This document shows positions 1 to 64,000 of a stretch of DNA of 64,000 nt, one piece after another. Both the position numbers and the translations under genes were made by a program. The DNA is from Eledone cirrhosa (lineage: Eukaryota), in contig OZ024740.1 in assembly GCA_964016885.1 (NCBI GenBank), forward strand, positions 94,178,001 to 94,242,000, in the 5' to 3' direction. The notes beneath the pieces are model-generated. The model worked only from the letters and a program-made list of their open reading frames with translations. It was not told the DNA's origin and did no database searches. How positions within the stretch are numbered: the first letter of the stretch is position 1; every line of letters begins with the position of its first letter.

Positions 1-794
1 GTGTGGGAACAGAGTTCAAAAGGTGTGTAGGGGAGTGGTGGAGAGACATATAGCGAAAGGAAACGGTGCGAATGAAACATTAACAAATAAAGTCAAAAAA
101 TATAATAAATAAACACAAAGCATGATCAAAATACAAGGAAAGAGAAAATTTAAAAATAAAGGCATGATCAAAATAAACTGAAATTAAAAGGGGGGTAAAC
201 AGGTGGTGGAAGGGTGTGGGGTGAGTAGGGGTGGTGGCGGGTGGAGTGGGGAGAGGGAGATGAGGTGTCCGAGCCGGGAGGGCTGAAGTTGGTGTGTGTG
301 GTTAGGTGTGCGTGTGTGTGTGTGTGTATGTGAAAGTGAGGTTTGGGGGAAGAACGGGGTTGCATGGTCAGGAAGGTGTGTGTGGGGGGTGTTTTTGTGG
401 GTCGGAGTGTCTGTGCGTGTGTGGATAAGGGGGAGGGGGGAGAGGAATCAGGAGGCTGAAGGTGTAAATATGTGGTGGGAAGCACGTGTGTGTGGTTTAA
501 GCGTGTTGTGGGTGTGGGTGGCGTGTGGATAAACAACATTTTTTGTTGGGGTGTGTGTGTGCGTGAGTTATATAGGTGATGGTGTAAGAGCATGGTTGAA
601 AAGTTGGTAAGTTACACCGATGCTTGGAGATTTTAGTTACAAGTCAAATTCGCGTTTGGGTAATCCAAGAAGCGGTGGTCGAAAGAGGAGAGATGTGGGG
701 TGCGCGCGCAACAGGAAGTGGTCAGCAGTGGGAGTGCTGTGGTCAGTTGGTGCTGAGAGGTGGTTGGAAGGGCATAGCAGCAGTCGGCGGAATG

Positions 795-947
795 TATATG
801 TATATATATATATATATATATGTATATGTATATATATATGTATATAATTATATATATATATATTGTATATAATTATATGTATATATTTATATATATATAT
901 GTATATTTATATACATATATATATGTATATGTATTGATATATATATG

Positions 948-979
<32 letters not shown>

Positions 980-994
980 TGTATATGTATATAT

Positions 995-1042
<48 letters not shown>

Positions 1043-1045
1043 GTA

Positions 1046-1136
<91 letters not shown>
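795..1136. repeat. compound (TA)n/(TG) microsatellite
   Basis: Direct reading; generates spurious YIYI ORFs. Confidence 0.95.
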
Positions 1137-1140
<4 letters not shown>

Positions 1141-1170
1141 AAAGAATAGAGGTGTAACACACAAGTTATT

Positions 1171-1571
1171 ATATATTGGTAAACGGAATAGAAAATGCTG
1201 ACAAAGTGTTCACAGTTGAAAAATGGTTTAATTAGGAATAAAAGAGTATTAGTGATTGTATGGGTTAGTATTTTGTTGTGGTTTTAAGTTTTTAAGTTTT
1301 TACCGGTTGCGCATTTCTAGATGCTTTTCAAAAAATAATTTTGAGGTAGCGTGTCCGTGCTGTTTGCTCTGATCTCAGATCAGAGCAAACAGTACGGACA
1401 CTCTATCTCAAAATTATTTTTGAAAAGCATCTAGAAATGCGAAACCGGTAAAAACTTAAAAACTTAAAACCACAACAAAATACTAACCCATACAAACACT
1501 AATACTCTTTTATTCCTAATTAAACCATTTTTCAACTGTAAACAATTTGTCAGCATTTTCTATTCCGTTTA

Positions 1572-1580
<9 letters not shown>
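1171..1580. repeat. near-perfect ~410-bp palindrome, probably inverted PLE pseudo-LTR pair
   Basis: Arms 1171-1375 and 1377-1580 are reverse complements around a single C at 1376 (gctctgatct-c-agatcagagc), with scattered mismatches; each arm carries a hammerhead-like motif. Confidence 0.9.
1417..1454 (+). ncRNA. degenerate minimal type-I hammerhead ribozyme motif
   Basis: tTGAAAA-GCAT-ctagaa-ATGC-GAAA-CCGG-TA-aaaa: decayed CUGANGA core, 4-bp stem II, GAAA, palindromic stem III; mirror copy on minus strand ~1297-1335 has GCAA for GAAA. Confidence 0.55.
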
Positions 1581-1634
<54 letters not shown>

Positions 1635-1662
1635 GTAAATAATTATATATATATGTTGTATA

Positions 1663-1702
<40 letters not shown>

Positions 1703-1709
1703 CATATAT

Positions 1710-1787
<78 letters not shown>

Positions 1788-1896
1788 GTATATATATATA
1801 TATGTATATGTATATATATATGTATATATATATATATAAATATATATGTATATATATATATATATGCATATATATATATATGCATATATATATACA

Positions 1897-1966
<70 letters not shown>

Positions 1967-2121
1967 TACACATATACATATACATATATATACATATATA
2001 CACATATACATATACATATATATACATATATACATATACATATATATACATATATACACATATACATATACATATATATACATATATACATATATATATA
2101 TATACATATATACATATACAC

Positions 2122-2170
<49 letters not shown>
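1575..2170. repeat. compound (TA)n/(CA)/(TG) microsatellite
   Basis: Direct reading. Confidence 0.95.
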
Positions 2171-2171
<1 letters not shown>

Positions 2172-3110
2172 CTGCACCCCCCAAAAAAACGAACACAGAC
2201 ATATACATGTGTTCAACTCGTAATGGGCCAGATTCGCTAAGGTGAAAATAATGCTAACTACATACTGATCAGCTAGAATTAGTTATTCCTCTTCACAGTT
2301 AATATTGCGAAACAGTATTATCAAAATTGTCTGGGTGATCGATAGTTACCACAATCCTGGTTTGTATTTATTTTTCTTGATTTATACTTAAATTGAGTTT
2401 AACAAACCCTATTGTTTGTAGTTAGTACTCATTGAACCTTAGCGAATCTGGTCCATTACGATTTGAACACATATATGTCTGTGTTCGTTCGTTTCTTTTT
2501 TGTGCAGTTATATAATACGGCTCGGAAAAACCTCTTTCCTAGAGCTAATTTATTGTAATGAGACTATTTTCAGTTTCTAACTCAATATATGCCTTTGATA
2601 TATTCGACTCAGTTAATTCGTCGAGCTAATTCAGATGTCGAATAAAACCAGCTGCTATGTTTAGTGGCGTGAGTTTGCGAGTCACGCTAAATTTTGGAAC
2701 CATGTGCGTTATATATACGCACACTATCCAGTTTTTTTATTTTATTATATTTAGAGGTGACCAGGATACTAATAATTCTTCACCGGCTGATGAGCTAGAA
2801 TTGTGTTATTCCTCTTCACAATTAATATTTCGAAACATTTTTATCAAAACTGTCCGGCTGATCGGTAGTTACTACAATTCTGGTTTGTATTTATTTTTCT
2901 TGATTTATTCTTAAATTGAGTCTAGCAAATCCTATTGTCTGTAGTTAGTATTCTGTTCACCTTAGCGAATCTTGTCCGTTACGATTTGAACTCATATATG
3001 TATATCTCTGTGTTCGTTTTTCCTTTTTGTTCAGTTATATTATACGGCTCGGAAAAACCTCTTTCCTAGAGCTAATTTATTGTAATTTGACTATTTTTTA
3101 GTTTCTAAAT
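2165..3110 (+). mobile_element. non-coding PLE-like pseudo-LTR cluster: two direct copies plus a short inverted copy
   Basis: ~320-bp direct repeat 2265-2585 / 2787-3110; 2165-2246 is the reverse complement of ~2432-2514; hammerhead motif at the start of each direct copy. Confidence 0.75.
2781..2860 (+). ncRNA. hammerhead ribozyme motif with extended stem II
   Basis: caccgg-CTGATGA-gctagAATTGTG..CACAATTaatatttc-GAAAC-a...t-GTC-cggctg; sister copy 2265-2337 has CTGATCA and GAAACAG..TTGTC-tgggtg. Confidence 0.65.
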
Positions 3111-3158
3111 CAATACATGACTTTGATACACACACAAACACACACGCACATACACACG

Positions 3159-3263
<105 letters not shown>

Positions 3264-3264
3264 C

Positions 3265-3717
3265 GTTTCTGAATTTGTTTAGCAAGATTGTTTATCTGAA
3301 AACGTGTGTTGAAACCGATATTGTTATGCTTTGGGAGGGATATGTTGCCAATAAGAAACACACGCACCAGTTGCTTTCACTTCAATTTATTATTAAAAAA
3401 AATTCATAAATTTAGGAATTTATAAATTTCCGGTTGGCTGGTTGGTTCCACAAACAGACTATTGTTCATATATTGTCAAAGTTATTTCGTCACACATTAG
3501 GTGACCTCTTCATTCACTGAGGATTCTTTTATTTGTGTTTGTGCCTCTCCTGTGTTCTGTCCTACGCCATCTTGTTGTTGTGTGTGTTATGTGCTTAGGT
3601 TGCGCATGTGTTACATCCGGGTGTCTGTGTGTGTCTATATTTGTTTATTTATTTGTTTATTTAGATGTTACTGGTTGGTTGTTTGTTCTATGTATGTGCG
3701 TGTTTTCATTTTGTCCT
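3265..3717 (-). mobile_element. 3' UTR / pseudo-LTR of the 3718-4450 PLE
   Basis: Follows the stop codon; hammerhead-like aTGAAGA-g-GTCAC-ctaatgt-GTGAC-GAAA at ~3478-3516 (minus); end 3270-3350 is similar to 4475-4555. Confidence 0.6.
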
Positions 3718-4450
3718 TAATTGTAAGTTGTGATGTTGCTGTCCCATTCATGTTTTCTATTTAATTTTGGTCGGAGTTCTTTTATGTTTATTGCCTCTGT
3801 GATTTGTCTAAACATTGCGTCTTTTCTGTTTGTAGATTCTATTTTTATTTCTATGTTCTCTAATTTACCCTTATGTCCTATTTTAGCATGTTGGTGGAGT
3901 ACAGATGATTATTTACTATCTTGAAGCTTTCGCCAGTGTTCATTTATCCGGTCCCCTATACTACGAGCTGTCTCACCTCTGTACACTATATTCTTATCTC
4001 TACATTGTCCTTCAGTACATTTCATGCTATATACTACATTTCTAGTTTTACAGTTAATATGGGGGCTTAATTTACAGATTATACATTTCTCATCTATACA
4101 GGGAGATCTTTGAAAAGGGTATGTATTGATAATCAGTGTTTTTATGGTGGTACCTGGTTTTCTACTATCTTAATATTTATGTTTATCTAGGGCCCTTCTA
4201 AATCTGTAAGCTAATTCACCTCTAGGGGTTGCATCGATGAACATTACACTCTGGTATTTATTGCTATTAACCTTATTCCTCGTTATTTTTATTCTATTCC
4301 AAAATGTGCTCCTATACAAGGGGCAGGTCCCATTATTTACCATTTTTTTCCCATTTGGTTCCGGCTCTTCTATATACTCTGATGTTATCTCTCTGATTGT
4401 AACCAGATAACTGCATACGGTGGATGAAGTGTTGTATGTGTCTCTCTAGT
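3718..4450 (-). pseudogene. PLE C-terminal fragment (RT thumb, Cys-rich linker, GIY-YIG endonuclease), non-Naiad lineage
   Basis: Manual translation with frameshifts/stop: HRMQLSGY..CPLYR..SVMFIDATPRGEL..CIDEKCIIC..CKTRNVVYSMKC..C..VYRGETARSIGDRINEH..SVLHQH..RQITEAINI..KLNRKHEW. Confidence 0.8.
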
Positions 4451-4469
4451 TCTTTTATATATATATAAT

Positions 4470-5175
4470 TACCTTTGTTTTGCAAGATTTGTTATATGAA
4501 ATTGTGTGTTGAAATACATGTTTTTTTATATTTGCGGAGGGGCATATTGTTATAATATTTCCATAAATAATAATAAAGCCCACTCACTCTTTAGTTTGGA
4601 TTGGTTTTCGCTTCTGCATCATTTATATCTCCATTGTTAATTCATCTTACTATCAATATTTCTTATTGATTGACCAATGGTTTAAAATACAGATACAAAC
4701 ATATATAAGTATATATAGTCTACCAAATTTCTTTCATCACACACCTCTGATTACATCAGTGGTACTATTATATTTCCTCCCGTTGTATTGCAATGTCTAC
4801 GCCAATTTATGTATTCATTGTAGTCTGTCTTTATTTGCACATGCGCTTGCGTTTGTGATTTCTGTGTGGTGTATGTGTTCGTGTCTGAGTCTATGTATGT
4901 TTGTAGTCTATCTTTATTCCCCAGTGTGCGTTTGTGTGTGGTTGTTGTTATTGTACTTGTGTATATTCATGTATTTACTTATATTTGCTTTAGTATATTT
5001 GCTTTGCATTGTGTATTTGTGTATGGTTGTTGTTATTCCAGTAATTGTTTCTCTTCAACTTGGCTTTTCTTCGTTCTACTGTAGTTGCTTCTCTGATTAC
5101 TCTACCCGTTGAGTCGATTCTATCTTTAGATATTAATTTAATTTCTATGTCGTCTACATTATCATCATGTTGTTA
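4470..5175 (-). mobile_element. diverged 3' end of a related PLE in tandem with the previous one
   Basis: 5030-5170 translates HDDNVDDIEIKLISKDRIDSTGRVIREATTVERRKAKLKRNNYW, alignable to the 3718-4450 C-terminus; hammerhead-like acca-CTGATGt-aATCA..TGAT-GAAA-gaaatt-tggt at ~4721-4766. Confidence 0.6.
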
Positions 5176-5247
5176 CCTCCTACAAAATCATAACTGCACT
5201 TCCCTCATACTATTTAAAATTAAGACAGTTATTTACGTACACACACA

Positions 5248-5280
<33 letters not shown>

Positions 5281-8200
5281 AATATTGTTTCTATTAAAAT
5301 GTAATATCTTGAAAGAAATAATCATAATCAGTTCTGTTATTATTAGCTCTCTATTTATGATTTTTATGTGTTTAAGAAGTGATTTTTCCTACATAATGAA
5401 CTGTATGAAATGTAAAGCTTTCGAGCTAACACCATTTAGTTTTAACTGAATAATAGACATTCATAAGAATACAGCCTGAGTTACTAATGCTACAAAAATA
5501 GAGCCACCAACATCCACACAAACACCCATTTATAAATATATGTATATATATTATATTTCTTACATGAATTATTTTTTAAATAAATGCATAGATATAAATC
5601 CATGCGTTTGCATATAGAAAATTGTATAGATTGTACATGCGACCTATAATCTACATACTTATTTTCACTTTACCACAGGCCATGGGCTAAGTGCTTGAAC
5701 AGAGTTTAGAGAATGGAAGTGAATTTATAAACTTACAATTTATAAACTTACATGCATGAAAGATGGATACGTATCAGTTCATATAAAATCAATGTAATAA
5801 AAGTTACGCTCAAGGAAATTTCAAAGACTTAAACAAACTTTATGAGTTACTCACAGAGAAAGTATGAATCAATGTTGATATACTGTTTACAAATATACCT
5901 TCTAGCCAAAAAATGTACAAAACATAAATACAGATATCAAGATGAAAAGTAAATGTAAATGTAATTGAACTCATTCAAATGTAATAACTGTTAGGTTTAT
6001 TCAAATTCTAAATGGAACATTTTAGAACGATTCTCTTCCATTATCTGAGAATTGTAATTGAATATGATACTTTCCGTTCAAAAATGAAACTCTTATTTCG
6101 AAAGATTTATGCAGTAGGCTATATTTTATGTAATTGTTATTGACCTATTTATTAAAAACATGATAGAATATATGGATGGAATATGAATAGTAACAAGCAG
6201 AAACAAATGGCTAAAATCCGAGCATTTTGATTGGATATGAGTCTTATTTTATTATTTGACTGTTTTCTTTTTAATTTGGAGCTACTGATAACAAGACAAC
6301 ACAATGGCAATGCCAATGACTCATGTAAATTGAAATATAAAATAACATTTCTGTAATCTGTAATTATTTAAACACAACTCACGGCAAATATATTCATGAT
6401 ATCTACAATTACATATCGTGAAACAGGTCACACACAAATGTATTGCACCATTGAAATTTGTTGAAATGTAAATATTGCAGTTTTCATTTAAGAAAACATT
6501 CACTTCAGAAAATGAAGGGACTGCCTTCAAAGCACTTGTTCTTAGTTTCGAATCGACTGAAGCTAAGCATTAGTTACGAAGTACCCACACGCGGATCAGC
6601 GCAATAATGGCTCCATCTTTAAGATATTAAATTAACATAACGGTGAAGAGATGAACAATCTGTGAAAACCTTGAAAATGTAACATATATGCAACATTTTA
6701 AAACAGGCTTCGAGGAAAAATAAATATACAACAGCACCGTTTGGAGAGAAACATTACTCAATTATGTTTCATCTAAGGGATGACATCTTGTAAAGGTTGG
6801 GTCACGTAAAAACTACTAGGATCGAATCGTACAGGAGAGAAGAAAAAAAAGCAAACGAGTAATTAAATTCTAGTTTTTACTTAAAAACATTGACCATAAT
6901 TTCAACAAGCTGTTTAAAGAAACATTGTGAGATGATCCTTGCTGGCCATTAGAATATATCCCGTATATTACAGATAGATTTATACTCAGGTAGTTACGTA
7001 TATAGATAATTCGATAGATGATGAATTAGATATGTATATAGGTAGATTAATAAGTGATTAAAAATATAAGTACATTAAAATGTAATAATATGAAAATAAA
7101 AATGTCAAGATATTTATGTACAAGTTCAGCATTCATGGGTTGTACTACATCAGAGACAGAAAATATTGTATTCGTAGAATTTCAAATACAGATATTTAGG
7201 ATAAGAAAACAATCGGAAGTCTAATCTCGAAAACATTCTGACATTTTCTTCGTTATACAACATCAATTGTCGTGATTACGGCAATATTTGTCTTCATAAA
7301 ATTCCCTCCTGATATTAATATCTGGGAAACTCGATCCTTCAAAAGAAGGCATGTACAACATCCAAGCAACTTCAAGGAAACGCCGAGGTTTATTATAAAG
7401 CTATTACTGTTTATATACAGCAGAGTATGGAAGTACATCTAGGCTTAAAATCTATTAAAGTTCCTAAAAAAATAATTTCAATTTACAGGGAATGGGGGGG
7501 GGGCATATTGGTCACCTGTACCATGCCCGTATAACTAATATTCTACATTTATTTCTTTAAGTATTTTATCAATTTAAACGACATTATAGAGCTAGTAAAC
7601 TATGGCAGATTAGAAGTAGTATGAATTCTCATTACACTTGGAAATCAAAAAGGACTAGTGAGACAAGTAATAAAAAAAAAATAATAAAAAAAAAACATAT
7701 GTAAAAATAAAATTTTCAAATATTAAAGGTCAAAAAGGAAAAAAATGAAACAATGAATGCAGTAAAACAGCTAGTAAATTCTGTTCTTGAATCTTTTCGT
7801 AGACTTCATATATTCAAATATTTTGTATATAATTGTTAGACTTTTAAACATATATTGTACTTCTGGTCTTGGTAGTTTATAAAACAAATATTTCAATATA
7901 GAATCTCTCTCAGATTGATCAATTGGAACACATTTGTATGCATTTCTGTATGCACATTTACGCAATACTGGTTACTTCATTTCTGCATACATACAGATAT
8001 AACGTAATCATATACTTACACTGCTTAGAACTTAGCCTCATATATACCTATCTTAATTAAGTATCAACATGTACGCTAATAATATACAAATTAGTACCTT
8101 CATTCCACAAAATATGAAGAATTATAAAGTCTGAAATTAAATGTTCCTTGTGGTGGATTATGTTATATACAGGCCTTCTGATGGATGCACATGAAGGCTT

Positions 8201-8824
8201 AACAATGTTGAAAATACGTTTATCACTTTTACATTTTGAAAGGAAATATGTATATTGGTTTATTGGGTGTATATACTAAACGTATGTAAATATATATACA
8301 CATTTACGCAATTTCATTTATTCCTGATATTTAAATATATAGGTATATTTAATATAATGTTTTGGTGCTCTGAAATAGCGATATACACATGAATGTATGT
8401 ACGAGCAAGAAACAGGAATATCCATCTCTCTTCGTTGCTTTTCACGAGAATAAGCAAGTGACAGTCACTACTTTAAAACTTATAGCGAATGGACTTCAAA
8501 ATGTTTTTAATTAAACATACAGTATATTGCCAAATATATTATACATATATACATATACATATATGTTTTTCTCTCATTCTTAGCCTTGCACTAAGTGATG
8601 CAGCCTGTTCTCAGGCACTCTTCAGCACATGCCTAGGCAAATATTCATGTTCAGCTAATACGGATCTACATGCCAAACTCTTTCAGAGGATATCTTGTTT
8701 CCACTCTTCCTTAAGAAGTACATACCTCGATAGGTATGACTAAAGTCTCCAACTTTGGAACAGCTGGATGAAAACGTATGGACTCAACTGACAATGCAAC
8801 CCATCACCAGATGGACTGTCTAAG

Positions 8825-9079
<255 letters not shown>

Positions 9080-9080
<1 letters not shown>

Positions 9081-9155
9081 ACGAAGGAAATGTGGTAAGG
9101 AACCAGGTGGACCATAACGCACCAAAGTACTCAATACTTGAGGTAGTAGAGTGGG

Positions 9156-9160
<5 letters not shown>
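9080..9160 (-). mobile_element. solo terminal fragment of the PLE family at 25200-27745
   Basis: acgaaggaaatgtggtaaggaacc...ggtagtagagtgggtaata matches 25201-25272 and the reverse complement of 27665-27742; embedded in (TA)n. Confidence 0.8.
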
Positions 9161-9207
<47 letters not shown>

Positions 9208-9210
<3 letters not shown>

Positions 9211-10170
9211 GTATAGGATTATCCAAGATGCAGTGATGGTTAATTACTACACTGGATATGGTTGACGTACGGTAAGAGGTTACTCTACGAGTTATGGAAG
9301 AATTGTTCAAGAAACTTAGTTCCTGATCCTTCAGTATTCCGGAGTGTATATAAAGAATGAATAATAACAGGTAGACATCATAAAAAGGTAGTTTATTCCG
9401 TGTGCTTACAAGTGTTTCCACGGTGGTACTGCAGCCTAGTTCCGCTACGTGCAAATTCACAAGTATTTGCAGAACTCGAATATCCAATGCTGTGACCACT
9501 GTTTCCTCAGAGCAGAATGGTAAATATACAATGTAAAAACCCTTAAGTGGGGTTGTTGGGGAAGATAGAGTGGGACAGGAAGAGAGAAAAGTAGGGAAGA
9601 TGGAGAGAGAAGGAAAGATATGCAGGGGTTGGAGAAGTAGGAGAGAGTGGCTTGTAGATATCTTAATCAAAATGTTATGGTAGGGGTTTTATTACTTACT
9701 TTTGCAGAGATGCGTAGATAGTTGAGATCGGAATTATTTATTGCCCCAGAGGTCAAGTTCATAGATGTTGAGAGGGAGGTAGGTCAAATGTGAGAGAGAT
9801 AGAGTGTAATGGATGTAGAGAGAGATATATAGGTAGAGAGGGGACAGATAAAGTATATGTGGTGAGTGAACTTTTGGTTTTGTAGTAGTAATCTAGGAAT
9901 TGTACTGAGTTACCATGTATAGTGATAAGCAGTATATTGTCTTGTAGTGTGGGGGAGAAGAGAAGGTTGTTAGCTAGAAAGTGGTGTTGTAGTTACGGGT
10001 TCGAATGTTAAGTTATTTTATAATGAGAGAATTTAGCTTTTAGTTTTCGAGTTCTGCAAATACTTGTGAATTTGCACGTAGCGGAACTAGGCTGCAGTAC
10101 CACCGTGGAAACACTTGTAAGCACACGGAATAAACTACCTTTTTATGATGTCTACCTGTTATTATTCATT

Positions 10171-10180
<10 letters not shown>
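9208..10180. mobile_element. element with ~135-bp inverted repeat, probably PLE-derived
   Basis: 9346-9480 and 10045-10180 are essentially identical reverse complements; bounded by (TA)n on both sides. Confidence 0.65.
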
Positions 10181-10218
<38 letters not shown>

Positions 10219-10380
10219 ATATATATATGTGTGTGTGCGTGTGTGTGTGTGTGCATGTGTGTTTATCTACGTTTATATATATATTTTTTTCCTTTCCTTC
10301 TTCCTTTTTCAGCCTCACTTTCATATGGATTATATTTTTGTTTTTAAGATCCACTGTCAATAAATACACCAGGATGTTTT

Positions 10381-10452
10381 CATTCTGATGATTGAAAGCA
10401 AATTTTGCTTGCTTTCAAGAATCCACTGGTAATTGAAATAATTATTTTATGT
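10381..10452 (+). ncRNA. hammerhead-like motif
   Basis: catt-CTGATGA-TTGAAAGCA..TGCTTTCAA-..-GAAA-TAATTA-tt-ttatg: core boxes, hairpin, palindromic stem III; cleavage triplet decayed. Confidence 0.45.
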
Positions 10453-10473
10453 TGTTTACTACATAACTATAAC

Positions 10474-10502
<29 letters not shown>

Positions 10503-10504
<2 letters not shown>

Positions 10505-10690
10505 AAGGTGGATGCCTTAGTAGTTAGAACATTGGGTTTGCCAAGGTGTGTCGGCCATTGCCTTTCACTAGGACAATACTGTTGTGGCGGTGGGGGTAGA
10601 CTCTATGCATAAGAGTGATGGTCTTCCACAAAACAAACTTTTGAGAGGAACTTTCTAGGTGCAAACCATGATCGTTAGTGCCTAATAGGT
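10503..10690 (+). mobile_element. decayed tRNA-derived SINE fragment
   Basis: tgaaggtggatgccttagtagttag head resembles the head of the SINE at 13080-13373. Confidence 0.4.
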
Positions 10691-13079
10691 TCCATAAACA
10701 TAAAATGTATGTGTGTTTATATGTGTATGTGTGGCGTGTGTGCGTCTTTGTGTGTGCGTGAGTGTGTATGTACGTGCGTGCATGGGTGTCTGTGTGTAAT
10801 TACATATATGAATCATATTCTGTATTTGAATATCAGCGCAGAGCAGGTATATAAATAGAATTCTAAGAATCTTAGCTTTTATTTGTCATCTTCGAAAGTT
10901 TTAAAGTAAGCTGGTCACTGCATAATGTATGTGTTTGACTCGCATATTAGAATTTTAACGAAGTAATATAAACAGGCATATATATTTCTCCTTACTATTA
11001 AGTGAATTATAAATCCAGATATCGTTCAAATTACTAAACAAAATATCAGACGTCCTCTACTACACCTTCGCATTGAAATGCGACTCTTTACCTTAGTTTT
11101 GTTAGTCATTTACGTGAGTGAGTAGTGAAACTTTTCCCACTTCTTACTTCAAATTTAAGCTGGTGTACCACATATCAGGTCGTGTGACATTGAAAATGAA
11201 AAAAAAACAAAAAAGCACAATCAAAAACAAATCAAGAGAAAATTGACACTGCTATTAAATGCTATTAAAAGCAGATATTAAAATGACAAAACATGTTTGA
11301 CAGGAAAGCCAGTCCATAAATGCTTGCTGTTATTATTAACAAGGAATATAATAATCTGATGGTGAATGAATAATTAAAAATTGTTGAGTGTTCCACGTAG
11401 TAATGTTACTAATTCTATAAGCATTTCAACAGATTAATAGTATTTGTATTGTTATTCATACAACTCTGAATATATGTTTATATTATATAATTATTTGCTC
11501 AATATTGAAGGATGATTTGACTGTCATCGCTTTCTCAAATATATATTTTGCTTTAAAACACACTGCATGATAGTGAACGAAGGTCGGATCATGGAGTAAT
11601 TTAAATGTCACCTGTTTCGCGCTGATGGACACACAAAATGACGCAACGTATTTCATTGTTTGTTGTTTTTTACGAAACAAATTTCAACGCCACTCTAATT
11701 CAACTTTACGTAACAAACATAAATTTGTGTAAAATAAAGTTGACCCCAACAGCGATTGTACTATCTGTGCAGAGAGTAATACCGAAGAGTGCAACACCAT
11801 TGGTTTAACGTCCTAACGATTGGGTTATTCCTGAAAGTAGCACCGCTTAAATAATTCATAATAACCAAAAACATCAAATTTGGACAATAAAATCAATCGA
11901 GCGGGTATGATGTATTATTCACAACAAATCCATATCAGTAGCACTGGACATAGCATTTCGCCCTCTGATGACGCCATTCAATGTGAAGTATTGACAGAAC
12001 TGTCCAGCAATGTGATGGGAAGTGTGCAGATTTAATTCAAAATCATTAACATTCGGTCATCAACAGCATCTCTGTGTCTCACACGTGCAAATGCCAAGGT
12101 ATAGTGCGAATTCAATGCGGGATCACATTTCAGAATTATGGATTCGCAGGATGTAATGTTTGAAGGTCAAATGTTTAATACTATTTATGCATTCGAACAG
12201 CTGAACTCATATCTTAAATAGGTATCACATGAGTGAAATCAATAGGATACACATGTGTTTTGAAATAATGCAGCTACATCACACTATTGATATGACCTTA
12301 AAAAATAATTTAAAATAAGTTTTGTAATTCATATTACAGCCTTGGAGGCAAACTGCTAAATAAGAACAAAATAGAAATATAATGTATAAAAAGCAGTTAA
12401 ACAAATTTGCCTCTCAGTCATTATCAGTGAAATATATTTTATTCTAAATATACACGCCCATAATTTTCAATATGAATTTTAAACGGTCAATAGAAATAAG
12501 ATTTTCAACTTCTAAGTCAATGGAATTATACCAGGGTTTACTTTAAAAAGACGATGAATTGGTTGTTCTTTAAATATTGATCCATTAAATCGTTTCGCAT
12601 CATGTTTAAACACTTTAATCTTCATTGAAAAAAGACACACTTTTGCATCGATAGATTAATATCACGTAGATATCCATTATATTATATCAAACATTTTCCA
12701 ACTGTAAAAATACCTGCCTGTTTTATCAGTTAGTAAGTATATATATTGTATATAGGCATAGATTTCATGGATATTTGATTCTGTATTTAAAATTGCATAA
12801 CGGCATTATTAAATTCGTGAAATTCATTTTTTAAAGACTATTTTATGTCTCAATATTATCTATAATAAAATAATTAGGAATATAGTATGGTCGAATACTT
12901 TGGACATAATAGAAGATATCCCAAATCTTGAAACATCATGCACTTTAATAGTTTAGTAAAATACATTTTAGTTAGATCTCGAATATATGGGAAATAATTG
13001 TGAAATAATATTGCAAATTGAAAACAATGCTAATTACAAAAGTATTCGAAGCATAACGGATTAAATTTAAACGTATATC

Positions 13080-13373
13080 TCCAATTGGCACTCAATTGTT
13101 TATGGCCACTAGTTGTATAGTTGAATCGATCATCGAAACAGCCTGCTCATGAAATTAAAGCACACGTGGTTGAACATGCTACGTAAACGTGTACCCTGAA
13201 CGAATATCTCAGAATGATTCAGCCTGGAAAAGAAATTGGCAAGGCTGGAGCTTCGAATTAGGCAACGTAAAATATAATGACTTGCTCCAAGACGCAAACA
13301 GCTGCAGGGAATAGAACTCCCGACCTTACCATTGTTAGTCGAATATCATTACTATCAAGCCTCGTGCATTCAC
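13080..13373 (-). mobile_element. tRNA-derived SINE (cephalopod-like)
   Basis: Minus strand reads gtgaatgcacgaggcttgatagt..gggagttctattccctg..tcttggagcaagtca: decayed A/B boxes then body; resemblance to octopus SINEs is from memory. Confidence 0.65.
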
Positions 13374-15644
13374 ATAGATAACTACTACGCAATTAGTCAA
13401 TAATGATCTACTGACGTTTGGATGAAACCTGATAAAAGAAGTTGTTATGGATACGTTATATATTGAACTTCTAATAATGTCGTGGGTATAATGCAAGGGA
13501 ACTCTTATTCATGTTTGTTATGTTTATGGGTTTACAGATAGCCGTATTATTGTGTGTTTACATATAGTATTATGGAACATTCATTAACCTTTGCTTTATA
13601 GTTATCTTGTGCATGTGCGAACATTTCATTTGGCCCCACCTCTTCAATCTCGAGGTGGCCAGTGTACTCGGAGCATCACAGCTCCTCTCAGCTTCTGGTA
13701 CCTTAAAGATGCGACGATAGACAACCGGCAGAGAGGGTCTGTCAGGATCTCTAATCAGTGGAACCCTCTCTGGCCTGGAATAGCCTGGTGATGACCTAAA
13801 TCGAAAGTCTTCAATGTCAATTATGACGCAAAGAGTTTCAAAGCATTCGTCTACAATGTCCGAGTATCACTCCTTCAGGAGCAGGTGACCCCTGAGGAAG
13901 ACAACCTTATTATCGGATCCATCATTCTCTCGGCTGTCAATCGTGTTGCCCTCATGTTCAGCGAAGGCCAGCTAGAATCCATGAGTATTAGACTGAGACA
14001 GATCGACTTTCACCCAGCACACATTTTGTTGAGAAATTGCTTCACAAAGCCGAAGCACTTATATGTTATTTGCAGTGACCCAGCTACAACTAAGTATCGC
14101 TCCTCACAGATCCCGATGTCTGTATCCGAATCGTTACTGAGTGGATATTCAAAGTCCTGTCTGCTTACCTTTTGTCGCTGAGCATTTTTCATATCCTCAT
14201 GTACAAATGTACAAGGATCTCCAAAACATACTGAAGCTACTTGTATGGGAGCACGCGAGGAGGCATACGCATCATGGCACCATCCCGGACTCCATCTTTT
14301 GACTGTTCCTTCCGCTCTCCCCTCTGTAGATGTCCCGAACCCCAAAATAAATAGGAAGCCATCGTTTGCAACATGATTTCGGAATGGCTGGTGTGTTGAT
14401 TTGGCCAGCATCATCATGATGTTTCTCGCCAAGCTCCCATCAGCACAGTGGTGCCTGGCTAAACGTAGCTCCATCATTTACGACAGCCAAACGGCTTGTG
14501 AATCGGTATTTCCGCGAGGCTCTGCTTCCGTGTATGTGGGTCCCACGAACTCCGTTGCTCTCTTGCCATTAGATTCCTGTCCTCAGATCACGACGTTATA
14601 CACACATACACAAAATAAACAAAAGTATGAAATTTACTATTTCAACAATTCTATTTATTGTATTTGATTTTACATTACTTACTTGGTTTATAAAATGTAA
14701 GTCTATTTGTTATTTTTCATTACATTAACTTTCGTATCAATCATAATTTAAAAAATATATTTTTTTAAATATTAGTAAACCTTAGTCTGTTTATGACGCT
14801 CTAAATCAACCTGAACTCTATTATGTGGGAAAATGTTAAATGCTCTCAAAGTAATTATAAAATATGTTATTGCAATTACGATTAACAGAATCACAAAACC
14901 CTACATATGCTGGAAGCAAAAAAAGACCGGTGCGATTTTCTAAAACAAAGGAATGTATCATATCTACTATTAACACAAGAAAAGAAAAATGGAAGAAAGT
15001 AACTAGTAGCTTCATGAAACAACACCCAATCACAATTCATATCAAGAACATGAATATATAGTTTAGGTAGTCACGAAAGTGGGTAAAAACAAGGGATATA
15101 TTAGAATACATCAATAACTACTACACATCACACTGAATACAATTAAATACGTCTCCTGAAATATAACTCATTAAACAAAGAAACAGAAATATACATACAT
15201 ACATGCGTATATACAGGCATGCGCGCGCACACACACACACACGTATATATATATATATATATATTTATATGTGTGTGTGTGTGTGTGTGTGCGAATATAT
15301 ATATATATATATTATATTATATTATATTATATTATATTATTAATAGTTATACCAATAAAGTTATTAAGTTGAAAGTTTTCCAGAAGTTTATAAGGGCGAT
15401 GCAATGGAGATCACGAAGAGCTGATAAATAAGATTTGTAAAGAACTCCAAAGAATTAATACGTTTTCAAACTAACACATATTCCAATCGATATACCCTCA
15501 CCACGTGGTCGTTCAGTTACGTATGTAAACATTTTAAAATTCCTCAAAGAGGATTTTCAAACTTCTCCTTATGGATTTACACTAAGCCATGGGGAATTGG
15601 TTGACGTTTCTTTGTTTTCAGAGTTTATTTTCGCTCATTTTTAA

Positions 15645-15686
<42 letters not shown>

Positions 15687-15688
15687 AC

Positions 15689-15728
<40 letters not shown>

Positions 15729-15731
<3 letters not shown>

Positions 15732-15920
15732 TTACAGTGATGACGACATCAGTAATTATGGAAACTAGGTCAGTGAGAAATTTCGTATAGGATGCACAAT
15801 CATGGGAAATCTTCAAATAATAAAGGTTATTTTCCTTACTGGAAGAACTATATGCTTCACTAAAATACTTTCTTCAGATGAGCTCTAACGAGATTAAAAG
15901 CGAGATAATATCATTATAGT
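15729..15920 (+). ncRNA. two tandem degenerate hammerhead-like motifs
   Basis: gTGATGA..cat..atg-GAAAC-tag-GTC-agtga (15729-15777) and cAGATGA-gct..agc-GAGA-taat..atta (15872-15920). Confidence 0.45.
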
Positions 15921-16307
15921 TTTTGTGAGAGTTTTAACAGTTTTTATTGATGATAAGATGCAGTTCTTCCGTGATAAAGTCCGATGCTTTGGAATGGTGT
16001 AGTTAGAGTCAATCAAGTCTGAGATTGAAATATATTGCGGGCATTAAAAGAGAAAGCAAGCTGATATCTAAATTTGAAATGATCTGCCCTTCAAAAAAAT
16101 GGCTGTTATCTAAAATTCTCAAGACACTCTCTGCTGGTAGCTATTTTGTTTTTTTATAAAACTGGCTGAATGGGTTGGTGTATATAACCCAACGAAACTT
16201 AAGTAACTGTTGTAACTAAGTATACTTATCGCGTCCTGTGGACTGAGGGCCCTTACCATTGGATATTTGGATATTTCTACCAATCGTATACTACAGTCTA
16301 TCTGCCC

Positions 16308-16723
<416 letters not shown>

Positions 16724-18689
16724 AGGAGGGTTATGTATGTGTGTATATATACATGCATATATATGTGTGTGTATATTTGCCAGCGCATGTGTGTTTTCGT
16801 GTATGCATGTATAATAGATGAGCAGCTAAATGATCACTTTCCTATAGCATATTAAACTTATTCTATCAGGTAGAACCTAGAAACTCAGGCAGAATATAAA
16901 TGAGTGTTCGCTCATAATTTTTGAATGAAAAGTTTATAACTGTTGTACGTAAACAAAAATAATAATTCAATCACCAATTTGAGCAGAATATAAATGTTTT
17001 GTCATAAATTCAAAGCTTCAAAAAAATATAATCGCATTAATGCCGTAGACACGATATAGAAATATTTAAAACATAAATGAAGAGAAATACAATTATAAAT
17101 GTAGAAATATATATAAATGTAGATGTAACTGGGGTGATACACACACAAAAAAGAAAGTGTGTAAGCCATTTTTGGTTGGAGTATATACTTTACATTCGAA
17201 ATGTAAAGATCAAATAACTATTTAGTAATAAATATTGCCTTTTTTTCATTTCATTACTTTTATATATATAAACTGAATAAAAATAATAATGTAATTAAGG
17301 GTTCTCTCACTAAAAAGGTATTACACACGCCTCATAAATTATACAAATATATAATAAAATGTCGATATATTTTCAATGTTTTGTTTTATTTATATCATAA
17401 ATGTATAGGTGACATATGTAGTGTATAAACATGTTATAAATCTCATCACTTTAAAATTATTGTTACTGTAGAATAATTTTGCAGTGCATTGGGAACGTAG
17501 AAGCTTAGTCGCATGGATATATAATCGTTTGAATGAGCCATGACATACTATATTGTTCTTACATATTTAGTTCTTCCGCAGTTATCTATTTATTTACATT
17601 ATAGTTAAACGAACTCCATTTTTGACACATTCAAATGGCAAAGTTTCAGCTACTGCAAATTTGATGCAAAAGAAACCTTTTCGAAATTCAATGTTTTGCG
17701 ATTATCTATGATGATTGAGATACATGCTAATAATATGACATACTAATAGAAGTATGTGTCATCTTCAATTTATTCAGATTTTGTAATTTGAAATTTAGTT
17801 GATATATATTATGGAAATGACCCAAAGCCACTCGATCAAGTCCATGCATTTCATACAGATCTATGTATTAATTAGCTTGCCCTTTTTCCCGTGTTCACTG
17901 TCGTAAGGGAGGTCAGAGCTAACTAATATCAAGTAATATGCAGGATTAATACCTAACATCAATTCAATTCATTTGATATCTTAGCAATGTCGTTTCTCGT
18001 ATTCACAACGTCATTTCATTTTTTCACTAAATATAAGTTTGTTAGGTGACATAGTCTAATCCATCAATAGTGAATTATAAAGAACGGATGCTTAACCTCA
18101 AATATCACTGCACCTTTGAAATCTTATTTATAGAAAATGGTTGTAGACATGTGATAATATGTTTCTTAATCCGCCAGCGCTTCAAACGGAATAAGAAATG
18201 TAATTATTGGAAACCGTGTCGCATAATCTCTGAGCATGCAGTGAGTGGGATATACATCAAATAGGTGTTACGGGTGTACATGGCGCGTAATCTTCACATC
18301 TCTAGTAACTTAATCAATATGGCTTAGTGCTTTCTCCATTGTAGATTTTAGATTGGCATATCATTTGCAATAGAAGAATATACATGAACTAGATACATAT
18401 AAAATGTGTCCCATGAAAACACTATTAAGTTCGAATAAATAAAACTAATACTAGACTATGGTATAGTATCTATATAGTAACTAAAATTAGATAATAAACG
18501 GATATAATTGCTATTGACAATTAGTCCAGTTTGAATACATCAATACACAATATGAATAATGGATTATTTAATTTTCTTGATGGCTGTTTCATAGAAAAAG
18601 GCGATGTTGCCTTTACCGTTTAGATAAGATGGAGTACTGAAACCGATGATTGATTTCATTCACTCTATGCTCACATTGTTGTCACCCTA

Positions 18690-19000
18690 TGGAAGCAATG
18701 CAGCCGAATGATTAAGATGATCCAACATTCGGTACCAGGTTTGCTCTCAATGTGTGGTATTTGGAGCGAGTGTCTATTAGCATAGCTTAGGATATACCCG
18801 TGCCATGAGAGAGGAATGGAAATACGTTAACTATTTGAAAGGCTGTCAGATGATATGTGTGCCACGCTCAATGTTACTTTGAATAACGTGATATGCGCAC
18901 GTTAATTATATTGAGTCACTTGCAAGGTAATTTCGTAATTTCCTTGAGCGTACAACTGTAATAGTCATCAAGGACAGCGATGGGGTACAATACTTATGCA
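18690..19000 (+). mobile_element. highly decayed tRNA-derived SINE
   Basis: Head-like start and body segments (gccacgctcaatgtt, gagtcacttgcaaggtaatttcg) similar to the reverse complement of 13140-13240. Confidence 0.45.
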
Positions 19001-19406
19001 TCTCCAGTTATACGGCCAAATGTAAAGTTATGTACTATAACTGAAGAAAGTAGTCAAAGAGAAATTTCCATGCTATATCGTTCAGCTCAGACATAGTAAG
19101 TGTTGGTTCCACATTCAGAAATCATTATAAAAGATAAATAATTCTATTTTGGAGCAATCATTGGCCTTTTTTAAATGGGAATGTTTAATATATTAATTTT
19201 CTTGCTAGTTAATTGTATGTAATTATAATTCCACGTAAGGTTTAACAACATGTCGATCTAAAGCTGTGTTAATACTTCCTTCATTTCGATATATTTGACG
19301 GAAGTATTAGTATGTGATGTCTGAAGCTGTAAGGAGACCTACACTCTTTTCTCTATACAATAACCACTAATAATGGTTTCTTATTTAGGCATTTCTTATT
19401 TAGGCA

Positions 19407-20165
19407 TTTGCAGAGAGCACAGCTGACTTGCAAATCATTGTGAACAATATCAATGTCGAAGCAGGAAGCTTAGGTCTCAATATCAGTGCCAAGAAGACCA
19501 AAAGCATCTTATCTGTGACACACTCACCACTAACCAGTGATTTCATTGAACAGGGGAGGTGGAGATAGTGGACAACTTCACCTACCTAGGAAGCTCCATT
19601 AACAATGAGGGCACCATGGACAGTGAACTGCAATGTAGAATGGGAAAGGCTTCAGCAGCATTTAATCAACTTGACAAGATCTGGAAGAGCAGGAAGTTCA
19701 CCCTCAAAACAAAGATGAGATTCTACAACAGCAACCTACTGTCCACACTCTCGTACGGATGTGAAACATGGTACCTTAAGACCAGCCAAGAGAAGAAGTT
19801 GGACGCATTCGATTCCAGATGTCTGCGAAAGATCCTGGGGATTAAATGGAGTGAGCATGTAACAAACCAGGAAGTCAGGAACCGCACCAACCAGCAACAG
19901 GTCTCTTCTACTATCTGCAAGCGACGCCTGGGCTGGTTTGGACAGGCTTTGAGAGACTGGCGAACCAAGTACTTAAATGGAGCCCGCAGGGAAGTAGACG
20001 GATAGGGCGACATAAAATGAACTGGCGCCAGACAGATGAGAGGGACCTGCGAGCGACAAACATACAATGGTGGGACGCTGTGCAACCGGCTGCTGACTGA
20101 ACGCGCTGGAACACTATGATTGCCTCATGCGTCGCAAGACGCGGGATCATCTAAGGCTGAGTCTG
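19407..20165 (+). mobile_element. 5'-truncated RTE-like LINE (RT C-terminus), decayed
   Basis: GLNISAKKTK, VDNFTYLGS, SYGCETW, LDAFDSRCLRKILGIKW, RRLGWFG motifs; 9-bp target-site duplication atttaggca at 19398-19406 and 20166-20174. Confidence 0.9.
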
Positions 20166-20559
20166 ATTTAGGCACAAGGCCATATAATAACCACTAATAA
20201 TATTATCTATCATTATATACTGTGCATATCTTAAAATATATTAATGAAAAGAAAGAGTGAATGCATTAGCCATGACAATATTACTTTTGTGCAATTATCG
20301 GTGCCTAATTCTACCTGGCTATAACTTACTTTGAAATTACGCAAAGGAGTAAACATTAAGAAAGCAATAAAATAAACAAATATCATACAATAAAGAGTAT
20401 TAAATGATTTATATTGTAATGGTTGATACAATATATGATATGAAGCGATTAACATGTCTGTCTTTAAATATAACTCGCAGAGGTACCCGGCGTTGCGCGG
20501 TATAACTCTCAGTGGAGTAGTCGTTCAAATGAACCGAAAAAATTCCGTTAAACACGACT

Positions 20560-21070
20560 ATAGAAGTAACAATTTATAGGTTTTGCCCTAAAGATGCCTT
20601 TTGAACGTTCACTTTGAAATATCTCTACGGTCGTGCTGCCAGCAAAGACGAAGCCGATGGTAACAATTTAAATTTGGTGGCCCTAAAGAGAGCCTTGGAT
20701 TGTTAAAACTTAAACGACTAATCGGCGGTGCTGCCGGCAAAGACGAATCCAGCGATAACAATTTATATTTGGTGGCCCTGAAGAGGACCTTTTAACGTTC
20801 ACTTTGAAATATCTCAGCGGTGGTGCTGCCAGCAAAGATGAATCTGATAGTAACAATTGAAACTTGGTGGCCCTGAAGAGGGCTTTGGATCGTTCACTCT
20901 TAAAAGTCCTAGTGGCTGAATTGTCACTAAATACGACTCCGATTAGAGGCGGTGGCCCTTAAGAAGTCCTTCACACCACTTTGGTGTGTCGTACTTGCTT
21001 AGCTTGTTATTTGAGATTTTAACCTAGAAAAGCATGTAACACTCGGTGGCCACAAAAAACGGTCTTGGCA
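20560..21070 (-). repeat. ~95-bp tandem array, each unit with a histone-3'-type stem-loop
   Basis: Minus-strand 16-mers GGCTCT-CTTT-AGGGCC (20679-20694), GGTCCT-CTTC-AGGGCC (20774-20789), AGCCCT-CTTC-AGGGCC (20869-20884), GGACTT-CTTA-AGGGCC (20954-20969), each followed by ACC; decayed copies at ~20584 and ~21048. Confidence 0.8.
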
Positions 21071-21286
21071 AGATCACGCTGGAATGTCGAAAAAAGGTGT
21101 AAATAAGATGTAGGGAAAAGTAGATTAATTAGGTTAAAACTACGGAACTTCGATAGCAAAGCGTAATAGCAACATTAATAACGTATAGCAAAAGCAACCA
21201 CAGAGGCGTATGTGGTATTGTCAAAATGACAACAATAGCACACAGATACAGCAAATGTAACCACTTATACAAAAAAAAAACATCGA

Positions 21287-21845
21287 TTACTTGTTGGCAG
21301 ACAAAACTTTCTTATATACTATGTTTTGGGTTTTCTCGCGAGTTGCAAAAGCAAATAGGTTATGTCGGCTCTCCACTCATGAGCAGCCAACATATTGTTC
21401 ACCATGCGAGAAGCACGGTTCTTCTAAATTAAGCCCTACGACCGTCATCGCCTCACCCTGTGATTTGTTAATCGACATGGCGAAACTGAGCCGGAGAGAG
21501 AATTGCAGTCTTCTGAATGTGAAAGGAATGTCTTTACCGGATGGAATGAGAGGTATCCTTGGTTTTAAGACAGTATCCCCCTAAACCACATCCTGTAAGT
21601 ATTGTTACCTCAATAACATGAGGCACCGCCTTTTGGACGATCAGACGCGTGCCGTTGGAAAACCTTCGGGTTTCCAATTTCCTGAGGAGCATTTCAGCGG
21701 CACATTTCTTAAGTCGCACTAAGTGTAGTGGCAATCCGGGAGGGTCTACATAATTAAGAAATGATGTGGGGTAAATAACAACTTCGTCCGGATCAGCCAT
21801 AGAGTCAAGGGACTTATAGAGGTGCAGGTTTCCAAGCAAGCACAT
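21287..21845 (-). pseudogene. Helitron PIF1-like helicase C-terminus, frameshifted
   Basis: YPTSFLNYVDPPGLPLH..SNGTRLIV, then GLNLEEPCFSHGEQYVGCS..TQNIVYKKVL; stop at 21287-21289. Confidence 0.9.
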
Positions 21846-22328
21846 CGTGGTCGGAGGAGGGGTCGTAGTTAAAGGCCTTCAACAAACATCATTAATTGCA
21901 AGTCTTAAAAATTGCCCATCTTAGAAATGCCACGTAATAATGATCGCCGCTGTTCACTTTTCAGAAGTCCCCCACGTTGTTGGTCTATGGTTTGAGTATT
22001 TCGTGCAGCAGCAGTGTCAGCGGCGTCCCTGCTTGGTCGAACGGCGCGTCGTCCTTCATCCTCTCGCGCGCGAGCAGCGGCTATTGCTGTGGCGTCCCTG
22101 CTTCGTCGAACGGCACGTCGTCCTTCATCATCTCGTGTACGAGCAGCAGCAGTCGCGGCATCATCTTTGTTCCGTCAAAGTACACGCCGAGAGTCATCCT
22201 CATCCGCTCTCGCAGCTGCCGTGAGAGCCTGATCGCAGTCGTATTTACTTCGTCGGTGAGACGCCTTCGCTTAGACCTACTTGCATCATTAGATAATCGA
22301 CCAATGGAAGTTCTTTTCTTGGGGGCAT
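21846..22328 (-). pseudogene. Helitron RepHel N-terminus with charged repeats, joined by deletion to the helicase end
   Basis: ATG at 22328: MPPRKRTSIGRLSNDASRSKRRR..; ~22-aa repeats (AAARAREDEGRRAVRxSRDA); AFNYDP motif before the deletion junction. Confidence 0.75.
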
Positions 22329-23399
22329 TGTTTTTAGAAAATTAAGCAGGGCGAACAATAAATAGTGGGAAAATAACGTTTAAGTAAGAAAATCTAAACA
22401 CGGATATATATTGTGAAAAGATGTGATAAATATATGTGAACTGAGAATGTGGGTATATTTTGCAAGATTTTGTGTACTAGTAATGTTTCAGGTTTTAAGA
22501 TAGGATCAACGCAGCGTACGGACGACCTGTTATAAAGGAAATTAAATAGTGTGGCAACAGTGGTAGGTATATAAATGCCAGTATGTTTGTTCAGTTCGTA
22601 CATAGCAATAAGGAACTACTAACATTGAAAGGATACAGGCAAAAATGGCCGAAAAATCTCAGCATTATAAACTGGAACATTATGACCATAAATACATTAA
22701 CTAAACCTCCTTTAAGGAGACAAATGTTGAAGAAGCATGCGTTTCCGAAACATGGGGTAGCTTAAGAGACTACGCATGTAAAAAAAACCTGCCACTTGTC
22801 AAAAGCCAAAAAAGAAGTGTGATCCTAGGCCGGACTTCACCGATATAAATAGGAGTGATTTAGCTCAATTAACAACACTCGAGTTGTCTGATTGCTTAGA
22901 TAATACAAGTGTGATGAAATCTACTGAACACAGCGCACTGATGTGTGGTTGGACAGAGGTCGCCATTTCGCACTTAATTGAGGTGCAATTAAACTGGGGA
23001 GACAACCGGATGCAACAACTAATCAATCATTCGCACAGTTTAGGCATGAGCGTGAAATGGGACAATCCACATACAGTAGGCGTTAAAATTTACACCTGGC
23101 TTAAATGGTGCTTTCTTGGTTAGGAGTGTGAAATGACGCCAAAGTTCAAGGAAAAAAAATTAACTCCCCATTCCGCACCTAATTGTGTATGCAATTACAC
23201 GGGGGAAACAACCGGGTGCAAAATTAAATTCAACCCTCCTAAAGTTAACAAAACAAACTAAAGTTAAATCAGGGGGATTTACAAATTTCGCTTCTCCATT
23301 TGTAGGAGATGAGTAACCGATGCGTCAACTTTCGTTTAATTTGACTTTTATTTTCAGAAGTTGAAATGCATTGCTGCTACCTTTATATGAACTTTAAAA

Positions 23400-24330
23400 G
23401 TGGTCCAAAGGGCCTCACTGCCTCACCCCAGGGGGTTCCCTTGCAAAATTCAAGTGACAACAAATGTGGGGTGATTTATCTTATGGCAGGCAATAACCAC
23501 TTCCTTTAGTTTTTGTAAGAATCAAGTATAAACTCCCGAGGTTAAAGTGCTTTTTTATTGTGGCAGTTTGAAATTTTATAGGTTAATGGATTGGGCTCAT
23601 TGTTCCCGGGGCGTCCTCTTACTGAAGTGAAATGAAAGTAAATGTGCCTCACTGCATCTTCATATGTATTACATGAATAACAACTAAGTCGAAATTCGTT
23701 TTATTGGACTAACAATTATCGAAGTTATGGCGCTTTGCTGCATTACAGTAGCCAAACTCAATAAATGACCCGCTGGGGCTTACTGCCCCCTGGTGTCCCC
23801 TTGCTTGTTCCGGGTATAGACAGTGTCTTCAACATCATCTTTAGGCAATAAGCAACCAATGTGTCCGGTAAAGTTTAAATCGAACGTAAACTTCAAAGTT
23901 ATCAGGCACTAATACAGTGTTAATGTGAACTTCAATAGATAAGTCGAAATATATTACTGCCCCCGTGTCCCCCTGATAACTTCAAGTAAAAGTTCGTGTG
24001 TTCACCTTCCCTTGTAAGCCATGGGTAACCAATACGTCTCGCTTCGTGAAAACCAAACACCAACTCAAGCAGTGTTGTTGCACTGATGATATGAACTTCA
24101 ACATTCATCAAGTCGGTTTACTTCCAATGAAGGGGTCCCCTGTCTGAATTTCTGCGCAAATACATGCCTGTAAATGTAATTGTAGGCCATAAGCTAACGA
24201 CAGATTAATTTTGGTCAAGAGGGGAGGTAAACTGCAGGAATTATGGGGCCTTTATGCAGTAGTACTGCTGACTCCAAACGATAGACTTAAGGAGGTCTTC
24301 TGCCCCTGGGGGACCCCACACTCGATCTAC
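23400..24330. repeat. diverged ~175-180-bp tandem array in the Helitron A 5' region
   Basis: Recurrent ctgcccc..gg(g/t)gtcccc motif near 23420, 23605, 23785, 23960, 24130 and 24300. Confidence 0.6.
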
Positions 24331-25374
24331 GGAGAAATAAAATAACCTACAGTGTTGTAAAATGTAGAAATGCGTGCGGTTACACAAACAGACAGACAGG
24401 CATCTTCTGTTATATATATATAGATTAGCTTACGCAAAAAACACGCCTCTAATTTTAATATATAGCTTCATAAATTCACATATTACCTTCATTAACTTTG
24501 TGATATTTGTCTATGTAGATATATTGGAATATACGAATATTACATGGTGTTTTGAAGGTGTTCATTTACAATATCTTCTTGTGTGCGTTGGGTGATGAAA
24601 GAAAAAAACAACACGCAATTCCGTCTGAAAAATAGTGTAATGTAATTGTTTCTACTTTTGGCACAAGGCCAATATAATGAGGTGATAACATTCATTTGTA
24701 TGATATGAAAGTATAACACTTTAGCAATAAGCATATTGAACGTACAATAAGACAAATATGTAGCATAGACATAGACCAATGAATTATTGTATTTCTTATT
24801 ACGACCCTTCGTCTTATAGATTCAGTATATGAGACGAATCCGATGTATGCACACCAATTAATATAACCATGATTAACGATGAAATTTAATTAGTTTCAGA
24901 CATAGTGAAACTCAATTCACAGTAAACTATTGTAAAGTTGAATATAGTAAAGCGTATTAAATGTACTAACTCATATCCCGTTCGTGTATAGACAATGAAA
25001 TGTTATATTATAGTAGCATTTTAGGAGACGTAATAGAATACATATGTGATATTGTGCTCATATAAGATAAGACATACAAGGAGCTCATAAATAGGTTATT
25101 TTCCCAAAGTCGAAATATATAGCTTATGCTTGTTCAAATTGATCACACACACATGCACACTCAAACTTGTATATATGTATATATATATATATATATATAT
25201 AACGAAGGAAGTGTGGTAAGGAAGCATATGGACCAGAGTACTCACTATTTAAGGTAGTAGAGTGGGTAATAGGATAATGTTGAAGACCCCGACGGCTTCT
25301 TCTGCTATTTCTCATCCAGAAATAGCCGTCGAAATTGCTTGAACTCTGCCGTCGTGGTCTTGTACAATTTCCCA

Positions 25375-25450
<76 letters not shown>

Positions 25451-26034
25451 AGAGAGAGAGAGAGATATAGATATATATAGGAAATATTATGACAGAGCCC
25501 AGGCCGTTTCGACGGCTATTTCTGGACTAAATTAGAATTTCTAGCCTGGTGCATAAATAGCCGACCTTGTCAAAGGGGTACTTCCTTATATGGGAGGATT
25601 GTAGTTGTCAAGTGGATTGGTTAAAATTTGTTGTAAACACAAATAGGTCTATCATGGCAATTGGAGGGTGGTAGGGGTGGCTGAATTTGCCTGTAGAACA
25701 ATGGGGTGTGAGTGGAGCCGGTCAAGCGTTGAAAGTAATATGTATACAGCAGATTCTGAGGATAGTTTATGAAATGGAAGAGGGAGGTTATAGAATAGGT
25801 AATTCGAATGAGAGTAGGAGATAATAAAAGATAATAGAAAGAAATAAAAAAAATATATATAGAATTAGATACAATATATTTAGAAACACACAGATACATG
25901 CGGACACACACATATACATGAATGCATCCAGATCCATCCCTGAGTTAATGGTGCCAACCATAACCGATGTTGCTCTATGAATAACTGGGACAGACCTATC
26001 CGGTTGGATTAGACTGAACCAGTATCAGAGAAAC

Positions 26035-26868
26035 CTCACCAATGATCTCGTTAAAAAACCTCTCCCTCCGCATATATCGTTTGTCCGCTAATGAGCAGAT
26101 ATTTCGACGAACATGCGCCTCATTACAACCAGGCCCTCAAGCGGAGCGGCTTCCTGGAGGAAATATCCTTTTATCCATCTTCCCTTAGCCGAACCAGCAG
26201 GCGACACCGCCGCTAACGCAACGTTATGTGGTTCAATCCTCCCCATAATGCCGAGGGGGCAACACCAATCGAAAAAATCTTCTTTAGGCTCCTCGAAAAA
26301 CAGTTCCCGCTACAACACCGCTACATAATCAACAAAAACACCATCAAACTCTCCTACCGCACCACACCAAATTCGCGTAAAACATCGTATCCTCAAACAA
26401 CAAAAAGGTCAACCCCTATTGAAGAAGGTGTAACTGCCTTGATAGGTATACGTGCCCCCTCAACAACAAATGCCGAGAACGTAACGTGATCTACCAGTGC
26501 AACGTTAGGACGGACACCTTCAACAAAGCTTATATATGATTAACCGCGTGTGACTTTAAGACACATCTCTACCAACACCGACACACTTTCCGAAACCCGG
26601 TCCGGCGACATGCCACTACACGTTCTGGCCACATCTGGGACCTCCAAGATAATAAAATAATCTAAAATCTCACTTGGAGCTTACTGTCCAGAGCTAACTC
26701 TTACACGGGAGGACGCCGTCCGTGTAACTTATGCTGGGAGGAAACATTACAAATGCTGTTTTCGAAGGACCAACTCCTAAGCGAGAAAGACGAACTGGTA
26801 ACCGCATAGAAATACGGATTGCGTAGGACTTACGTCGATCTCAAACCCCATAATGACCCGGGTGGGTA
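26035..26868 (+). pseudogene. Naiad-type PLE RT thumb + CxCx5C linker + GIY-YIG, decayed
   Basis: YNQALKRSGF..VMWFNPP..NKNTIKLSY..CNCLDRYTCPLNNKC..VIYQC..AYI*LT..FK..HIWDL..PCNLCWEE; homologous to 55100-55925. Confidence 0.9.
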
Positions 26869-27550
26869 GACAAGGGCTGCTACCCCCCCACACCCACCCT
26901 TGCCGAATATGTTAGGGGAAACCCCAGCTTACATAGGTAGATGCATCTCTTTTCTTTTCCTCTATGACTACTTCTTCCCCATATCTCATCCTGTCACTTC
27001 CTTTCACCCCCAATTTTCTTCCTCGTCTTCTTTTCCCCTTTCGCCTACCCCGATGCAGCCCATCGGGCCTCTGTAGCATCAGTTCTCCCACCCCTGTAAT
27101 TTTAAGATAGAATTGGCCGAATACGTTTTACTAACCACTTATAGCAGATGTGTTAGACCCCTTTAGTTTTGTGACTACTCCATGTCTACAATTGTTTTCT
27201 AATCTCAACTTATTAACCTGTAATTGTAAGATATTATTGCGATTTTTTTAATTCATTTCTCACTATCTAATTATATATATATTTTTTTATTTCTTTCTAT
27301 TATCTTTTATTATCTCCTACTCACATTCGAATTAACTATTCTATAACCTCCCTCTTCCATTTCATAAACTATCATTAGAATTTGCTGTATACATATCACT
27401 TTCAACGCTTGACCGGCTCCACTCACCCCCCCATTGTACTACAATCAAGTTCAGTCACCCCTACCTCCCACCAAATGCCATGATAGAGTTATTTGTGTTT
27501 ACAACAAATTTTAACCAATTCTCTTGACAACTACAATCTTCCCATATAAG

Positions 27551-27660
27551 GAAGTACCACCTTGACAATTTCGGGTATTTATGCACCAGGCTAAACATTC
27601 TAATTTAGTCCAGAAATAGACGTCGAAACGGCTTGAGCTCTGCCGTCAGGGTCATACTTT
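27551..27660 (+). ncRNA. hammerhead ribozyme motif with long stems II and III (decayed)
   Basis: Reconciled with the mirror copy at 25490-25585: gtacccc-tTGACAA-ggtcggctattt..aaatagccgtc-GAAA-CGGC-ttgagctct-GCCG-TC-agggtcatac. Confidence 0.65.
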
Positions 27661-27738
27661 TTCCTATTTCCCACTCTACTACCCTAGGTATCGAGTACTC
27701 TGGTGCGTTATGGTCCATCTGGTTCCTTACCACAATTC

Positions 27739-27833
<95 letters not shown>

Positions 27834-28008
27834 TATATGTCAATTTACAAAATAAAAGGAAATAATGAACACAAATATCTGAAGAGTTGCCGAAACAAGC
27901 CGGTCTCCATCATGTTGACTGTACTCTGAACTGGTCGGTATTGAACAAAATGTATATGCCTATAAATCTGTACACATGGTGCAACACACTGACATTGATT
28001 CTACTTAA

Positions 28009-28090
<82 letters not shown>

Positions 28091-28115
28091 ACTCTCTCTC
28101 TCTCGTGTATATATA

Positions 28116-28146
28116 CTAGCTGGGCTACTAGGTGATACCCGGGTAT
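28116..28146 (-). other. additional Helitron-type 3' terminus
   Basis: Minus strand tacccgggtatcacctagtagcccagCTAG|T: decayed hairpin plus CTAG followed by T. Confidence 0.6.
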
Positions 28147-28993
28147 TTTATGAAAGTTACACATTACAAAATATTTGACCATTCAAATATGATTGCTGAA
28201 TTTTAACCGAAGCAGGAATTATAGCAGAATATTTATTGCCGTTTTGTCAAAGTAAATCATCTACATAAAAAATATTAGTAGTTTCCAGTGGTGATATTTT
28301 GAATACTGCTCCCTATTACAGTCAGCATATATAATGCTTTACTCATAGATGAATCATTAGGTATGTTGTCAGGGTATGATGAAAGAAATACATTTAGATA
28401 TTTTTTTATTTATCTTTTCCTTTCTTTTTTTTTTTCGCTCAATCTGAACCTCTGAAATTCAAACAACATGTAAAAACTATTTTAAAAACCATAAATAAAA
28501 TAATAAAATAAATTTAGCAATGGTTTATGATTATATGAAGCATTTACTTACTCATTTTTGTAATTCGGGGAAAGTGTATTTAAAGTTGTACACTGTAGTT
28601 TTCACAAATCTTTGCCTCTATGGCAGTAGGATCTTGTTTGAGTGAGATTGGTTTCTATTTCTATTAGCTATACGAACAGTTATAGTGGCTCACATGACAT
28701 ACATAGATACATACACACACATGTATGTGTGTAGACAGTTGTTTGTGATTTGAAATGGATTTTGCTAATATTTCTAGTAGATTCAGTTATCACATAGAAC
28801 CATTCATTTTTGGTTCATACATATATACATACCTGAGAAATTAAGGTGGGCTTTGAAGGAAATGTGGCTGTTATTTCTACCCAACAAATCCTCACTTATA
28901 CTACTTTATATAGCAGAGGTATCCGGGAATGCCTGCATATTCTTCCAAAGTAACAGCATGCAGTAAATTTGCGGCTTCAGAATTCCTTGCAAA

Positions 28994-31900
28994 CTACATG
29001 ACTAAGGAATTGGGATATGTCTGTATTGTCATTGAATGAGGAATTACGACATTACTCATTCCAAAGCCTCTGGATAAGCAACATTGTGGTACCACAATGA
29101 AGAAACAATCAGGGTTACCGACCCTTGTTGTGCCAACATAGAGTTGACCATGCGAAAAGACAGGATCTGCCAGATTCAACCCAGTGACTTTCAATGATTG
29201 TCCTTGAGATTTATTAATGATCATGGCAAAACTGAGCCTGATCGGAAATTGAAATCTGTGAAATTCAAATGGCAAATCAGTTGGCTTCAGAGGTATTCTG
29301 AGAATGAAACAATTGTCACCAGAAAATTTTCCTCACATGATTGCAACTTCTAGAACATTGGACATCATATTTTTGATGATTAGTCTTGTGCCATTACAAA
29401 GTTTTGGAGGATCCAGATTGCGAAGTAGCATAACCGATGCTCCAGGCTTCAGTAGCAGGTTGTGTGGAGGCAATCCCACTTGTTCAAGACTGTTCAAAAC
29501 TTCAGTTGGATAGTTTACAACCAGATCATCAGAAGTGATTGTGTCAACTGATTTGTAGCTTATATTATCTCCCGGTAACATCTCTAGCCGCAGTTGATTT
29601 CTTTCACAGCAACATTTTTAGGTGCTAATATTGCTCCTTCACAGAGCCATTTCGGATCACATTGCCAGGTCTGAATCTTTGGAAACACTCTGGCAATCAG
29701 TTCTTGTTCTGTGTCAAGGATATGGGCAAATGACAACCGAATATGGTCATTGGAGTCCTTTTCAAGAAGTCCATTTCCCAATTTAGGTAGTTTTATGGCA
29801 AACTCACTGACACCTTCGTAACCAGTTAAGTGCACTCGCATGTTGGCTGTAAGGCTCAGCAGCTGAAAGTTGAGCCAGAGATAGGTTGTTTTCAGACAGG
29901 CATTAGCCTGCTAAGCTCGAGTCCCTCGAATAATTACAGGCATAGTTTTGTCTGAAATCACCAGCAAGAACTATTGTCACTCCTCCCATTATGCAACCAT
30001 TTTCTCTCAGATCCCTTATCGTCCGATCCAAAGCTTCGATTGCTCCTTTATGGTTTATAGTAACTTCATCCCAAATTATGATCTTGCATGTTTTCAGAAG
30101 CTTGCCCTTGGGTGAGTTCTTCTTGATGTTGCAAAAAGATTGCTCATGCCGTGTGAGATCTATGGGCAGCTTAAACATGTAATGTTCAGTTCTTCCTCTA
30201 TCCAGAAGTGCTGCTGGAATGACACTTGAGGCCACAGCAAGGGCAATATGTTGCTTTTGGGGAACCTTTGCAAGCAGGAGGTTTATGAGGAATGTCTTGC
30301 CTGTGCCAGCAGGAGCATCGATGACGAAAAGTCCTCCCCTCTCATTTCGAATGTTTTCAATGATGTTGCGGTAGGCGTATTTCTGGTCATCCACCAATCG
30401 AGGTTCATTTTCACCCACAAACTTACGCAAGGCTGGAATATCGTAGTTTATCTCCTGAAAAATGTATTGTGCTACCTCTATTTCTTCATCTAGATCTGGC
30501 ATCCCGCAGTTAGCTAATGTGCTATGCATTGCCTTAACTCGATGGGACAGGTCACAGAGAGCTTGATTGTAAATCCTGGGGGTATATTCCATATACATAT
30601 TGCCATAAATATTGTCTTCGGGCTAGGTCTAGATTGTCGTCCGACATATTGTTTTTATACTCCTGCCGGAGTAGATGAGCTTCATCAATTCCACATGCTG
30701 GGAGCATATGGCAAATAGTTGTCTTACTTGGCTGGCTACTTGAGTGATTGCTGCTTCTTTTAGACACTTCTTCCAGTGTCCATTGTCATGCAGGAGCCCA
30801 TGCTGTTTACATGCTTATTGGTGTGTTGGGCACTCCCGTCGTCTGAATCATATAATATCCTCAAATTACGTTGGTCCTCGAACAGTATCCAGAAGTAGCC
30901 GTAAATAAAAACATTCTCTGTTGTTGGGCTGGACATTGTAAACACGCCCAATAGCATCACTTGACTTGACTTCATGACTTTCCACTAAATTACTCTGCTT
31001 TCTTCGATTCCAGGTCTTGCAATTGCTCCAGGTGTAGTATGTTGGGACTTCAGCATATAGGAGGGATCGAGCAAATTCATCATTCTGGCACAGTTTAAAG
31101 AAAGCAGTTAGTGTAGTGTCATATGTTGCTTGTGCCAACTCATAAGCAGTGATCACACTGAAGTACACTCTCTGTCCATTTCCCAGATGGACTGCGAGAT
31201 TCACCACTGTTGGGTGGCGTTGGTGGATATCAAATCCAAAGTTTCGCCAGATCGCCTCATTGCTGGAGATGTATCGTCCTGTTTGATACCATTTGACATC
31301 ATCCAACTCACCATCCTTGAGTTCTTTGTCAGTAATAAAGGTAGCCATGTCACTGCCTTGTTGATATATGTTGTGACATATAGGATTGCCTTGATGGAGC
31401 CTCAATACTCAACATTGATATGAGCTTTTAAAAGATTACACAACAATTTGTTGTGTGGGACGACCCACTGATTGTTTATGGTCAGCTCCTCTCCTAGAAC
31501 TGTTAGGCTTGCAGTATCGCCATTATTGTTAGCCGAGTTTCCTGAATAAGAGCTCTAGGATAATGTTTGCTGCATTATTGATCTTTCATGCAGGGAGAGG
31601 CTGGATTGATGACTCCACATGGACCATGAATGAGTTTGGACTTGATGGTTTCAAAGAGCTCTGGATCACCACCTTTATCAGACAACTCTGCTGAAATGTT
31701 CTTATCAACATAATCTGGTCTTATCTTCTCCTTATACCAGATTAGTGTGTGAGAGAGAGAGGAAGACCTCTCTTCTGCCACTCAATAGTGGTCATCCAAG
31801 CACTAAGTTCACCAAATATTCTTCCTTCTTTTAGGAGCCAGATGACTTTTTTCTTTTGCATTTCATGGAAATCTCGAGCAATGAGGTCATGTCGATCCTT

Positions 31901-34900
31901 TGGTTTTTGATTTTGAAATAATTCATTTGATATTTCTTTTCAATTTGAATTGCTTTTAAATGTAATGAAGAGATCTGGCCGACCACATTTTCTGACATAG
32001 GCCATTGCATCTTGTGTTCGTGGTCCTCCCGTGAAGCTTGATGGTAGTATGACTGGCTGGCCCATATTTCTTGGGTCAACATCAGAATTGATGGTATCTC
32101 TAATGTGGATGTAGTCATCTGCCTTCAACTTAGTTTGATTCCTTCGCAGAAAACCCAATCTTTCTGTTTCAATTTTGGCATACATGTCCACCATGAACTG
32201 GCTGGTTTCTTTTTTGAATCGCAGAACTTAGTTGAAGTGGTCACGTACCATGAAATGATAAGCATACAATTCTTTGCAGGTGATTTATCGGCCAGTTCCT
32301 TGTCCCGTTCCGGGCCTGATATGCCGTAGCTTAAAATGATATCCATCTTGAACCTTCCAAAAGATATGCGGATATTGGAGTGAATTATAGGCTCTATGCT
32401 TTTCACAAATTCGCTCCAAATGTCCACTTTGTTTTTGCAAAACAATGTCACGTCGTTCATGCTGTTCATCAACCATTATGATTGCAACTTCATCAGTGAG
32501 AGGTGCATTGAATCTGCGTTCATGTTCTGAATCTGGGCTTATTTCTGCCCTAATGATGATTTTACGATCTCTGGTGTTGTTCATATTCTCCAGTACATAT
32601 TTGAACTAGACATGAACAATGCGCAAGCTCAAAAGAGACACAGAATGTTATAATAAACCTTCAAAAGTGTAGGACTAGAGTTGTTACTAAAAAATATTGT
32701 AATCATTATCTATCGTACATTCTGTGGCATCCTTTATAAAGATATCACAATAAATACATCTATGTTTTATGTAATAACTGCTATAAATAATTACGTATTA
32801 TTATTATCATATACTCATACTAACAAAATAATTCTGTTGAAAATTAATATGATGATTATATGAACGATCAAATCTATAATGATAATGTTATAAATATACT
32901 AATATTAAAATAATTTAGTTATATATTGTTACATTTTCATCGAACTATAACATTAACAATCGTATTGTATCACCAACTTTTTATCACTGCAAACTTTCAT
33001 ATTGGAATTACCTTAAGCCATTTATCATTACTTCGCTTACGTACTTTGACAGATGTAGATATTCTGCTGTATCTTATATCTAATATCATGATCTCATGGT
33101 AATTTGCATGCAGTGAAATAGTGCAAAAAGAAAGGCATGGTTGGTTTAAGCTAATGTCAAATATCTCATATTAGATGTTTAGTAATGATTAATACGAAAT
33201 GCACTTAAACCAAACTCTATATTATAAATTCACTTAATTAATTATCGTGTCGTCTTGAGTTCCTTATGCGTCTCTGATATATAAAAAGATGCCACATATT
33301 TTATAAAAAAGAGACTATGAGTATATGATAATAATATTACGTAATTATTTATAGCTGTTATTACATTAAACATAGATGTATTTATTGTGATATATATATT
33401 ATAAAGGATGCCACAGATGGTACGATAGATAATGATTACAATATTTTTGAGTAACAACTCTAGTCCCACACTTTTGAAGGTTTATTGTAACATTCTGTGG
33501 CTTTTTTTAGCTTGCGCATGTTTCATATCTGGTTTAATATTTTTTTAAGGCAACGCTTGTAATAACTATAGTTAAACATGATATATATTAATAATTACTT
33601 ATCGTTGTAATGTAATTAGATTATATAATTGTTATTATAAATGATCTTATAAATATTTGTGTAAGATGTATAAAAATATTTTCAGACTTTTAATATAAAC
33701 AACAACAAAAAACAATCAATATTAAATCAATATATTATACATAATAGAAACATTAAAAAAATAAACAATATAAACATAAAATATTTACATACAATAGCAA
33801 TTATCAGTCTATATAAATTTTCTTTATTCACTGAGCAAATTAATGAGATATATTACATTTGTTTTACAAAATAGTTAATATCAATTTAAAAAAATCGTAT
33901 GAAGATATAACAAAAATAGATGAACTAGGAAGACAAACAAAATAAAAGGTGGATGCTTTTGAGCAAAACTTACTCTGATTGGTTGAAAATTAGCCAATGG
34001 CATGTAATCACCACGGCCACCGCAAAACCTTGATAAACACATTGACGATCTACACATATATGTTAGAACACTAAAAGTGACTAAAACATTATGTTGTTAG
34101 TCGCTTCGTTTTTAACAGATACACTGACATACATGTGATGTTGGTGAATCATTTCTTGTAACTTTATGACTATGTAGAACTGCAATCCACAATGGACATT
34201 GGTACATCTTTGTTGCGCCTGAGTTTTATTTCCACCCTTGAAGTAAACCTGCACAGATGTCTGAGGCTCATGTAAAAGTAGCAGAAGGCCACCCATTAAG
34301 TGGTAACACTGTCCCTGAATGTTATAAGTTGTACAGAATCTAAAGTCAATCAGACCCAAAAGATGTCATTTGAAAGGCAGAATTATATGTTATGATGTAT
34401 TTATTGAAGTGTCGGGCCTCTGGTGTATGCTGAAGGAGTATATCAGGAGATTATTGTATTGTTTTAAGGCTCACTTTGCCTTTTGAGCAGCATAGACTTG
34501 GTGTTTCTGCTACCTACTTCTTGGCACCACAATACTGGCAGCATTTGTTCATTTTCCCAATGTTGATTTGTGGATTACTGCTGTAGTCCTTTTGGGGATC
34601 ATAAGAAAAAAGCACCCACCAGCCAGGTCATTTTACTTGTGGCTTGTTCTCCTGCTCGGACAGTAAAAACGATGTGCTTGATTAACATTGGTCTGATTTG
34701 CTGATCTTCCTTAATTTGTTGTTCTCTTATAGCAGCAGTCTTTTGTTCCCTTTCATCCAAATGGTGTGCTCGTGCTAAAGCTGTTTGGGCTCTGTTAGCA
34801 GCTAGACGGGCATGACGAAGATCTTCACTTTCTTCAGATCGCTGTGTTTTCTTTCTCTTAGCCTCTGAAGATGACCTTCCATATAATGATCTGGAACATT

Positions 34901-34910
34901 TTCTAGGCAT
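28994..34910 (-). pseudogene. Helitron Rep (HUH/Y2)-PIF1 helicase, many stops/frameshifts, split by an insertion
   Basis: MPRKCSRS..; YNSAFQMTSFG; IQGQCYHLMG; HERRFNAP; ILPSSFTGGPR; GRPDLFITF; EWQKRGLPLSHTLIW; IHGPCG; RYISSNEAIWR; DAPAGTGKTFL; IIWDE; LAGDFRQ; LCNGTRL; INKSQGQS; FSHGQLYV. Confidence 0.95.
32606..34119 (-). mobile_element. non-autonomous Helitron-type insertion nested in the Helitron B ORF
   Basis: Begins A|TC at 34119 and ends CTAG|T at 32606, no TSD; removal restores in-frame HMYVSV-FKYVLENMN; internal ~215-bp inverted repeat 32606-32820 / 33316-33532. Confidence 0.8.
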
Positions 34911-34934
34911 TTGAAGTAATATTATTACACACCA

Positions 34935-35193
34935 AAAATTGGCAGTATCGGTAGAGGGTCGGACGCCATGCTTTCCAGCATAGTTACGTCCCTTTACGAT
35001 CTGTGTTCAAATCCCGCCGAGGTTGACTTTGCCTTTCATCCTTACGGGGTGATACAATAAAGTACCAGTAATGCATTGGGTAATTGCTGGCATTGTGCCT
35101 AAAGTAGAAACAATTATTACTCACCACACGATAACATAAAGTACCAGTTATGCACTGGAATAATTGCTGGCCTTGTGACAAAAGTAGAAAATA
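34935..35193 (+). mobile_element. tRNA-derived SINE with duplicated tail
   Basis: tggcagtatcggtag A-box-like, gttcaaatcc B box, gactttgcctttcatcc body; flanking direct repeat attattacacacca at 34921-34934 and 35194-35207. Confidence 0.85.
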
Positions 35194-36512
35194 ATTATTA
35201 CACACCACACTCTTTCCTAAGTAGAAAAACATGTAGAATGTATTGTTCACTTAGTAAAGTTGTTTTAAATGATCTCTTTACATCAATGTATATTAGGTGT
35301 AATTAATTTTAGACATATGTAGGAAATAATGAGATTTCAGATTGTATAAAAAAAAGGACAAACATTAAAAAAATATATATTTTCTGTGTTAATTCAAATA
35401 AGAGCGGAAAATAATATATTCAAATAATATCTTTTAAAAGTACCGTTTTTTTTTTGTCTCTTAAAAACATACATATATACAACTTCTATAAAAGCATCTG
35501 TGATTTCTTTAGACATATTGAGATAATAAGCTTTGTTGGTAACATATATCGTCTGCTAAAGAACGCCCCCCCCCCCCGCCATTACACACATATGTGTGTG
35601 TAAATATATACATAAACGCGGACACACGTTAGTTAAAGAATCCCTCCAATTACCCTCCCTCCCTCCTGCCTCTTGACTTTTTTTCTCTCCCATCTTTTCT
35701 CTTTTCTTATTGTCTTTTTCTCCCCATCCTCCTCACTCCCTTTCTCTTTCTCATCTCAGTCTCTTTCTCTCTCCCATCATCTACACACTAGCAAACAAAA
35801 AATAAATAAAAAATAAATAACATTAGGAGAGTTAAGAAGTGTGTAAAAATAATATATCAATAAAAGTTAATGAACGCTTGCTACTTTCCCTCTCTCTTTC
35901 CCATGCCATTACTCTCTCTCGCTCTCTTTTTCTCTCTCACCCCCCCCCTCTCTACGGAATAGAGAACGAAAATAAAGAAAAGATAAATAACGTTATGGAA
36001 GCGGGAGAGTTAAAAAATGTCTAAAAAGTGTATAAATAAAAGTTAAGAACATTTGTTACTTTCCCTCTCTCTCTCTTTCATCGTCTTTCTCTCTCATCCC
36101 CTTACTCTATTTATTTCTCTCTCACATCATCTTACTCTCTCTCTCCCATCTCCCACTCTCGCTCTCTCGTCCCTTACTCTCTTTCTCTCTCACATCCTCT
36201 TACTCTCTCTCTCCCATCTGCTACTCTCTCTCTTTCTCTCTCATCCCTTACTCTCTCTCTTCCCATCCCTCACTCTCTTATATATAGACTGGAGAACATA
36301 AAAAAAACAAAATGGATGATCACTTTTGATATTCATTAGAAAATAAGATAAATTGAATTGAAATGAATTCCTTGCTTTGAAAAGTAACATTTTTTCGACC
36401 GTTACCTGTCCGAGTGTATAGCTAATATGTACATGTAAGTTTGAGGAGTTTGGTCCGGTAGTTTGCTAGTTTTAGGCGGACACACATAATCTTAAACTTG
36501 CATTTATATATA

Positions 36513-39500
36513 CTGGCTGACGTACCCAGCTTCGCCCGGGTAAACAGATGATAAGAGAAGACAGGTAATAGAGAAAATGAGTGTATTCGATGTTTGTCTG
36601 GTTACAGTATGAGGCGAGTCCGTGGTGTCTGTGTGATACCAAAAACAGTAAAAAGAATCTTCCAGATATACCAAATTCTCCGTTGTACCGTTTGTGCATA
36701 GTATATGAACAATTCTAGGTGCTCCCACCTAGAATAGTGACCTCTAGGAGATGGTTTATCTACTGCCTGACTGTAAAACGTATATCATTGCATAGACGTG
36801 CTTGTTCCACGTTTCTCAGAAGGATGATGGAAGTTCCAATCTGTTATATTATATGTAGATACAGATAGAGATAATTAATATGAAAGATGTCCGTCAATGT
36901 AAAAAAGGTCCCTATTTACTTGAAATGGTTTATACAAATGCCAAATTAATATGGATATGGATAACATGCTTATCTATAAGTGGTCAGCTATAATAATAAC
37001 ACAACAAATTATATGACACAAAAATGTATTCAGTAATTTCCAGGCTCTTAGCCACTGTGTAATAGACAGTCAATATTGCCCAGAGTTCAACTCGGGGAGG
37101 TGGCCTGGTTTGAACTCCAAATGGCGGATCCTTCTACTTTGAAAATAGAATCGTTTCTCAATATTACTCTAGCCCTGGCCGGCCATAGGCACCAAACTTT
37201 TGCCAGACTCAGCATATGATGAGGTTTTATTACCACTGCAATCAGAAGCGATACACTTGAAGGCACTTTCTACCAATACTTGTCGGTTTTTATTGCTCAT
37301 CGATAATAAATGACATTGAACATAAATGATAACTCTGTCAAAGCTCACAATATTGATGAAAGGACACCAAAGTTCGAATCATTTAAGTAGCTTATTGATA
37401 GTATAAAATATATGCATACATCAGCTCAAAGCTTCATTATGGACAATATTCAGGGTTGTTCCTCTGTTAGTGGTATCGATTGCAAATGTTATACCATCAG
37501 GATCGCACACTCGAGATGCAGCAACATACAGTTGCCCATGGGTGATTGCTGGATCATTCAAATAGACACCGCCTCGCTTGAAAGTCTGTCTCTGTGCCTT
37601 GTTGACAGTCATGGAGAAGGCCAAATTGACGATAAACTGTCTCCTTTGCCAAATGAATGGCAGCAGATCTTCACTTGGCCTCAGCATGATCCTCGGAATG
37701 AGAACCGATTCCTCTTTGCCTGGGAGTTTAGCTTCTAAAACTCTTCCGTTAATCAATCTCTCAACAATCAATCTAGTACCATTGCAAAGACCCATTTTAT
37801 GATTGATATTTCTAAGCAATATAATCGGCATACCCTTTTTCAACCTCAAAATATGTGGGTGAAATCCGAGTATTTGAAGTGAATTCAGATACTCAGTCGG
37901 TACATCCATATTGTTCTGCTGATAAGGCTCCATTGCATCCGCACTGACGGTCAACCCTTCCTCTCCAGGAAACATTCCAGCTACTTGCGAATTTATTTCA
38001 TTGACCGTTGCATTCGTATGAGTTAGAATAACGCGTTCCGATATCCAGCAGATATTCTGCCAAAAAGCATTCAAATTAGGGAACACCCAGTCAATGAATG
38101 CTTGGCGGTCCAGTGGCATGACCAAATGGTCTGGGATTCTTACAGTCTGATTATCACCAACGTCTGGAAATTCCTCGTTTCCCAACAGCAGCAACCATCG
38201 GCCGCATATCTCAGCCCCTTCGTTTTGCCCGAACATACGAAGTCGCATATTATCGTGTAATCGCAAAGCTCTGAAAAGGCGCCACAACGGTGATTTTTTC
38301 AGACATGCATCGACAATTTGCGCTCTTTGAGCATTCCTAACAATTGGTAGAACCTGTCTGAAATCGCCACCAAGAACGATAGTCTTACCACCGAATGGCA
38401 GGTCACTACCGCAGATATCTGTCAAAGTTCTGTCCAATGCCTCCAGCAAATATTTGTGTGCCATTGGACCCTCGTCCCAAATAATCGGAGACGTATTGCG
38501 TATAAGGCCCGTGAGTTCACTTTGTCCTGTAATGTTACAGACACTCAACTCATCCGGAGCCAATGGAGCCTTGAATCATGAGTGGAAGGTCCTTCCACCA
38601 CTCAGCACAGTGGCAGCTATCCCTTGGTGGCCATAGGGAGAGCAATCGTCCTCTAAGCTCTGACTGCCGATAACATAGTGTTGAAACAGAATGTCTTTCC
38701 GGTGCCTCCTGGAGCATCTATGAAAACACAAAGTTGCTCATTAGTGGAAATTGAGTGGAGAACGCCATCGACCCATTCTCTCTGAGATTGGGTCAACATT
38801 GGCATACGTTCATCCACAATACGTTGCTGTTCCAGTGGATGAAACTGGAAGAGTTCCCTCCGATCGAGTAGGCACCGTGTAAGCTGCAATCTCATGTCTA
38901 AGACACGTTGCCGCATTTCTTTATCAGGAATTGGCAAATTGAAATCTATTAAACATTTGAAATGAACTTCAAGCATTTGCTCATCATCGACCTGAAGGTG
39001 ATGCCTAAAATCATCAGCCATAATTTCCAATGGCGTTCAAATAACTCTCTTGGATCGGCAGGATTGCAGAATCCTATGATCGTGACAAAACACTGCCTTA
39101 CTTGAGCTGGCATCTGTCTTGTTCCTGCAGCTTCCATGGCGTTATTCCATTCAGCGTCATCTTGAAGGAGTCCCATATGCTGACACACAGCCTGTTATGT
39201 ATCATATTCCACGCCATTGATTGTTTTCAAATCAGCGAAGATCTGTTTACCTCTTATGCTTGAACCAGTCAGTCAATTCGGTCTTAGGAGGTGGTGCGTT
39301 AGCAATTCATTCGACATCTCTTCTAGTGTCCTGAAAACAGACCATTTGCCTATGCTCTAAGTGAACCGTCAGTTTCTGAACGCTGGGTTTGCGTTCATTG
39401 AGATGAAAATCGAACAATCTCCAGCAAGCTTCGCTAGATCCAACGAGCGAACGTCTTGGGAGTTGCCAACTGCATCTCCTTGGTTCGCTTACTCATTCCT

Positions 39501-40440
39501 GACAATGATCATTGCCCGATCATGACCATTGTAAATATATTTGAATAGATATTTGCAAGCTTTCACTGAGCTACAAATTTCCACATTAATATGACAACGA
39601 TATTTCATAATCAAATATGGATTCTATGGCAAACCCATTGATTTGTAACGTGTCGACCGTTTACATTTTCGAGCAAACCGCCATCGGCAGGCGACCATCT
39701 TCTGTATGAGGGATGAGCATCCCCATCGTTCCAGGAAGTGTACGAGACAAAAGATTTCGGAAAGTGCTTACTGCATTGGCCATTTTTCATGCAAGGCGCT
39801 TTCCAATTTGCTACACCGCATTGGTTGTGCACCATTGACTTTTCCACCAAGTTGCTTAGTGCCTCATTCAGTACACACAATGCTGTCGACATCCTCAGCA
39901 CATCTCAATTTGCAATCTCTATGTAAAATGATCAGCAAATGTGCCTGTGGCAATCCTCTTATTTGGAATTCAATTATGTATGTAAAAGCAACCATACCTC
40001 CAAAGATTCCCTCTGTTTCAACATCATCCATTATCTTTTTCAGATATCCTTTGAACATTCTTGCCACAATATCAGGACGGTCCTTTGGCTGTTGTCCTGA
40101 CAAACGTACATCCTTAATATCAGTCCATTCAGGATTGCATGTAACCATTATAAACAAATCTGACTTTCCAAACTTTCTGACAATAGCCATTGCATTCTGA
40201 TAGCGAATGTTCATATACCACGGGCCGCCGATGGACGACGATTGCAAAATCATGCGTTGACCAATTTGCTTATAATTGGCATCATCGGCTGTTATCGCAT
40301 CCTGTATATTATTATACAATTCAGCTCTGATATGTTGATGATGTGTAGCTATATAATTTAGCCTTTGATATTCGATCTTTGCGAATGCCATACAACAGTA
40401 TTCCTGGAACAATCTGCTGGCTTGAAATATATATTGGCAC
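36513..40440 (-). mobile_element. decayed Helitron (Helitron C), 5' boundary not resolved
   Basis: 3' hairpin cccgggcgaagctggg + tacgtcagCCAG|T ending 36513; RepHel remnants 37421-40440. Confidence 0.85.
37421..40440 (-). pseudogene. Helitron Rep-PIF1 helicase, fragmented (helicase portion open for 380 aa)
   Basis: FQEYCCMAFAKIE; GKSDLFIMVTCNPEW; DRPDIVARMF; IEFQIRGLPQAH; VEICSSVKACKYLFKYIY; DAPGGTGKTF; IIWDE; LGGDFRQVLP; LCNGTRL; HGQLYVAASRV. Confidence 0.95.
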
Positions 40441-41176
40441 AGATATTATTGTAATAATGTTGCACAATGTATACCAATATTGAATTTCTTGATATATATC
40501 AACGCTATATTCTCCTAACCAAAGTATAATTTCCTTTTATAGTTTTTGACCTAAAGTAAAATCTAAAAATATTTAAACCATTGAAAATAAATCGTAAAAA
40601 ATTCTGCATGAACCTGTATATTCCTGAATGTGTTTCACATTTAAGGAATCACGCAGCGTAGATATTAACTAGAGAACACGGTGTGAACTGCAGTGTTTGG
40701 GGAAATATCACGAGTCCATTAAATTGATATCGTATCCTACCAAGACAGAACATGTCAAATTTATTTAACTGATAACTTCGATTCATTTTCCTATTTAATT
40801 AGAATACCTTGCAGAGGATTCTTCACAGGTAAGATGACAATCTGCATGATGCATCACATAGCCTTTCAGCAATATTCATAGGAAATAATTTTAAGTAACA
40901 TGATCTAGTATATATTCGAGAAAAACCAAGATAGTTTAACATGAAAAGATGACTAAGGGAGGAAACATGTTAAAAAAAAAAGCCGTTTATGTATCACTGA
41001 TTAAAACAATATATCTATTAATTATTCGAACCGAAAAAATATAATGATCTAGAAATGATTGTATTTTATGAATGCAAAATAGGCGCATCGATAGATGTCG
41101 GTACATTAATCATTTTAAAACTGTCTTATACAAAACCTCAGACGGCGGCAAGAAATAGGAGTAACAGAAGTAGAGG

Positions 41177-41289
41177 ATGAAGAAGAAGAAGACGAAGAAG
41201 ACGAAGACGAAGAAGAAGAAGAAGAAGAAGAAGAAGAAGAAGAAGAAGAAGAAGAAGAAGAAGAAGAAGAAAAAGAAGAAGAAGAAGAC
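41177..41289. repeat. (GAA)n microsatellite at a SINE tail
   Basis: Direct reading. Confidence 0.95.
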
Positions 41290-41290
41290 T

Positions 41291-41508
41291 GGTTTCTTAT
41301 ATAGGCACAAGACCAGCAATTTTTGGGGAGAGGAAAGTCGATTAAATCGATCCTAGTGCGTGACTGGTACTTTAATTGTTCGGTCCCGTAAGGTTGAAAG
41401 GCAATGTTAACATCTGCGGGATTATAAATCAGAAGGTAAAGGGCCATAACTGTAAACTGCAAAACATGGTGTCAGACGCTCTACCTATACTACCAAACCA
41501 TCGCCCTA
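41291..41508 (-). mobile_element. tRNA-derived SINE, same family as 34935-35193
   Basis: Minus strand contains ttgcctttcaacc..aaagtaccagt..ttgctggtcttgtgcctatataagaaacc, matching the body and tail of the 35-kb copy. Confidence 0.75.
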
Positions 41509-43779
41509 AGAATAATAATAAGAATTATAGAATAATAATGAAAAGGAAGAGGAGGGGTGGTGTAAGAAGAGGAGGAGAATAAGAGTGTGGAGGATGGATG
41601 GGAGGGAAGTGTGAATAACGAGATGCGCACATATTTAGGTGTACGAAATCTACGAATATGTGCGAGAATATGTCCTTCACATGATCGAAACTTTGACAAT
41701 TACAATGACAGAGATGAACAAATTTCAATAATGTAATGATCTTTTAATATAATGAATTTGCTTGTAATATTCTAAACATTATATTCTAATTGACGTATTA
41801 TATATTTTAATCTTCATGAGTTATCGGATATCAGTAAGTTTAAATATTGAGTATCAGTTAAGATATGTTGAATTCCCTCACCTATTGGCTTTGTCGAACC
41901 AAAGGATTTTAAATGGTGTATAATTATCAATAAACAACATTTTAAGTACATACACCTATGTACTTAATACATATCCATGCATCAAAATTACGTCTATCCT
42001 TGGTATATAGGTTTAAGAGAAATGTTAAAGACAGGAGGTTATAAAAAAAATGTTTTCGATTATTCTTGAAGAATATTTAATAAGAGCAATATGGTTTGGG
42101 ATATAGACGGATAAAACATCTACATTCCACTTGTAAATTGACTACTATGGAGGAATAAATCTCTGTTATTCTATGATGCTGTCATATTTATGTCCAGATG
42201 GCTTCAAATACAGTTCGTTGATATTTCTAGTAAAAATCACGTTAAATTTCTGAAAGAATACATTTTAACGTTGGAGTTGAACAAGGGACATCCTCATACG
42301 TTTCCTCAAGTGCTGATGTCAACATTCTGACCAAACAGCTGAAGCATTCGTCCATATGCATACTGTAGTAGAATGTACATGTTGTTTAGGTTTTAAAGGC
42401 CTAATCCTTTGGTTGTGAATTATACCACCGTTTCTCATTTATTCATAGAATATTATATTATATAACAGATGTATACACCTCATCGAAATATGTTATTACA
42501 TAAGATAATATAAATGGAGTACAACTCATGTATATCTATACGAAAACCTTTCAAGCCATGTATTATTTAATGTAGTGATATTTTCATGAGGTGCAAACAT
42601 ATTTGTCGTTGTAAGTTACATTTCTAAGCGAATAATCAAATTGTCATCGAACGAATACCATACCACAACATTACGTTTACATTTTTATTCTCAACAATTG
42701 AAGATATATGTAACTTTATTATTATATTGTGATTGTAACTCATCTTAAAAATGTATGATAACTATTTGTAATTTTCGGATAGGCCATTGTCTGTTATCAG
42801 AAACGATATTTGTAGTCTTATTTTCAATCTTTCGTAACTTATAAGAAAATGTAGTAAGAATAAATTTCGGAGTCAAATCAGTAAAATGAAGGTTGAAAAC
42901 ATTTTGGACTAGCATGCATATATCCTAAATGCATTTTAAAATCAAGGATTCATGCGGAGATTAAATTAAATAAAGAACACATTTTGAACTACTGTGTTAG
43001 AAGAAATGTCACGAGTTCATCAAATTAGTATAGTATCCCACGAAGAAAAGATATTTTGAGGCTGATTTAGGAGATAATTTGGATTTTTTTCCTATTTAAT
43101 CAGTATAACTTGCAGGCTATTTTGCAAGATGAGATGAAAATCTGCATGATGCATCACACAGCCTTTTAGCAGTATTCAGAGAAAAATATTCCAAGTGACG
43201 TATTTTGCTATATATTCTGGAAAATTCACCTCATATAATGTGAAAAAAAAAAATCTAACAGACGAAGTAGATTTCCCGAAATAAGATGTAACGTTCTGTA
43301 TAACTAAATATAAAGTTGTAAAACATTTTCAGATATTGTAACTATATTCAATCAAACTTCAACCAACTTAATATATTTCACAGGATATTGAACAATATAA
43401 TATAATATTACAAAAATATATTTTGTATTTAATGTATTTTATTTATATATATATATGTGTGTGTGTGTATTTGTGTGTGTGTGTGGGGGGGTGTATAGGC
43501 AAGGAACAAACGAAAAACAACGAGTGCATTACGAACAGTGTTGTTATTAGGTTCACCATTGAGGGTGGGTGGTTTTTGGACGGATTATTCAAATAAAATA
43601 ACATAAGTTTACTAACACACCAGTCATCTCTCCATATATTTTAGAGCAATAAATATGAAGGGACATAGATACGACCTGGTTTTGATCAAATAACAGCATA
43701 TAGAACATTTAGCAGATAAGTTTCGCGCAACAGATCCAGTCCATCATTCAGAAAATTGATCACATTAGATTAACCTGCA

Positions 43780-43877
<98 letters not shown>

Positions 43878-45324
43878 CTCTCTCTCTCTCTCTCTCATTC
43901 CCTCTCTCTATCTATCTCTCTCTCGTTATATATATATATAGAGGGAAAGAGAGAGAGCGTGTCAGTCATACATACAGAGTGCCCTTGTTTATGAAAGACG
44001 TGATCATTGCTAATTAACTAGCTCTCAATCCTCAATTGACTTAAATAGGGATTCGTTTCTTAAAGTGTAAGTAAAACTGATCAATGTATTTAATGATAGA
44101 AAATATTATTTATTGGACCTTCATAATCGTATATGTATATGTATGCACGCGAACGCCTCACAGTTTGTGCTTGTGTGTTGATTTCATAGATGTAGGTATT
44201 AACTGCTTGTATATTGTATGTGGTCCTAGATGTATATATTACCTGCTTTTGTGTTGTATGTTGTCCTAGATGTGTGAATTACCTGCTTGAGTGCTGTATG
44301 TGGTCCTAGATGTGTGTACTATTCTCATAGTATATTTGTACTTCATTCTTAACGTTACTCTTCTGAAACATTATTCCCCAATCATTATGTGTTGCTTTTT
44401 TATCTGCATAAGCCATTATATATATATATTACAATTACTCCTATGTTTATTACCCAAATTAATTTGTTGAACAATTTGTAAGCAATGAAATCGAAATCAC
44501 TAAATATCGATCAAACCCATATTATTAGTATTATATTTGAAGAAAATGGTTGGTAGTAAATCAGTGTCTCTAGAAGAAGAGTCATCAAATCTGAACCGTT
44601 ACCCGGTTCATAATGTGGGAGAGAGAATCACATAAAAAGGGTGGGGTTAGGGGAATTACTTAGGCGGCTAATCTTCTCAGTGGTGTCAGTTATTAGTAAA
44701 TGCGAGAACAAGCCGCATGAAGTTTTACCTCATTTTCATAATGAGCCAACTTCCAGATCGTCAGTCATCGCATTCAATCTTATCAGCTAACCCCGTTTGG
44801 TTAATGACTGCTGAAAGCTCCTGAACTACCGTAAATAATCACCCTACGTCCTATTTGCATGATATAAATAAGTTAGCCGATAGGAGAATCGGAAGATTTA
44901 AAATGTTAGTTCCGTAGGTAATTGAAAAAACGGCGGAAAGTGATGATTCAGCGCACTTCATGGGCTTGACAGTAGTGGTAATCTGATGAGCTGTGTCGCT
45001 AAACAAATAAGCAGCGAAACCATTAATCGCTAATGACTCTGTTGGCTTTCTGCATCCTGGCATTATAAGCGTATGCGCACACTACAGATGGGCTGCTTTC
45101 TGTAATGCTAAGTTAGTAAGTTTAAAACTTCGAGTTAATGTGTTAAGAAATTGAATTACTTAGATATACTACTCTAACATAAAGGCATTAAGTAAGTGTT
45201 TTATTGAAAATCCAATGTGGGCTTGCCGAGTAGCCTTAACGATGCAAGCAAAAGGACTGTTGTTTAAGTGACAACGAATGGAGTTGCTTACCTTTAAAAG
45301 GACACTTCATGTAATGTAAATTCA

Positions 45325-45716
45325 CTAGGGAACGCACGCATTTATATACCAAGAACAATCTTCCCAAGATCCGAAACATCGAAATATCGACAAAATATTT
45401 CTAATAAGTTGTTGCCTCGCTTTGGAGAAACGATTTGTTGGAGGCGGAAGGAGGGGAGAGGAAGGGAGTGTTTAACAGTAGTTGTATCTCCTCTTCCTCC
45501 TCTATCCCTGAAACGTCTTCTCTTCTTCCTCCATTGTAAATATGTCCCAGGTATTCCATTATGGTTTTTTGAAATCCAATTCACCTCTCCTGTTCCTGAA
45601 TATTAGCTTAACATGTGTGTACATTTTCATCATTATCGGATCACTGGTGTATGTGCCAACTGGTTATACACATATGCACAGATACACAGACAGACAGAAA
45701 TTGATACATATATATT
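45325..45716 (-). mobile_element. possible short non-autonomous Helitron (or 5' end of Helitron C)
   Basis: Minus-strand start TATATATG..TCTGTCTGTCTGTG resembles the other Helitron 5' ends here; CTAG|T at 45325 but the hairpin is poor. Confidence 0.35.
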
Positions 45717-45921
45717 ATTTGTTTGTGAAAATAATTAAATTAAATTAAACGAACAGTTAAACACGCATACCGATGATAGGGTTATTACCAAATTGCCAGA
45801 AGATTGACATGTCGACCCTAAATATCACTAATAACTGTAGGAAAGCCATGAACGACAGCACGTCTTTTTAACTTTTATTTTGAAAGTAAGTTTATAATTT
45901 CTAATTTTCATTATGCTTTTT

Positions 45922-46131
45922 TAGCTGTCTCAGTGGCCTAGCTGGAGGAATCATAGACGGTGGTGTTCCTTGTCGGAACTTCAATCCTTCCTGGTAATCT
46001 TATCATTTTTTTTTCTATGGGATGTAAAATAAAAACTAAAAACGATTACATGTACCTCTTGACCAGGATTGAACAAAACACCGGAATCTCCGCCCTGACT
46101 TGTACCTACCTCTCGACCACTGAGACAGCTA
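45922..46131. repeat. inverted pair of tRNA-like (A/B-box) heads
   Basis: 15-bp terminal inverted repeat tagctgtctcagtgg; minus copy has TGGTCGAGAGG and GTTCAATCC, plus copy TGGCCTAGCTGG and CTTCAATCC. Confidence 0.6.
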
Positions 46132-46531
46132 CAAAAACTTTAGGAAAATCCATAATTATAAACATACCTGCAGATATTTATTTTCAAATTTATTTGCTTG
46201 CTGCATGTTAAGACAAACAGGAATTGGTCACATAATTTAAATAAATCACTGATTTGTATCAAATGCATTATGATGCCCATTATTCTACGCCATATATTTA
46301 ACTTGTATCGCCTATTTAAATAAAGGAGGTGTGATGGCTTCAATATATTTGTTCTATTTGTATATGAGGGCCATTGTTTTTAAGTAATGAATTAAAGTTA
46401 CGCAAGAGAAATCGGAGTGCTATGTGATATATACATTATTGGATTTATGAATCGTTATAACATGTAATAATATTCGCGAATAGAAAATGTAAACGGAATT
46501 AACTAAAAGGCTAATGCACATTTGATATACA

Positions 46532-48010
46532 CAGAGGGCCAGCGCTACAATAAAGGCAAACTAGGCATCCGGCGAGGGTGCTGATTTCACGGGGCGCATT
46601 TCTCCAAATCAACAATAATGTTGAAAAATAAATAAATACATTTCAGTTGTATTGAAGCTCGTTTATTATCATGGTTTATTTTATATAGGGGGGAAATATT
46701 CGGTTAGATTGAGTGTCACCAAGATAAACAAAATGAGTGAGAGAAAATCCCGCGGAAACGAAAATTTCAGGACGCAATTACTATCGCGTGTTTTTAAAGG
46801 CCACTAGTGTCGTCCAACATAACCTTTCGATAATTTCTCTAATGTTCCTATTGCAATGAGGATCCTTCTCACACTTTTAGTATCAGTGGCAAGTGGTGAA
46901 ACTATTTTCTCAAAGCTCAAGCATATAAAAGACTAGCAGTGGTACTCGACGTTACACGGGATAGGGTATTTTGGAAAGCGGGCCGCCAACAGACCTAATC
47001 GTGGAAAAACTGCATGCCTAGACAATAATGAAAGAAAATAAACCGAATACACTGATGGCTAGATAATCTTTAACATTTTCCTCGACGAAGCATGAAAAAT
47101 GCAGGTTTTCACATAATGCGGGCTTAGGGGATCAAGAAAATTATTTTTTTTTATGTGCATAATATGTCTTGAAATTTCGAGAAAATCGGCTACACGTAAC
47201 GCCACAAAAAAGAGCCGAAAAAATGAAATTCTTCACCTAATAAAAAAAAGTTACATTTCTTTTACTCACTGTATGAAGAACAGACAGACTAATACATATT
47301 TACAATTTCAAGGAGATTGGTCTGACGTAACGCCTCACAAACCCTTAATAGTGCATAACATTCACTGAAACATAAGTAATACACATGTAAAGTTTGAAAC
47401 ATATGGGTTGAGTACTTCTCAAGTTTTGGGGATTCAAACACACCAACATTCATACACACACACAAACACAGACATCCTCAGTGTTATATATATAGATTAC
47501 AGTCAATCTACAATACTGCAAGAGAGACAATTTGGCTTGGCAACTATATCAAATGTATATGCTGACGCTTTCTCACTTGGTTTGACTGAATTTGTTAAAA
47601 TCTTTTCAATGAAACAGGCACATAAAATAAGGTTTTGAATTGCCTTTGTGTCTGCATTTATCCATCAAACATGTTTGGTTTTAGCTATATTAGGAGAGGC
47701 GGTAGAAGCATTTTTAAGTTAGGGTAGGTGAGGGAGGGTCACATTTTGACAACTTATTTGTAGCGAATAATTTAGCTCTTTGGACTCTACAATGGTCAGA
47801 AATCTTTGATATGCGATAAACATAACATGTAAATAAATTGTAGCACACATCCAAGTAGGTATGTATTTTGGTAGTTTGGGGAGAACATAACTTTATAGGA
47901 CGGGGACATGACCCCACCCGCAAATGCACCAGAAATGTATATATATTGTAACAAAAACATTAGGCTCTGCACCCTTTACCTAAGGGGCTAATATAACGAG
48001 CTTCTTCGCA
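46532..48010 (+). mobile_element. hAT DNA transposon remnant (C-terminal dimerisation domain), interrupted by a Helitron
   Basis: FSNVPIAMRILLTLLVSVASGETIFSKLKHIKD (46823-46932) continues YSQSTILQERQFGLATIS..FSMKQAHKIRF (47497-47638); cagagggccagcgc..aggcaaactaggc TIR-like start; right end approximate. Confidence 0.8.
46933..47496 (-). mobile_element. 564-bp non-autonomous Helitron
   Basis: 5' A|TCTATATATATAACAC at 47496; 3' cccgtgtaacgtcgag-taccactgCTAG|T at 46933; splits the hAT codon GA|T with no TSD. Confidence 0.9.
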
Positions 48011-48399
48011 TTTCATAATAAACAGGTATTATTTCCTTTATATATACATATACATATATATATATAAGTGTTTACACAACAGTTTGTGCACCATACTGAG
48101 AACAATTGTTTCACCTTAGCGAATCCTCAACGCCTAATGGACATGGTTATACGGAAGAGTAAGGACACCGTACGAACGCGCATGCGCAGAAATCATCACT
48201 TCGCACAGGCATTCCTAAATTTCGTGCCTGAGATGTAAGGGAGATAACTGCGAAAGTCCGAAATTTCAGTTGATCAGAACATTAGGATGTTGTTGTAATT
48301 CAATCCGGAGCTTTGTAGTTATGTAAGATGTGTTTCCGGACGCGTGGACAACGTGTGAAGAATTGATTTCTCGATTTAGGCATCACTATTGCGTAATCT

Positions 48400-48800
48400 A
48401 TTTAGAATATTTATTCGTTCATCAATACATAGTCCACACGACGGATTGTACCTTGCGTATGGCTTTCCATTGAATGGAGTAGTCTATACTTCTGTCCTTG
48501 AGGGACCATTCGTGGCTCACGAGTTTCGTGGATGAACGTCTTTCCGGTTAACTAAAGGTCGAATGGTGGTTCAGGAAGCGTTCCTTAAATCGGCCCTCCG
48601 TCATACCCACATATGATTTGACTTCATGTGTTTGATTTGGTCGGTTGGAAGTGACAACGGTTTCATGAACTACAGCGGGGGGAGGATGCCTTGCAGTTGA
48701 AGGGAAACACTTCGGGATTACGGCAAGAGCACCCTGGTGGGGGGTTGCTCATCGGGCTCTTGGTGATGTCGGCCTTTATGTTCTTAGCGCAGGTGTATCC
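48400..48800 (-). pseudogene. Naiad-type linker + GIY-YIG fragment (inverted)
   Basis: YTCAKNIKADI..GCSCRNPEVFP..KSYVGMTEGRFKERFLNHHSTF..LVSHEWSLKD..YSIQWK..CGLCIDE. Confidence 0.85.
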
Positions 48801-49010
48801 TCGTGTTCTACCACTACGGATATTACCTTTCAGTGTTCTGCCACTACATACGTCTCCAGCAACGGTCAGCAGAATATTTTCATTACGTAGAAGTTTGACT
48901 TTTAGCGGATTCTTCACCAGGTGCGAGTTTGGCTTCCTACCCCGTGAGCGCTCTCTATATCCTTGTGTCCTACACAGTTTTGTGTCTCATCAACGTCAGT
49001 ATGGATTAAT

Positions 49011-50369
49011 ATGAACAGGATTACTACATGAAGGATATTCCCTCGCCCTCCAACCATGTTTACCAAAAGCTTCTCCTACAAAAAGCGGAAGATGTCGTCA
49101 GACACTTAAGATGGCGGGCCCAAGCTTTTGACGGCAAAATTACAGGCACCAATAATACCGTCAACCTGAAATCGAGAGCCTATCCTCCTATGGTAACTGA
49201 ACTTGCTCCTTTCGAGGCGGACATTCTTGACTTAATCACTAACATTTCCTTTCGCAAAGACCCTAAAACCTTTCAAACTAAACTTAGAAATGATATGAAA
49301 CGATTTAGGTCTTCTAATAACACTTTCGTTCTTTCCGACAAAAATAATAATATTTACGAAGTCGACAACACCACTTACCACTACTTGGCCCATAACGCTA
49401 TCATTTCCAAACATGAGAAGGATATCCCTATCGCCTACCACGACATTAATGCAGAAGCCGAAGAACTACCTTAAAGCAGATAAGAAGATGCATTATCTAG
49501 CTAAGCTGGAGACGTTCCTCACAGTGAAATATCACACAGTAGAATTTACTTCTAACCCCACATCTAGACTACTAAACCCGGCACGCACAGATATGGGACA
49601 AGTCATTAAGGCCATACTTAGAAACATTATTAAGACCATTAGGACCAAGTCCAACCTGTCACAGTGGGAGATACATCGACTCCGTAATTAAGTGGTTTAA
49701 CTCCTTCAAATCTAAAAAAAAGTGAAGTTCACACAGTTTGACATTGTTGATTTTTACCCGTCGATCTCAGAGACGCTGTTAAACAAAGTGTTGGACTTTG
49801 CTACCAATTACACTATCGTCGATGATTTAGACAGGGAAATTATCGCCCACTGCCGGAAAACTCTCCTCTTCAATAACGGAGTAGCCTGGGCAAAAACGTC
49901 AACAACTTCAGACCTATTCGACGTCTCCATGGGATCGTTTGACAGTGATGATGTATGCGACTTGGTTGGCCTATTTAATTTAGACATATAACGTGTTAGA
50001 TTCCTGGACTTCCTCACGGGAATATAACGCGACGATGAACTGACCTTATTCAGCCATAAAAGTGGTCACGACCTCGACCGGTTTAAAAAAGACTAATCCT
50101 ACGTCCTAACTCGTTGAAGGTAGAAGCTAACAGAAACTACCAACCTCTCCAGCGTAGATTTCTTAGACATTAATTTAGATCTTCGCACATACACCCACAG
50201 GCGCTTCTATGAGCTTAACGAAAAACTCAATTATATTCATAAGGACACATGCCACCTTCACACTGTTTTTAGAAACTTCGTAAATAATATCAGTACTAGA
50301 ATCTCAAGCCTCTCCTCAAATATGGCTATCTTTGACAGAGCAGCACCCTACTTTAACACGACGTTAGCG
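49011..50369 (+). pseudogene. Naiad-type PLE N-terminus + reverse transcriptase, frameshifted
   Basis: MKDIPSPS..RHLRWRA..FEADILDLI..SDKNNNIY..PTSRLLNP..QFDIVDFYPSI..FDVSMGSFDSDDVCDLVGL..*RDD..VDFLDINLDL. Confidence 0.9.
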
Positions 50370-50635
50370 GAATAAATATTCTAAATAGATTACGCAATAG
50401 CGATTGCCTAAACTCAAGTTATGATTTTTTCACACGTTGTCCAAACGACGGGAAACAACTCTTACATAATAACAAAGCTCCGGATTGTATTGCAACAACA
50501 TCCTAATTTTCTTTGAACTAGAAACTTTCGGACTTTCGCAGTTATGACCCGTACACCTCTCGAATGCAATTTAGTATTGCCTGTGTGAAGTGATCGTTTG
50601 TGCGCATGCGCGTTCGTACGGTTGTCCTTCCTGTT

Positions 50636-50680
50636 ACGAGCTAAGGATCCGCTAAGGTGAAACAATTGTTATCGGTATGG
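50636..50680 (+). ncRNA. minimal hammerhead-like motif (mirror copy ~48095-48135, minus)
   Basis: CTAAGGA/TTGAGGA-tccgctaaggt-GAAA-CAATTG-tt: the two copies reconcile to CTGAGGA, with palindromic stem III. Confidence 0.55.
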
Positions 50681-50774
50681 TAAACTATCTGTTGGGTAAC
50701 CAATTCTGACTAACTCATCCCATGGACTGGGTGCTCTACCACTACGGATATTACCTTCCAGTGTTCTACCACAG

Positions 50775-50808
<34 letters not shown>

Positions 50809-50936
50809 ATGAAAGAATGAAGAGTAACATGGTTGGCGGAGTAACAAGGGGCTTTATTTAAGATATTGCCAATTGTTTCACGACGCAGAGTACTCACCAC
50901 CTCTAACTGGATTACCTATAACGATAATTTGTTACC

Positions 50937-51007
<71 letters not shown>

Positions 51008-51070
51008 CGTCTCAAGTAAACATCATCCGTGGCGTGTCTTTTTCTTAGCAACATGACCCTCCCAAAATAG

Positions 51071-51108
<38 letters not shown>

Positions 51109-51654
51109 TTGTCTAGTGATTACGCAAGAGTAACAAGACTTAACAATATTAAATGAATATTTAAACCCTACTCCTTTATTAAGTTTTTATTGTTACGTCT
51201 GTCAATAATTCACTTTCTCTTATCTTGAATAATCGTCCTCCCGCTAATTATTTTGTCAGATTCTCCTCCTCGCCACATGTGTTTATTGTATCCCGTATAC
51301 CCCACTCGATTATTAGATTTTGCTACCCTATCGGTAGCAAAATTTTATTGTAAGTGATACATATTGATACAGCAACTGGAGAATATAGTAATAATCTTAT
51401 TTAAGATTTAAAAAATAATAAAACATGATATATGACAAATTCTATGCCAATGTACATTAAAATTGTTATGACCTTTCGCAGAACCGTATCCACCCACTTC
51501 CACCACCAACATCATCCTCATTAAGTCTTCTTTATTATGTACTGTACCTGAAATTGAAACTCTAGTTATCGTCTGCTAAGCCAATGATAGACAGGTGTAT
51601 CTCCTGAAAAGTAAATCTCACTATTTAGCATTAAGAAAATGGACATGTGTACAG

Positions 51655-51722
<68 letters not shown>

Positions 51723-51989
51723 AAATAAAATAAATAAGTCAAATGTTTACAGTTTGGCTTCGTTTATTACTGCTATATATATATCGGTGACAGCCATCAT
51801 TGGCTGTAACCTCTTCAGGGAGTCCGAATTAGTTTGGTAGAGACGAGTACACATGTTGTTAAGGTGTTTAACTTTGTCAATACTCTGATATGCCCAGTTC
51901 CTGGTTGGGTTGTTATTTCAATGAGGAACTGGAAACATATGATTCCAGTTCCTCAGTGCAGTAATTGTATTGCATAATAAACAATACAA

Positions 51990-53669
51990 TATAATTACCT
52001 CATTACCAGAGGTTTCCCGAATAAGACGAATACGAAAAACGTCCTCATTCGTTCATCGGACAAGGCAATTTAAAACGTAGTGAACTATTTGAAAAATCTC
52101 CTCAAGAAAGGCAACAGATTAACGGGCAAAACATATATAAAGAAAAGTAATGCAAGAGATATAAACGATAAAAGGAAATATAGTTAGTGTATGTGTATAT
52201 GTATGTATATACACTCTCAAAGTACATATGTGTGTATGTACAAATGCATGTGTATGGTGAAAATGTGTGCGTAAGTACATATATGAGGGCAAGTATATTT
52301 GTGTATATGTGACCACAAATACGTATATAATATGAGTTGAAAAAGAAATTGTAAGATAATATAGTTAACACGCATCCAGATACAAGTATTAAATACACAT
52401 ACGAGTATGAAAGCACGCGTATAAACACACACACACATGCGCGGTCACTTATCTGCGGAAGATAAAGAGAAAAGGGCGTGTAATAGTAAAAAGAAGTGTC
52501 ATTCTCGATATATGTATAAAAATGAAACAATATATTAAGAATGAAAAAAATTGTTTAAATCAAAGAGAAAGTAATCAATTAACACTAGAAAAAAGAAATG
52601 TTATATCATCAATAAGAAATCACCCAGAGAACATCAAAATTGCCTCTTTAGAGTCAAAAGGGAATGCCCATTACAAGGTAAATGCAACACCAAATCCATT
52701 ATATATGCGGCTAAAGTGACAACCATCAGCAACAACCTACCAGCCACCAGGGAACGAAATGTGGGTATGACATAAGTCAAATCCAAAACGCGTTATTACT
52801 CACATGTCGCATCTTTCCGGCATCCAGAAAAAAGATTCACAACAGCTCTGGCTAGCAGAATATGGGAATTGAAAGACCAAGGTATCTAATATGAATTGGA
52901 TTGGTCAAATTTGAACCAATATAAAGAATATGCAAGAGGAACAAGAAAATGCACAATCTGCAAAAGTGAAAAATATTGGATTTTACAGAACCTTAAGTCA
53001 CCAAACACCTGCCTAAATACAAAAATATAAATTTTTACCAGTTGCCCACACATGAATTCACACTTGTTTTTCAGCTCATATAAACTTTCAGATACTTATC
53101 CTCCATAAATGCTTGTCCTTCACTTTCCTTAAATTATCCTCTTTACAGACTTCTCTTTCTGATTTACTTTCATTTTTAACTTTATTTTTAACTTTATTTT
53201 TATTTTTACTTCACATCCACCAGTAACCCGCCCCCTACTTTTCGAATCACTTACCTAATATCTTCACATTCCACATTTTACTTCCCTATTTTCTTTCACT
53301 ACCTGATAGCAATTGTCACTTGCGTTTTCCACTCCAGATATGTTCTGTTGTTTCGCAGCCGATTTTATATTTGTACTCATCTATTCATACGGCTGCTTTA
53401 TAATTTGTGTCTATGCGTGTCAGTGTGCATATGTGTGTATACGTTCTGTATATGTATACGAACGCCTCCGTATGTGTGCGTGCGTACGTATATATATGTG
53501 TGTGTGTGTTTTTTTTATATCTATGTTTTATACATACTTATTTATACGTGTGTGTGTATGTTGGTGAATATATGTGTATGTATCTGTGTGTATATGTATG
53601 GGTGTGTATGTATATATGTATATATATATATAGTCGCGTACGTGCGTGTGATTAGATATACATGTGGCG

Positions 53670-53735
<66 letters not shown>

Positions 53736-53990
53736 GTGCCTCGTGTGTATGTATGCACGCATGCATGCGCTTTTGTCTTTACATATTTGTGTGTATAAAT
53801 ATTTATATACATATATATGTGTGTACGTGCGTACCTATGTTTGTTTTCTTTTTCAACTCATATTATATACGTATCTGTGATTACATATACACAAATATAC
53901 TTATCCTCATATATGTACTTACCCACACGTTTTCACCATACACATGCATTTGTACATACACACATATGTACATTTGTGAGTGTATATACT
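51990..53990 (+). mobile_element. PLE 3' fragment with inverted pseudo-LTR
   Basis: 52205-52345 is the reverse complement of 53849-53989; GIY-YIG remnant between; hammerhead-like CCGATGA..GAAACctctgGTA on the minus strand ~52000-52062. Confidence 0.7.
52640..53075 (+). pseudogene. Naiad-type GIY-YIG endonuclease remnant
   Basis: ECPLQGKCNTKSIIYAAKVT..NVGMT*VKSKTRYYSHVASFRHP..TALASRIWELK..RKCTICKSEKYWIL..CLN..CPH. Confidence 0.85.
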
Positions 53991-55925
53991 CACAAAGTAG
54001 CATTGCTACTCTTCGAAAATGATGTCTTGGAACTCATTCGGAGTATCAAATTTCGGAATAGGAGCATTTCCTTCCAGCAAGACGTGAAGAATAGAATTCG
54101 TTCTATTAAGGATTCTAATGCCGTGCACGTCCATTCCGACAAAACTGGCAACCTATATCAAGTGGAGCGCAGTACTTATCATCAACTACTACATAATGCT
54201 GTAACTAAGGATTACCGTAAAACTAATCGGTGTGTCATCAATGAAATCAACGATGCTGGGTTTAAAATCACATCTGATCTCAACATCCTGGACCGGACTG
54301 AACCTCTGGACCCTATTTCTCCCCACTTTACCCTGAAGGATCACAAATTGAATTTTTGGAACAACCCCACTATTCGGCTTATTAATCCTACGAAGTCCTA
54401 TATAGGTAGACTTAATAAGACGATTTTTGATAGAATTATACCTGAAATTAGAAGTTTGGCCGCTCTTGCACTGTGGAACAATTCCTTCGCGGTGATTGAA
54501 TGGTTCAACGGCATATGTAAGAAGGAGCATTGCCGTTTTATCCAATTCGACATCAACAATTACTACTCCTCCATCACTTTACCAGTTCTCCTTAGAGCTA
54601 TCAATTTCGCTAAAACACTCGCAGTGGTTAAGGATTTCGAAGTTGATGTCATCCTCAATGCCCGAAAGTCGGTGATTAATGTCGACGACTCTATTTGGAT
54701 TAAACAATCCAATAGTACCCCATTCGACGTGAGTATGGGCGCCAGTGATTCTGCGGAGGTTATTGATCTTATCGGCCTTTTCCTTCTTTTCTCTATCAAG
54801 GACGAATTCCCCAACGCGGGGGGTGGTTTGTACCGTGACGATGGTCTTTTGACCATGACTAAGTGCGGACCTCGTGCTTGCGACAGGTTCAGAAAAGAAC
54901 TCACAGCCTTCTTTAAAGGCTTCAACCTCTCAATACAGGTTGAGGCCAATCTCTCGGTCGTTAATTACCTCGAAGTTACCCTCAACTTATTGAATGGGTT
55001 GTATTACCCGTATAGAAAGCCGAATGATACGCTTAATTACATTAGTAAGCATTCCAACCATCCTGCTATTATAACCAAGAACCTGGTAAGAAACGTTTCG
55101 TTGAGGCTTTCCCGTCTTTCCACCAACGAGCGTATTTTCAACGACCATTCCACTTATTACAATGAAGCTCTTGCTCGAAGTGGATTTGTCGATAATGTAG
55201 CATATACAGAATACGAAAATAGACCTAGAAGAAATAGATCCCGTCGCATTTGTTGGTATAACCCACCATTTAATATGGAGGTGGCCACACCATTAGCTAA
55301 GATCTTTATTTCCCTTATTACGAAGCATTTTCCGCCCACACATAAATATAGTAAATTTTTTAATAGAAATACTATTAAAATGTGTTACTCTACGACTCCT
55401 AAACTTGCACATAACATCACAGCTTCAAATTTAGCTAAACTACCTAGCCGTAGGAACACGTGCAACCCTGTAGTTAGTACTAACTGTAATTGTAGGAATC
55501 GGGCTGATTTCCCCCTATCCGGGAAATGCCTCTCTAGTAACGCTGTCTACAAATGTAAGGTTGTAACACCCACGTCCCGTAGGGCCTACATAGGGTTAAC
55601 CGCCAATAGTTTCAAGCAGCGTCTTTACATGCATACCCATTCTTTTCGTTACCCTCTAATAATGAATATGACGTCACTTTCAGCTTATATCTGGAGTCTA
55701 AAAGACAACCACACCCAATATAAGTTACACTGCGAGATCCTAGCTAGGGCTAGATTGTATAACGGAAATAAAAGACCATGTGACCTCGGCGCCGCTGAGG
55801 CCCTGGAAATACTCTACGCCACAGACCACATCTTAAACAAAAAATCTGAGGCAATTTCGGCTTGTAAACATAAATTGCACAAAACTTTCCTGTATTACAG
55901 CCCCACGTTATACCCTAACGGATAG
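53991..55925 (+). CDS. Naiad-type Penelope-like reverse transcriptase + GIY-YIG endonuclease (5'-truncated, frame open for 645 codons)
   Basis: RLINP, FIQFDINNYYSSI, VSMGASDSAEVIDLIG, GLYRDDGL, YLEVTLNL, SNHP, WYNPPF, CNC(x5)F, AVY..AYIGLT..FKQR..H; the first 58 aa of the tracked ORF are unrelated UTR read-through. Confidence 0.92.
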   Translation, partial: HKVALLLFENDVLELIRSIKFRNRSISFQQDVKNRIRSIKDSNAVHVHSDKTGNLYQVERSTYHQLLHNAVTKDYRKTNRCVINEINDAGFKITSDLNILDRTEPLDPISPHFTLKDHKLNFWNNPTIRLINPTKSYIGRLNKTIFDRIIPEIRSLAALALWNNSFAVIEWFNGICKKEHCRFIQFDINNYYSSITLPVLLRAINFAKTLAVVKDFEVDVILNARKSVINVDDSIWIKQSNSTPFDVSMGASDSAEVIDLIGLFLLFSIKDEFPNAGGGLYRDDGLLTMTKCGPRACDRFRKELTAFFKGFNLSIQVEANLSVVNYLEVTLNLLNGLYYPYRKPNDTLNYISKHSNHPAIITKNLVRNVSLRLSRLSTNERIFNDHSTYYNEALARSGFVDNVAYTEYENRPRRNRSRRICWYNPPFNMEVATPLAKIFISLITKHFPPTHKYSKFFNRNTIKMCYSTTPKLAHNITASNLAKLPSRRNTCNPVVSTNCNCRNRADFPLSGKCLSSNAVYKCKVVTPTSRRAYIGLTANSFKQRLYMHTHSFRYPLIMNMTSLSAYIWSLKDNHTQYKLHCEILARARLYNGNKRPCDLGAAEALEILYATDHILNKKSEAISACKHKLHKTFLYYSPTLYPNG

Positions 55926-56503
55926 TACGATCTATACGTCGATATTTTACGTCTCAATGTGGGAGCTAAGTATATGTTTTGTTTATACCTATACTTATTT
56001 GCATAGGTAAGTATATTTTATCCGTATGTTTTGTGAAGGTACGTATACATTCTCGTATGTATAATTGATTGTTATGGCGTATACTTTTTTAATATTTCTG
56101 GTACATATGGTTTGGCTATTTGTATACGGGAGTTTTGCCTCTGTGTGAGTATGTAGGATCGTACGTATGTAGGGCGTGTGTATATGTGTACTTCATGTTT
56201 TGATTGACTTACGTCTCCGAACATTCGTGTATTTACATGTAGGTATGTGTGTGCGCTTGTTATATACGTATTTATTTATTTATATACGTTTATATAATTA
56301 TATATTTATTTGTATACACGCTTATACACACATATTTATACGTGCGTGGTTTTGTTTACCTATGGTAAGTTTTTGCGTATGCTTGTGTATGTACGTTTTT
56401 GTTTGCGTGTATGTATTTATTTATTTCTCTTACTTCTGTATTGTATTTATTTACTTTGTTCTTAACTCCGTAGCGGAGATTCATTCGGTCTCCTAGTTAG
56501 AAT

Positions 56504-56770
56504 TTAGTCTACGACTTCTCCTATAAAATTTACGTGGTTTTGTCTTTGCGTGTCATTGTTCTCCACGCTCCACATATGACGTATTATCTTCGTTTTTTCG
56601 TTCATTGCCAGAGAACGTCTCTATGCACCACCTAAGAGAACATTAGTCTACGACCTCTTTTATACCATAAACGTGGTTCTGTCTTTGCGTGTAATTGGTT
56701 TTCACCGCTCCTATTAATGACGTATTATATTCGTTTTTTCCCGATCTTAGCCAGCGAACGTTACCACGAA
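56504..56770 (+). repeat. ~139-bp tandem duplication in the Naiad 3' UTR
   Basis: ttagtctacgac..acgtggtt.tgtctttgcgtgt..atgacgtattat.ttcgtttttt..gccag.gaacgt occurs twice. Confidence 0.85.
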
Positions 56771-56850
56771 CCGAAGTATCGTCTTCCTGTCTTCCTCCGG
56801 TTGCAACGTTTTTTGAAATATCCAGTTCTGCGTTTACAGATTGACTTTGT

Positions 56851-56895
56851 TAGTTTCAGAAGATCCCGTTAAGGGTGAAAGCAGCGATTCTTTGC
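56851..56895 (+). ncRNA. hammerhead-like motif at the Naiad 3' end
   Basis: CAGAAGA-tCCC-gttaa-GGGt-GAAA: same stem-II style as 50636-50680; core has one substitution. Confidence 0.45.
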
Positions 56896-58034
56896 TTAAA
56901 CTTTAATCTGTTATTTTAATAAAAAATAAAAAAATAAAAATATATATATATATATATATATTTTTATATATATATATATATATATAAATAAATATACACG
57001 GGTGTGTATGATTGAGTATAGAAGATTATATTAATAAAAGGATTTTTTCTGATTTACTCGTTTTATTTACAATAGTTTACAATGTATAAGGGTATTAGAA
57101 TGAAATAGTATGGTAGAATATTAAATATTAAGTGTTAATAGAACAACTACTTTCATACATTCGCAATCTTCCGGTTCATATTATGTGGTGACAGTCAAGT
57201 TTGCAATTTTCAACTCTAATGAGATGGGTAAATGTTGTCCATTATATACAGTGAAAAGCCTCTACAGGATGCTAAATGTTGCAAACTGTATTTCGACCAA
57301 TCGGTGTTTAGTTTCACTGGATTACTAAAGCTGATTGGATTAGGCGTCAGGGTTGGTTGAGCATGTATAACGACTACTCTTTGACCCTAACCAAAGCATC
57401 AATTGTTTTGCTTTTTTTAGAAATGATTAAAATAGCATTTTCTAGTAATCATCATCATAAACATCACTTTTATTGTTATTATTGTTGTTGTTGTTGTTAG
57501 TGATTGTAGTCTACATGACATGGTCGTAGTCATTGTTCATTTAGCTAGGGTTCATTACCAGGCGGACCACCATTGAGAAGGGGATTCTCAAGTTCAGGCT
57601 TTGCACGATAGAATTAATTAATAATTATTAATAATGGTATATTGTGCAATGACCATACTCGAAACAACGTTTTGGAAGTGAAAATAAAAAAAAAAAAAAA
57701 ATAGGTGGGTGGTAATGTGGAACATAATAAGGTAATAGGAAACAAATATTATTTACAGGCATAGTTCTTAAAGATAAGCATTTCAAAAATGTGTTATTAC
57801 GGCAAGAGTGCTTAGTTGATCAATGGCGGAAGCAAATGGTATTCTGGGGTTTGATATGATTTCCCTTTTTAGAGAGTTAATATGTAGGGGGAGGTAATTC
57901 AGGGTGATCAGGTAGGGGAGAGAGAAATGAGAGGGTGTTATTAATTTTTATAAGAAAAAGGATTAGGAATGGTGTGAGGGCGTTACTCTTTAGGGAACAT
58001 GGGATTTGGTTTTGGTTCATTATTCGTTCGAGTT

Positions 58035-58328
58035 TTAGTTTAATCCGAAGTTTAGTCCGTTAGGTAGAGGTCGGAATTTCTTAATGAAGTACGTTTCCTT
58101 ATTGGTACGATGGATGAAAGAAGCCTTGTCTATGACTTTGTAAATGGGGATAATTTTAATGTTTGTATGTGTGTTAGGTGTACAATTGGCGATATGTTGT
58201 CTAAAAGCAATATTTCTGTATTCCTGTATTTAGATTTGTGATTTATGGACGGTTATACGTTGTCGGAGGCTGCTTTTTGTATGTCCTATGTAGTGCTCTT
58301 GACAAGGTGAGCTGGTCAAAACATAGAT
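58035..58328 (-). pseudogene. GIY-YIG endonuclease remnant of a non-Naiad (Neptune/Penelope-like) PLE
   Basis: IYV(L)TSSPCQEHYIGHTKSSLRQRITVHKSQI*..QHIANC..HRTNKETYFIKKFRPLPNGLN. Confidence 0.8.
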
Positions 58329-58925
<597 letters not shown>

Positions 58926-59662
58926 ATTATTTCGTATATATTATGTAGTTTATTTTCAGAATGTCCTGTTTTCTTTTTTTATTATGATTCATCTTGTTCC
59001 CAATTATTTAATGAATATTGTTGAATATGGTTTTGACATTTTTTTAAAATTTGCTTCATGTCTGCTACACTGAACAGTTAGAATCTTTGGGAGCCAAACA
59101 AGAATCGCCCTCGTTAAATGTACATGTAGTAAGAGAAAAACAAATCATGCCATATTGTTTACCGTTATACTCTCAAATAAGTATAATTTATCACTAAATT
59201 AATCATCAACATTCAACTCACAAATACACATAATGCTCACTAGTAAAGTAACATTCCCGACCGGCTGCATCATCATATGCAGAATTCAGAAATATAAATG
59301 GAACTATTTAAATGTTATTAGAACACACATAATAAATATTTCACGCACTTTAAATTACAAATTGAAAATAACAGAAATTTGAAGTAGTTTCCGTATAAAA
59401 AAACAACTAAAAAGCGATGAATAAGAGAAACTTAAGAAACATAGAAACATATTTAGAGAAATAGTAAAGAGCAGGAAACTTAGTTTATATGTTCGATGAA
59501 ATTAATAGCTATTTACTAATAATGCAATATATATCAAACAAACAAAACAGACACTCCCTCAAATAAAACAGGCTAACAAAATATATAAGAATACACATAC
59601 ATGCATACACACATACATATATATATATACATGTATATATATATACTTATGCATATATGAAC

Positions 59663-59694
<32 letters not shown>

Positions 59695-59729
59695 ATGTGT
59701 GTATGTGTGTGTGTGTGTGTGCCTGTGTG

Positions 59730-59771
<42 letters not shown>

Positions 59772-60435
59772 AGTGTGTGGGCTTGTGTGTATGTGTGTAT
59801 GTGTGTGTGTTAGACTATCTGCGAATTTGTATGTCTTTGCACTGTACGAGTTGTATGATCAATAATGAAAATTTGCGAGTTTTTAGTTCAAAACATAATG
59901 AAACTGGCCAGCGACCAACATACATTTTGGCAATAAAAATCAATATATCTTTGGTGGCAATAAAGCTTGTAAGATTAATACCCAATAAAATAGCTTTTGA
60001 TTACGAAGCAATAAAATGTCTCATAAAATTCCTCATTTATCTGATAGCTAATAAACGATTTAATGCTTGATAACCAATATATGCTTGAATGCAGAATATC
60101 CAATAAGAATTACCAACGAAAGAATTTGATTAATTCTTTACATTCTTACTCTAATTCTTTGCATTATTTCTCGCATTTTCCCGTTATCTTTCTTTATCCA
60201 TTTCGTATTATTGTTATGCCTGCATATCAATTGTGCACGTGGTTATTAATTGTTAATATGCCTGATGAAAGACAATCAAAACCCAAAGGACATTACGTTA
60301 AGAATTATTTATAACTTAAAAGCTTTTCATGTATTGTTGAAATTATTTGTTTAAAGCACTTCATGTTTTGTGAATGTATTGTTTCTTTCGAAAAAATGAA
60401 ATTTCATTTCTCACACTTAGTACGGCTGATACTTA

Positions 60436-60507
60436 AATATAAGTATGTATACGTACATACATATATGTATACAGACGTACAGTAGTATGTATATACATAC
60501 ATACATG

Positions 60508-60587
<80 letters not shown>

Positions 60588-61052
60588 GGTTTACCGAACA
60601 TTTATTATAAAGCTCGATTTGTTTGTAAACAAAAAGCCGTACTAAGAGTGATAAATGAAATTTCATTTTTTTCATTTATCGTTTTCGGTACGCACGGCCG
60701 GCTAACTCACTCGATATGCAAATTAGGCTACTCAGCCTTTAATATGCATAAGGAAAGTATATACTTTTAAACGTTCAATCAACTGACAGGAAGGTATACG
60801 GTGCTGATGACAGCTAATACGCTATAAACTAGTTCATTGTTCCTTTGTCAGTGTTGAACAAAATGGCAATGATGGTTGCTGAACACTGTACAGCTAATAA
60901 TTCGGGCTGTTTGTTTACAAACAAACCCAACTTTATAATAAATGTTCGGTAAATCCATACGTTCTTATAAATATGTGTGTATGTATGTATGTGTATACAT
61001 ACTACTGTACATCTGTATACATATATGTATGTACGTATACATACTTATATTT
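60436..61052. mobile_element. non-coding element with ~150-200-bp inverted repeats around a hammerhead motif
   Basis: 60436-60640 is the reverse complement of 60903-61052 (the left arm has a (TA)n expansion). Confidence 0.7.
60798..60840 (+). ncRNA. minimal type-I hammerhead ribozyme motif (decayed)
   Basis: acggtg-CTGATGA-cAGC-taatac-GCTa-tAAA-CTAG-tt-cattgt: stem I acggtg/cattgt, stem II, palindromic stem III; GAAA and the cleavage triplet are mutated. Confidence 0.6.
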
Positions 61053-61962
61053 GTTGTTTTTTTATGTCTGTGTGTAACTTCTGATTTAAGTTGGTATTCC
61101 TTTTCATTTTTCCATATTTTTATTAAACCTGAAAAATCCCAATATAGCATTTATCGAATATGTTCAACCATGAAAATAATGTTAAGAAGAATTCATTTTT
61201 AAATTAAGTATAGCCACTGATGATTAAAATTAGCGCTTTTTAAAAAGTAAAATTAAAGTTGTTAAAGTCAGTGCTACAAATAATATCCTATAATAGTAAA
61301 TGTAATTGTGTTATTATTAAATAGGGAAGAAAATGAAACTATTCAAATTAGAATTTTAATAAAATTCAATCACAATAAATAAGCAGAAGAAATGAAATCA
61401 TAATAAAGGAATCGGTTTAGTATTTAGACACCTTCTTTAATACCAATGAAAATCAAATCAGTCGACATCTTTAATCTTCTTCAAACATAATTGAACAATT
61501 TAAGCTATTATTTCAGACATTGGAAGAAGCATCACTTTCAAATATAAAGCTTTAACTAAAACAAATCGCGCGCAGAAAACAAATGCAAGTTATTGTCATT
61601 TTATCAAATCATATATGCAATCGTAAGAAATAACGTGAAAAAGGTGTGCTTCGCTTTCTTTGGTACGATGTGAGAAAAATATCCCTTCTATAACTTTTGG
61701 AAATAACACTAAGCGTTCCTTAGTGCTTGTTAGGAATATAATAAAATGAAATGTGTAGAAACACAGGAAATATTCTATAATATATGACGAGAAATGTTCG
61801 TTATTTGTGAGCACCATTGTCTATGATTTACGTAACGTATATAAGACATTTTACAATAGAAGCTTTATTCGACGTTTATTGACACGAATCGTGGGATTCA
61901 ATTGAAACACAATAGATATATCTCTATCACTATCTAACTCTCCCTCTCTCTTTCTATTTCTC

Positions 61963-62084
<122 letters not shown>

Positions 62085-62660
62085 TATATACATATATATA
62101 TGCCCTACATTACAGTAATTTAAACTGTAAATGATTGTGAGGTTGGTGGCGCAGCTTACTGACATGCGCAGTGTCAGGAGCAATGCATATATATATAAGT
62201 AAAAATACCGACATAGAGAAAATTATGGTAAGTTTTGTTATTCTGAATCGCATTTGACGCTTTTTCGCAGAGGATTGGCTCAAAATTACACAGCATTTAT
62301 GGACCGAATCATTCATCAATCAGCTGTTCAGACACGTGATTCAATAATATATATAGCGATATGAACATTTTAGAGGCATTGAACAGCAGAAGTCCTTCAG
62401 AGAAAAAGAGATCCTCAAGATAGATAGATATATACATTTATATATAAATGTTTATAGTAAAACAGTCACGTTTGATGATATACATTATTTCATTTATTTA
62501 ATTCTGGAAATTCTTACACATGGTATATGTGGCTTACAAATCCAATTTATTATTGTTCCACACTGATCAATTGTAGTCAACGTATCTCTTCTGGGAAAAT
62601 CCAGAGAATCATCATGCCAAAAGCCGGTATCCACGCATATATACATACATACATACATAC

Positions 62661-62815
62661 ATGATGGCTGCCCCCTCGTTATTGAGTATGGCCATTGCAC
62701 AAGAACAAAAATAAATAAAAAATAAAATAAAATAAAAATAAAATAAAATAACAAAATAAAATAATAATAATAATAACAATAAGAAATAAATAAAATAAAA
62801 AAAAATAAAAAAAAG

Positions 62816-62859
<44 letters not shown>

Positions 62860-62931
62860 ATACATACATATATACATACACACATACATACACATACACT
62901 CACACATATATACACACATACATTAATAACA

Positions 62932-62976
<45 letters not shown>

Positions 62977-63060
62977 GCAATAATAATAATAACGACAACA
63001 ACAATAATAATATACATATTCATATATATACTCACACACACGCACGCACATAAGCATATC

Positions 63061-63099
<39 letters not shown>

Positions 63100-63102
63100 A
63101 CA

Positions 63103-63161
<59 letters not shown>

Positions 63162-64000
63162 TAGCAACTTACAGTGCTGCGATCGAATGTGGCTTTTTAG
63201 CCCAGCCAATGATCTAAAATGTCTTGCACAGAGTCGGCAACCAAAACATTCACTCGGAATAGACGGCTGTGGTTGGAGTTCGTGTACTTGTGCATGTCGG
63301 TTGAGCCCTCCTGCTGATTTACATTCTCTACCACATGTTTGGCAAGCATGATGAGTAGCATCTCCAACAGCAGCCTGGTAGTCAACCACTGGTCTTACTT
63401 TATGACTGCGAAGATGACTTTCGAGTCCAGCTTTGCTTAGGCAGAGTCTCGCACAGACGCTGCGTGTCAGAACCATAGGAGGACCCTCGCCGTCTGGAAG
63501 TGCAACAGCAATGCCCTTCATCACGTCCCGCTTTACTTTCTCGTGTGCGATTCGAGATGCCTCAAAGGCAATTTTTCCCTCATATACAATCTTTCTCCAT
63601 TTATTACGATCAGCAGCAATATTTTCCCATGTATCAGCAGAGATGTTAGCGTCTTTCAGAGAGGCTTTCAAGGAATCCTTATACCTCTTCTTTGGTTTAT
63701 GTGGCGGTCGTATTCCTTTAAACAACTCTCCATAGAAGAGTTGTTTTGGTATTCTAGAATCCTTCATCCTGGCAAGGTGACCACTCCAACGGAGTCGTTG
63801 CTTAAGCACAAGAGTTTCTATACTGTCACACATAGAGCTTTCCAAAATCTCGACACCACTGATGTGGTCCCTCCAGTGAACGCCATGGATCCGTCTGAGA
63901 CACATCTGATGGAAACGCTCCAATTGCTAAAGGTGGCGTCGATATGTGACCCAGGTCTCGCAGGCATGAAGAAGACAAGAGAGTACACATGCCCTGTACA
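62661..64000 (-). mobile_element. RTE-clade LINE 3' end with three C2H2 zinc fingers; 3' UTR expanded by microsatellites
   Basis: ACETW, RFHQMCLRRI, RLRWSGHLARM, IPKQLFYGEL, PKKRYKDSLK, DRNKWR; fingers at ~63175-63470; tail ..ggccatactc..gcagccatcat at 62661-62700; continues beyond the window. Confidence 0.88.

Follow-up and report, generated by a model that had tools for sequence, protein, structure and literature searches.

What is a histone-type stem-loop doing, in several copies, inside a transposon? The question is raised by a Helitron in a 64,000-nucleotide stretch of Eledone cirrhosa DNA (the window, by which we mean that whole stretch). An initial annotation had described hairpins of the kind found at the ends of histone mRNAs downstream of the helicase gene of this element, and had proposed both a link to the histone mRNA pathway and a horizontal origin. 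As far as the cited sections of PMC10388802 go, replication-dependent histone mRNAs stand alone among metazoan mRNAs in being described with a terminal stem-loop of this type. Our search of the open literature, with repeat databases, subscription journals and supplements outside its scope, turned up no account of Helitrons with histone stem-loops; in the accessible text of PMC13282606, from the octopus and cephalopod Helitron literature, the words 'histone', 'stem-loop' and 'hairpin' are absent, as is 'helitron' from that of PMC13525598.

The array lies in a dead Helitron copy

The array sits at the 3' end of an element of a family that we call F5 (Table 1). Blastn against L340, a copy of about 7.3 kb, aligned window positions 24429-22096 and 21844-20470 and left L340 4945-8361 without a window counterpart; about 3.4 kb of RepHel is gone. 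The putative 5' end, TCTATATATA at window position 24424, is also the start of L337 and L340, which in addition share sequence upstream of it. The broken 5' stretch of the RepHel frame is joined to the helicase end in copy L004. Pfam detected PIF1 and Pif1_2B domains in copy L010 and Pif1_2B in the window copy, and Rep-domain motifs could be seen by eye in frames of L013, L337 and L340.

Table 1. Features of the F5 Helitron copy and its hairpin array (window coordinates).
Feature	Position	Strand	Remarks
Helitron copy, internally deleted, non-coding	20474..24424	-	blastn against L340; end comparison
RepHel frame 5' start, broken	21960..22329 (approximate limits)	-	basic N-terminus and Ala/Arg-rich repeats; from sequence
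Pif1-type helicase C-terminal end, frameshifted	21287..21878	-	Pfam Pif1_2B_dom, E 4.7e-6; tblastn
Hairpin U1, damaged in window copy	21048..21064	-	F5 family form fully paired 6-4-6, U-first loop, two G-U pairs
Hairpin U2	20954..20969	-	5/6 pairs, C-first loop, then ACC; pattern match 20952-20969; family majority
Module U3: GTGAACG box, hairpin 20884-20869, ACC, AATTGTT box	20851..20897	-	Rfam 17.8 bits
Module U4: upstream box, fully paired hairpin 20789-20774, ACC, AATTGTT box	20756..20802	-	25.2 bits, E 1.6e-4
Module U5: decayed upstream box, fully paired hairpin 20694-20679, ACC, AATTGTT box	20661..20707	-	21.0 bits
Module U6	20567..20612	-	hairpin damaged in window copy (near 20598), perfect in family majority
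Helitron 3' terminal hairpin and end	20474..20502	-	CTAG changed to CGAG in window copy, then T; 30-copy comparison

Using the 3' 811 nt of the window copy as query, we searched the 3.0-Gb genome and scored 40 of 208 candidates; the full-length matches among those 40 were 85-92% identical to the query. A subterminal hairpin followed by CTAG ends 26 of the 30 copies that we fetched, with T next in 25 and unrelated flanks beyond. These ends and the Pif1 domains agree with the annotation of the element as a Helitron, and it belongs to the canonical type. Like canonical animal Helitrons (Helitron1 type, such as Helraiser; PMC4778049, sections cited), it combines a RepHel with a Pif1 helicase, a putative 5' TC, a subterminal hairpin, a 3' CTAG and insertion before T with deleted derivatives and internal tandem repeats.

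Measured against their column majority, F5 copies diverge by 1.9-6.7%, and none diverges more than the window copy. The latter is a dead Helitron, and its hairpins are decaying neutrally. Even its stop codon is its own: an 11-nt loss removed the TAG of the F5 family, and the TAA at 21289-21287 is found in the window copy only. The array had been placed some 220 nt past the helicase stop at 21287, a distance that therefore needs revision; in L010 the true stop precedes the hairpins by 274, 368, 453, 548, 643 and 737 nt.

Several other features of F5 copies deserve mention. A GC-rich palindrome of about 40 nt with a CTAG end directly abuts the putative 5' TC in L337 (4740-4780) and L340 (2410-2450, minus-strand count), which suggests head-to-tail insertion next to another small Helitron end; such a palindrome also lies downstream in L336. 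A truncated copy is part of a 4.4-kb tandem repeat with four or more units (L359-L362, at about 163.63 Mb on one contig). F5 family sequence is covered in contigs from two runs of one sample, which are uninformative about RNA.

The hairpins resemble those of host histone genes

A histone-type pattern, allowing at most one mismatch, matched the window at 20952-20969, 20867-20884, 20772-20789 and 20677-20694, and found nothing in 100 shuffles of the window. All six units lie on the minus (coding) strand. The hairpins in the window are histone-type, sense-stranded and far beyond chance; the initial annotation had described four of them as histone-type on the coding strand. The column majority of 30 F5 copies restores six 16-nt hairpins, five fully paired and one with 5/6 pairs, at spacings of 94, 85, 95, 95 and 95 nt, matching the six units 85-95 bp apart that had been annotated. 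Every hairpin has AA before it and either ACC or AAC after it, with an A directly 3' of the stem in 6/6 units. A minimal SLBP site consists of the hairpin with two A residues on its 5' side and one on its 3' side (PMC10388802, sections cited), and these letters are present in all six units. At the stem top U1 has a U-G pair; the remaining histone stem features (6-4-6 geometry, GG...CC base, U-A top) are present in the array. The first loop base is C in U2-U6, as annotated, and an ordinary U in U1.

Rfam gave a more cautious picture. At the gathering threshold, a scan of the window returned no match; the Histone3 model (RF00032), whose gathering score is 34 and whose scoring takes in 25 nt of 3' flank as well, gave 25.2, 21.0 and 17.8 bits to three units. 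Elsewhere we obtained 33.2, 28.6 and 28.3 bits in other families and 27.7 in an F5 copy, all below 34. Sub-threshold scores had been named beforehand as evidence against a histone stem-loop, and at face value the window hairpins, at 25.2 bits at best, fall on that side.

The comparison with host genes was closer. We collected 35 distinct histone 3' ends (H1, H2A, H2B, H3 and H4), in all of which the first loop base is U and in 29 of which the stem is GGCCCT/AGGGCC. The U-loop hairpins of three other Helitron families, F0, F1 and F15, equal host histone hairpins letter for letter, and those of F5 U3 and U6 differ from them only by U to C. The likeness to a histone mRNA 3' end (RF00032, SLBP, HDE, U7 snRNP) extends to the 6-bp stem and 4-nt loop, the A-rich 5' flank, the ACC/AAC tail, the sense position relative to an upstream intron-poor open reading frame and a conserved box downstream. 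Unlike histone genes, where the hairpin follows the stop codon by 20-43 nt, the Helitrons carry theirs 196-508 nt away (first clear hairpin), in some cases as tandem copies, with a C-first loop in three types, an additional GTGAACG box, a weak and closer downstream box, and a location in a transposon. In sequence and structure the shared element is like a histone stem-loop, while lacking part of what defines a histone processing signal.

As for the machinery, the host genome encodes an SLBP RNA-binding domain. Our U7 snRNA search of the genome peaked at 29.7 bits, below the cut-off, and the 5' end of that candidate shows no clear complementarity to the downstream element of the host. In host genes that element has a WWGT core mostly at +18/19, and its purine-rich character is not strong. 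The ATTGTT region of the Helitrons scores -2.9 to 5.3 bits on the host downstream-element profile (host median about 9), lies mostly 3-4 nt nearer the stem and resembles host H2A/H1 variants. The initial annotation had seen no purine-rich U7 element; a conserved AATTGTT box does follow U3-U6, and the host element is itself not strongly purine-rich. The GTGAACG box was not seen before host core-histone hairpins, and none of 33 core-histone loci qualified as a source gene with both boxes; the flanks of one H1 gene loosely resemble them by eye.

A foldback (MITE-like) repeat of about 620 nt, present in L032-L060 (for example L034 and L044:1139-1763) with many copies on one contig, is the source of most of the top Rfam Histone3 matches in this genome. 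In each of its two arms lies the 3' end of the host H4 gene, including a perfect stem-loop of the histone type and the region downstream of it; identity to H4 locus L036 is about 80% over 230-280 nt, and L034 retains the last H4 codons.

One module recurs in otherwise unalignable Helitrons

To place F5 among its relatives, we took 80 loci from the lower-identity rows (52-68% helicase identity) among the 150 matches listed, added seven earlier loci and the three elements of the window, and clustered the coding DNA of these 90 into 15 clusters. Five clusters carry the hairpin (at most two mismatches) in sense orientation between stop codon and element end: F0 (13/18 copies), F1 (2/16), F5 (6/6), F6 (1/4) and F10 (1/1). 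The other ten, which include the two other RepHel elements of the window, have none. Across the 90 helicase-anchored rows, matches were in sense orientation and inside the element, save one antisense match in a copy whose hairpin is near-palindromic; random orientation, which would have spoken against the original idea, is not what we find.

Exact searches extended this set. A pattern of GTGAACG with the hairpin 3-8 nt behind it gave 256 matches in the genome and none in the reversed control, and the exact C-loop hairpin gave 290 (control, 0); 29 of the first 30 of these 290 lie in Helitrons, 17 in F5 and 12 in a non-autonomous family. The latter consists of elements of 0.9-1.6 kb that start with TC, end with CTAG, have no stop-free frame longer than 87 aa and contain the module. 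The exact GTGAACG pattern led to this family and to F15, an autonomous family with the module 196 nt past the stop. Six types of 3' region (F5, F0, F1/F6, F10, F15 and the non-autonomous family) thus share a module of about 50 nt, composed of GTGAACG, hairpin, ACC and AATTGTT, always in sense orientation. In an all-against-all blastn, nothing beyond this module (30-60 nt) and the terminal hairpin was shared among the 3' regions of F5, F0, F1, F10, F15 and the non-autonomous family; between F1 and F6, which have different helicases, a 3' block of 484 nt aligned at 83%.

Among six representatives, mean pairwise identity was 0.95 for the upstream box, 0.93 for the hairpin, 0.82 for ACC/AAC and 0.95 for the downstream box, against 0.44 and 0.34 for the inner spacers and 0.28 for the outer flanks; two of the six types were found through a pattern requiring upstream box and hairpin, which inflates the values for those two parts. 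The downstream box, 9-11 nt past the stem in 6/6 representatives, was part of no discovery pattern, and the boxes are set asymmetrically around the hairpin (6-7 versus 9-11 nt). Conserved boxes between variable spacers imply constraint in lineages that were once active. The proposal that the hairpin would outlast its surroundings therefore stands between families, where this conservation points to selection.

Over 16 aligned modules, 95/96 stem cells are paired, most departures being G-U on the sense strand, and loop position 3 is U in 16/16. Loop position 1 is U in F0, F1, F15 and F5 U1, and C in F5 U2-U6, F10 and most non-autonomous copies. In the covariation check that had been proposed, one pair changed on both sides, which 26/500 shuffles also reach, so stem covariation is not significant in these 16 modules and suggestive only. 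Two degenerate sister units (L288:993-1054 and L122:917-978) have a perfect 6-bp stem with A-U for G-C, a compensated change, and non-histone loops. Folding z-scores of the 62-nt modules are modest (-2.8 to 0.04), and an outer AACG/UGUU helix, which shows no covariation, belongs to the minimum-energy fold in some of the 12 modules only. We also looked at poly(A) signals. AATAAA and ATTAAA are missing from the 3' region of F5 copy L010 and from six module-less representatives, and one of them is present in each of the other module-bearing types; the contrast is uninformative because elements without the module lack the signal too and other elements with it have one.

Within F5, hairpins in dead copies decay like their spacers

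Conservation within F5 differs from that between families. The hairpin is better conserved than the spacer in U1 and partly in U2, whereas in the young units U3-U5 it is identical at 13-15/16 positions, no better than the spacer (86-95%). The annotated persistence of hairpins amid diverged spacers accordingly holds for the first unit, partly for the second and strongly between families, and fails for U3-U5. Among dead F5 copies, 4.1% of hairpin cells are substituted (117/2858) compared with 3.2% of spacer cells (369/11508), and the two are equal after base-composition matching; we found no post-insertion selection on F5 hairpins. A hairpin no better conserved than its spacer in intact family members had been named as evidence against the proposal; we observe this among dead copies, where neutral decay is expected.

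Distribution of the module

A module covariance model run on 84 sources of the genome found the module-bearing families only, missing a single degenerate F6 copy. Among 80 metagenome Helitron loci, of which 46 hold at least 600 nt past the query end, none had the module (best E 1.5); viral contigs gave neither a helicase relative nor a module match, and 596 Gb of prokaryote genomes gave two matches to a looser pattern, which we take as chance. The 3' region of the module families thus departs from that of other canonical Helitrons, represented by these 80 relatives and ten of the 15 clusters. Since it is absent from 10/15 clusters, 14/16 F1 copies and 80/80 metagenome loci, the module is dispensable.

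We built a quick helicase tree of 75 rows with module labels assigned per family (L333 was left out for want of a helicase match). Module-bearing families are interspersed with module-less ones in a group of 34 rows (SH-aLRT 89), and the label changes five times, with at least two changes forced by strong branches. A single origin followed by losses and spread by 3'-end exchange both fit this tree.

Other elements in the window

Two more RepHel elements lie on the minus strand of the window. A second Helitron, of cluster F7 (about 36513-40445), has Rep and Pif1 remnants, its own 3' end at 36513, a helicase about 41% identical to that of F5 and no stem-loop module. F7 copies occur on four contigs (L064-L090); on one of these, near-identical copies at roughly 100-kb spacing suggest large segmental or tandem amplification. 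The third, a remnant of cluster F14 (about 28911-31940), is likewise without the module and is followed by a further Helitron-like hairpin-CTAG end at 28116. The 3' fragment of a LINE reverse transcriptase (Pfam DUF6451, 19550-20124) adjoins the end of the F5 copy, and a C2H2 zinc-finger open frame at 62682-63926 on the minus strand is probably a host-gene exon.

Discussion

Taken together, the original reading was right about a Helitron with histone-type, sense-stranded hairpins beyond chance, and the conservation between families points to selection; its suggestion of a horizontal origin is not supported. What might the module do? We think there is about an even chance that it is an SLBP-binding RNA element, captured from a host histone gene and kept by selection in active lineages. 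Helitrons capture and transduce host DNA (PMC4778049, sections cited), so a host histone 3' end was likely captured once; the module, its probable descendant, lies in sense orientation after the RepHel stop and before the element ends. If SLBP binding on the RepHel message helps the element, purifying selection in active master lineages would retain the module. SLBP-dependent stability or translation may then yield more RepHel in S phase or in oocytes, and this rise would coincide with the time at which the single-stranded Helitron insert is made double-stranded, a conversion that PMC4778049 (sections cited) models in S phase. The ATTGTT box may also direct U7 cleavage, if inefficiently. In F5 the module has been amplified in tandem to six units. 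In short, we infer that the module was captured from the 3' end of a histone gene, that purifying selection kept it in active master lineages and that SLBP binds it.

The fuller version is more tentative, and we think it somewhat doubtful: RepHel transcripts would bind SLBP through the captured stem-loops and be stabilised, translated or cleaved as histone mRNAs are, tying transposase supply to S phase and the oocyte, and pairing of GTGAACG with ATTGTT may gate U7 access. Full histone-style processing of the message seems less likely, given the distance from the stop codon (196-508 nt), the tandem copies and a downstream box that is weak and mostly 3-4 nt closer to the stem. Against the SLBP reading stand this same distance, where host histone genes have 20-43 nt; the dispensability of the module; a C at the first loop position in F5, F10 and most of the non-autonomous family, seen in 0/35 host hairpins; the degenerate neighbour units, whose paired stems with non-histone loops suit a generic hairpin role; and GTGAACG, as conserved as the hairpin yet missing before host core-histone hairpins. 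That this box pairs with the ATTGTT box, as in some of the folds, or binds another factor is speculation.

GTGAACG is also the main support for an explanation that we consider unlikely, namely that the module was exapted from a histone 3' end to act on DNA, as a top-strand single-stranded hairpin or protein site in rolling-circle transposition (second-strand priming, pausing or host-factor recruitment). The Helitron terminator is itself a top-strand hairpin (PMC4778049, sections cited), and a DNA role would suit both the non-autonomous family, which keeps the module with no long frame, and the degenerate units, whose stems stay paired around other loops. The letters that are kept are nonetheless histone-specific (a U-rich 4-nt loop, a U-A closing pair and an ACC tail), the box spacing is asymmetric, unlike a palindromic double-stranded site, and 13/16 F1 copies multiplied with a short, module-less 3' region. 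Retention in gene-less elements could also reflect a sponge, in which the module ends or forms a putative small non-coding 3'-region RNA that titrates SLBP and leaves the RepHel mRNA alone. Six sites in F5 and the large distance from the stop favour such a role; in most families, however, good hairpins number no more than one or two, the benefit to the element is not evident, and we find this role improbable.

The module could instead be travelling as a neutral passenger, in which case slippage would have multiplied a captured histone 3' end in tandem and 3'-end shuffling would have carried it between families. Helitrons do capture host DNA (PMC4778049, sections cited) and often contain tandem arrays (PMC7492417, sections cited), and F1 and F6 have a 3' block in common across different helicases. 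Its copies decay neutrally, the families that bear it do not form one branch of the quick tree, and capture of an H4 3' end is seen in the foldback repeat of this genome, which is unrelated. Yet neither neutral decay nor block exchange would leave three boxes conserved, and the spacers between them variable, in six settings whose flanks are at background, and no further histone sequence lies alongside the module; we rate this explanation as quite unlikely. Short tandem arrays inside rolling-circle elements are shared with mollusc Helitrons and Helentrons (PMC7492417 and PMC8268682, sections cited); F5 differs from these in that its monomer holds a host RNA-processing signal conserved between families.

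The C-first loop had been taken as a hint of horizontal origin. C. elegans histone hairpins, which bind CDL-1, do have C at loop position 1 (CTTT or CTTA; PMC1924863, sections cited), and nematode Helitron proteins are among the homologues, at 53-58%. A nematode-like donor seems very improbable to us all the same. In the quick tree the F5 helicase sides with families of the same genome and with Octopus bimaculoides, whose proteins nest among Eledone cirrhosa Helitron helicases, and not with the Ancylostoma row. Moreover, U- and C-loop versions of one module coexist between families and within both F5 and the non-autonomous family, which makes a local origin of the C-loop simpler. The host comparison that had been proposed leads the same way: C-first loops are foreign to the host hairpins, but sister families carry the host-identical U-loop on the shared GGCCCT/AGGGCC stem, and C is one transition away. 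The C-loop thus likely arose locally by that transition, and the resemblance to C. elegans is likely convergence. Vertebrate SLBP reportedly tolerates C at this position.

If RepHel messages do bind SLBP, a pathway regarded as reserved for histones would have clients of another kind, encoded by transposons, and a selfish element would be using host RNA machinery to sense the state of the cell cycle or germ line. If the module acts on DNA instead, Helitrons would have a conserved internal cis-element that is so far undescribed. Modules that differ naturally in loop base (U or C), in number (single or tandem) and in presence or deletion make testing cheap, and a module kept under selection would offer a direct handle on the poorly known timing of Helitron expression.
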